Both the position numbers and the translations under genes were made by a program. Under the pieces are notes generated by a model. It was not told where the DNA came from. It worked only from the letters and a program-made list of their open reading frames with translations, and ran no database searches. From assembly GCA_964016885.1 (NCBI GenBank), contig OZ024741.1, forward strand, positions 139,376,001-139,440,000: DNA of 64,000 nt. The letters run 5' to 3'. The DNA comes from Eledone cirrhosa (taxonomy: Eukaryota). Below, piece after piece: positions 1-64,000 of the stretch (position 1 is the first letter of the stretch; the number at the start of each line of letters is the position of its first letter).

Positions 1-52
1 TATATATATATATATATATACATACATACATACATACATACATACAGATATA

Positions 53-163
53 TATCTTATCTGGCATGCTTGCATATCTATACATTACACATGTACATAG
101 TTATATACACATTGGTGTAGTCTCGGTAACCCAATTTGTATTTATATAGATATATCTTTATTG

Positions 164-198
<35 letters not shown>

Positions 199-201
199 AT
201 G

Positions 202-241
<40 letters not shown>

Positions 242-386
242 CATACATACATACAAATATATATATATATACATACAATAAACATATATCTATATAAATA
301 CAAATTGGGTAACCGAGACTACACCAATGTGTATATAACTATGTACATGTTTAATATATAGTTATGCAAGCATGCCAGATAAGATA
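53..386. repeat. ~330-bp imperfect palindrome (fold-back) centred on (TA)n
   Basis: tatcttatctggcatgcttgcat...gtctcggtaacccaatttgt (53-165) is mirrored by acaaattgggtaaccgagac...atgcaagcatgccagataagata (275-386). Confidence 0.9.
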
Positions 387-1500
387 GGAATTTCCCTGTA
401 AATTGAAGATAACAATTACAAACATCTTTTATCGTCTATCGGACCTAACAGTTTGGCTCTAATCAGAAGGTGTGTATATCATATAAACAACCACTTATAT
501 ACGCAGTGTATAAATTATATACGCAAATATGATTTGAAAATATTACAGAATAGGCAGATGATATACTGATATAAGATGACACTGAAAATTGTGCAATATA
601 GTGTGAGAAGTGTAATCTATTTATCTATTGGAATGTCTGTTGCAATCTTTTCGATCTCTAGTTAGTTTAATGTTGGTTATGTATTGCCTTTAAGTCAAAT
701 GTTAACATTCTTTTTTAAAATACAGATCACGTATGGGTCTCCGTTATTGTTCCTTATTGGAAGTTGTGTTCACGTAGAATTGAGTCCATTGTCAGGGTCC
801 TCTAATAGCTAGTTGTTGTTCTTTATATCGTGGTTATTTTTAATTTAGTTTTTCATAAAATATATCAATCAGTTAAGTGTAAGTAGGATACAAAAGATAT
901 ATATAATTTGTTGAAGACGTTGCGGAAGTGTATCCATCAATTATGTTAACACAGATATATATATATATATATGATACAGGCTCCTTTGTATCGGGGCTAG
1001 ATTTAATGTAAATATTGAAGTACATTCATCAGTTATATAAAATCAAGTATGAGATGGATGTTCTCTTTCTGGTTATAGTTGTTGTTGTAGTTGATGAAAT
1101 AAATAGAGGAATTACGCTGAATATATATGTGTGTATGTGTGTGTTTGTGTATGAGTGTATGTGTATGTGTGTGTGTACTTATGTATAAGGGACACGTTTT
1201 CGTTATACCATGGAGGTTGATGCTTTAGATGTTACAGTCAGTCGTATTAAATCAGATATTAAAGATGTGCGTTCAGTTTATATTGTGAAAAATACTGTTG
1301 TAACTGTTGTTGAAATCGGTATATCATACAATTATGTCTATATATGTACATCAGTTGCCGGGTCTCTGTTTTAACAGGTATATTCAAACGTCTGAAGATT
1401 GAAATATTTATAATATTCTTTATCTTAGGGTGCATTGTATTAATATTTGAGTATTGGAACACTTTCATATTAAAATTCTTTATGAGTTTCATCAGGGATA
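275..1500 (-). mobile_element. Highly decayed Penelope-like (probably Naiad-type) remnant
   Basis: Faint minus-strand motifs (QLMYI, QPPWYNENV, GYTSATSS resembling YIGxTxTSF); degenerate hammerhead-like cctt-ctgatta-gagc-caaa-ctgtt-agg at ~444-470; ends in the fold-back. Confidence 0.35.
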
Positions 1501-2100
1501 TTTGAACCGAAAATAATAACTGTCAAATAAAACAAATGTAGAAGCCATTCCATGTGTCTTATTTCTGATTTATTTGAATAACACTCCTGCAGTTGTATGT
1601 TTAAGATCTGTCCCCAACCAACTGATACTTAATTAAATCCCGCAGTCCGAATACTTGAACATGTATCTTGTACTAAATCACGTCTTATGTGATTCCTAGT
1701 GAGTAGAATATGATAAAGAAGCACACACACAAATACACACACAATATGAGTGTATGTCTATATGTTCCGTAAAATAGTTGTTTGATTGAAATTAAATCTA
1801 TAAAGAATCAGGCATGAAACTTAGTCGACGATGTCGACGCCACTATGCCAACTGGGTTCCCAGCGTGATCGCAATCAAATGAATGAAACCAGGCAGCATA
1901 TCATATTCTAAATTGATATATGAAAGATCATCGCTTTACTTATTTCTAAACATCTGCTTTCTTTTATTATACTCTCGGCTCATTCAATTCGTGAATATTT
2001 GCCCTACATTCCATAAAAGCTAAATTTCATCAGAAGTTGAGAATTTACGCGAAGGTATTTACTGAAGATATTTCGCTTTCTTGCAGTTTATCTATGAATT

Positions 2101-2311
2101 TGTAGCGACCCCTATTGTAAAAAAAAGAGAATTAATTAGTGTTACTTCCCGTAGGCATAATAAATAGACGAGACTTGTGTTTCTCACTCTCTTATTTACT
2201 GCCGGCCGCGTTCTGACGAGCAGCTCTCTATATCTTCTTTTTTATTGAATTAGTGGTTGGTTACCAGCGGTATCTTCAGGAGTAGATTAACCCAATAAAC
2301 CATTCGCTAAA
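2101..2311 (+). mobile_element. LTR-like sequence (Gypsy-type), 211 bp
   Basis: Starts TGTAGCGA, ends TCGCTAAA (1 mismatch to TCGCTACA), AATAAA at 2294, followed after 1 nt by a tRNA-Trp PBS TGGTGACCCCGACGTGAT. Confidence 0.7.
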
Positions 2312-2312
2312 C

Positions 2313-2386
2313 TGGTGACCCCGACGTGATTTAAATACAAGCCTTCTAATCTGGAGTAAGATGTGCTACCGTTGCGCCACAGGACC
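2313..2386 (-). tRNA. trnW: tRNA-Trp(CCA) copy, diverged and probably pseudo, with encoded 3' CCA
   Basis: Minus strand reads ggtcctgtggcgcaacggtagcacatcttactCCAgattagaaggcttgtatttaaatcacgtcggggtcaCCA, close to canonical metazoan tRNA-Trp; substitutions in acceptor stem and T-loop. Confidence 0.85.
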
Positions 2387-2964
2387 TGGTCTCGCGAGAC
2401 GGATAGCAACAATCAAATATAAAATGCTACACAATTGCTTATACAGATGGCTTATGACGTTGGCATTGTATATTCTTATTCGGTTACCTTGTATTAAATC
2501 TTAAGGAAATTTTATTTTTGTTTTGACGATAGGCTTGTATTTTAAGAAATATTTTACAAGCTTACGTTACTTGATAGTACATTACGTTTTAATTTATACG
2601 ATCGTGTAAAAAGAAATTATGAAGTTATTCATAACATTGGTTATATATGAATGACACCTATCATATAAATATTTAATATGAATCTCCGTTGCATTCGAAT
2701 TACTCTACTGTGCTATTATTAAATGTACTTGTGTATCAGTATTTCTCGACTTTACATTCAATGGTGTTCAAGCTGTCATTGACAATTGAATGATCAAAAT
2801 GTCATTAGAAAATGTGTTTGTATCGATTCCAAACTGTTTTTATTTGCACCTATCAATTTTAAAGTTAAAATCATATGTTTGTTAGATCGCGTTTAGTTTT
2901 AAAACTTTTGCAGATTTCCTTCTATATATATAAAGATAATATTTGCTTGTGTGTGTGTTTCAGT

Positions 2965-4400
2965 ATGTCCCGCTTTTGGGTGAAAGCAGAAATTGTTTTC
3001 TTAAACATTTGTGAGCTAGGACTCCTAATTAAACGCACACACAATAAGGAATATTTAGACAGACAATAACCTCAGCTGCTTCTGCACCACAAGTCCAGAA
3101 AGAGGCAGACCACTTATCATTACCTCAATGGCCAAGAAGACCCTAACAGAAATATAGAGCGGATGGACCAGAGCCATACGAACCTACGAAAACCACGATA
3201 AATTAAAAATGATCACACATGCGGTGGGGGCCAGTATAAAACTAACCCTTAAGGAACATATGTTCAAGTTTAATGGCAAAACATATGCCCATAAGGAGGA
3301 GGCAGCCATTGACGTTAGCATTGCACGGGAATATAGCTAACTTCTTCTGGTGTGGTGGGGCAGAAAACTTAACGAACCCTTAGACGACAATTGTATAACA
3401 TTGATTATCTACATCCGCTACGTAGATGACATAAACATCGTAGTAAAAACACCCCCACAGTAGAAGATTCAGGAATGAAAGAACATTTGCATCCAGCAAA
3501 TACCTAACTCCATCTACCAGAGTATTAAAGTTACTATAGTCTACTCAACTAAACACGCCAACAATAGATTACACGTACTAGACACATGACTATGGGTGGA
3601 AATGATTAGTAATAGAACGCAGATCCTCCATTGGCATTATACCAAACCCATGATCTCCAAGTACCCGATCCACAGAAATTGTAAAATTAGAAACGTCGTA
3701 TATAGCATAAGATGTACTGAGGAATAAGAACATAACATACATAGGTGAAACAGCCCGTAGCATAGGAGAAAGAATAAGTGAACACTGACGAGAACACTAG
3801 GTTGGAAAAAACTCATCAGAACTCCACCAACATGCCAAAATAGAACATAGGCGCACATTAGAGAACATAGTTATAGAATTGTTATCCACTCACGGAAAAG
3901 ATGCAATGCTCAGACAAATCACACAGACGACAAACAAACGAACTCCAACCAAACTTAACCAGAAAACGAGTGGAATAGCAATATAACAACTAATAATTAA
4001 CGACAAAATGAAGACACATAGACACACTCAAAAACTAAACTAACAAAACAAGTAAAAAACACACAGAGAGAAAAACACCCAACTAGTTAAAAGTAAATAA
4101 ACACATAAATAAATAAATTAAAAAAACACACACACACTCGGACGTAATGCATGCACAAACTAAGCAAACAACACACAATACAAGATGATGTAGGGAAGAA
4201 CACAGGAGCGACACCAAATAAAAACCCAGTCACTGAGGAGGTCACATAATGTGTGACGAAAGAACTTTGACAATATGTAAACAACTATCTGGTTATCGAA
4301 CAAACCAACCAACCGGAAATTTAGGAAAGTTATAATAAATTGAAGAGAACATTAACAGGTGGGTGTGTTATTATTGGCAGCATATCCCACCAAAGAATAA
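2965..4400 (+). mobile_element. Decayed, 5'-truncated Neptune-like Penelope element, related to 57874-62177
   Basis: Remnant peptides ELGLLIKRTH, HAVGASIKLTLKEHMFKFNGK, RYVDDINI, RNVVYSIRCTE align with the ORFs at 58642-60363; 3' pLTR with hammerhead; ends at (TA)n. Confidence 0.8.
4229..4271 (+). ncRNA. Minimal type I hammerhead ribozyme (PLE pLTR)
   Basis: gtca-CTGAGGA-g-gtcaca(taatg)tgtgac-GAAA-gaac-TT-tgac; stems I and II pair. Confidence 0.75.
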
Positions 4401-4426
4401 TAATATATATATATATGTACATACAT

Positions 4427-4476
<50 letters not shown>

Positions 4477-6276
4477 TGTGTTTGTGCGTGAACCACTGAT
4501 ATATTCTCAGGGGAAATACAACTTGATCCGTCAAATAGTCAGTAAGACTTAAGTTTCACGATTTTGTCCTGCATCACAATTCGTTATTCCATATTGAAGC
4601 AGGTATCATAAATCTGGAAAATCGTCATATGTTTTATTCCATTTCATCACTTAATTAGCAGTGTGTGCAAGATAGTATTTGACTTCAGATCTCTATACTT
4701 GCAGTGATAGTGGTATTGGTTTTAACAGCGTGGTGGCCCATTAATATGTTGAATACAATCTTCAACATGGTGGGTATATTTGACCTTAACCAAACACCAT
4801 GAACATTTCTCGAATAGCAATTGAAATATATTCTTAACTCTTCGAACTATGTTGTAAGTAGTGCTACCAATGATAATAAACTGACTCGCTGCAGGCTTAC
4901 TTGAGTTTTTAGAACTAAACAGTTATAGTTTTGAAAATCATGAAGATTCATTAGCAGGTTGCTTATACTTTAACGCCAATAATGTAAATATTCTAACAAA
5001 AATAGAATTAAATATAGATCCGTGTCAGCGTTTCGTACCAGTACATAAATCTGCTTATCACAATTCCTTTTGTTTATATAATTTATTCAGTATCATTCCA
5101 TGAAATGCTGATACGGCAAATGAAAGTGGTTTAGCTAACTTTCATGTATTTTTAATATACGATTTTGGATACTTTAGCATGCTGTTAATTAAATGCTTTT
5201 TTAAAGTTCATCGGGGTATTCTAATAACAACCTTTCATTCTTAAACTAATTTACATATATGTTAGATATTTCTACGCCATTGAAACTTTTTTATGCAATG
5301 CGGGGTAACTAAAAACGCGAGAATGATATATCTCAGTGGGGATCGCTTTATGTTTATTTATGATACGCCAGTGAGCTTGGATAAAATATGATTTAAACTG
5401 GTAAATTTAAAAGTATAATAACCAAACATGAGATGATTTTCTATTTTATATGTTCTATTTAACTGCTGGTTTTGGATAAATTTGCATCTCATGACACGAG
5501 ATGGCATTTGGCATACTTTGATGAAATTTGAGGCGTAAATTATTCATTATCTCTTACAAATGTCTTCTATATTATTTTAGTTAATATTGGATCAACGTCA
5601 TTGATGTTTTCTCTCAAATGCAATAAAATTTAAAACATTGTTTCCGCAACAGCTTCGTTATTACATTTCTTATATATTAAGTTAATATTACTATTTTACA
5701 CAGTATTGGCAAATTTAATTCTTCGTATATAATTACTATTTAATTTTGATTTGTAAAATAAAATTGTAGTATACTTATAATAATCCCCCGCCCCCTCCAA
5801 AGTTCAATATCCTGTGATAAATAATTATCACAAGTATCAATATCAAATACATTTCGCATGAATATTATTGAAATTACGAAAAAAAAAATAACTTGAATGA
5901 TACTGAAATAAATGTGTGTAATTTACTGTTATATTTTGTTTCCCTTTATAACCAGCATATCATTCATGTTATATAATGATTACGTTTCACTAAAATCAAA
6001 TCCCACGCCATACTGAAACATTGCGTAATAGAAAATCAAATCATGAAACAAAAAATGTTTTAGTATTCCGGAATACAAAATTAGAATTGTTTGAAAATGA
6101 ATCTTGGAAATGTTGATTATACATACATTCATTTCATTATTCACTAATGATTACCATAATAGTTTATATCAACTCATATGATGTATTTCCTAGGTTCAAC
6201 GTTCGCATCGTATTCATTCTATCTATTCGGTAATTCGAATAATTTGGTGGATAGTATGGTTTATTGTATACATATA

Positions 6277-6598
<322 letters not shown>

Positions 6599-7164
6599 AG
6601 GTTGAGGTGTGTATGTAAGTCTGTGTGAATGTGTGGGGGGTTGATGTATGTGTTCGAGTATGCGTAATGAAATGTCTCAAATTTCCAAAATAGGAGAATG
6701 CATTTTATTTCTGTCAATCATCACGGTTCTGAAAGATTAGTACTAGTTCGATCATGTTTGCACATAGACTAGTATTATCTATACTGCAAGCTTTACTAAG
6801 TAGCCATGCATGCCAGACCCCAATCTCCATGCTATTGTTGTTGACATATAACGCTAGGAAGCCTTTACGAAAATTAGAGCAACGTGAAATTAAATGGTTT
6901 GCTCAAGTATATAATGCGCCGCTCGGTCCATGAACGGCATCAATGTACATATAAAATGAACTAGTTGTTTCAGAACATTAAAATTGTTAGAACTTACATA
7001 AAACTTGCCATAACTTTGCATAGATATTTACAGAATTAATTGTCAATCATATTTGAAAAGAAATGGTCTTAATTAAATGATAAGACATTAATTAAGTTAA
7101 AAATCAATACATTAATAAATGGTAAGAATATGTTTTGAGATAAAATACCATCAAAGATAGACAC

Positions 7165-7480
<316 letters not shown>

Positions 7481-7749
7481 TCAGGAGGTAATGGCAACAA
7501 AGATAACATGAAACCAGATGAAAATAAGACTGATGATAGAAATTAAATGTTTTAATTAAAGTGAAATTTAGATTTTAATATCTTAGATGCAAGACTAAAT
7601 CTCAATAGTGGACAGTTTTTTTATTCAATAATATTGACAAAAGAACATATAAACACAGATAGCTATATAATACAAACAGAGTCATGTATAATTCTTAGTG
7701 TATGCGTTTGGTGTGTGTTCATCTCTGTCTCTTCCTCTCTCTCTCCCTC

Positions 7750-7793
<44 letters not shown>

Positions 7794-9239
7794 TCTTTCT
7801 CTCTCTCTCTATATATATATATATATTTATAAATATAGGTGTATGTGTGTGTATATTAATGTGTTTGTAGGAAAATGTGTCCATAAATCCTGAGAGACTA
7901 ATGAGAGTTTGTAATGGCAAAAATTGGTGAAGCTGTTTTATCGAAATGTTATACTTTATTTTTTAACCCGATAAACTACCTCGAAGCAAGTTGACTTTCA
8001 ACTTAAGATATCTATAATTATCTGTTGTTTTATTTTTTTAAATTTTAATTATAAGAATTTGATGTGAAAATAATGGCCAGTTTCTAATTAAAATCACCTA
8101 GTAATGCTTACCTTAGATTTAACTTAATCTTCATATAGAATCTCTGCTGACGTACGAATAGTCATTACACACACACACACACCATCGTAAACGCTTGGCA
8201 ACGCGTTAGTATTTCACATCTCGCTCTCTTATATATATGTATTGTGTACATTACCAAAATAAGTAATGTACACAATACATTAGTAGAATGTATACAACAA
8301 ATATTATATAGAAAATCCATATTTGTGTGTATGTGTGTAAAATAACGATAATTGCAATGTCCAGATATAGATATTCATAATTCATTTTATTCATAATCTG
8401 CCATAATAATTTACGTAATGCTCCAACACGCAATACCCACCATACAAATAACGTTATAAATCAATTGTATCTTTTGTTGCATCTGTAATTTACACTTGCG
8501 CTAGCAAACAGGCCTTTTTCGTCAGGAGAATACATAAAAAATGTATACGAGTTAATAAAATAACAAGGCACATTTGCTGATATTTAATTATCCATTTACA
8601 GAATACTGGAAATTCATACACGTTTCATTGTGTTACGTAAATGTCTTACGCAATGTGCATTATTGCATAATCTCTTCAGAGAAAACCGAGGGGAAATGAT
8701 GTTCAAAGCGCGTAAAATCACACTTATATAGGTTTGACGCCCATGCCCGCATACATACTATCTTCAACACGCATACGTATGACCATAAATACGCAAAATG
8801 TCCACACACGTATATGGGTATATTCGTTTGTACTTACAACCAGGTGTGTTCCCCAGTGACAAATGTGACTTGGGATTGGCCGTTAGGTATATTGAGTGGG
8901 GTTATTGGTATAATGCCAATGTTAAATTTGCTCTTAGTAAAATTAAGTGGGAAGTGGATAGCAAATCGATTGACATTTGGTTGATCAGTGGTTAGAGTGA
9001 GACAATAACACAGTAAGGAGAGCATATCTATGAAGACTAGAAAACTATAGAGGTTGATATATAAAGGAAAGGAGAATGATCAGTACTAAAATAAGAGACT
9101 TAGCTGGTCATGTCCGTGAATTGTAGAAAAATAAGGTTAAAAGTAATTGGGTGAATGGAATATATGTGTTTGTGTATGTCAGTATGTGTGAAGACATGGT
9201 TTAGTGCTGAGAGATTTAAATGTAGTAAGGTTGTGTGTT

Positions 9240-9485
9240 AGAATACCGGACCGGAGAATGCGAGATCCATGGACGAGTTCTCTCCAGCGGTCTCTGTTGC
9301 TCATTATCGCTGCCATGTGCTGCGTCTACAACAGACCAGTGTCTGTCCTTAGGCCATCAACATACGTTAACCTTGGTCTTCCTCTTCTAGTGTGTCCATG
9401 TAGGGGCTCCCAAAGGAGCACTGAGTGCAATGTCAAATCTGGATCTCGGTGAGCATGTCCAGCTAACCTCAGTCTCCTCTGTGTC
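9240..9485 (-). mobile_element. RTE-clade LINE 3' end
   Basis: Minus-strand translation TQRRLRLAGHAHRDP..VLLWEPLHGHTRRGRPRLTYVD..NRDRWR, the typical RTE C-terminus. Confidence 0.85.
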
Positions 9486-9875
9486 ACTTGAGAAACACCA
9501 GGAATTTGGCTTTACTGTAGCACCGGCTCAGAGCAGGAGAGTTAGGGCGAAAAAGGTATCGGATGCTGAATTTGCCGACGACATAGTTTTGGTGACAAAT
9601 ACAGTGGAGGAGGAAGTGGATTTGATGCGGGAGGCTGAGACTGTGTCGATGAGTGTGGGCTGAGAATGAATGAGGCTAAAACAAAATATCTGGTAGAGAA
9701 TGTTGAGAAGCCAGAGGGGACCACTAATGTAGGCGGGAAGCCGCTAGAATTGGTTGAGGGCTTCCTGTATTTGGGAGCAAAGATTGGGAATACGGAAGAG
9801 AATGGGGTTGAGAGTAAGAGCAAGGCCTGGGCGGTGTGCCACAGCTTGAGATCGGTGTGGAAGTCGGACTTTCGT
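9481..9875 (+). mobile_element. RTE-clade RT fragment (domains 5-7), inverted relative to its 3' end
   Basis: EFADDIVLV, MNEAKTKYL, FLYLGAKI, KAWAVCHSLRSVWKS; frameshifted. Confidence 0.85.
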
Positions 9876-9904
9876 AGATATATATATATAGAGAGAGAGA
9901 AAAA

Positions 9905-10686
9905 ATTTACGAAATGGAAATGCGGGTATATAGAATTTATTACGTAACAATTGTTTCTATAGTGTATGAGTTACCTATACCTCGCTACTTGAATAATACA
10001 CAAATATTATCAAAAACCGAAAGTACACTGTAAGCCAACACACCATGTCATCAGACCTTTGTATTAGAATGATATGAAAATATTTTATACACTAGATAAA
10101 AGATAAAGAAGGAGGTAGGAAGAGAAGGGGAAGAGGGAAGTGAGTAAGGTGGAGGGAGTCTTAGGGTTTAAGACTGTCAGACTAGTAGAGATTGTGAAGA
10201 GAGAATGTTTTGGCAGCAGTTAGCTTAATGAGGCGTGCCAAGGTTGGCTGGGAAGTAGATTCTTCTAGTGGTGTTGTTCGGACAAAATTTGGTTAGAGGG
10301 GTCAAAGTAGTACAGTGTCACAGACAAGTTATTAGGGCTATTATAGTAGCAGGTTATTTCTAAAGGGGTCCAGAAAAACAGTGTTTAGTACTATTATTAT
10401 AGAAAGCCATATCCAGTGTATAAACATACAAGACAGAAATTTGCAAACGTTGGTGTAAAAAGGTAACATTATATGCATTTAAAAAAAGAAAAAGTCGTTT
10501 TCAAACGATGGTTACAATATAGAGAACGTTCAATTTTGCTGTTCAAAAGTTTGTTTACCGACGTTAAAATGCAGTATATCTCTAAATTGCATAACTTGCA
10601 GAATCGATGATTTTGCGGATATGCAGGCGCAGCTGCAATAATTTGCCAATCAAGGGAGAACGCTTGATTGTTCCTCCGAAGCTGCC
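9905..10686 (-). mobile_element. 5'-truncated Naiad-like PLE (EN C-terminus plus pLTR), copy 1
   Basis: WQLRRNNQAFSLDWQII..CKLCNLEIYCIL..LLNSKIE..CNH; highly similar to 30252-31140; hammerhead core CTGATGA at 10048-10054. Confidence 0.85.
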
Positions 10687-10739
10687 ATATATATATATTC
10701 CCAACTCTCACTCTTAACTTACTATGTAAAACCATAGTA

Positions 10740-11298
10740 CCTAGAATTAAGTTTATTTTACCTTATGAGTTGATGGTCAGTCTTAGTGTCAACGCTTAGT
10801 GAAAGGTAGTATTATGACCTATAAAAACACCCTCCCATCCCCTCTGGCTTTCGGCTGACTGCCACAGTAGCGATGGTAGCAGTAAGGTTTGACAAGGCAT
10901 AGATGGGCCACTGACAGCGAATTTCGTTGAAATCTGCGGTGCTAATGGTCAACTTCCTTCGGACATGCGCTTGCGCAGACCGGTGGGGGTGAATTGGTAC
11001 TCACAAGGGAACGGATGAAAAACCCAAAAGCACGAACTTCATCCGTTCCCATGTCGATTCAATTTGGATTGCCTCGGAAACAACCTTATTATATAACAAG
11101 CATCTGATGATGTCACAACACTCACACACAGAACAGTGTGGCCAGTGTCGTCATTGAAATATATATCACAGCATTATTATTAAAGGACTTGAACATCTGA
11201 AACTACTTCGCTTTTACTTATTCGATATTTACTCCGTCACTCCTATGTGGAAAAAGTACGTTGAGTGCTTGAATTGAATTGCATCAATATTTACCCTA
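10740..11298 (+). mobile_element. Solo PLE pLTR-like segment with degenerate hammerhead
   Basis: CTGATGA at 11104, acact/agtgt stem, GAAA-tatata at 11156; stem I does not pair; ends at (TA)n. Confidence 0.4.
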
Positions 11299-11467
11299 AT
11301 ATATATATATATATATATAGATTTTGAGTTTATGTTGGTTGTATACCAACACCTCAGTATGCAGGCTGGAGCACTCGACGAAGTGCGCAGGTTGGTTTGG
11401 TTACTCCGGAGTAGTGTAAAATAAAGTTAAATAAAAGTCAAATGATTAAAATTTAGCTTCGTTTATT

Positions 11468-11522
11468 ACTGCTATATATATTTCAGTGACAGCCATCTTT
11501 GGCTGTGACCTCTTCAGGCAGT
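11468..11522 (-). ncRNA. Hammerhead ribozyme in the 3' pLTR
   Basis: Reverse-complement copy of 13366-13420. Confidence 0.8.
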
Positions 11523-12709
11523 TTGAATTAGTATGGTATAGACAAGTACATATATTGTTTAGGTGTATGATATTGTCAATACTCTGATATGCCCAGTTCC
11601 TTGCTGGGTTGTTAATTCACTGGGGAACTGGAGTCATATGAATTCAAACAAACGAATTTTCGTGTCACAGGTCCCCTTCTCCTCTCATTGGTCACTTATT
11701 AGTGTTGTCATTGTTGGAGTTAGCTTAAAAATTGATAAAATGGTAGAAGGGACAAGGTGTTGAAGGAACAAAATATCAAAAAATGTGTCAAACTTCCCAT
11801 TGTTCAGTTCTGAGAGCATTCCTCAGGCAGAAGTCTATAGAATTCTTTCTGGGGTGAGGCTCCCTGTAGTGTTTATGCCTGCTATTGTTCAGTACATTTG
11901 ACCTCCACCATTATTTTGGTACTGTTGTTGTTGTAGTGGTCAGCTTATACCTTGCTGCTGCTAACAATTTAGAAGTATTCAGTTTGTGTTTTCTCTTCAT
12001 TCCACCCGCCACCATCGTAGTGCTGGTGGCGGGGGGTGGGGGGTTCTTTCATGTATATGAAGAAATATAAGGCAATAAATGAAGAAAACAGAACATAAAT
12101 AAATAATATAATAAAATAAAATAATTAATATAATTTGTGTAATTTGAAAATAAATAAATAAATAGAGAATAAAGAATAAAGAGTAAATGAGAGATTGGTG
12201 AAAAAGTAATGATAATGTATATGGAGAAGTGAGAAATAATGTAGGATAAAGTGTGTGTGTGTGTGTGCTATAACCAATCTCAAGGTCAGAATATGTTGGA
12301 TAGATTGGTATGAGACAAGATGTTAAGATGAGATATTCAATGTGTTTGTGTTATAATCTATCTCAACTTAAAATAAATATAAGGTTATACAGTGAAGAGG
12401 GCGGAAAACAAATAACAAATTAATAAAGAGAAATCAAGATTTAAGATTGGAACTTTAAAGTCAGAAATCTGGTAAATTAAAAGTGTTTGTGTTATAGATG
12501 TTGGCCAGATTATTATGGCTGTGTCCGATTCTATCTATAGGCTATCATGGTGTCTGCTCCGCCTGGGTTGTTCCCTATGGCTTGAGGGGAGTTCACAACC
12601 TAGGGTGTTGTAATTGTCCATATAGCTTGAGGGAGGTCTGGCCGAGAGGTGTTTTCATGTTCTGTAGAAGTCCCTATAGCTTGAGGGGAGTTCACATCTT
12701 CTTGTGTTG

Positions 12710-13255
12710 CTACTGTCCATATATTTTGAGAAAGGTCCCGGCTCTAAGGTGTCTGCATGTCCCGAAGAAGTCGGTTCTGAGGTTTATCAGGCCGCTTCCA
12801 CCTCTTAGTATCTCGAGGGTCTCGTTCAGGCATAGTTTGCATATGCAAGATCCCCCTTTATCGGGTGGTACTTTCCTGATTATGTACCAGGCCAGAGAGT
12901 ATGGGGTCCTGTCCAGCTTAAGCTTCCAGATCAGGTCGGAGAGAGCTGTGCTTTTCCTTTTGGCCTCCTTCTTGAATGAATGGCGATGGTTGTACCAGCG
13001 GTCCTTAAAGCTCGTTGATGTGGCTCCTATGTAGAGGTGTTCGGAGTTGGGGGTTTTAACCCTACAACCGTACACTATGTTCTTCTTGAGACATTCATTA
13101 CCAAGGGGGCATGATTCGGGGTTTCTACAGTTGCAGAGGATGGGCGGCCTCTGCGTGCTTAGATTAGGGTTCTCATTATGTGTTACATGTTGGTCTTCCC
13201 CCATGCTCGGTGGGGGGTCCTTGGGTCTGTTTGTGTTTCTTGGGTGGGCTCTGGG
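12710..13255 (-). CDS. GIY-YIG endonuclease domain of a Naiad-like PLE (5'-truncated)
   Basis: CNCRNPESCPLGNECL-NIVY..YIGATSTSFKDRWYNH..CKLCLNE..N.R..CRH; uninterrupted frame, cut by the inversion junction. Confidence 0.85.
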   Translation of the reverse strand, partial: PRAHPRNTNRPKDPPPSMGEDQHVTHNENPNLSTQRPPILCNCRNPESCPLGNECLKKNIVYGCRVKTPNSEHLYIGATSTSFKDRWYNHRHSFKKEAKRKSTALSDLIWKLKLDRTPYSLAWYIIRKVPPDKGGSCICKLCLNETLEILRGGSGLINLRTDFFGTCRHLRAGTFLKIYGQ

Positions 13256-13365
13256 TCCAGTTCCCCAGTGAATTAACAACCCAGCAAGGAACTGGGCATA
13301 TCAGAGTATTGACAATATCATACACCTAAACAATATATGTACTTGTCTATACCATACTAATTCAA

Positions 13366-13420
13366 ACTGCCTGAAGAGGTCACAGCCAAAGATGGCTGTC
13401 ACTGAAATATATATAGCAGT
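13366..13420 (+). ncRNA. Hammerhead ribozyme in the inverted pLTR
   Basis: actgc-CTGAAGA-ggtcacagcca(aaga)tggctgtcact-GAAA-tatatata-gcagt, then AATAAA. Confidence 0.8.
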
Positions 13421-13594
13421 AATAAACGAAGCTAAATTTTAATCATTTGACTTTTATTTAACTTTATTATATATATATATATATAGATAAATTGAAACAA
13501 AATGAAAACGAAATTTCATTTCTCACTGCTCAGCCGTTAATTTTCATAAGGAAAGTATATACTTTCGAACGTTCAACTATCTGGCAGATGGGTA

Positions 13595-13639
13595 AACGGT
13601 GCTGATGATAGCCAACAAGCTTGAAACTAGTACATCGTT
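13595..13639 (+). ncRNA. Minimal hammerhead ribozyme in a ~400-bp non-coding element (13485-13890)
   Basis: aacggtg-CTGATGA-tagc(caacaa)gctt-GAAA-ctag-TA-catcgtt; 7-bp stem I, palindromic stem III. Confidence 0.8.
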
Positions 13640-13789
13640 CCTGTGTCAGTGTTGAACAAAAAGGTGACGTGGTTGCCTTAACAGCGTATGGCATAAATTC
13701 AGGCTGTTCAGTTTGTTTACAAACGAACAAAGCGACTTTATAATAAGCGCCGCTAAACTGATACGTGCATATATGTATGTGTACCTGTA

Positions 13790-13827
<38 letters not shown>

Positions 13828-14189
13828 CATGCTACTGTACGTCTGTATACATATATGTATGTACGTATACATGCATACTTACATTTATATATAGATAGAT
13901 AGATAGATATTAATTTGATTGCTTGCCGTAATAACTTTATTGTTTATAATCTATTTCTTCGTAATGTATGTTGCTTAATATATTTTTGTTAATTTATTTA
14001 ACATAAAATTCACCCCTTCTTTTATTATTTTATAACTTCTTATAATATTTTATATATTTATAGCACTTATCTCCTTTGGATTTTTTTTTACCGTCACGTA
14101 ACGCTGGTTCTTCGGCCAAGGTCTACTGAGAACGTTTGGTACCCCTGACCTGGTCTAGCAGCATATTGTAACTTCTGATTAAATGTGTA

Positions 14190-14380
14190 GCATTGGGATT
14201 GTCAGTATCGGTAGAAAGTCGGACGCTATGCTTTGCAGCACAGAGTTACGTCCCTATATGGTCTGAGTTCAAATCCTGCTGAGGTTAACTTTACTTTTCA
14301 TCCTTACGGGGTCGATAAAATAAAGCACCAGTAATGAACTGGGATAATTGCTGGCTAGTGCTAAAAGTTGAAACAATTAT
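14190..14380 (+). mobile_element. tRNA-derived SINE
   Basis: B-box-like gagttcaaatcc, core tttcatccttacggggtcgataaaataaag, tail aaagttgaaacaattatt; paralogues at 34.8, 37.5-38.2 and 54.1 kb. Confidence 0.8.
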
Positions 14381-14717
14381 ATGTGGACAGCAGAATTTCT
14401 GTCGCCTCGAAACAACCTTCACTCCCTTGATTATATCTACCGACCGACAATATTTTGCATTGCTAAGTGTGAGACATACGGAGATGGCTGTAAGCAGCAA
14501 TAAAACCGAATTGAGCCATCTCCGAATCAAATTTATTCTCTGGTAATGTTTACTATAATCTTGAAATCGATTCAATAATTCTTTATACACACCAGCTAAC
14601 ATCACCAAAGACTTCTGTCTGAACCACCTAATATAATTCGGCCATAGAAATACATATTTTTTGTAACATTAAAATAATAGTTCGAATCCTGCCTTCTGCT
14701 GTGTTTTAACACAAACA

Positions 14718-14786
<69 letters not shown>

Positions 14787-16612
14787 GGATGCGGTGCTCG
14801 AGGCGGCAGGTTTCGGACCCGTGTTCAGGGGCTGGATTGCTACAATGCACAGCAGAACATCTGCTCAAGGGTCAAGGTAAACGGCTACCTCTTGGAGCCG
14901 TTCGATATCACGCGATCCATCCGACAGGGATGCCCGCTCTCCTCTCTTCTGTACGTACTGATTCTAGAGCCACTACTGTGGAAGTTGGAGCTATTGCAGG
15001 GTATCCCTTTGGAACCGGGACTGCGAAAAGCAGCGTCGGCCTACGCCGACGAGTGACGGTAGTGGTGTCGAGCACCTCGCAAATCGGGGAGCTCGGCACC
15101 TTATTGGAGGAATACGAAAGTTTCACAGGAGCGTAGCTGAACCGGGAAAAATCCGTCGGTTTGCAACTCGGAACGTGGAGAGGCAAACCGATGCCTTCCG
15201 ATTGCCCGTCGGACGCTGGACGGAAGGACCGGTAAGGCTGCTCGGGATCTGGTTTGGTCCGGCCCTCCAGGTGGAGAAGAACTGGATCGAGGTGACGGCC
15301 AAGGTGTTTACGTTCACCCAGAAGTGGGCCGAGTGCAAACTATCCTTGAAAGGTCGAGCGGAGGTGGAGACCACTTTTATAGCGTCCGCCATCTACTACC
15401 GCTTGACCGTCGTCCCTTGTCCAGCCAAAATGCTCACCAAAATGGAGCGCGCGCTCTTCCAATTCCTTAGGAAGAAACGGGCTCCTTTGCTGAGAAGATC
15501 CATCTGCTGCCATCACCCTTTAAACGGAGGGCTGACGATGCGCAAACACGCGCTCAGGCTGCGGCACCTCCACGTATTCCTCACCAGACAACCGGTGTGG
15601 GCCCCGTTTGTAAGCCGAGCCTTCCCATGACACGTCTCGCTGACCGAGCTGCAGTCATGGGTCAAGCAAAGACCGATGAAAATGGGCGACTGGCACATCG
15701 AATGTGCTCAGGCGCTCACAGTCCTCTGGCAAACGGACCCGGCTATTAGTGGAGACTCCACTTCGACATTCTATTAAAGTTTGGTGCGCTACAAGTGCGA
15801 CGAAAAGATCGGAGAAACTCTAGACGTAGAGGAGTACGAACTGGCCAGTCTGTTCGGTAGAACCTTCCGCCCAGGACCAATGGACAACTTCCAAAGGTCC
15901 CTGGCCTGGCAGTGCTACTGAGGAGCTCTACCAGTTCGTGACAAGTTCTACAGACACGGGCGCCCGGGTAGCGACCCTTCGAAAAGATCTGTCCGAGATG
16001 CGTGCGCGACGAGGAAACACACATTTGTACACCGCCCGGGCGTTACCGACCTGTGGGGCTATGTATGAAGACTATTGTCGCGGGTAGGACCAATCCAGTT
16101 GACCACCGAGTCCATTGTCATGATCAAACCGCCACCCTCCTTCAAAAACGAGGGAGACGCGGTTTTCCTATGTGTTATGGCTATGGTGAAAGGGGTTATA
16201 TTGTGGACGAGGTTAAAAGGGCTGAGGTCAGACACCTTTCTCTCTGGCGAACAAGTGATTCATTTTTTAAAATACCATTTTGGAAGAAGAATCAGGATGG
16301 AGAGAGAGGTCTGTACCCCAGCAAATTTGATAAAAGGTGGGTGAATGTGGCAAAGATGGCCCGAGTGGTTGGGCCTTCTCTCTATAGTAAAAAGAGGAAG
16401 AGAGAAAGGGAGTTCTCACTGTTGGTGCTCCTGGAGATGAGGGTTGTACATTTGTTCGGGGTGTGTACAACCCCTGGGTAACGCCTCCCCCCTATTGGGG
16501 ATATCAATTGTTATTTGTTATTTTATTAATAGTTTTATTTTCATATACCTATATGTAAACTCCCCATTTGTGTTAGTCCCCTTATTTTGTGCCCTTTTGG
16601 CTAATAAAGAAA
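14787..16612 (+). mobile_element. 5'-truncated, decayed L1/Tx1-clade LINE flanked by (CTAT)n
   Basis: RT remnants QGCPLSSLLYVLILEPLL, NREKSVGLQLG, VRLLGIWFG, LSLKGRAEV..YYRLTV; AATAAA at ~16603. Confidence 0.85.
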
Positions 16613-16633
16613 TGCATCTATATATCTAGCTAA

Positions 16634-16681
<48 letters not shown>

Positions 16682-17045
16682 CTAGCTATTTAGCTATATA
16701 TATATATAGGGAGATGAAAAAAACGACAAAACTACAGGGAAGATGAAAAAACTTACCTCTTAATCTTAAATCTTCAATTATTATATTTTAATTCTTATTA
16801 ATTATTTTTAATTGTAATACTGAACATTTGATAAGATGGATTTTAATAGTACATCAAAACCGATAATAGTTTATATACTTTATATAGATTATAAAACTCT
16901 TTTCTGAAAGAATTGTCTTTCTCATTTTTTAATAATGTCACTTTGACCAGTCAATGAAAGGAAAAAAAAGAAAAACAGACCATTAAATATTCTTCCAACT
17001 TCCCCTTTTCTCTCTCTCTCTCCATCTCTCTCTGTCTCTCTCTCA

Positions 17046-17141
<96 letters not shown>

Positions 17142-17204
17142 AGTATAGAAATTGTTGTAGCGAGAAGCTAACAGTATTCCATATATATATATAGAGAGAG
17201 AGAG

Positions 17205-17408
17205 AGGAACCTGCAGCCGTAGAATCAGACAGATCCATACAGTGATCATGTCTCGAGTTACCTGCCGCCGAAACAATTGTAACGCGCAATAAACTGGGTT
17301 CAGATACATCACTGATTTTTCGTTTTTTATAGTATTCACGCTCTGCTCTATAAGAATATTGAGTGCTAATTTTGGCATACCGCCCATGGAAGCTCCATAG
17401 CTAGCATT

Positions 17409-17410
<2 letters not shown>
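17205..17410 (+). mobile_element. PLE pLTR 3' fragment carrying a half hammerhead
   Basis: GAAACAATTGTA then AATAAA; homologous to the 6.3 kb and 31.2-31.6 kb copies; lies between microsatellites. Confidence 0.65.
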
Positions 17411-17464
<54 letters not shown>

Positions 17465-17570
17465 TGGCTGCCAGCTCGTTTTCGAGTACGGCCACTACTC
17501 TATATCCATGTAGGAGAACCCCTACCGAAGCGCTGAACGAGTGTGACTTCTTAGTCCAGCCAGCGACTTG

Positions 17571-17693
<123 letters not shown>

Positions 17694-18296
17694 AATTGAG
17701 GTTGGTAATGGCACATGGAATATATAAGAGACAGAATACTTTTTTGTGAAAAAACATAATTTTATAAGGTAAGGAAATAATAAAGGGTATAAAAAATGAC
17801 CGGTTTCGATGGGTCTGCAAAAGCCATCTTTTCAAATGTTGATTAATATTAAGAAAAATTAATAATACGAAGAGTTAAAATTTGAGATTTGAAAATTCAG
17901 GTATAAAATTCATTGTGGGATTTCATAGCAGTTTTCATCTAGGTAGCAACAACAGGTTGACTGCTGTGTCCCTTTCTGGTAGTGAATGAGAAGTTATTTG
18001 GGGTGTGGGTTATTTTATAAAGGTCAGATTTAGCAATCACCAACTGGCCAGCTGCTGGTCAGTGAGGGGATGGAAGCAATATACATACACATATCTTCAT
18101 GTGGTGGGTAGGAGAGTGGAGCGTGATAGAAAGGGATTTAGTGCACTTACACCTATATATACACACATACCTTCATTTACTCATACATACATATACATAT
18201 ACATATACATATATATATATATATACATATACACACGTACATACACACACACATACATATACATACACACATACACACACACACTTATATACACAT

Positions 18297-18347
<51 letters not shown>

Positions 18348-18388
18348 TATATATACATACACATACATCCAGATACACACACACATAC

Positions 18389-20383
18389 TGCGAACACATC
18401 ACCAACTTTCCCTATGAAAACATTACAAATAAACACACGAAATCAAACCTATCTACACACGAATGGGAAGAATTATTCACACTTAGAAACAACCCTGAGA
18501 TAACTATCAAAGAAGCCGATAAAGGCAGTACTGTTGTCATTATGAATACGGACTACTATAGGAATGTCGCACTTAACATTTTAGAAAACAACACATACTA
18601 TGAAAAAACAGAAAACTACAAACACACCAAAACAATGGGGAACCTTTTGACCTTACTGAATAAATACCGCAACAGCTTAACCACAAAAGAGTTTAACTAT
18701 ATAAGCCACTTCAAATACAATACAAGCTCTTTTTACGGCTTACCGAAACTCCACAAATGTAAACTCATAAACGATGCATGTGACACCTCAACCAACAATT
18801 ACATTGAACTAACACCACCAGAAGACCTAAAACTCAGGCCAATTATAGCAGGCCCTACATGTGAAACCCACAGACTTAGCAACTTTCTGGACATCCTACT
18901 GAAACCCTTTCTACAACATATACAGAGCTACATACGAGATGACCTTCACATGCTGAAACACCTCCCTGTAAGTGCAAATACAATTCTTGTCTCCTTTGAC
19001 GTAATAAACCTCTACACAAACATATCTCACAACTATGGAATAACAGCAGTCCAATACTGGCTTAACACACACCCATCAGAAATACCGACACGCATCAACA
19101 CAGATTTTATCACTGACGGACTCCGCTTTATCCTACAAAATAACTACTTCACATTCAATGGTTCAACATACAGACAAGTATCAGATACGGCAATGGGCAC
19201 GAAAATAGCACCCACATATGCCAACCTAGTCATGGGATTCCATGAACAACAAATATACAGTCAGTCCCTTCTCTTATTTGGAGACTCTTTCCACACACAC
19301 CTCAAAGCCAATTGGAAAAGATATCTAGACGACTGCTTTATCCTATGGCAAGAAGACATGAACTCACTTACTACGTTTAAAAACATGATAAACAACATAG
19401 ATAATAACATACAATTCACAATGGAATCCAATCCTAAGGAATTAGCCTTCTTGGATATTCTCATCTCTGTAATAGACGGGAAATTAGATACAGATATATT
19501 TTATAAACCAACAGATTCCAAGCAATACCTCTTTTTCACATCAAGTCACCCAAAACATACAAAACTTAACATTCCTTACAATTTGGCCAAACGTATATGT
19601 ACCATAGTATCAGATCCACCTAAACGGGAACAAAGACTAAAGGAACTAAAAGACACCCTTATCTTAAGAGCCTTTCCACTTGAAATAATCAACAATGGAA
19701 TAGACAGGGCAAAACACCTAAATCCCCATCAACTTAACAATCCAAAACAGAAAACCACACTCAACACCCTGCCATATGTATCCACTTTCAACCCCAGAAA
19801 TACCGAAATGTTTGATCACCTACACAAAAACCTCCCCATCCTACTTAAAGATGTAAAAATGAAGTCTATTCTTGAAACACACAAGATCCTTAAAAGTAAA
19901 AGACAACCCAAATCACTTAAACGCATTCTCACTGGACCAAATATACCCAAACCAATCCTCAACCCTACAGTTACCAAATGTGGTAGAACAAACTGTGGAA
20001 CGTGCCTCTACCTCACTGAAGGACAAACATTTACATTCAAAGATGGCCAAACATTTACAGTAAAAAACAATTTCACCTGCAACTCGGAGAACTTGATTTA
20101 CGCAATAACTTGCGGTGGGTGCAAACACAACTACATAGGACAGACGGGCACATCATTACGCAAAAGAATGACCATCCACCGCCAACAAATCCGGGACGCT
20201 AACACAAGAAAAATCCCCTTGAGCAGCCATATTGCGAACTGCGCAGGAATAACACTACCCAACTTTAAAATCTTCCCCTTCTACAAGTGCTCAGATTCGT
20301 TCACACAGCAACAAAGAATAAACAAAGAAAATCTATTCCTTAACAAATTTAAACCAAGACTAAACGGGTTATCACCCCAATAG
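18389..20383 (+). CDS. PLE reverse transcriptase plus GIY-YIG endonuclease (5'-truncated, no internal stops)
   Basis: IKEADKG, FYGLPKLHK, LRPII, SFDVINLYTNI, TAMGT, RYLDD, FLD, YKPT, linker CGRTNCGTC, NLIY..YIGQT..RM..H. ORF-track residues upstream of ~18389 come from the antisense pLTR. Confidence 0.92.
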   Translation, partial: CEHITNFPYENITNKHTKSNLSTHEWEELFTLRNNPEITIKEADKGSTVVIMNTDYYRNVALNILENNTYYEKTENYKHTKTMGNLLTLLNKYRNSLTTKEFNYISHFKYNTSSFYGLPKLHKCKLINDACDTSTNNYIELTPPEDLKLRPIIAGPTCETHRLSNFLDILLKPFLQHIQSYIRDDLHMLKHLPVSANTILVSFDVINLYTNISHNYGITAVQYWLNTHPSEIPTRINTDFITDGLRFILQNNYFTFNGSTYRQVSDTAMGTKIAPTYANLVMGFHEQQIYSQSLLLFGDSFHTHLKANWKRYLDDCFILWQEDMNSLTTFKNMINNIDNNIQFTMESNPKELAFLDILISVIDGKLDTDIFYKPTDSKQYLFFTSSHPKHTKLNIPYNLAKRICTIVSDPPKREQRLKELKDTLILRAFPLEIINNGIDRAKHLNPHQLNNPKQKTTLNTLPYVSTFNPRNTEMFDHLHKNLPILLKDVKMKSILETHKILKSKRQPKSLKRILTGPNIPKPILNPTVTKCGRTNCGTCLYLTEGQTFTFKDGQTFTVKNNFTCNSENLIYAITCGGCKHNYIGQTGTSLRKRMTIHRQQIRDANTRKIPLSSHIANCAGITLPNFKIFPFYKCSDSFTQQQRINKENLFLNKFKPRLNGLSPQ

Positions 20384-20723
20384 AATTGTCATAAAATATA
20401 AACACACATACGCACGGAATCACTACTATTAAAGACCAGAGACCAATTCTGTAGAATCAGGTTTATTCATTGACAGACCATGCCTTTGTGTGACCAACAC
20501 ATCCATTTTAAACCCTGCACGTGCACACACATATATCTATATATATATGCGCACACAGAATTCACCACTGTCGGTTGCGGGGCCCAATCTACATGAAGAA
20601 CTCAATGTGATCAGAATGACTTGTATTTTAATTTCACTGTCCCAACTTCTTATATTATGGAAAAATATATGTGTCTGTATGTATATATATATATATATTT
20701 GGAGGCCATTTCTGTGTGTGTGG

Positions 20724-20801
<78 letters not shown>

Positions 20802-20840
20802 ATGTATGTGTGTATCTGGATGTATGTGTATGTATATATA

Positions 20841-20909
<69 letters not shown>

Positions 20910-21364
20910 ATGTGTATATATGTGTGTGCGTGTATGTGTGTATGTATATGTATGTGTGTGTGTATGTACGTGTGTATATGTATATATATACATATATGTA
21001 CATGTATATGTATATGTATGTATGTGTGGATGAAGGTATGTGTGTATATATAGGTGTAAGTGCACTAAATCCCTTTCTATCACGCTCCACTCTCCTACCC
21101 ACCACAGGAAGATATGTGTATGTATATTGCTTCCACCCCCTCACTGACCAGCAGCTGGTCAGTTGGTGATTGCTAAATCTGACCTTTATAAAATAACCCA
21201 CACCCCAAATAACTTCTCATTCACTACCAGAAAGGGACACAGCAGTCAACCTGTTGTTGCTACCTAGATGAAAACTGGTATGAAATCCCACAAGGAATTT
21301 TATACTTGAATTTTCAAATCTCAAATTTTAACTCTCGTATTATTAATTTTTCTTAATATTAATC

Positions 21365-21412
21365 AACATTTGAAAAGATGGCTTTTGCAGACCCATCGAA
21401 ACCGGTCATTTT
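21365..21412 (+). ncRNA. Variant-core (UUGAAAA) hammerhead; inverted copy at ~17793-17840
   Basis: TTGAAAA-gatgg...ccatc-GAAA-ccgg-TC; stem I weak. Confidence 0.6.
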
Positions 21413-21548
21413 TTATACCCTTTATTATTTCCTTACCTTATAAAATTATGTTTTTTCACAAAAAAGTATTCTGTCTCTTATATATTCCATGTGCCATTAC
21501 CAACCTCAATTTTCTCTATAACCTTCGTTTTGTGTAGAAAATTACACT

Positions 21549-21588
<40 letters not shown>

Positions 21589-22863
21589 TTGTTGCGCGTG
21601 TCTTTCTATCTCTGTATATGTGTACGTTTATGGGAGTCTACGAATAGGAGTATATAAATATGTAACTTATGTAAACGTCTGCAAATACAGACGTTCGTGC
21701 TTGATTTTATTCTCCACCTAAAATAGTTTCTAATGTATGCATATATCGAGTTTATATAATAAAGCCCGAAACCCTCACCTACACACACATACACACTTGT
21801 AGTTATGTGTAGACCAGATGCATGACATATCACGTTAAAATGTGTACTTCTATTTCTATTCACTTATAAAAATCATCTGTCTTATTTGTCTAGACGCATT
21901 ATATTTTCTCAATAATTCAAAAGAAAGCGTTTTCATTCTTATTCTAATGTACTACTTGTTTCATTGTTTCACCAACCAAGTTCTTGGTGTATATATGGGC
22001 AAACCTGTTTGCGAATATTCGCAATCTTCCTGACTTACTCAATTGAATAGTTTGTGGTTATGCATTATGCAACCGTTGAAATAATTATTTTGGCTATGGC
22101 AAGTTTCGAACGCGATGACAATAGAGGTAAATATTTTAGTATTCCAGTATCTCAGACATAGTACGAGACATTTTACTTTCATACTGTTGACCAAATGAGG
22201 AAGCACCCCAGGGCATGGTAACCTGCCTAATGTACCAGAAAAATATTTCACAACTCAAACAGCCTTGTCTCACATGAAAAAGGAAATGTTTGATAATGTG
22301 ATCGTGAATGAAATTTACATGTAAAAATGAAACGATCATATGTATTTTAAATTTAGATTAGCTGTCTTCATGCATTATTCAAGTAGTAGAATAATAATTG
22401 TGACTTAGACAACATTTGAACACGATACCAATATGTGCAAATAGCTGCGATGTCTTGGGTGTTGTAATGCGTAATAAAAATGCCTGAAAAAATTGCAATT
22501 GTGATTGCAACTCATCATAATGAAATCATCATAAATCTTGTTAACTTTGGGTTAGCATTGAGCTAAACAAAAAACATTTACAACTTTCATAATATTGCTT
22601 TCTTCTGAATATGTAGATGTCTAATGTTCCAAAATCAGTGATTAAGTTAAAGTAATCTTTGATATATCATCATGTGCTATTTTATAAAGACAGCAGAATG
22701 TTGATCATTCCAAATAGAGCTCCAGATATTAGATACAGCAACTTTTACAAAAATAAATGAAATGAAATAAATGACGCTCATCTGTGCAGCTTTAGATTGA
22801 CTATTTCGATGATACATCGTATTATGCGGCAATATATATAAATATAAATATATATAAATATAA

Positions 22864-23861
22864 ATAAGACTCGAGTTGCATTTTCGATTTCATCTTTTTT
22901 TCTTTATATATATATATATAAAGAAAAAAAGATGAAATCGAAAATGCACTGGAGACTTATATAAAAAAAATATATATTTATTTAGTTCCTTTATCGGTTT
23001 CGCAGTTCTTGTGATTTTCAAAAGTAGAGTTGAGATGGAGCGTCTGTGGTTTTTCTCACATCTGGTTGGCCTCTGAATGTTACTTGTTTTATATGGAAAA
23101 AAGTGGCTCGAAATGCCAGGTTTTTAGAGAAGTAATTTGATTGGTTGATCAATAATTATAATAAATTTCGTGCCAGTTCGCGTTACAAAGTTCTTCAAAC
23201 AAATGGGGGGCGGCCACAGGTTGTTTTTCATATATGAGTGTTTGAATTTATTTTTACTTTAAAAAAAGGGGCTCACGAAGGCTTTTTTTTAATAAACGTA
23301 ATTTTATTGGTTATAAATAAAATTATGGTTGACACGTGAACAAGTTTTCACTAAATTTTCGCGCCCTTATTTGGAAATCTATTCTGTAGCCTTTTTAGAG
23401 AATTTTATGACAAGCAGAAGATAATGGTCAAGAGAAATGGGAAGGGAGAATTGTTATGGTTCAGTGAATATGGTTAATTCGCTGGGGTGTCAGAATTCAG
23501 ATTTTCTATTAAAATAAAGAAAGTAAAGATATGTATGTTTATTTATGTGTTTGTGTGCGCGCGTGTGTGCGTGTATTGGAAGATGATTCTATTAGTAGAA
23601 ATGGGGGAGGTAGTTGTGTGTGTGTGTATATGGGTGTTATGTGTGAGTGTGTAGGAGTATGTTAAGATGGAGAGAATATATATATTTTGTGTGTGTGTAG
23701 ATATGTGTGTAGGAAGCTGATTCTATTAATAGAAATGGGGGTGGTTGTGTGTGGGTGGGTGGGGGGTTATGTGTATGTATGCGTGTTATGTGTGTGGGAG
23801 TATGGTTAGCATGTTAAAATGAAGAGAATATATATATATATATTGTGTGTGTGTGTGTGTG

Positions 23862-23892
<31 letters not shown>

Positions 23893-24802
23893 AGGAAAAT
23901 GATTCCTTTAGTAGGAATATTTTTGAATGAACATATTTTCCTTACTTATTCGTATTTGTTCTGTTGTATAGTCAGCGCAAACGTATGTTAAGGTTTATTT
24001 AGTTCGGGTTTTTATTTTCTAAAGTAGCAGGTGTTATGTGTGTGTGTATGTGTCTATTTGGATGGTTAGCATGTTATGGTGTTGACATAATGTATATTAA
24101 ACCATATTTAATGGTGGTCTATATTTTTGAATAAACATATTTTCCTTATTTTCCCATATATCTCAACACACAACCCAAGAAATATTCACTGAACCAGAAC
24201 AATTATCCCATCCCATTTCTCTTGACCATTATATTTTGCTTGTCATAAAATTCTCTAAAAAGGCTACAGAATAGATTTCCAAATAAGAGCGCGAAAATTT
24301 AATGAAAACTTGTTCACGTGACAGCCATAGTTTCATTTATAACCAATCAAATTACGTTTTAAAAAAAAGCCTTCGTGAGCCCCTTTTTTTAAAGTAAAAA
24401 TAAATTCAAACACTCATATATGAAAAAACAACCTGTGCCCCCCCCCCCCCCTGTTTATATAACTTTGTAACGCGAACTGGCGCGAAATTTATTATGATTA
24501 TTGACCAACCAATCAAATTACTTCTCTAAAAACATGGCATTTCGAGCCACTTTTTTCCATATAAAACAAGTAACATTCAGAGACCAACCAGATGTGAGAG
24601 AAACCACAGACCCTCCATCTCAATTCTACTTTTGAAAAGCAGAAGAACTGCGAAACCGGTAAAGGAACCAAATAAATATATATATATTTTTTTTAAATAA
24701 GACTCCAGTTGCATTTTCTATTTAATCTTTTTTTGTTTATACTTTCACTCTTGCAGGACACCTCGGTTATTTTTCATTTTGTAAAAAAAACCTCACTTTC
24801 TA
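22864..24802 (-). mobile_element. Extremely 5'-truncated PLE with ~550-bp inverted pLTR arms
   Basis: Arms ~22921-23480 and ~24181-24740; last EN codons ENKENMFIQKYRPPLN at ~24100-24155 on minus strand; extra 45-bp fold-back at 22864-22960. Confidence 0.85.
24628..24665 (+). ncRNA. Variant-core hammerhead
   Basis: ctt-TTGAAAA-gcag(aagaa)ctgc-GAAA-ccgg-TA-aag; mutated mirror copy at ~22988-23025. Confidence 0.65.
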
Positions 24803-25612
24803 ATATATATATATATATATATGATTAAATTGGTATATTATTAAACTAACATTAGCCAAATAAAACACAATCCTCTTTAGATTTTAAAGCTCATCGCAAT
24901 TAATGCCATAAGTGATTTTGCAAGATTAGGTCAATTCTGAAAGAATGAAACACATCATTTCAAATTACTGTTTGTTAAACAATTAGTAAATACTATTACT
25001 ATAATGTCTTTTTTTTTAATTTAGACGCAAGACTACCAATTTAAAGCTGAGTAGCATGTTGATTATATCAACCCTCGTTTGTTGAGTGTTATCGTATTTG
25101 GCTGACTCCAAAAGGAGGAAAGGCAGACCACTTGAATGAGGTTCAGATGAGAACGTAAATGGACTGATCAAATATCTCCCAACGCTTTATCGATTTTGCC
25201 AATACTCCCCACTAGATATATAATTTTTGTGTGTGTCGGATATAACACAGAATGGAAGCATGTATTTATATGAGAAATTAAATTTGTTTCTTTGAGTTTA
25301 AAACCTAGAAACACTTTCTCCATCAAGTTTTTTCGTACTATTTCTTGCTTTACTCCTTATCTCAACTGTGTTATAGCCGTGGGGAATATGTTATAGATGA
25401 TCATGTGCTACATGCACACAATACAGTATCAGAAGCACGCTGTAGAATATAATGTACTTTAAGAAATATTGTTTATCGTGATCCCTCATTTTTGTGTACA
25501 ATATATCTCACTATTATGTTTATATACATATAAAAATCTTCGTTGCGCACGTTTCTTTTTTTATGCTGTACAGATGGTAACATTTTACCTTGGTTTTGTT
25601 ATATATATCTAC

Positions 25613-26240
<628 letters not shown>

Positions 26241-27311
26241 GAGATTAGGTTCATCAGGTTCTTTCTAATATAAGTTCAGAAACGTGATTCCCTCTTGATT
26301 ACCCTCAGAAAATTTACAAAAAGAGGAATAACAATCCAGAAAACGAACACAAAAATTGTTGACCTACATTCCGTTTTCTCGATAAATAAGATTACATGGA
26401 AATGCTAAACTATCAAAGTCATTATTTTATCATTATTTACTCCAAACGGAAATAGATCAGAACTCATCTATGTATTCTAATCTTATAGAAAAAGAAAAGT
26501 AAGAGAATATTAATGATTCAGTTAAGAATATCATGAATAAAACTTTTGCTGAATGTAAGCTAGGAATAATTTTGAAATCCTGTAAACAATATGGTTGACT
26601 ATTATTATAGTCAATATTTGAATTATAATTTGTATTTTATCATCAGATTACAAGATATCGAACGTATAATAGGTATTTGTTATCATGTAATCATAATGCG
26701 CGAAATCAAATCGGTATATAAAACGATTTAAAACGCTTATACATTATTGATACATTTTTGTTGCCTATATACATATGCACATATACATCCACATAGACGC
26801 TGAGACTTGCGCACACATACAATTCACTCATATATATATATATATATTTGTAGCAATTATATGTGAGAGACTTTGCACATACTAAATCGTTTATAACTCG
26901 AGGATTTACGTCTGCGTGGTCCAGTGGTTTAAGCTCGTCTATAGTTTGCCGATATATACTACTTGAATTTTGTAGCATTCTTTACTTCATACAAAATTTT
27001 ATGAAACAGTGAAGTAGATTCTAGATTCGGTAGGGGTAATCATTTGTGTAGAAGGCAAATAATATCTTAAGTGCTGTATTTCTTTTTGCACGGGGATCAA
27101 TATAAATATTCCAGTATAAATACATAACAGATGTGACTAAAGCAACAGCGTATACTCTAAATGATTTGAATGTTGTAACAATGATATTTATGGTTATAAA
27201 AAAAAACATTATTTATGTTCTGTTTTCCAGTCAAAATTCAGGCAAGAGCTACCTCAATTTTATAACATATATGTACTATTTTGTTAACATACATTTCGTA
27301 TTATAACATAC

Positions 27312-27385
<74 letters not shown>

Positions 27386-28109
27386 TGTGTGCATGTGTGT
27401 GCGTGTGTGCGTGTCTCTGTGTGTGTGTGACTGTGTCTGTGTTTTAATTATTGGTAGCCAACACGTATTTACGTATCCTATATTCTCCACTCTTAATGTG
27501 GAACACTTTGACATCATAAATGTATTTCTTACAAAGTTCTACAAGGTTTCTTTCACTTCCATGCGGTATATATACACAGCAGCGTTTAGTTCAGCATAAT
27601 ACTATGAATCCTACAATAGATTATAAAACTTACCAAGAATAAATACACCGTTAGGTTTCATCTCTTCTCTGATGTATTTATTATTTCGGCTATTTGTTTC
27701 AATCGCTTCTATTACTATAAATCATGAATGCCGACATTTTATAGATTCAGTTGTCCTGTAATTTCTATTCATTTATAAATTCTATTGTTTAAAAGTTATG
27801 ACTTGGGTGTAAAACGTATACCTTCCAGCAAGGATATATATAAAAGCAAAGTTGTATTCTGTTGACGACTGTATTGTGAAGATGAGAATTCTTGATATGC
27901 TGTGAACTTGTGAATAATCAGAAGCAATTTGTTTAAAAGGCACGACGTGAAACATTTGAGATAACGGAACTTAGAGAAACTGTATTGGCGTGTGATTGAG
28001 TAAGATTTAATTACATGAGATATATTGAACGATTTACCGCTTAAAGATAAAAAGTTAAATTAATATTGTGATGAGTAATACATACTAGACACATCAACTA
28101 TCTTCACTA

Positions 28110-28510
28110 AAAGGAAAATGCCACTATGAAGGTCATTAGTTTCCAAATAGTTCTGTGTGGTAGTGAACCATGGAAAATGACTGCAAAAGGGCTTGAGAAG
28201 CTAAGTATTTTCCACCAATATTGCCTACAGAAGATTGTCAAATTGGATGACAAAAGTAGAAATATATTTGCGTAGTATCTCTTGGGAACTGCGTCAATTT
28301 CGATCAGTGGATCACAATTTGTACGTGTCAGCTACACGGCATGTAATATCTGTAAGGATATGGATATTGGAGCATGGAGAAACGAAATAGAGGCTGGCAC
28401 ATGTAGAACAGACGTGGAACATTCCTGAAGAACAACAGGCAGAAATTGTTTGGACATATGTAAAGATAACCACGGAGGATCTACCATCATGGAGTGAGGT
28501 GGGTGAAATC
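28110..28510 (+). mobile_element. Old RTE-clade 3' fragment
   Basis: VLCGSEPWKMTAKGLEKLSIFHQYCLQKIV resembles the LLYGSETW..FHxxCLRxI motif. Confidence 0.6.
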
Positions 28511-29618
28511 TGATACCTTGTTTGATTTAAAAATATGGCATATCTAAATTAAATATATAACTAACACATATTGTAGCTGTGGAGAATATTAAAAATATCT
28601 GAATCATTCACCTATAGTCGTAAGGCTAATTTAAAACAGTACATAATCTAATTGTATTTCAATACTCATTAATAATAGATCCTGCAGCAAACATGAGTAC
28701 AAGCATCCAATAATATACTATAGTTGGGAGGATTCATCCCAGGAGAAATCCATAAACACAAAAAACCCAAATTTATGTTGAAATTTATTCTATTTGTTTC
28801 TATAGAAAACAGAAGAACAGATGAAGTTTTGAGCAACACACTAAATAAGTTAGAAACAGAATTAAATGCTCAGACACTAACAAAGTTCCTTGGTATGACA
28901 TTTTGCATAATTTTTTATGCAAAACAGCAGCATCCTTAGAATGGCAAAGAGAATGCCTTTTCAGATTAAAATTCCTCTATTTCCGTTTCTGTCATTCTCC
29001 AATAATCTACCGATTTAACATTGTCCAAACTTACAATTGAAAATAACAAGAAGACATGCGGAATACTGAATCGATTTAAGAAAATAGTTTCATGTTTGAT
29101 TTTAGGAGAATTTTACTTAGATCTGAAATGGTATTGACAGATATAAATATACTTACAAGTGTATTTCTATATCTCTCTCCTCTCTGTGTCTATCCTATCT
29201 ATTTCTCTTTACGTATGCATGGATACGTTAACATGTGTGTGTAGTTGTATGGTTTTATGTCTGCCTGAATACATAAACGTAATAGGCTGATCCAGATTAG
29301 GGAGAATTGGTAGTACAAGAATGGCAACAGAAATGATTGATGATGGTAAATGAGGGCATAACGATAAGTAGGAAGATCGATCAAAGATCTTGGCGTGTAA
29401 TTATGAGATGTTTCTATAAACGAATCAAGTGTATTCTACTTTTAACTCTACATACATAGTTTAAATCGACGACAGAAGAGAAACTGTAAACGATGTACAT
29501 AGATATACTAATATTTCTAAATACACACGCACAAGAAGATATAGCATCATACACATCAGACATACATGCACGTACATGTATTATATATTTAACTATATGT
29601 ATGCACAAGTCCATATAT

Positions 29619-29671
<53 letters not shown>

Positions 29672-30251
29672 TGTGTGTGTGTGTGAGTGTGCAGGCATAG
29701 TTTTGTCGTTAATAACTTCCCTTCGTAATCAAATGGATTCAGGTTTTAGTATACTGCGTAGAATCTTGTATAGGAATCATGCATCTATTTATGCCACTAG
29801 TGAGAAGCAGGTATCGAAAATAAGTGAACTCAACAAATCGGTATCAGGCTACTTACTGTATCAATATTTTCGTGGTTTTTCTTCAGCATGTCTTAACATG
29901 CATAAACGTATGCTACTAATGATTCGGACTCAACCTAATTTTATCTAAAGTTTTTGCTAATTTCAGTAATTCAAAGGAAATTTTTAATTCATGTTAATGT
30001 GATGCATATTTTTATGCAAATGAAAACACCCATTCTATAAAAATGACGATTAACTTAAACGTGTGGGAAAAGGCTGGTGTAATATATGTTCTTGCTGTTG
30101 TGACTATCATTAAAGCCTATAGCAATTATGTCAGATCACCATCTTTCAAGTTATTTACAACAAGAGTAACCCATTTGGGATATATGTTAGTTATATACAT
30201 GGAAGAAAAGGAAACCGGTGGCTGTAAAACAAATATTTTATACGGACCTTT

Positions 30252-31140
30252 ATGAAACGGAAATGCGGGTATAAAGAATTTATTAGGTAACAATTGTTTC
30301 TATAGTGTATGGGTTACCTATACCTCGCTATTTGAATAATATAAAAATATTATCATAAACCGAAGGTACACTGCAAGCAAACACACCATGTCGTCAGACC
30401 TTTGTATTGGAATGATATGAACATATTTTATACACTAGATAAAAGATAAAGAAGGAGGTAGGAAGTGAAGGGGGAGAGGGAAGTGAGTAAGGGGGAGGGA
30501 GTCCTAGGATTTAAGACTGTCAGACTAGTAGAGATTGTAAGGAGAGAATGTTTTGGCAGCAGTTAGCTTAATGAGGCGTGTTAGGGTTGGTGGGGGAAGT
30601 AAATTCTTCTAGTGGTGTTGTTCGGACAAAATTTAGTTAAAGGGATCAAAGTGGTACAGAGTTACAGACAAGTTATTGGGGCTATTATAGTAGCAGGTTA
30701 TTTCTAAAGGGGTCCAGAAAACAGTGTTTAGTACTATTATTATAGAAAGCCATATCTTGTGTATAAACATATAAAACAGAAATATGCAAACGGTGGTGTA
30801 AAAAGGTAACATTATATGCATTTAAAAAAAGAAAAAGTCGTTTTAAAACGATCTGTTAAAGTATAGTGAACGTTCAATTTTGCTGTTCAAAAGTTTGTTT
30901 ACCGACGTTAAAATGCAGTATATCTCCAAATTGCATAATTTGCAGAATCGATGATTTTGCTGACATGCAGGCGCAGCTGCAATAATTTGCCAATCAAGGG
31001 AGAATGCTTGATTGTTCCTCCGGAGCTGCCAGGCTTTATTGGCGAGGTTTGTTACGGAGCGCATTTTCTCGTACTTTATCGAAGATCGATGTTGGTATAG
31101 GCGAGCTTTGAAAGAAGTTGCGGTACATCCGACGTAAAAC
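30252..31140 (-). mobile_element. 5'-truncated Naiad-like PLE (EN plus pLTR), copy 2
   Basis: FYVGCTATSFKARLYQHRSS..TNLANKAWQL..CKLCNLE; paralogue of 9905-10686. Confidence 0.88.
30285..30401 (-). ncRNA. Hammerhead ribozyme with ~90-nt stem II domain
   Basis: aggt-CTGACGA-c-atggtgtg...tacactat-a-GAAA-caattg-TT-acct-AATAAA. Confidence 0.65.
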
Positions 31141-31159
31141 ACACACACACACACACACG

Positions 31160-31212
<53 letters not shown>

Positions 31213-31219
31213 ATGTGTA

Positions 31220-31575
31220 TCTGATGGTAGCTAAGATGCTTCCATAGGCGGTATGCCGGTTGAGCACTCTATGCTCTTACAGAGCAGAGTATGATATAAT
31301 ATAAAACGAAAAATCAGTGATGCATCTGAACTCAATTTGTTGTGTGTTACAATTGTTTCGCCTGCGGACAGCTCGAGACTCGATCATTGTGTGGATCCGT
31401 CTGTCATATTCTCACAGTGAGAGAATATGGTCCGAAATCATTAGCCGTGTCCGTCGAACATGCAGGTCCAGAATCAGACAGATCTAACCAATGATCGCGT
31501 CGCGAGCTGTCCGCCGGCGAAACAATTGTAACACACAATAAATTGAGTTCAGATGCATCACTGACTTTTCGTTAT
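31220..31575. mobile_element. PLE pLTR fragment with ~100-bp inverted arms
   Basis: ~31305-31403 mirrored by ~31474-31572; GAAACAATTGTA half-hammerhead in both arms. Confidence 0.75.
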
Positions 31576-31642
31576 ATATATATATATAATATATATAAGC
31601 CGTCGAAACGGCTTGAGCTCAGCTGTCGGGGTCTTACTGGTT

Positions 31643-32047
<405 letters not shown>

Positions 32048-33249
32048 CCAAGAAAACGACGTCTTAGCATTGACATCTGAACAATGTTACTCGCGATTTG
32101 TGTTCTTTAATCACTAATTCAGCCAATAATTATGGTAGATATTGTGTTTGCTAAATTTAGGGTTGTTAGTAGGCTGGTAAAATGGTTAGACGTATAAATA
32201 CTTCCATGTTTATATCGGAAAATACAGATTCAACATTTAACACATGTCTTCAGAAATGTCATCTTTTCTTCCAATTATCCAACTACTCTAGCTGATACAC
32301 ATGACTTTTCTTTCCACCAGATATCGCTGTTCTTGTCTAAATAAGCATCCATTATGTTAAACCAGTTATTACTTTTTGCGTCAATGTAACAATTGACAGG
32401 ACGGATCGACGGAACTGTCTCCATTGGCCATTCCATTACTGATATGTCAGTCGGATCTCCTGATCGAAGGATGTTTGATTTGAATCCAGAATATAATGAG
32501 CCGGGGCAGATACCGCAACTATCATGTTCGCCTTTTAATAATTCCAATTGTCTAGGCACCTGTGTGAGTGCCTTATTTAATAGCGCCATATGATTGAAAG
32601 GCAAAGTTTATCCCAGCAAGATTTAAAATAAAACGGCAGTGAGCTAGAATAAATCCCCAAAAGTATTTGATCAGAGGCACTTATGATTCTGCTTCTAAAG
32701 AAAACAACAACAATAAATAAAGTTATTTCAATACAGTAAGTACCATATTTCAGAAGACTTTAAGGAAAAAGTAAATTATTCAAAGTATGTTTCTAACATT
32801 TCAAAGATATACTATTTCTATGGTGGACTGTAGCAGAACTCACTCTACTTTGAAAGCAATGAATTATTATGAAAAAATGCTATTTAAACACTGGTCGTAC
32901 CGCTGCTGAGAAGCTATTGAACAAACAATATTTCAATAATGGACATAGCTCTGCCCACTGCTACCACATACTTGTTGTATACCGCTAGCTAGCTTCTTTC
33001 TTAGCTAGCTTCGTTCTTCATACCGATTTAATAAGTTTCAGCCAACTTTATTTCAACATTTATCACCTCCCCTCATTCCTAATTTCTCTTCATTTCTCTC
33101 TCTCCATCTCTTGGATGTATCAGCTCACCCTTCAGCTCCACTTGTTCCCCAATCCTAGCCAAGCTGTTGCCTCATCCAGCCACATCACTCACCCCACCTC
33201 TGGATATATGCGGGGCTCCGTCTTCAGCCCCCACCCCTATAGGAATTTG

Positions 33250-34730
33250 AACAATATCGCTCGTATTCCATGCGCAACACGTGTAAGAATACCTTCCATT
33301 TTCTTACGTCAATATCAGTGGACCCACGTCGGAATCCTTGCATCGTTGGCACTGCCCACGATGCTTAGCAGCCTCAACACCACAGGTTGACCCGAAGACA
33401 ATGGTGGGCACAGAACCAGGACAGAATGAGGTCCTAACAAATCTCAGCTCGGGGGACGTCATGTTAGCAATCTACCGCTCCAGATTGTCGCTTAGAGGTA
33501 TCATCTAGATCCCAGGGCTGGTTGCACTTTCATGAGGAAGCTCTAGCACTGTTCATCGACCAGCCGACAACACCAATATTCTGCATGACTGGAACATAGT
33601 ATTTGCAGTCGGCAACGTATTTCAGCGTCTTGCGGCCGAGGTAGTCCGCAGATCTGTCATTGACGACACGTGCATGGTATTCAGCCCTGTCCTAGTAGGT
33701 GTATGTGTTAAAAGTAGATATGAGGCGGTTGCTCATGTGTCCAGATACTACGTAGAGAACACGGCTCTTTTATCACTTCACATCCTAGTGACACTGAGCA
33801 TGCATAACACCACATTCAACAGCATTCGGGGGGATCATGTTTTAGTGACATGTTTAAGACTTTCTCCCTCATTGCAATACTTCATACGTCTCCCCTGGGA
33901 TACCCAGCATAGTCATGCCTGCTGACACATATCACCTCCACCACAGTTGTCCACCAAAGGAATGCATACGGCCGGCTAATTTTCGAGCTGGCTGTTGATG
34001 ATATCGTACACTCAGTCGGCTCGTCCTCCACTTGGATGATTCGAAGCTGGGAGGGTTGGTCAAGTTTGTTGCTCTCCAGAGATTCTTCCCAGCTGGATAT
34101 TAACCCCACATTTGTGAGACACAGTCCTTCGGCCTCTGCGTGTTCAATTCACACAGCTGCCGTTGTAGAGTAGTGGTCGAGGAGTTCTGTCTGATCCTGT
34201 TATCTTGCCGCCTTTACGAAGCCTGTTTTTCCGCGAGACTGCGTTGAACAATATCATCAGAAGGAGCCTAGACGCAGCCACTTTCCCGTCACAATTGGAG
34301 CCAGCTAGCCATAACAGAGGTAATGGCAAGCGCCCGAACGGATTAACCCTATTCCTTTTCATGGGGGGAAGCTGAATTTTTAATTTGGGATGTGATGTAC
34401 AGCCACTTGTTTTCCTTTTCAAAACTTGTGGCTTCGGCCCAAAACGAGGAAGCCGCCTCCTGAAATGTGGGAGAACGGATTATAGCAATATACCGGTGTC
34501 TGATAGACCGCTTCATCTTCCCACAGGTATCTGTGTGAAGATGAAACGGTGTGTTGAGACCACTGGTGTCCTTGGTCCCGCACTGCTGATTTTCTCTACA
34601 AAGTTGGAAAGAGGGCAGGCGGCTTCCATAGGGATACCCGAGTGGGTGGGTAGCTGTTGCTAGGGTGTCACCAGTCATTCTCTGCGGTAGTGCTATTGCC
34701 GTTATGTCTGTGAGACACTGTTGATGTAAC
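33250..34730 (-). mobile_element. Very decayed RLE-type (R2/NeSL-like) non-LTR retrotransposon
   Basis: GC-richer block; remnants YCNEGESLKHV (CCHC-like) and RYLW...PFSHISGGG (post-RT GGLG-like); many stops. Confidence 0.4.
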
Positions 34731-34794
34731 GATCTATTGTGGCTTGATTCTTCTTTCTATTTTTTCCTTTTTATATTTTCTTCCACTTAATAAT

Positions 34795-34975
34795 TATTTC
34801 TACTTTTGGCACAAGGCCAGCAATTATCCCAGTGCATTACTGGTACTACATGTTATCGACCCCGTAATGGTGAAAGGCAAAGTTAACCTTGGTGGGAAAA
34901 TCACAAAGTAAAGGGCCATAAGTCTGTATTGTAAAGAATGGTGTCTGACGCTCTACCGATACTGCCAATTCTTCA
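34795..34975 (-). mobile_element. tRNA-derived SINE
   Basis: Reverse complement of the family at 14190 and 37.5-38.2 kb. Confidence 0.75.
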
Positions 34976-35104
34976 ACTTAATAATGCGGTTTCTTTCTAT
35001 TAGATACATTTATTTCATATATATTATAGAGTTCAATAAATTGATGATGTGTAATATCAATTCAGTTGTGGTTTAATATTGTTGATATTTCAATTGTTAG
35101 GTTA

Positions 35105-35420
35105 CAAAATAGTGTTGCTTGGTCTAGTGCTAAGGCTGATCAACTTAAAATTGTAAGATCCTGATTTCGATGTCCCACGCCACGTTTTATCTTTGAGAAA
35201 GATCTTTTTTTACGTTGTTTCAGTTCACTGAGTTGAGTTGTACATACATTTCAAAATGGCGGCCATACTACATAGTGAATCACACTGAAACTCCGTGAGA
35301 AATACATATTGAAGACATGGGCCTGTCGAGTGAGCAATCACATGTACGAGAAGAGTGTTGCGTTATTTGGACAATGAGTACATTCACCGGCGGAAATCCC
35401 GATGTTCCAACAATAACGAC
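35105..35420 (+). mobile_element. Second SINE family, decayed
   Basis: tRNA-like head ttggtctagtgctaagg, then ctttgagaaag..cagttcactgag; similar to reversed fragments at ~6.9 and 57.7 kb. Confidence 0.45.
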
Positions 35421-35936
35421 ATCAAATGGTATTGATATTTAGTCCCAGAAATATAAAGATTTGCTTATTGAAGGACAGATAGTCGGAACGGACACTAATG
35501 CACTATTGATTCTGCAGATTCTCCCCCATATCAAAATCGTAACTTTATTGATCACATTCCGCTTGTACACATGGGGAAAGAGTGCAACATTCTGGGTGTA
35601 AAATGGTGTCTATATGCCTAGAGTGACATAGAAATAGCTGTTTTAACTGAGTTATTTCCAAATTCATGAAATAATGCAACGACACACACACACACACACT
35701 CACACATGCATGCAGACATCAACCATTTTCCGTCCGACACATTTCAATGGAGTCATGCTGGGTTCAGTACTTCACACGTCTGCTCACACTTCAGGGTAAG
35801 CACCCACACATACTAGAATAAACACATAGTAACACACACATATATATACTCAGACATACACCTATCTATGCACTCACACTCGTACGTCTACATGCTCAGA
35901 CACCCACACCGCCTATGGAAGCACCATAGCTACCAC

Positions 35937-36048
<112 letters not shown>

Positions 36049-36561
36049 GAAAATAGGATAGAATGTTAATATGAGGTAGACATATCCATGTACGCTTAGT
36101 TTGAGAGCGAGATATTATAGACTGACTGACATGTACAGACACAGAAATATATATGTATATATACACAGAACGGGGTGGGGAGGAGGAGAAGAGAGCAATA
36201 AATAGTTAGCTAGATATATCTTACTAAAATATCAGTGAAATACACTTTGTTACAATATTTCATCATTTAATGTCTTCTTTGTTAAATTCTTTAAAACATG
36301 TTTAGGTAGAGATTCAATATATTTTACTGATAACGAATGTTACATTTGTAGTGGAATGGAAAATGCACTTTTATACATCTTTTCAATATCACAATGAATA
36401 TATAGCGTGCCATTGTTGCACATTTACTACTTCCATCGTGCTGTTGCTTTTTGTCCTTACTATACAAATCATCCATTTTCCTTTTGTATCACGAACCTTT
36501 ACGTATTTAATGTTTGAAATTTATATAAATTTATTTATTCAGCATTTTCCTCATATTTTTT

Positions 36562-36626
<65 letters not shown>

Positions 36627-36806
36627 TTATAATATGTATATATATATATATATATATATATTTATTTATAATATGTATATATATATATATATACAAATAT
36701 AAGTATGTATACGTGCATACATATATGTATACAGACGTACACTATCAGCCGTACTAAGAGTGAGAAACGAAATCTCATTTTTTACATTTATATATATATA
36801 TATAAT

Positions 36807-36911
<105 letters not shown>

Positions 36912-37509
36912 ATATGTGTGTATATATATATATATATATGAATATATATATATATATGAATATATAATATATGTGTGTGCGTATATAAATAAATATTTAT
37001 ATGTGTGTATGTGTGTGTGTCCGTGTTACAACGCACTTAGAAATATCACTTATTCTTCTTGCTTAGTTTATATATCTAATCTTTTCAAGGAGGCTGAATA
37101 TATTTGAAGATTTTTTACAATTGCCATACTGATCCTCATCTATTCAACGACTTCACGTATTTTCAACCACGGTAATCGTGACTATGTAAAAGCATGTATA
37201 ATAGCTATTTTGAAAGTTTTATACTAAAACATGTTATTGAAAACCAAGATAATAACATGATTTTTAAATGAATATAGACAGTGAAAAAGCGGTGACTTAA
37301 ATAATTTCGTGTCATTATGTTTCTCTATAAATACGACGTTAATTCTTTAGGCACACATTGATAGTTCTTGATAAACAACTATATGTCCTGCACAAAATAT
37401 ATAAAGAATATCTGAAAATTGAATAGTTTTCCCTGTAGATTCTGATCATCAATAATCTTCTTCTTCTTCTTCTTCTTCTTCTTATTATTATTATTATTAT
37501 TCTTCTTCT

Positions 37510-38186
37510 AGCGCCACGGTTACAACCCTTTACGTTCTGTGTTGAAATGCTGCCGAGATTATATATATTCCTCTCTCATCCTTATGGTGTAGAGAAATAA
37601 AGCATGCGTAATGTACTGGGGTCGATTTCCTCTCCTTTCAAATGGTTGTCCTTGTGCTAATATCAGAAATAATTATTATTGGCAGAATCGGTAGAGCATT
37701 GGACAACATGCCTTGCAGGATAGATTTACGGCCCTTTACGTTCTCAGTTCAAATCCCGCCGAGGTTATATTTGCAGTTCATTTTTACGGGGTGGATGAAA
37801 TAAAGTACCAGTAATGTACTGGGATAATTGCTGGCTTCTGCCAAAAATAGAAACAATTATCATTATTACTGCCGAGGTTGACTTTGCCTTTCATCCTTAC
37901 GGGGTCGATAAAATAAAGTACCAGTAATGCACTGGATAATTGCTGGCCTTGTGCCTAAAGTAGAAACAATTATTACTACTGGAGTCTAAAGGGCGGTGGA
38001 TTGGCAGTATCGGTAGAGGGTCGAACGACATGCTTTGACGCATAGAGTTACGACCTTTTCCATTCTGAGTTCAAATCCCGCCGAGTTTAACTTTGCCTTT
38101 CATCCTTACATGGTCGATAACATAAAGTACCAGTCATATACTGGATAATTGCTGGCCTTGTGCCAAAAGTAGAAACAATTATTATT
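37510..38186 (+). mobile_element. Tandem cluster of about four SINE copies, each ending in (ATT)n
   Basis: Repeated gccgagg..tttcatccttacggggtcgataaaataaagtaccagtaat..aaagtagaaacaattatt units. Confidence 0.85.
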
Positions 38187-38190
38187 AATG

Positions 38191-39446
38191 GAGTCTCAGT
38201 CATTGATATTATTTAACTTGAAAGTTTGTTCAAATGAACATTAAGCCGCTACCTGCAGCCTCAGATATTCCGAGAGTTTTTGCTGTTCCCAGCAAGCATG
38301 CCTTTTGAAGTGTTCCAAAATAGGGGACTGGACTAATGTTCTTTAACTATCATTGAAAACTCTTTGAGATAATACCTAGTTCTCTTATGACAATCGAGAT
38401 GACCTTGATCTCATGACAGTCCCAAATCATTTTTAATTCCCATTTTAAATCCTAGTATCGGTTAATTTTCTCCTTCTTGGACTCTTGTGTTGAAGGGGCA
38501 GGCTACATCAACAATCAGGCACGATCTATTTTCTTTGTCAAAAGCTACAAGGTCAGGCCTATTGTATTCTAATTTGTAGTCTAATTTCTTGTCTTTCTGT
38601 ATCCTGAAATCCCATAGCACCTGCACTTGACCGCTTTCTATCACTTATCAGAATGTGGTGAATTATTTAGTTTGCATAAATACCAGTGAATCACCTTACC
38701 TATTATATCATACATTTAGCCTTTATAATGAGTCTAGGTTAGGTGTTTACACTCGAATGCAATCCCTCCCTGAGTCTCCTGTCTGTCTATCCACAGATCT
38801 TACAGAGTGACCTAGCCTACTCTTTGTCAATATGGTTTTTGTTTAACCCACTTCGTTCTGAGAGCTTGCTCTTGTGCAGCCATTAGCATATCTTCTGTAG
38901 TTTTCTTAGGTCTCCTCTTTTTAACCAGTTCCATTATTGATGTTATTTAACTGGAATGTTTGTTCAAATGAACGTCAAGCCGTTACCTGCAGCCGCAGAT
39001 ATTCAGGACATATCGGAGGGTTCTTGCTGTTCCCAGCAAGCATGACTTTTGAAGTGATCTAAAAGAAAGGGGAGCTGGACTAATTTTCTTTAACCATTCT
39101 TGAAAACTCTTTGAGATAGTACCTAGTGCTCCTATAACAATTGGGACGATTTTCTTATTATTATTATTCTTTGAGTCTCGGTCATTGATGTTATTTAAGA
39201 GGAAAGTTTGCTGAAATGAATATCAAGCCGCTACCTGCTGCCCCAGATATTCAGGACGTATCGGAGTGTTCTTGCTGTTCCCAGCACGCATGCCTTTTGA
39301 AGTGTTCCAAAAAGCGGAGCTGGACTAATCTTCTTTACCCATTTATTGGAAACGCTTGGAGATAGTACCTAGTGCGCCTATAACAATTGGGACCACCTTG
39401 ACTTCATGGCAGTTCCAAATCCTGTTTACCTCCCACTTTAAGTCCT
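38191..39446 (-). mobile_element. Three decayed 3' fragments of Dong/R4-like family A (38191-38934, 38935-39150, 39168-39446)
   Basis: Shared 3' UTR gagtctcagtcattgatgtt..aagccgctacctgcagcc; peptide VLWDFRIQ..NRPDLV..DVACPF. Confidence 0.85.
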
Positions 39447-39471
39447 ATTATTATTATTATTATTATTATTA

Positions 39472-40655
39472 TTTGCATTTATCTTGCTTTATGTTTATAC
39501 GAGTTATCACCAAGTCACAACCAGTGACCTCAAGAGACAACAAGGTCCGCCATGTTCAAGAAAGAACACACATATTCACACATGCATCCTTAGTGTTTAC
39601 ACTTGTGATGTACTTATATTGACAGGATCTTCCTTAGTATATGGGCAGTTCCCATTAGTACTATCTTTTGTATTTCTCCTATACGCGGGCTTCCTGGGAT
39701 TTGCGATAAGTAGTCGTTAGACCCCTTAGGTATCATTCCCAGAGCGCCTACAACCACTGGTATTGTTTTAGTTCTCAATTTCCACATTTTTCCAATTTCT
39801 ATCTCCAGGTCCTTATACTTGCTCAATTTTTCAAATGTTTTTATAGATACATTCTTGTCTATTGGAACAGACATATCAATTAGCAGGCATACCCTCCTTT
39901 GAAAGTCTTTCAATATTATATCAGGTCTATTTGCATCTATTTTTCGGTCTGTTTGGATGCTAAAGTTCCACAAGATTGAGATGTGATCTTTTTCAAGTAT
40001 GGGAGGTGGTTGATGCTCCCACCAATTCTTTTGATGGGGCAGGTCAAAATGCTTACACATTATCCAATGTATGTATTGTGCAGCTCTGTCATGCCTGTTT
40101 AGGCATTCGGTTGGAGCTATAGGACTGCACATTGAAATTATATGGTCAATGGTCTCTGGTTGTTTTTTGCATACACGGCATAATGGGCTGCACCCATTTT
40201 TCGTTATGTTGGCTCGGTAATTTTTTGTTGGCAGACACTGATCTTGTGCGGATATAATCAGTCCTTCAGTCTCCGATTTCAGTCCAGAGGATGCCAACCG
40301 CTGCTGGGTTAAAGTTTTGTCAACATCAGGATTGTTAGCTCGCTCTGGGTATTTTCCATACAGAGGCTTTTCTTGCCATTTCTTAGCCAGTTTCTGTAGC
40401 AGTTCTTTCTTTGCAGTTACTTTTACCTGCTTTGCTTTTTCTGTGTTTTCCATTTCAGCAGTAAATGGGACTTCTGAAATTTGTAGTCCATTACTGTATC
40501 TTTGTGCATCTTTTGTAATGGAATATGATCTTTTGGTGCTTTCGTGTTTAAAAACGAGTTTGATCATCCAATCATGTGATTCCCTTAGATATGTGGATAA
40601 TCCAATTGTTACAGTTTTCAACGCAATGTGTAGCTGGATTAACCCACGTCCTCCT
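39472..40655 (-). mobile_element. 5'-truncated Dong/R4-like family B copy
   Basis: ORF 39614-40621 with CRVCKKQPETIDHIISMC, RHD, NRPDII, EKLSKYKDL; (TAA)n at both ends. Confidence 0.92.
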
Positions 40656-40687
40656 TATTATTATTATTATTATTATTGTTATTGTTA

Positions 40688-43600
40688 TTCCTTGAATCTC
40701 AGTCATTGATGTTGGTTAACTGGAAAGTCCGTTGGATTGAATATCAAGCCACTACCTGCAGCCTCAGATATTCAGGACGTATCGGAGGGTTCTTGCTGTT
40801 CCAAGCAAGCATGCCTTTTGAAGCGTTCCAAAAAGCGTGAAGGGGCCGATTTTCTTTAACCATCCCCGGAAACTTTTGGAGATAGTCCTCAGTGCGCCTA
40901 TGACAATCGGGATCACTTTGACTTCATGGCAGTTCCAAATCCTTTTCACCTCCCACTTTAGGTCCTGGTATCGGTTAATTTTCTCCCTCTCCTTCTCTTG
41001 CACTCTCGTGTCGAACGGGCAGGCCACATCCACAATCAGGCACGATCTTTTTTCTTTGTCCACAACCACCAGGTCAGGTCTATTGTGTTCCAGTTTTTTG
41101 TCCGTCTGTATCCTAAAATCCCTCAGCACCTTCACCTGATTGTTCTCCATCACCGCCTCTGGCCTATGCTCATACCATTTCTCAGAATGTGGTAGATTGT
41201 TTACTTTGCACAGGTGCCAGTGGATCACCCTGCCCATCACATCGTGTCTCCAGCCCTTATAGTGGGTCTGGGCTAGGTGTTTACACTCGGACACAATGTG
41301 AGCCACAGTCTCCTCTCTCTCTCCACAGATCCTGCACAGTGGGCTGGCCTCCTCCTTGTAGATATGGTGCTTCAACCACTTCGTTTTGAGGGCCTGCTCC
41401 TGCGCAGCCATTAGCATTCCTTCTGTAGCCTTTTTGAGGTCTCCCCTTCTCAACCAGTTCCATGTCTGTGGATCTCTAAATTCAGTTTTCTCAAAGAAGG
41501 TACTATGAAGGGGTTTTCCCTTAAGGCTGCTCTTCCTCCTTGATGTTATTTCCTCCCTGGACATCCCCTGGCCTACTGTCCCCTCCTTCAGTACAGCTCT
41601 GAGCATTGGCTCCTTACTATAGGTCACGTATTTGTATAGGTTGTTTTTCTCCATCTGAACACAGTCCTCTATGCTGATAAGACCTCTTCCACCCTCAGAT
41701 CTCCTTAGGTAGAGTCTATCGACATCACTCCTCTTGTGGAACATGTTGTAGATAGTCAATAGCTTCCTAGTCTTCCTATCCATTTCTTTCTGTTCAGCAA
41801 CATTCCATCTCAGAATTCCCGCACTGTACCTAATAATAGACACAGCTCGGGAATTTACTGCGCTTATGGCATTTCTGCTGTTCAGATGTGACTTCAATAC
41901 GCTCCTTACTCTCCGAATGTATTCAGTTCTTAACAATTCCTTCATTTTTTTGTTCTTTATGCCATCAGCCTCCAGAACGCCCAAATACTTGTATCCTTCC
42001 TCAGAGTCAATTTCCTTTATCATCTCACCTGTTGGTATCTGGATCCCGTTACTTCTGCTCAACCTACCCCTCTTCATCACAATGACACCACATTTACCAA
42101 TACCAAACTGCATACATATATCACTGCTGAAAATACGGACAGTGTCAACAAGCACATCCAACTCCTTCTCACTTTTCCCGAAGAGCTTAAGATCGTCCAT
42201 GAATAGGAGGTGATTGATGGTAAGCTCTCCCCTTCCCAACTTGTATCCTGCTCTCACTTTTCGCAGCATAATGGTCAAGGGCATCAGGGCAAGGACAAAC
42301 AACAGAGGGGACAGGCTATCTCCCTGGAAGATACCTCTCTTGATCTTCACGCTTCCCAAGGATACTCCAGTTGATGTCAACTCTGTCTCCCAGGACCCCA
42401 TACTCCTGCCTAGCAACTGTCTGATGTTATCCGCCACCCTGAAGATCTCCAGGCTTTTGGAGATCCAGGAATGAGGCACCATGTCAAATGCCTTTCTGTA
42501 GTCTATCCATCCCATGGCAAGATCAGTGTGTCTCCTCCTGCAATTCCCCATTACCATCTTATCAATAAGCAACTGGTCCTTTGTACCACGTGACTTCTTT
42601 CGGCATCCTTTCTGTTCGTCCGGTAACAAGTTGTTTGTGTGGAGGTGATGGTAGATTTCCTCAGACACAATGCTCGTCAACAGTTTCCACATTACGGGCA
42701 GACATGTGATAGGTCTATAGTTGGTAGCATCATTACCCTTGATTCGGTCTTTCATTATCAGAACTGTGGTACCTTTTGTCAACCACTCTGGCACCTCACC
42801 CGACACCAAGCAGTCATTGAACATGGCCGTCAGCTTCGGGTGGAGGGATGTTAAATGTTTAATCCAATACCCCTGCACACCATCTGGGCCTGGTGATTTC
42901 CAGTTGGTTAGTTTTTTGGCTTGCCCCTTAAGAGTTTCAACTGTGATACTCAAATCAGTCTGTTGCTGTGCCTGCTCACCGATCTCCCTCTGTACTGTCT
43001 CAATCCACCCTGCCTGGGCATTGTGTCTAACATCCTGCTCCCATATTCCTCTCCAGAATGTTTTAGTTTGCTCCGCCCCAGGGATCAAGTCGTTGCCTCT
43101 TTCTTTGCCATCAAGCTGTCCAAACAGCATCTTCTGGTTGTTGTCGAACATGCGGTTCTATTTATACTGACTGACTCTGTTCTCGTATCGCCTGATTTTT
43201 GCACTCTTTGCTACAATGCGTTGCTTCAATTCCTCTATGATAATATTTAGCTTTTGACTCCTAGTTTTGTATTTTATTTCCAGTCTATTTTTAGTGCCTA
43301 TGTTTTTTAGTGTCCCATTCAGTAGTGACTCAAGCTTTCCTATGTCATTTCTCATTTCCCCGATTTGCCCACTCAGTCGCTTCTTCCACCACGGCTCTGC
43401 TCTTTCTTGTCTGTTGTTTCCTCTCGCTTTTATACCAAGTAGTTTCCTCACCGTATTTGCTGTTGCTCTGAGGATATTGTTGCACTGGTGAAGGCTCCTC
43501 GCCTCAAGGTATGGGATGACTTTGTTTACCTTAGCTGTTGTTTCTTTTAACTTTTTCCTGTCTACAAATCTTAGGTTCATAGGTCTCCCACTATCATTGT

Positions 43601-44198
43601 TCAATTCATCTACCACTAAATTTAGGATGTCAACCGAATCTTGTCCTAGCCCGTCAGCATTCATCTCCTCAGTGGCCGTATCTCTGTTCCAGGTATTATT
43701 TATCTCAGTACTCAGATCATTGTCTGCTTCGGGTGGTTCCTCCGTTCTCAGGACCTCCTCACCTTCATTTCCCACCGGCTCGCTTGTCTGGCATACTACA
43801 CCCGCCATCTCCAAGCCATTCTCTCTGCTCAGTTCCTCCAGTTCCAGCTCGTTTATCCACCCATTAGTTCTTATTACCCGAGCCTGCCCGGCCAATTTTT
43901 GTTCATCTAATTTAAATAAACCAATCTCGTTCCAGATGTTATGCATCCGTCTCCTGTAGCCCCTCTCCTTGGGGTTACTTTTCAGGTAGCATTGCATAAC
44001 AGCTCTATTCAATTCTTTCGTCCAGTTGGTTCTGGCCCCTTTCCTTCTTCTCCTTCCTCCAACATCAGCAGTATTTGGTTGACAGTCAGGTTCCTGCTGC
44101 TGAGCCAGGGGGCACCTGTTGGGTGAGAGTCTGTCACATGACGTTCTAGTCTCCATTTCACCGTTATTCGAACTGTTTATGTTCGATATTTAAACACT
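40688..44198 (-). pseudogene. Near-full-length Dong/R4-like family A copy with one nonsense mutation
   Basis: ORFs 43158-44156 and 40764-43151 are collinear with the intact copy; CAG>TAG at 43158-43160. Confidence 0.95.
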
Positions 44199-44231
44199 AT
44201 TATTATTATTATTATTATTATTGTTATTGTT

Positions 44232-47200
44232 ATTCCTTGAATCTCAGTCATTGATGTTGGTTAACTGGAAAGTCCGTTGGATTGAATATCAAGCCACTAC
44301 CTGCAGCCTCAGATATTCAGGACGTATCGGAGGGTTCTTGCCGTTCCAAGCAAGCATGCCTTTTGAAGCGTTCCAAAAAGCGTGAAGGGGCCGATTTTCT
44401 TTAACCATCCCTGGAAACCTTTGGAGATAGTCCCCAGTGCGCCTATGACAATCGGGATCACTTTGACTTCATAGCAGTTCCAAATCCTTTTCACCTCCCA
44501 CTCTAGGTCCTGGTATCGGTTAATTTTCTCCCTCTCCTTCTCTTGCACTCTCGTGTCGAACGGGCAGGCCACATCCACAATCAGGCACGATCTTTTTTCT
44601 TTGACCACAACCACCAGGTCAGGTCTATTGTGTTCCAGTTTTTTGTCCGTCTGTATCCTAAAATCCCACAGCACCTTCACCTGACTGTTCTCCATCACCG
44701 CCTCTGTCCTATGCTCATACCATTTCTCAGAGAGTGGTAGATTGTTTACTTTGCACAGGTGCCAGTGGATCACCCTGCCCATCACATCGTGTCTCCAGCC
44801 CTTATAGTGGGTCTGGGCTAGGTGTTTACACTCGGACACAATGTGGGCCACAGTCTCCTCTCTCTCTCCACAGATCCTGCACAGTGGGCTAGCCTCCTCC
44901 TTGTAGATATGGTGCTTCAACCACTTCGTTTTGAGGGCCTGCTCCTGCGCAGCCATTAGCATTCCTTCTGTAGCCTTTTTGAGGTCTCCTCTTCTCAACC
45001 AGTTCCATGTCTGTGGATCTCTAAATTCAGTTTTCTCAAAGAAGGTACTATGAAGGGATTTTCCCTTAAGGCTGCTCTTCCTCCTTGATGTTATTTCCTC
45101 CTTGGATATCCCCTGGCCTACTGTCCCCTCCTTCAGTACAGCTCTGAGCATTGGCTCCTTACTATAGGTCACGTATTTGTATAGGTTGTTTTTCTCCATC
45201 TGAACACAGTCCTCTATGCTGATAAGACCTCTTCCACCCTCAGATCTCCTTAGGTAGAGTCTATCGACATCACTCCTCTTGTGGAACATGTTGTAGATAG
45301 TCAATAGCTTCCTAGTCTTCCTATCCATTTCTTTTTGTTCAGCAACATTCCATCTCAGAATTCCCGCATTGTACCTAATAATAGACACAGCTCGGGAATT
45401 TACTGCGCTTATGGCATTTCTGCTGTTCAGATGTGACTTCAATACGCTCCTTACTCTCCGAATGTATTCAGTTCTTAACAATTCCTTCATTTTTTTGTTC
45501 TTTATGCCATCAGCCTCCAGAACGCCCAAATACTTGTATCCTTCCTCAGAGTCAATTTCCTTTATCATCTCACCTGTTGGTATCTGGATCCCGTTACTTC
45601 TGCTCAACCGACCCCTCCTCATCACAATGACTCCACATTTACCAATACCAAACTGCATACATATATCACTGCTGAAAATACGGACAGTGTCAACAAGCAC
45701 ATCGAACTCCTTCTCACTTTTCCCGAAGAGCTTAAGATCGTCCATGAAGAGGAGGTGATTGATGGTAAGCTCTCCCCTTCCCAACTTGTATCCTGCTCTC
45801 ACTTTTCGCAGCATAATGGTCAAGGGCATCAGGGCAAGGACAAACAACAGAGGGGACAGGCTATCTCCCTGGAAGATACCTCTCTTGATCTTCACGCTTC
45901 CCAAGGATACTCCAGTTGATGTCAACTCTGTCTCCCAGGACCCCATACTCCTGCCCAGCAACTGTCTGATGTTATCTGCCACCCTGAAGATCTCCAGGCT
46001 TTTGGTGATCCAGGAATGAGGCACCATGTCAAATGCCTTTCTGTAGTCTATCCATCCCATGGCAAGATCAGTGTGTCTCCTCCTGCAATTCCCCATTACC
46101 ATCTTATCAATAAGCAACTGGTCCTTTGTACCACGTGACTTCTTTCGGCATCCTTTCTGTTCGTCCGGTAACAAGTTGTTTGTGTGGAGGTGATGGTAGA
46201 TTTCCTCAGACACAATGCTCGTCAACAGTTTCCACATTACGGACAGACATGTGATAGGTCTATAGTTGGTAACATCATTACCCTTGCTTCGGTCTTTCAT
46301 TATCAGAACTGTGGTACCTTTTGTCAACCACTCCGGCACCTCACCCGACACCAAGCAGTCATTGAACATGGCCGTCAGCTTCGGGTGGAGGGATGTTAAA
46401 TGTTTAATCCAATACCCCTGCACACCATCTGGGCCTGGTGATTTCCAGTTGGTTAATTTTTTGGCTTGCCCCTTAAGAGTTTCAACTGTGATACTCAAAT
46501 CAGTCTGTTGCTGTGCCTGCTCACCGATCTCCCTCTGTACTGTCTCAATCCACCCTGCCTGGGCATTGTATCTAACATCCTGCTCCCATATTCCTCTCCA
46601 GAATGTTTTAGCTTGTTCCGCCCCAGGGATCAAGTCGTTGCCTCTTTCTTTCCCCTCAAGCTGTCCAAACAGCATCTTCTGGTTGTTGTCGAACATGCGG
46701 TTCTGTTTATACTGACTGACTCTGTTCTCGTATCGCCTGATTTTGGCACTCTTTGCTACAATGCGTTGCTTCAATTCCTCTATGATAATATTTAGCTTTT
46801 GACTCCTAGTTTTGTATTTTATTTCCAGTCTATTTTTAGTGCCTATGTTTTTTAGTGTCCCATTCAGTAGTGACTCAAGCTTTCCTATGTCATTTCTCAT
46901 TTCCCCGATTTGCCCACTCAGTCGCTTCTTCCACCACGGCTCTGCTCTTTCTTGTCTGTTGTTTCCTCTCGCTTTTATACCAAGTAGTTTCCTCACCGTA
47001 TTTGCTGTTGCTTTGAGGATATTGTTGTACTGGTGAAGACTCCTCGCCTCAAGGTATGGGATGACTTTGTTTACCTTAGCTGTTGTTTCTTTTAACTTTT
47101 TCCTGTCTACAAATCTTAGGTTCATAGGTCTCCCACTATCATTGTTCAACTCATCTACCACTAAATTTAGGATGTCAACCGAATCTTGTCCTAGCCCGTC

Positions 47201-47850
47201 AGCATTCATCTCCTCAGTGGCCGTATCTCTGTTCCAGGTATTATTTATCTCAGTATTCAGATCATTGTCTGCTTCGGGTGGTTCCTCCGTTCTCAGGACC
47301 TCCTCACCTTCATTTCCCGCCGGCTCGCTTGTCTGGCATACTACACCCGCCATCTCCAAGCCATTCTCTCTGCTCAGTTCCTCCAGTTCCAGCTCGCTTA
47401 TCCACCCATTAGTTCCTATTACCCGAGCCTGCCCGGCCAATTTTTGTTCATCTAATTTAAATAAACCAATCTCGTTCCAGATGTTATGCATCCGTCTCCT
47501 GTAGCCCCTCTCCTTGGGGTTACTTTTCAGGTAGCATTGCATAACAGTTCTATTCAATTCTTTCGTCCAGTTGGTTCTGGCCCCTTTCCTTCTTCTTCTT
47601 CCTCCAACATCAGCAGTATTTCGTTGACAGTCAGGTTCCTGCTGCTGAGCCAGGGGGCACCTGTTGGGTGAGAGTCTGTCACATGACGTTCTAGTCTCCA
47701 TTTCACCGTTATTCGAACTGTTTATGTTCGATATTTAAACACTCTTATCGAGGATTGGCGAACGTATGTTTACATAGCCATCTGTGGATCCGCCATCCCA
47801 CTTGGCCCTTGTGTGGCATTATCACCACGCTGTATACGGACACACATAAA
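44232..47850 (-). mobile_element. Apparently full-length Dong/R4-like family A element
   Basis: Intact ORF, short 3' UTR, (TAA)n tail, 5' UTR of at least ~150 nt; 5' boundary uncertain. Confidence 0.93.
44309..47701 (-). CDS. 1130-aa RT plus restriction-like endonuclease protein (R4/Dong clade)
   Basis: N-terminal Myb-like WTKELN..CY, KSPGPDG, NYRPITCL, GIFQGDSLSPLLF, FMDDLKLF, CRICGEREETVAHIVSEC, RHD, NRPD..DV, EKINRYQDL. Confidence 0.96.
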   Translation of the reverse strand: METRTSCDRLSPNRCPLAQQQEPDCQRNTADVGGRRRRKGARTNWTKELNRTVMQCYLKSNPKERGYRRRMHNIWNEIGLFKLDEQKLAGQARVIGTNGWISELELEELSRENGLEMAGVVCQTSEPAGNEGEEVLRTEEPPEADNDLNTEINNTWNRDTATEEMNADGLGQDSVDILNLVVDELNNDSGRPMNLRFVDRKKLKETTAKVNKVIPYLEARSLHQYNNILKATANTVRKLLGIKARGNNRQERAEPWWKKRLSGQIGEMRNDIGKLESLLNGTLKNIGTKNRLEIKYKTRSQKLNIIIEELKQRIVAKSAKIRRYENRVSQYKQNRMFDNNQKMLFGQLEGKERGNDLIPGAEQAKTFWRGIWEQDVRYNAQAGWIETVQREIGEQAQQQTDLSITVETLKGQAKKLTNWKSPGPDGVQGYWIKHLTSLHPKLTAMFNDCLVSGEVPEWLTKGTTVLIMKDRSKGNDVTNYRPITCLSVMWKLLTSIVSEEIYHHLHTNNLLPDEQKGCRKKSRGTKDQLLIDKMVMGNCRRRHTDLAMGWIDYRKAFDMVPHSWITKSLEIFRVADNIRQLLGRSMGSWETELTSTGVSLGSVKIKRGIFQGDSLSPLLFVLALMPLTIMLRKVRAGYKLGRGELTINHLLFMDDLKLFGKSEKEFDVLVDTVRIFSSDICMQFGIGKCGVIVMRRGRLSRSNGIQIPTGEMIKEIDSEEGYKYLGVLEADGIKNKKMKELLRTEYIRRVRSVLKSHLNSRNAISAVNSRAVSIIRYNAGILRWNVAEQKEMDRKTRKLLTIYNMFHKRSDVDRLYLRRSEGGRGLISIEDCVQMEKNNLYKYVTYSKEPMLRAVLKEGTVGQGISKEEITSRRKSSLKGKSLHSTFFEKTEFRDPQTWNWLRRGDLKKATEGMLMAAQEQALKTKWLKHHIYKEEASPLCRICGEREETVAHIVSECKHLAQTHYKGWRHDVMGRVIHWHLCKVNNLPLSEKWYEHRTEAVMENSQVKVLWDFRIQTDKKLEHNRPDLVVVVKEKRSCLIVDVACPFDTRVQEKEREKINRYQDLEWEVKRIWNCYEVKVIPIVIGALGTISKGFQGWLKKIGPFTLFGTLQKACLLGTARTLRYVLNI

Positions 47851-48794
47851 CAAACAAACACACGGGCAGAAAGGGCCCCAAAAATGAATAAGCATAAGTT
47901 TCATTGTAATGTAGTATTCGAATGTCTGACTTAGTTTTTGTTTTTTAAGTTTTACTTTTTCCCCCCTCTTCTCTGTCCGTCCGCCTGCTTCTCTCTTCAT
48001 TCTTATTTTCTTTACGTTTTTTGGGTTTTCTGTTTTTTTTTGTTTTTGTTTTTCTCTGTTTGTTTTTCTCGTTTTTTGCTGTTGTTGCTGTGCTGCTTTG
48101 GTTTTGTTGTTTGTTTTTTTTTTTTCTTTTGAGTCTATCTATATATTTTGATGCCTTCCTCTTTGTTAGTAGTAGGAATTCTATAATGTGGAAGTAGCAG
48201 CCAGCAGGGAGAAGTGGGAGACTGGCGGCGGTAGCGATACTGAGATAGTGGTGGTGGTGATGTCGATATCGAGGCAGTGGTGGCGGGGATGTGACCGTAT
48301 TACTGTAGTGATGGTGCTGTAGCAGTGGCAGCCGTGAAGGAGTGAAGGGGTGGTGGCGGCGGTGATGGGATAGTGGTGGTAATGATGGCCGTAGTGATTG
48401 GTGGTGGTGAAGGTGAAAATGACGTTATCTGGCTGTTGTGTTTAGTGTACACAGATGATGGGGTGGGTGGTGTATCTAGTTTCTGGTGTTGGTGAGTTTG
48501 GCTATCCTATATAGTGTAGACAGAGGAGAGGAGAGGGGGGGGGGTTCTTCTTCCATTTATAGCCATTTTCATTTTTGGATATACAGTGTACAATACAAAG
48601 TTGAATATTTGAATATTTGAGCCTTATAACAATATATTTTGGGTCCGAATTTTTTGGGGCTCAAGCCGGGTGCTTTACGTAGCATTTGTACTAAGAGTTG
48701 TTATTTCACAAATGATTTAAATATGTTAAAAATTCAAAACTTACGGGAGCGATTTCATGACCTCCGTCACCTCGTGCGTCTTCTTTTACACATG

Positions 48795-48833
<39 letters not shown>

Positions 48834-48849
48834 TTTATTATTGTTATTA

Positions 48850-50257
48850 CTCTTTGAGTCTCAGTCATTGATGTTAGTTAACTGGAAAGTTTGTTTAGAT
48901 GAATATCAAGCCACTACCTGCAGCCTCAGATATTCAGACGTATCGGAGGGTTCTTGCTGTTCCCAGCAAGCATGCCTTTTGAAGCGTTCCAAAAAGCGTG
49001 AAGGGGCCTATGACAATCGGGATCACTTTGATTTCATGGCAGTTCCAAATCCTTTTTACCTCCCACTTTAAGTCCTGGTATCGGTTAATTTTCTTCCTCT
49101 CCTTCTCTTGCACTCTCGTGTCGAATGGGCAGGCCACATCCACAATCAGGCACGATCTTTTTCTTTGTCCAAAACCACAAGGTCAGGTCTATTGTATTCA
49201 AGTTTCTTGTCCGTCTGTATCCTAAAATCCCACAGCACCTTCACATGATCGTTTTCTATCACCGCCTCTGGCTTATGCTCATACCACTTCTCAGAATGTG
49301 GTAAATTGTTTACTTTGAACAGGTGCCAGTGGATCACCCTGCCCATAACATCATGTCTCCAGCCCTTATAGTGAGTCTGGGCTAGGTGTTTACACTCGGA
49401 CACAATGTGAGCCACAGTCTACTCTCTTCACAGATCCTGCACAGTGGGCTAGCCTCCTCCTTGTAAATATGGTGTTTCAACCACTTCGTTTTGAGGGCCT
49501 GCTCCTGCGCAGCCATTAACATTCCTTCTGTAGCCTTTTTAAGGTCTCCTCTTATCAACCAGTTCCATGTCTGTGGATCTCTAAATTCAGTTTTCTCAAA
49601 GAAGGTATTATGAAGGGATTTTTCCTGAAGGCTGCTCTTTCTCCTTGATGTTATTTCCTCCTTGGACATCCCCTGGCCTATTGTCCCCTCCTTCGCTACA
49701 GTTCTGAGCATTGGCTCCTTACTATCAGTCACGTATTTGTGTAGGTTGTTTTTCTCCAACTGAACACAGTCCTCTATGCTGATAAGACCTCTTCCACCCT
49801 CAGATCTCCTTAAGTAGAGTCTATCGACATCACTCCTCTTGTGGAACATATTGTAGATAGTCAATAGCTTCCTAGTCTTCCTATCCATTTCTTTTTGTTC
49901 AGCAACATTCCATCTCAGAATTCCCGCACTGTACCTAATAATAGACACAGCTCGGGAATTTACTCCACTTATGGCATTCCTACTGTTCAGATGTGATTTT
50001 AATACGCTACTTCCTCTCCGAAGGTATTCAGTTCTTATCAATTCCTTCATTTTTTTGTTCTTGATGTCATCAGCCTCCAGAACGCCCAAATACTTGTATC
50101 CTTCTTCAGAGTCAATTTCTTTTATCATCTCACCTGTTGGTATCTGGATTCCGTTACTTCTGCTCAACTTACCCCTCCTCATCACAATGACTCCACACTT
50201 ACTAATACCAACTTGCATACATATATCATTGCTGAAAATACGGACAGTGTCAACAAG

Positions 50258-50260
<3 letters not shown>
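48850..50260 (-). mobile_element. 5'-truncated, frameshifted family A copy
   Basis: ORFs 49382-50260, 49146-49415 and 48934-49143 match the C-terminal half of the 1130-aa protein; (TAA)n on both sides. Confidence 0.92.
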
Positions 50261-50299
<39 letters not shown>

Positions 50300-53200
50300 A
50301 GTTGCATTTATCTTGCTTTATGTTCATACGAGTTATCACCAAGTCACAACCAGTGACCTCAAGAGACAACAAGGTCCGCCATGTTCAAGAAAGAACATAC
50401 ATACTCTCACATGCATCTTTAGTGTTTAGACTTGTGATGTACTTATATTGACAGAATCTTCCTTAGTATATGGGCAGTTCCCATTAGTACTATCTTTTGT
50501 ATTTCTCCTATACGCGGGTTTCCTGGGATTTGCGATAAGTAATCATTAGACCCCTTAGGTATCATTCCCAGAGCGCCTACAACCACTGGTATTGTTTTAG
50601 TTCTCAATTTCCACATTTTTCCAATTTCTGTCTCCAGGTCCTTATACTTGCTCAATTTTTCAAATGTTTTTATAGATACAAACATCAGGATTGTTAGCTC
50701 GCTCTGGGTATTTTCCATACAGAGGCTTTTCTTGCCATTTCTTAGCCAGTATTTGTAGCAGTTCTTTCTTTGCAGTTACTTTTACCTGCTTTGCTTTTTC
50801 TGTGTTTTCCATTTCAGCAGTAAATAGGACTTCTGAAATGTGTAGTTCATTACTGTATCTTTGTGCATCTTTTGTAATGGAATATGATCTTTTGATGCTT
50901 TCGTGTTTCAAAACGAGTTTGATAATCCAATCATGTGATTCCCTTAGATAGGTAGATAATCCAATTGTTGCAGTTTTCAACGCAATGTCTAACTGGATTA
51001 ACCCACGTCCTCCTTCTTTCCTAGGGAGATATATTCTATCTATATCTGCCTTAAGGTGATGCATTCTGTGCATGGTTAAGAATTTTCGAAATTTTGTATC
51101 GAGCCTACGGATCTCTGTGCTTGACCAGTTGATGACATTGTAACTGTAGGTTACTACTGGTATGGCAAGCGTGTTTATGGCATCGATCCTATTCCTTGCG
51201 TTCAATTCCGTTCTTAAGATTGCTCTTATTCTGCGGTAACATTCCTTCCTTATCCTTTCCCTCATTGTCGAGTGCTTGATTCCATCTCCTTCACAAACAC
51301 CTAGATATTTGTAAGTTTTTTCTTGATGAAGTTCTCTTATCACGTTCCCCCGATCAAGATTAATGTCTGAACTCTTCAGCACCTTCCTCTGGTGAACGTT
51401 GCATTGGCTCATTTATCTAGTCCAAACTCCATTTTAATGTCATCATTGAACTGCTCCACAGTGGATAATAGCCCTTGCAATTGTTCATCATTTTTTTCAA
51501 ATAGTTTCAGGTCATCCATGTAGAACAAGTGATTAATGGTTTTGTCATAGACTTTATATCCATGTTTTGTTTCATTGAGCATTTTACTTAATGGTATAAG
51601 TGCGATGCAGAATAAAAGCGGTGATAACGAGTCACCCTGAAAAATTCCACAATTAATATTAACTTCTCCAGCTTCCAGTGATTTTGTTTCACTATTCAAA
51701 AGGAGTGTCGTTTTCCATGTCTTCATACTGAATGACAACAACCTCCTGACAACGGGGGATATTTTGAAAATCTCTAAACATTTTTCAATCCAACTGTGTA
51801 GCAAACTATCGAATGCTTTTTTATAATCTATCCAAGCAATCGATAGATTTTTGTGTCTATTATGACAATCTTCCAGTATCATTTTGTTAACCAGAAGCTG
51901 ATCCTTACAGCCATATGAGCCTCGTTTACACCCTTTCTGCTCAATGGGAAATAGGTCATTTGTTATCAGGTGGTCATATGTTAGGACTGATGTTAAAATT
52001 TTATACATTGTGGTCTAGCAAGTTATCTGTCTGTAATGTTTGGGATTGTTTGACTCATCATTCTTCGGAAGCAGGAATGTAATGCCACTAACAAGCCATG
52101 ATGGTATCTTTTCTGGTTCCTTAACTATTTCATTGTAAAGTTGGGCTAACAGCTCATGAGACTCTGTGAAGGCATTCATCCAAAAGTTTTGTATTTTGTC
52201 TTTTCCTGGGGATTTCCATTTGCTGGCTTTTCTTAGAGCCAAGCGCAACTGTTCAACTGTTATATTTTCCCATATTTGTTCCTCAAGGTGAGCTGTATCT
52301 TTCATTTGTCTGTCTATCCATGGGGCATGTATGTTATGAACTTTTTCTTCGGCCCAGATCTTTTCCCATAATTCTTGCACTTCCTCCTTGGGTGGTATTG
52401 ATCTAGCAGTTATTGTTGACTTACCAATTTTTCTGTAGAAGTTTCTTTGGTTGTTTTTGAACATATTATTGTCCTTATAGAATCTAGACCGTTTTTCAAA
52501 GCGCCTTACGCGAGCAGCTTTGGCCGACACTTTTTGCTTGATTATTTCTATCAGGATGTCCATGTCACTTGTTGATTTTATACTGTACTTTTTTCAATAT
52601 TCTAAGTTTAGTTTGTTTAACATGTTCACCTACTTTATAGTTTGTTAAAATTTCTATGTCAGATCGGAGAAGGTTTATTTGGCAATTGATGTTCTCTTGC
52701 CAAGTAGATTTCTTGTGGGAATTCCTTTGTTTTTTCATCTTCACTCCACATAAGTGAGTGGTGACTTTAGCCGATGCATAATAGAGATGATTTAAATCAG
52801 TAATGTTTAGTTTGTTTGTGATGATAATGTTTTAGAGAATTATTTTAGTCTTGTGTATTATCTTTTGGTTCTGTTTGGAGTTCTGGATCTTAGGGAGGGT
52901 GTCTCGTTGCCCCATGTCAGATTCTTTCATTTTCATCCATTCGATCATAATTTCATCCTTCAAGTTGGCAAGTTCATTCTCATTCATTTCTTTATCATTT
53001 ACGATCTCATTATTTTCATTTGGAGTTTCATCTTGAACATGCACTCCCTCCACTTTTTCGATCCTTTCTTTAATTTGTTCTGTTGCCAGTGATTCCGCCC
53101 CAAACCTGGGATTTGAAGTGTTACAATTTACCTCGTTTTTACTGACACATGTTTCATTTTCCCTTCGCTGACTTTGTGCTAATAGCTTGATCTGATCAAT

Positions 53201-53765
53201 TTCTATATCAGTTAGTAACTTTTTTCTTATACAATATTTCTTCGTATATTGGCTAGTTGTTACTGTCAATATAGCCTCTGTTTTCGGGATGTTTCTTTTT
53301 CCAGTTGATATATGTCTGTTCTGTATTCGATGTATTTGATGGGTAGTACATGGCAGTGTAGAAAGCCTCAAGGACTTCTTTATTATCTTCCCTTGACCAT
53401 TTTTCTCTCTTTTTCTTTGGATTTCTTGGTGGTGAGCATGGAGGGCCAACAGTATTCCGGTTATGGGAGGTCTCCAGCTCCGAAGTGATGGGAAGGTTTG
53501 AACCATTAGCTGATTTTCGACCCCAGTCTGGTTCCTCTCTGAGGGACGCGGCCCTTTTTTACCCGGGTGACGGCCGATCCGGTATGAGATTTTATCATTA
53601 GACATTTACTTTATTTTGTCGCGTTTTATCCTTATCCGCCAAGGGGTAATCATTTCGTGTTACCACTTCTAGAACGAGTGTCAACCAAGACTAGAGGGGT
53701 CGTTCTCCCCTAGAGACACGGCTATTCCCCGCCGGCCGCCATCCCGGTATTTCTTGGTCACGGGG
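50300..53765 (-). pseudogene. Near-full-length decayed Dong/R4-like family B copy
   Basis: Consecutive ORF pieces from 53605 to 50443 with WKSPGKD, GIFQGDSLSPLLF, FYMDDLKLF, YKYLG; the CCHC/RLE segment is deleted at ~50680. Confidence 0.92.
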
Positions 53766-54069
53766 TTTTCTTTTTGTTGTTTTTTTTAAATTGTTATTAT
53801 CATGAGTGGTTCCTTAATGTGAGCATTGCGTGGCTTAAGAATGAAATTATTAATAATTGTCTCTACTCCAGGCACAAGGCCAGCAATCACCCAGTGCATT
53901 ACAATAATATAATATACTTTTTGCTGAAGTTGCCTGTTATTGTTGTTGGCTATGTTGGTGGTGGTGGGGCTTTTTATATTGTTGGTGAGGAAGGGCTGAG
54001 CCAGCAGTGCCATAGTTATTATTATTATTATTATTATTATTATTGTTATTATTATTATCATTATTATTA

Positions 54070-54165
54070 TTTGCCTTTCATCCTTACGAGATCGATAAAA
54101 TGAAGCACAAGTAATGCACTGAGATAATTTCTGGCCCTGTGCCAAAAGTAGAAACACTTATTATT
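54070..54165 (+). mobile_element. SINE 3' half after (ATT)n; opposite-strand fragment at 53855-53905
   Basis: ttgcctttcatccttacgagatcgataaaa..gccaaaagtagaaaca. Confidence 0.75.
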
Positions 54166-55239
54166 AACATATCGGCCTCTATTTTTTTCCGTATCCTGAG
54201 AGAGTCATGCGGGCAGAATGCTGAAGCATGTGTTCCTGTCAAAAGAACCCATCTGTAACTGATCCTGCCGGTTTCCTAACCGATACCAGCCGAGATCTTG
54301 GATATGATGTTATCATGGGCACAGCTCTGCATATTTTGCAGGGCAGTGTATCTCAGTGGCGCCCAATGGATAAGATTTCAAAAACAATTCCAGGAAGAAC
54401 TGCCATCCATACACATTGTATCAACAGTTACACTTCACGTAACAATCCCTATTTCTAAGGCTAGGTGGTATACCTCAGCTGTCTCCAGTGAACAAGATGG
54501 CGAGACTATTGCGATAGATGACAAACATCGATTCCACCGCATGGCTTTCTTCCTGAGAGGAGATGTCATCGAGTAAAATAACGTTCTGATTTGTATTTAA
54601 CTTAATCTATCACAGTCGTCTCAGTGATAGCTATTGTTGTTCACAATACAAGGACATTATATCATTTCCTGGTGTATTACAGCTTTCTATTTATACTAAT
54701 GCGTTTTTCATATGTAAACTATTAAGTCAGCTATTATAAACCAACAAAAAGAACGCCAATAATATTTTGATGTGTTTGTTAATATTAAAACTGCATTGTA
54801 ATGTTAACACAATCAATGTACACAGAAAAATAAACTACAGCGCATCATTGACATATTTCGTATGCTATACTTTATAAAAAGAAATTGAATACAGAATTAT
54901 TCAGATTTGATACATACGATTTGATGGAGTGGAATTAATAGCGCATTATCTTTGCCTCTATTTCCTTTTATTGCTTTCGTTTATTTATTTTTTCTTCTAT
55001 TTTCGTCTTATCATCTCAGAGATGCTATAGAAAAACTCTTTATTTGAGATGTCAGATATTGCAAGCAAGCGTTACTTGGCGAATATTCTGTTTCGCTTCA
55101 ATTGATGGCTTGTTGTTATAACTTTACTGTAATGTTGCCTCTGCTGCTATTCGGATCTATATCAAAACGGATTCAACTAAGTATAGTCGGATGAGCAAAA
55201 CCACAAAGCGTGCAATTAAAAGTAGGATATATAAAGTAT

Positions 55240-56350
55240 ATGTACGGAAAAGGAAGCCGACTGTCTAGGTTAACGAGATGAAAAACGAATATGGCAAAGG
55301 AAGGGAAGAAAGTGAATGAGGAAGTTGAAGGAAGTTGGGCCGGAAGGAAAGAAAAAGAAGGCGTATGGTAGATAACATATGAAGAAATCATACGGAGGAA
55401 AAGTTGTTGTCTGTATTAGCAAGAAGATTACGGTGAAATGGAATTAGGAAGAGACAGAAATGATGTTGGAGAGAAAGAAAATTATGTGAATGGATGAAGA
55501 GAAAGTTAAGAGTTGAGATGAAGAACGAGATTTGTAAACATGTTCCGAATTACGCATTAGACGAAATCTGACGAAAATGCGAAAATATATGAGCGAGAAA
55601 ATTGTGCATAAAAAACAAACAAAGACATGGATAAATATTAGATGAGGAATGAAAGATGATTGAAAAAGTGTTATAGATAAGGGGGGATAAATGAAAGAGA
55701 AAGGGAAGAAAATTGATGAAGATGTAACTTGAAATAAATAAGTAACGGAAATTGAAATAAATATGTGGCAAAGAACCTTGGGGAAAAGATGATTACGAAA
55801 CTGGCAGACTAGATTGAGGCAAGTGTCAAAAAATAAATACACATGGGCATAATCAAATATCTGGAATGAAATATAAAAAGTAAAAATAAAATCAATTTGT
55901 TGGTGGAGTGGAAAAGGGAAGACAATTATGGAAAATGGTGAACAGAAAAATAAGACAACGTCGACAATGGTGATGATTAATATGATATGCGTGTTGCTGC
56001 TCTAGCCATTGTTGACGATGGTAATGATGGCTTTTGATGATGATGAGGGTGAGTGGGATTAGGATGATGGTGGTGATGGGGAAATAATGCCGGTGATGGG
56101 GGTGCAGATGCCGTTGGAAATGTTGGTGGAGTTGGAATGAGGATTCTCCGAATGTGCATGACGATGTTAATGACGATAACGATGATTTGAGGTGGTTGGA
56201 AATGATATTGAAGATAAAGAAGAGGATGAACAACTGTAGTTTGGGGAAAGGAGGAAGATGTTGATGGACGAAGACGTTAAAACACTCAAAATTTATAAAA
56301 TTTTTGATGAGTATTTAAAAAACAAGAAAAAGGACAGAGGAATAGGAGGA
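55240..56350. repeat. Purine-rich (GA/TGA/TGG) low-complexity tract
   Basis: Strong G+A bias, degenerate trinucleotides. Confidence 0.6.
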
Positions 56351-57519
56351 TAAAGTTAGTCAATAACCTATCTGGAGGAAAACTAGATAAAACAGGTCAC
56401 CTGGTTAATAGTATATCACTAAAAGTAAATAATAGAAGTAGGGGGAGATGAGGCAGATAATTAACTTGATTAATCAAAAGTGAATAGCATGCAAAAGTAA
56501 AAATGAGAAATTAAAAAAAATATAACGCTATTATGAGATGGAAAAAAAACCCCCGATCAACAGAGGATGCAGTATGACATGTCTTCAGCAATTTTGGAAA
56601 CAAGGAAAACAAAAACAAATATGGAAACGGTATTCAGTTGAAGAACATCTGAGTATATAACGGACACATGATTTAACTACAAGTGTAAAGCAATTTTTTT
56701 TTTATTTGAGATCCATCGACGCAGTCAGTCCTATAACAATAGTTTCTAATTTTGGAACAAGGCCAGCAAATCATAATGATTCACGTACTTGAGAATTAAT
56801 TTATTATATAGATTCTGAAAATTACTCAAATGTCCCGTTAATGAATTTCCTATATATTCTAGGATATAAATAGTGTTCCTATTGCAATGTCACTCCGTAC
56901 ACAGAATCAAAGTAAATTCTCTGATAATGATACACAGCAGGTGTATCTTTTCGATACTTAACATATCTCCCCATGTTTCTCACTAAAAACGACCAAAGGA
57001 TGTTTTTCCAGAGCATCAATAATTCAAATAAAAAAAAAATGTATTAACTATATACTATTAAGAAAGCGCATAGTATTATATATATATATACAAATCATAT
57101 AATATTTTGGAAATTGTAAGGTGGGAAATTTAATATACCTTACGGCCTCGTTTCACAGTTCCTAGTAGTGGATTGAAAATCGATCTAAGTAATGTATTAT
57201 CGATTACCAACAGTGTTGGTATAGCCCCGGGAGACGTGGAACTAACCATCAGAGAAAAAAACTTCTTATCAGTTCCAGTATAATACAAAAAATACCTCCG
57301 CTGGGTTGAATTTATTCTTAGCAGTGATGGCAGATATAAATAGGACTGGACGTCACATCCGCTAGAAAGAGGTGCGATATAAAAGTCACAACACAAGCAG
57401 CTCAACAAATTAAGAATTTGTAGCAGATGTTTAGTAATTCAAACAATAATAACATATATAATATATATATGATGAATATGTTACTCGGTAATAAGAACGA
57501 ATCTAAAAGTGAATATATA

Positions 57520-57809
57520 TACTTTGGTAAAGGATAAATACCCACTTCGGCGAGGAATGACCATGCTTTTTGCGCATGGAAAGTTCCCCTGCCGAAGCAC
57601 AAGTCTGGACAAGGTTGTATATGGAAGATCATCAATCGCCCATGCATACAAGTGCCCCCCTCTCCACGTCACTGATATGGCAATGGCCAATAAAACTCAG
57701 CACCAGTGACACATCTCATTTCTACAGCTGAATAAACTGGGGCAACTTGAAATAATATTTGTTGCTGCAGGACAACGCATTACACGGTCCGAGAAGGGAT
57801 CTCACAATG

Positions 57810-57810
<1 letters not shown>
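57520..57810 (-). mobile_element. Decayed SINE (second family)
   Basis: cagctgaataaactggggcaac..gttgctgcaggacaacgc..ggtccgag; similar to 6.85-6.93 kb. Confidence 0.5.
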
Positions 57811-57873
<63 letters not shown>

Positions 57874-57879
<6 letters not shown>

Positions 57880-60800
57880 ATACTTGGGGAGGGTCATATA
57901 TGTGTAATATTGACAGAATTAATAACAGAACACACTCACTGTTTGGTTGGTTTTCGCTTTTCGCTTCTGTGTCTTTTATATCGGTAATCTAATTTATTCG
58001 GTCCTCAATGTTGCCATTGACTGACCAACGGTCAAAAAATAATACAGATACAATATAGACACAAACACATATATATAGTTTATCAAAGTTCTTTCGTTGC
58101 ACAACTGCAACATCGTCAGTGGTGCTATTGTTTCCTCCCGTTACATTGTATTTTCTACGCCATTTTTATTTAGTCTGTCTATATATTTATGTATTTATTT
58201 GTTTGTTTGTTTATTTTATTTTGTCTTCTTTGCGCATGCGTTTGCGTGTGTGTATAGTGTTTTGTTTGATGTGTGTTCGTGATTGGGTGACTGTGTATTG
58301 GTTAATGTATTCTATCTTTACTAGTGTGTGTTTATATGTGTTTGTTGTTATTGTGCTTGTGTATGTATTTATTTATTTATTTGTCTATTTATTTATTTAT
58401 TTATTTATACTTCTCTTAGGTCAGTGTTGTTTGTTTGGGTGTTGTTGTTATTCCATTCATTCTTTCTGTTTAGTCTTCGCCTTCTAAGTTCTATTTCACT
58501 GGCCTCTCTGATTTGCCTATCTGCTGGGTCATTTCTATGTTTAGATATTATTCTAATTTTTATGTTATCTATGTTACCCTCGTGTTGTTGTCTGGCATCT
58601 TCGTATAGTACTGACCCGTTTTTTCGTCCTTTTAGTTCCCCCTAGTGTTGGTCTATCCTTTCACCTATGCTACGAGCTGTCTCGCATATGTATGTTGTTG
58701 TCATATTTCTGCAAGTACCCTCTGTACATCTTATGCTATAGACTACGTTTCTAGTTTTACAGTTTATCCGGGGGTTTACCTTACATATGATACATTTCCT
58801 ATTAGTACAGTGGGTTTTCTTAAAAGGGTAGGTTTTGCTGATCAGGGATTTTATGGTGGTTCCTGGCTTTTCTACCACCTTAATCTTTAAGTGGGTCTTT
58901 CGCAGGGCCTTTCTACACTGGTTAGCTAATTTCCCTCCAGGGGTAGCGTCCACACACATGTCACTCTGTTATCTCTGGTTGTCGTACCATGAGGTGGCTT
59001 TCCCTGTCTTATGTGTAGCCCTATCTAAGCTATTCCATGATTAGCTCCTGTATAATCCTTTCATGTCCTGTTCTATGAGGGTCTTATACTTCTCCATGGC
59101 CTCTTCGTATACTCTGACTCTGTCTCTTTGGTTGTAGCCAGAGAACTTCATGCGGTTGATGAAGTGTTGGACGTGTCTTTCCATTTCTGTTGGGTCGCAC
59201 ATGCGAGACACATTCTTCATCACTCGTACCAAATCTGCGATCAGAATATTGAACTTAGCACTACTGGACATTGCTGAGTTTTTGAGTATCAGGTATTTGG
59301 AGGCCATGGGTTTAGCATAGTGTGAGTGGAGAATTTGGGCTCTCTCGTCTATAGTGTTAATCCAGAGTTCCGTGTCTAATAGAGGTAGTCTATTGTTAGG
59401 GTGTTTGGAAGGGAAGTCGATAGTTACAGTTATACTCTGGTGTATGGAATTAGCTATCTGCTGGAAGCTTTGCATTGTGCTACGTTCTAAATCAAACTTG
59501 TTAGTACTCTCTAGTGGGGATGTTCTTATATCTATATTGATATCGTCTACGTAACGAGAGTACATGATGAGGTCTATGGAGCTCTCATTAAGGAGATCTT
59601 TAAGTCTCCTTTCCCACCATACCATGAAAAGGTTGGCAACATCACCAGCTATGCTGACACCAATGGCTGCTCCCTCATTTTGGGTGTAGATCTTGTCGTT
59701 GAACTTGAATATGTGGCCCTTTAGGGTAGTTTTGATACTAGCCCCTATTGCATGTGCGACCATTTTTCTTACCTGATCACTGTTTTGGGGGGTCCGTATA
59801 GCTGGGAGTCTTTTTTGCCATTGATGTTATAGTGAGGGGGGTCTACCTCTTATGGGTCTACTAGGGCAAAAACGTCTAAGGTCATGGCTGTCTAGATAGT
59901 CAGTGTCGTAGGTAAATCTTAGTAGGAGGCCCAGTTCGTCTGTGTCGACGTCGCAGAACTCCACCTCACTCTCAATGATCACCTCCACACATTTTTCCAC
60001 AGCAAAATCAATGTTAATGTATGAGTACAGTGATACCACATCCATGCTGCCTATTATGCAGTTGGATAGGTTCCTGTTTTTGTTGCACTCACTGATTCTG
60101 CTGAGGAGGTCCTCTGTACTGTCACATACATCTGGTGACATCTTGATTATGGGGCGTATAACCATTGACAGGAAATAGGAGATCCTGTAATTGCTAGCTA
60201 TATTAGCTCCGCGTAGGGGTCTTGTTGGTGGTCCTGTTGTCGGGTCGTCGACTGTCTTGTGGTCTTTGCGGATCCCATACAAGGGTGGTATGCCATTGTT
60301 AGATGCCTGGAAGTTGTTGGCAGTGCGTCTGCTTGGCTTTAGGATGTCAGTCCACATCATCATGTGAGCGTTGAGGATTTTCTCTCTCCCATCATGTGTT
60401 TGCTGTTAAATGTCGCTCGTGTTGGTGATGTGGGGTTGCATAGCCTAACCAAGCCTTCTACAGGTTTCCTCCCACGTTGTTGGGGATCTGGTCTGCTCTG
60501 TCTCTTGGTATACCGGTCTACTATTTGTCTAATCTTATTTCTAGCTATGGTGAACTGTGCCTCTGTCTAGTCATCTATTTGTTGTGGTATGAAAACTCTT
60601 TTATTAAAGGGTAAGCTCGTAGGATAGATATTACCCATAGTATACGTTTTGTCTGCTGGGTTGAAAAATAGTTTCTCTAAAGGGTTGTCATTACTTCTAT
60701 CGTCATAGTTGTCTGTGTTGCTATTATTGTTATCATGGTGGTTGTTGTTGTTCCTATCATAAGCATTATTATTATTATGATTGCTAGATGTATTGTTGTT

Positions 60801-62172
60801 TACTCACCGTTATTGTTGTTGTTACTGTTATTTCTACCATTGTGGTTGTTACTTTTATTATGTTTCTTGTTTTTGTTGTGTCTATCATTAATGTTGCTAC
60901 ATGTATTATTTCCATTATTACCACTGTGGTCATTGTTGTTGTTTTTCGTATTGTTACCGTTATTACTACTGTGGTCGCTGCTGCTGTGTCTGTAGTTAAT
61001 GTTTCTATTATTATTATTATTATTGTGGTTGTTGTTCTGTCTATCGTTAGTATTATTACCATTATTACTATTTCTCACTCTCCTGCTATTGTTATTGTTA
61101 TGGCTGTTATTTCTATACTCAGAGTTATTGTTTATATTACTACTACCGTTATTACTGTTGTTGTTGTTGTTTACATTTGCATTCCAACGTATTTTTGTGA
61201 AACACTTTTCCAGCTCCGTTTTGCACTCAATAGGGTTAATCTTTTTGTAGATGGTAAATTTTGGTGGTAGCTGTAGGATTTGTTTTTCTTGTTCACTGAT
61301 TAAAGTGTTCCCATAAATATTTACTGTGTGGTCATTGGTAAATTCTTCCGGTAGTTTTACATCAGTCATACGGATATTGTTGATGTTATCTGGGTATTTT
61401 TGAGAATATTCTATTTTCCTTTCTTGTAGTTTTTTCTTATTCATCCATTCTAATTTCTTATTGAAATACCTATTGCATTCGTTTCGGGCGTATTTCGTTT
61501 CACGTCGAATGACGCTCATGCAGTCATCCTTTTCGTTTGGTGTAGTGAGATTTTGGACTTCCTTACCGTTAATGCGTTTCTGTCTGTAAAGTTCGTTGAC
61601 TTTTGTGTATGTTATTCTTTTCATATTAACTGTTATTGTGTGTTTTAGTCGTTCAGCTTGTCTTTTGTTCAATAATAAATTATTCACTTGTTTTGATATA
61701 TTTGTTGTGTATATTTTGCAGGAAACACAGTGTTTTAAGAAGCGGATTTGTTCTGTTGTTATTGTAGTTTTTATTTAACAGAAAACAGTGTATTTCAATA
61801 ACCTTTCAGCTTGGCACAAGCTAATGCCATAACGGCGATGAATTAGTTTTGCGAGGCTTTTTATATGAAATCGTGTGTCGAAACAAATATTGTTATACTT
61901 GGGGAGGGTCATATTTGTGTAATATTGCCAGAATTAATAACAGAACATAATCACTGTTTGGTTGGTTTTCGCTTTTCGCTTCTGTGTCTTTTATATCGGT
62001 AATCTAATTTATTCGGTCCTCAATATTGCCATTGACTGACCGACGGTCAAACATAATACAGATACAATATAGACACAAACACATATATATAGTTTATCAA
62101 GTATAACAATATACCCTCCCCAGTATAACAATATTTGTTTAGACACACGATTTCATATAAAAAACCTCGCAA

Positions 62173-62177
<5 letters not shown>
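57874..62177 (-). mobile_element. Full-span decayed Neptune-like Penelope element with direct pLTRs and a short inverted 5' piece, in (TA)n
   Basis: Direct repeats 57874-58086 and 61889-62100; ORF pieces LPPKF, PLYGIRKDHK, SMDVVSLY, EGAAIG, RYVDD, NVVYSIRC..YICET; 62113-62177 inverts ~61844-61908. Confidence 0.92.
58082..58123 (-). ncRNA. Hammerhead ribozyme in the 3' pLTR
   Basis: acca-CTGACGA-t-gttgca(gttg)tgcaac-GAAA-gaac-TT-tgat; same architecture as 4229-4271; one stem I mismatch. Confidence 0.7.
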
Positions 62178-62220
<43 letters not shown>

Positions 62221-63206
62221 AAGTGTAAGTCAATAGGCTAAAGTTAACTTCGTTTATTCATATTTCCTGCAATATATATTTCGGTGATAACAATTATTCC
62301 GCAGCTATGATCTCATCAAGCACTAGAACAGAACTAGAACAGAAAAAAGACAAGAACATAATGGTGGACAAAGTTTACCTTGTTAATTCGTTAATATGCC
62401 GAGATCCGAAAGTGTGATGTTGTTTTCTTAGAGAACAGGTAGCATATGAATTAGAACGAACGTATTCAAGTATCCGAAGGATATAACTTCCTCTCATTTC
62501 TCAGATACTATCTTAACACTCCTGTGGAAAATCTATTGGGTTTCTTGGGTAATTTGTCCTTGAAACTGGTCAGCATGTTACGGTTGTTTTTAACAAGCTA
62601 TAGTAACTGTATGTGTGTGTTCTGGTCTGTGCGACCTATTTGACTATAGTGGCAGTGGTGCAAACAGGTCAACTCTTTTGCGGTAGTAGTTTAGTTGCTA
62701 GTGAAGAATTCATGGATGTAATCTGATATGTGTTCATCTGGGAATGTTAATGCGTATCCATATCAATAGACCTGATATTAAGAGATGTTAGAATCATAAC
62801 TGTGTATTAAAAACTATAAGAATTAAGGTTTATAAGTGTAAAAATTAAATCTATATTGTAAACATTTAGTACACACCAGGAAACATACATCTACGTACCC
62901 CCACACGTATACGCAAATATATACATACATGCACATACATCTATACATAAACATATCTGTGTCCATACACGCACAGACAGAAGCACATAGACACACTTAC
63001 GTGTATACGTACACATTTACACAGACACATATGTACCCTGTGGAGGTGTGGTAAAGGAATAATAGGAATATATTAACTACTTATCACACATAGTACTGAC
63101 TTCTATGTGCGATGGTGAAACCCAGTGGTCGGAAACATGGGGTGAACGGAGGCACCCAGGGTAGGACCGTGCCAAAGTATATTATCTCGGTAATTAGCTA
63201 ATGGTG

Positions 63207-63898
63207 TTAACTTGGGTTGGAACTGTCCTTGAAGCTCGTCGACATGGCTCCAATGTAAACATAATCAAAATTGGCGGTGGTAATCCTGCATCGGTAGACT
63301 AGGTTCTTAACTAGGCATTCATTACTAAGGGGACATAAAGTCTGGTTTCTGCAGTTGCATGAAGTGGTCAACACCTGCATGCTTACTGTGGGGTTCTCAT
63401 CACGTAGGTTCGGGCGGTCCATCCCTCTGACGTGCACAGGATCCCCGGGTCGGTTGGTGTTACTCGGGTCTGTCCCTGGTCCTCCCATTTACCCTGTGAT
63501 GGCTCTACTGTGTGTCTATACGATTAACTGTTGTCTGTCTAAATGTCCTAAGTCTATTCCTATTGATATTAGCTATGTGCTGGGCTAGGACGCGCGTGGT
63601 CGAATATGAATGTTTCACCGTGTGTCTATTAAAGATTATATGGTACCAGTGTGTCCTCGAGAAACATTTATCCAGTGGACTAAAGATTGAGCGTGCCAGG
63701 CAGGTCTGTAGACCAACGGAGTATGGTGGGTTATACCATGTTATTTTTCTATGCCTGGTCGTATGTGAGTGGGTTGAGTACGCACCAAGACATGGAGGGT
63801 TTATCGAGGTTCGACGGCCTCCCACCCTGTTGCTGCTCCGTTGCGCGTTATGGGATCTTCTAACTGTTCTGTCTCTGCCGGTGGGGTGGAACCCGTAA
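63207..63898 (-). mobile_element. Naiad-like PLE fragment (post-RT linker plus start of GIY-YIG)
   Basis: RKITWYNPPYS..IFNRHTVKHSYS, SCNCRNQTLCPLSNECL, NLVY..YIGAMSTSFKD. Confidence 0.85.
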
Positions 63899-64000
63899 AA
63901 GAAATAAATACATATGATTAAAAAGACTCCAGTTGCTTTTCAATTTCCGTTCCTTTTATATACAGGATTTAAGGACCCGATTGATGTATGTTGCGTCATT

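What the first reader, a model, noticed from the sequence alone, without database searches (positions are those of the whole stretch)
2101..2436. Mini LTR-like cassette whose primer-binding site extends into a whole antisense tRNA-Trp
Seen: a 211-bp TGTAGCGA...TCGCTA(A)A LTR-like unit, then a Trp PBS. Complementarity does not stop at 18 nt but covers the entire tRNA-Trp including 3' CCA. About 45 nt further lies a second terminus GCTACA (2426-2431), with flanks gaatt/caatt resembling a 5-bp TSD with one mismatch. No gag/pol or second LTR follows. Known: a PBS is normally limited to ~18 nt by m1A58, and eukaryotic tRNA genes do not encode CCA. Inference: either a 331-bp non-autonomous element with integrase-type ends carrying its own primer tRNA gene, or an integrated strong-stop DNA that read through the primer tRNA.
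Basis: partly seen in the sequence, partly recalled or inferred. Interest (0 to 1): 0.75.

Follow-up and report, generated by a model that had tools for sequence, protein, structure and literature searches.

The report
Retrotransposon copy captured two host tRNAs
A single inserted end-repeat of a jumping gene is joined to a reversed copy of a whole mature tryptophan tRNA and, with no gap, the last 18 letters of a mature tyrosine tRNA, likely because the element's copying enzyme ran through its primer and jumped onto another tRNA, making this a likely one-off fossil of a copying accident rather than a new mobile element.

Summary
The sequence is as described, but it is not a 331-bp element family. 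2101-2311 is one LTR of a multi-copy, CsRn1-like Ty3/gypsy family (Trp primer site, 4-bp target duplications). 2313-2386 is the antisense of a whole tRNA-Trp plus CCA, which the sampled genomic genes lack. New here: the first 18 nt of the 'spacer' (2387-2404) are the exact antisense of the 3' end of this genome's tRNA-Tyr, CCA included. They abut G1 of the Trp copy and end just before A58. The tRNA-plus-tail part is single-copy. At least 35 other places, from ten or more LTR ends, show read-through to tRNA position ~42 or beyond. Their stops cluster near G37 and just before G26, and A58 is altered in 8 of 28. Best reading (0.8): plus-strand strong-stop DNA read through the primer, jumped end-to-end onto a second tRNA, and was inserted with a likely 4-bp duplication (AATT). 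The last 28 nt and the right end are unresolved.

The parts
2097..2100 (.). Left copy of the likely 4-bp target-site duplication (AATT)
   Evidence: Family makes 4-bp duplications in 11 of 12 solo LTRs; coordinates
2101..2311 (+). Solo LTR (short subfamily) of a CsRn1-like Ty3/gypsy family; no polypurine tract or internal sequence before it
   Evidence: 61 matches among 40 of 201 candidates scored; median 91%, best 94% identity to 26 other full-length hits; two-LTR relatives carry gag-like, RT and RNase H domains
2312..2312 (+). One-base spacer between LTR end and primer-binding site, as in normal 5' LTRs of the family
2313..2386 (-). Reverse copy of a whole mature tRNA-Trp(CCA), positions 1-76 with CCA; A box intact, B box with two substitutions
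   Evidence: none of 38 sampled gene contexts is followed by CCA
2387..2404 (-). Reverse copy of the last 18 nt (positions 59-76, with CCA) of tRNA-Tyr(GTA), abutting G1 of the Trp copy with no gap and ending just before A58
   Evidence: Exact match to the 3' end of genes at 49 places (47 exact, 2 with one difference), called tRNA-Tyr with intron; genes lack CCA (0 of 11 contexts); the 18-mer with CCA is exact only here
2405..2432 (+). 28 nt of unknown origin ending in GCTACA-C, an LTR-end-like terminus; either a third template or host DNA
   Evidence: One other match with 3 mismatches, inside an RTE-like LINE, about chance level
2433..2436 (.). Right copy of the likely 4-bp target-site duplication (AATT)
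   Evidence: not proven, no empty site seen

Best explanation
This is a single-copy insertion made of one CsRn1-like LTR, a reversed whole mature tRNA-Trp and the reversed last 18 nt of a mature tRNA-Tyr, likely a dead-end reverse-transcription product that was inserted into the genome. Inferred steps: (1) plus-strand synthesis began at the polypurine tract and copied U3-R-U5. (2) It ran through the still-attached primer tRNA-Trp past the usual stops (A58, G37, G26) to G1. (3) The enzyme then jumped end-to-end onto the free CCA end of a co-packaged tRNA-Tyr, or of its 18-nt 3' fragment, and stopped at A58 or at the fragment's end. (4) A further jump or repair added 28 nt ending in an LTR-end-like GCTACA, and integrase joined the product with a 4-bp duplication. 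Shown: the anatomy, mature CCA on both tRNAs, single copy number, recurrence of read-through genome-wide, and exact 4-bp duplications at sister events. Not shown: modification status in this animal, jump versus prior RNA ligation, the source of the last 28 nt, and whether the solo LTR was inserted as such or arose later by LTR-LTR recombination.
For: CCA is present on both tRNA copies and absent from 38 of 38 Trp and 11 of 11 Tyr gene contexts sampled. What follows G1 is another tRNA's 3' end, not the gene's 5' flank; chance about 1e-9 for ~100 tRNA ends at a fixed place. No Tyr-primed LTR family supplies the 18-mer (3 places at up to 1 mismatch: the window, a Tyr gene, one LTR-less place). 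Read-through recurs: 264 places past position 58 (many from families that inherited it) and 35 places to about position 42 or beyond. Among 28 junctions outside two inheriting families, 22 end at positions 35-43, 6 at 27-29 and none at 30-34. A58 is altered in 8 of 28 against 14 of 952 other sites (p=5e-9; p=0.005 at a 10% background). A second copy of the same family (L002) reads to about position 8 with G26T and A58C among 5 differences. It then jumps to the element's own antisense strand and ends GCTACA before an exact duplication. All 7 sister events with both ends marked by LTR-end sequence have an exact 4-bp duplication (L092, L112, L118, L120, L124, L131, L182). In 3 of 5 unrelated metagenome records the match stops at about position 27. 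Dead-end plus-strand DNA that copies the primer is known for Ty3/Ty1 (PMC5371799, section 2.2); switching on minimal overlap is known in vitro for Tf1 and retroviral RTs (PMC3035444, passages).
Against: The two-tRNA join is n=1: no other Trp-5'-end-to-TGG junction among 18 places. The window copy keeps A58 and G37 unchanged, and its G26A lies in a CpG, so it carries no modification signature of its own. The right boundary is not independently marked. The 28 nt plus the next 100 nt show weak similarity to an RTE-like LINE (p 0.005-0.025 in three copies, none in two), so 2405 onward may be host DNA and the AATT pair a coincidence. 8 of the 20 events with a located left end show no matching 4-mer within 52 nt of the tRNA end. 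The two L118 arms are one event counted twice (7 of 27 without it), and the search pattern capped other mismatches at one per copy. For HIV-1, read-through products are described as unable to integrate (PMC8599865, passages).
Confidence: 0.8

Rival explanations
1. Same read-through, but tRNA-Tyr (or its 18-nt 3' fragment) was ligated as RNA to the 5' end of the primer tRNA-Trp before copying, so no polymerase jump occurred.
For: The join is seamless, with no added base. RNA ligation precedes U6/L1 chimeras (PMC6789731, abstract and outline). 17-19-nt 3' tRNA fragments exist and act at the reverse-transcription step (PMC7472051, passages).
Against: The RtcB route needs a 2',3'-cyclic phosphate and a 5'-OH, whereas mature tRNAs carry CCA-3'-OH and a 5' phosphate (own knowledge). 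Sister events show frequent polymerase jumps to DNA of the element itself.
Confidence: 0.08
2. The LTR-tRNA-Trp-tRNA-Tyr cDNA ended at 2404 and was patched in by one-ended integration or break repair; 2405 onward is host DNA, and GCTACA and the second AATT are chance.
For: The 28 nt have no LTR source among fetched loci. Weak LINE similarity runs across 2432/2433. AATT alone is common. Integrase-independent insertion through primer-derived single strands exists for Tf1 (PMC11042837, passages).
Against: An LTR-end-like hexamer followed within one base by the left 4-mer is expected about 0.002 times per 60 nt. The LINE hit is the single best genome-wide match, near chance, and the left flank does not match that LINE. 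This rival changes only the last step.
Confidence: 0.07
3. An LTR cDNA with a single-stranded primer site recombined into a genomic tRNA-Trp gene, so the tRNA is a gene and only the CCA came from the element.
For: Tf1 cDNA inserts at sites with homology to its primer site without integrase.
Against: The gene's 5' flank should follow G1, but a mature tRNA-Tyr end follows. The window has no tRNA genes, while the genes sit mainly in arrays on another contig. The partial copies with clustered stops and A58 changes are not explained.
Confidence: 0.03
4. A 331-bp non-autonomous element (TRIM- or MITE-like) that carries its own primer tRNA gene and transposes as a unit.
For: 6-bp inverted ends TGTAGC/GCTACA and a plausible duplication.
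Against: Single copy. Only 2 of the matches extend beyond query position 266, with different tails. No second LTR or polypurine tract. Damaged B box.
Confidence: 0.02

Closest known systems
Dead-end plus-strand strong-stop DNA of yeast Ty3/Ty1 (PMC5371799, section 2.2 read)
   Same: Plus strand starts at U3, copies the LTR and runs into the attached primer tRNA; the product is displaced and accumulates.
   Different: There it copies 12 nt of tRNA and is called a dead end. Here the whole tRNA and the end of a second, non-primer tRNA were copied, and the product is in the genome.
HIV-1 plus-strand read-through past m1A58/m5Um54 (PMC8599865, passages)
   Same: Loss or bypass of the A58 stop lets the enzyme run deeper into the primer.
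   Different: Described as unable to integrate; here sister products carry exact 4-bp duplications.
CsRn1 clade of Ty3/gypsy elements (PwRn1, AgCR1-14; PMC2582038, passages)
   Same: tRNA-Trp primer site, 4-bp duplication, TGT...AAA ends, polypurine tract.
   Different: No extended primer sites appeared in the passages read. The insertion is an aberrant product of such an element, not an element.
Helenus/TRIMp3 elements (PMC10886601, abstract and first part of Results read)
   Same: Short LTR-derived sequence with tRNA-derived DNA; 4-bp duplication in animals.
   Different: Helenus has the tRNA-like part inside each of two LTRs and is multi-copy. Here the tRNA lies outside a single LTR, has CCA and is single-copy.
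Strong-stop DNA plus primer tRNA model of SINE origin (Ohshima et al. 1993; recalled, paper not held)
   Same: Read on the minus strand, the insertion is tRNA, CCA, then antisense U5-R-U3, the precursor that I recall the model proposing.
   Different: This copy did not amplify, has a damaged B box and has no LINE-type tail.
U6/L1 chimeric pseudogenes (PMC6789731, abstract and outline)
   Same: Two RNAs joined seamlessly in one retro-copy.
   Different: Non-LTR machinery and RtcB ligation; here an LTR element and two CCA-bearing tRNAs.

Membership tests
CsRn1 clade (parent LTR family) | Primer site for the tRNA-Trp 3' end | tested here: met
   definition
CsRn1 clade (parent LTR family) | 4-bp target-site duplication | tested here: met
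   11 of 12 solo LTRs; 0 of 12 with 5 bp
CsRn1 clade (parent LTR family) | LTR ends TGT...AAA or ATA, polypurine tract before the 3' LTR | tested here: met
CsRn1 clade (parent LTR family) | CHCC motif in Gag | tested here: inconclusive
   Recognisable but imperfect in the two decayed copies read (L127, L129); intact in 8 loci of other Trp-primed families in this genome
CsRn1 clade (parent LTR family) | RT phylogeny groups with CsRn1/Kabuki/Boudicca | not tested
   Only Pfam RT, RNase H and DUF7041 hits; no tree built
TRIM / Helenus (TRIMp3) | Two LTRs around a primer site and polypurine tract | tested here: not met
   One LTR only
TRIM / Helenus (TRIMp3) | tRNA-like sequence inside the LTR | tested here: not met
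   tRNA lies 3' of the LTR end; other LTR copies lack it
TRIM / MITE / SINE | Unit is dispersed in multiple copies | tested here: not met
Functional tRNA-Trp gene | Intact A and B boxes and cloverleaf | tested here: not met
   A box intact, B box G53A and C56T; no ARAGORN call; 2313-2404 folds worse than shuffles, z=+2.1
Extended plus-strand strong-stop DNA | Starts at the U3 edge and runs LTR, spacer, antisense mature primer with CCA | tested here: met
Extended plus-strand strong-stop DNA | Stops or errors at modified tRNA bases | tested here: inconclusive
   Met across sister events and L002; the window copy has none unambiguous for Trp, and its Tyr part ends just before A58
Extended plus-strand strong-stop DNA | m1A58, m1G37 and m2,2G26 actually present in this animal's tRNAs | not testable with these tools
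   Inferred from general tRNA knowledge
Integrase product | Exact duplication at independently defined ends | tested here: inconclusive
   AATT pair present, right end not independently fixed, no empty site

The most novel reading that the evidence does not exclude
LTR-retrotransposon reverse transcriptase performs serial end-to-end jumps between co-packaged tRNAs in the germ line, and integrase inserts the products. Genomes would then hold a fossil library of particle RNA cargo and of tRNA modification sites (A58, G37, G26), and a standing supply of tRNA-CCA-U5 precursors of the kind once proposed as the origin of tRNA-derived SINEs.
Probability: 0.4. Interest if true: 0.78.

Novelty: new variant of a known kind. 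Interest (0 to 1): 0.58.

Why it matters
Primer read-through products are usually treated as dead ends that cannot integrate. Here they are in the germ-line genome by the dozen, several with exact integrase-type duplications, and their stop points and errors track the expected tRNA modification sites. This copy adds a likely in vivo record of an LTR reverse transcriptase moving from the 5' end of one tRNA to the CCA end of another, an activity I found described only in vitro. It shows a route to CCA-bearing tRNA pseudogenes and makes the old strong-stop model of SINE origin testable by a genome census. As a single decayed copy it has no sign of function.

Tried and rejected
Mini-element family: rejected. 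5-bp duplication: rejected by the family census. Tail as 5' flank of a Trp gene: no match. Tail as the primer site of a Tyr-primed element: no such family. My guess that the L002 tail was also a second tRNA was wrong; it is the element's own antisense internal sequence. Source of 2405-2432: not found; the LINE lead is inconclusive. Empty site: none in contigs of X1/X2; the RAD-seq runs X4/X5 do not cover the tail. No RNA holder listed. Solo versus 3'-LTR excess among read-through events (16:3 against 12:9, hand-tallied, families mixed) is not significant, p=0.09, so direct insertion and later LTR-LTR recombination are not separated. Ten literature searches listed no paper describing genomic LTR-whole-tRNA or two-tRNA joins; I judged most from listings and abstract starts, the library lacks most older subscription papers, three look-ups for two older papers found nothing held, and no supplements were read. 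I recall a 1982 mouse tRNA-Phe pseudogene with CCA next to LTR-like DNA; this comes from no call.

Full report
Observation. The window is G000:C2:139376001-139440000 in a 3.0-Gb, microsatellite-rich eukaryotic assembly. Positions 2101-2311 are a 211-bp unit from TGTAGCGA to TCGCTAAA. After one C come TGG and a minus-strand tRNA at 2316-2386 (Rfam tRNA, 32.8 bits, full model). The copy differs from the nearest tRNA-Trp genes by 8 substitutions and 1 deletion, including two in the B box. ARAGORN calls no gene in the window. Short-read contigs of X1 and X2 (one sample, possibly the assembly's source) cover 2248-3200 without a difference.

The LTR. A DNA search gave 61 matches from 40 of 201 candidates scored. 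Of 25 copies with both ends, 12 are solo, 8 have only a polypurine tract before them, 2 only a Trp primer site after them, 2 both, and one more with a polypurine tract is cut short at its 3' end. Eleven of the 12 solo copies have an exact 4-bp duplication and none has 5 bp. Two-LTR copies of 2.6-3.5 kb hold gag-like, RT and RNase H domains. Trp primer, 4-bp duplication and TGT...AAA ends are the features given for the CsRn1 clade (PMC2582038, passages). The CHCC motif is imperfect in the two decayed copies read and intact in 8 loci of other Trp-primed families; no RT tree was built. The window LTR is 91% (median) identical to 26 other full-length hits, so it is an old copy.

Not a family. The tail matches only itself. 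Contig depth is 170-940 over the LTR and 5-9 over tail and flanks. Among 18 places with the Trp 5' end near a TGG, only the window is LTR-linked; the rest are genes.

The second tRNA. The first 18 nt after G1 of the Trp copy (2387-2404) are the exact antisense of the last 15 genomic nt of tRNA-Tyr plus CCA. The Tyr end occurs at 49 places (47 exact), and the genes are intron-bearing tRNA-Tyr(GTA). None of 11 Tyr or 38 Trp gene contexts sampled is followed by CCA. The 18-mer with CCA is exact only in the window; the two one-mismatch places are a Tyr gene and an LTR-less site. So it is not the primer site of another family. Chance is about 1e-9. The copy ends at position 59, next to A58, which is the usual stop (PMC8599865, passages) and also the length of 3' tRNA fragments (PMC7472051, passages). 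Both tRNAs were thus copied from mature RNA.

Sister events. A pattern for CCA plus tRNA past position 58 hit 264 places, many from families that inherited the extension. A longer pattern (to position 42, one mismatch) hit 35 places from ten or more different LTR ends. I dropped 7 that belong to two inheriting families. Of the remaining 28 junctions, 22 end at positions 35-43, 6 at 27-29 and none between. A58 is altered in 8 of 28 against 14 of 952 other sites (p=5e-9; 0.005 at a 10% background). Two of the 28 are arms of one event, and the pattern capped other mismatches. Stops near G37 and before G26 fit m1G37 and m2,2G26 (own knowledge, not measured here), and misincorporation at m1A is a known RT signature (PMC4787781, passages). 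L002, of the same LTR family, reads to about position 8 with G26T and A58C. It then switches to the element's own antisense strand and ends GCTACA before an exact ATGG duplication. After the tRNA, other events re-copy their own LTR end or fold back. All 7 with both ends marked by LTR-end sequence have exact 4-bp duplications. Of 20 events with a located left end, 12 have the matching 4-mer within 52 nt of the tRNA end and 8 do not. In unrelated metagenome records, 3 of 5 matches stop at about position 27.

The right end. The last 28 nt (2405-2432) have no identified source. One 3-mismatch hit lies in an RTE-like LINE, near chance, with weak similarity continuing into the right flank in three of five copies and none in the left flank. 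GCTACA-C then AATT matches the left AATT; that combination is expected about 0.002 times per 60 nt, after the fact. No empty site was found. The 4-bp duplication is likely but unproven.

Mechanism. In Ty3 and Ty1 the first plus strand copies 12 nt of the primer, is displaced and accumulates as a dead end (PMC5371799, section 2.2). Tf1 and retroviral RTs can switch templates on two-base overlaps and use non-templated additions (PMC3035444, passages). The simplest account is read-through to G1, an end-to-end jump to tRNA-Tyr, a stop at A58, one more jump or repair, and integration (0.8). RNA ligation before copying (0.08) and repair-type insertion ending at 2404 (0.07) differ in one step each. 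Recombination into a gene (0.03) and a mobile unit (0.02) are poorly supported. Whether the solo LTR was inserted directly or arose by later recombination is open; L182 shows that two-LTR products with a tRNA tail also integrate.

Novelty. The intermediate is known; its integration with a whole primer and a second tRNA was not found in ten searches, judged mostly from listings, with older papers not held and supplements unread. The scan's own notes already describe partial read-through, A58 changes and fold-backs in this genome, which I reached independently. They hold nothing on this sequence or on two joined tRNAs. On the minus strand the insertion reads tRNA, CCA, antisense U5, the precursor of the strong-stop model of SINE origin (recalled; paper not held). 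Verdict: real, single-copy, non-functional; a new variant of a known kind; interest 0.58.

Noticed in passing
L099, L101, L108, L115, L123 (at 1500): One Trp-primed family carries an inherited ~40-nt primer site reaching tRNA position 37-38, and the base at position 58 differs among copies (A in 3, T in 2), as if re-copied from the tRNA in some cycles.
   Followed up: partly
L063, L070, L072, L077, L079, L082; L066, L071; L065, L073-L076, L080, L081, L084-L090: Three more families with inherited extended primer sites (~32 nt); the last has the tRNA piece, a second LTR end and a second primer site in tandem.
   Followed up: no
L118 1300-1650: Palindrome folded back at the anticodon stem, with LTR 3' ends at both termini and an exact AACT duplication.
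   Followed up: partly
L092, L182, L131: Fold-back insertions in which the tRNA copy is followed by inverted element sequence, each with an exact 4-bp duplication.
   Followed up: partly
L164 (G000:C9:51807318-51807335): 17 of 18 match to the tRNA-Tyr 3' end with CCA, no LTR seen upstream, followed by A as in the window; possibly another captured tRNA end.
   Followed up: partly
L208, L209, L211 (metagenome records): Trp matches extend about 50 nt and stop just before position 26, with a change at 37 in L209 and at 58 in L211; L210 holds a whole tRNA-Trp with CCA and no evident LTR.
   Followed up: partly
L033-L060 and L135-L146: Tandem arrays of tRNA-Trp genes (C4, 353.39-353.49 Mb) and intron-bearing tRNA-Tyr genes (C1, 49.29-49.42 Mb).
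   Followed up: no
window 53-386: 334-bp palindrome (93%) centred on a TA/CA microsatellite.
   Followed up: no
window 3344-3926: Decayed piece of an RT plus GIY-YIG (Penelope-like) element; very high read depth over 3047-3200.
   Followed up: partly
window 41049-41616, 44594-45161, 49158-49721: Three direct repeats of about 570 bp, 93-98% alike, spaced 3.5 and 4.6 kb, in a T-rich region.
   Followed up: no
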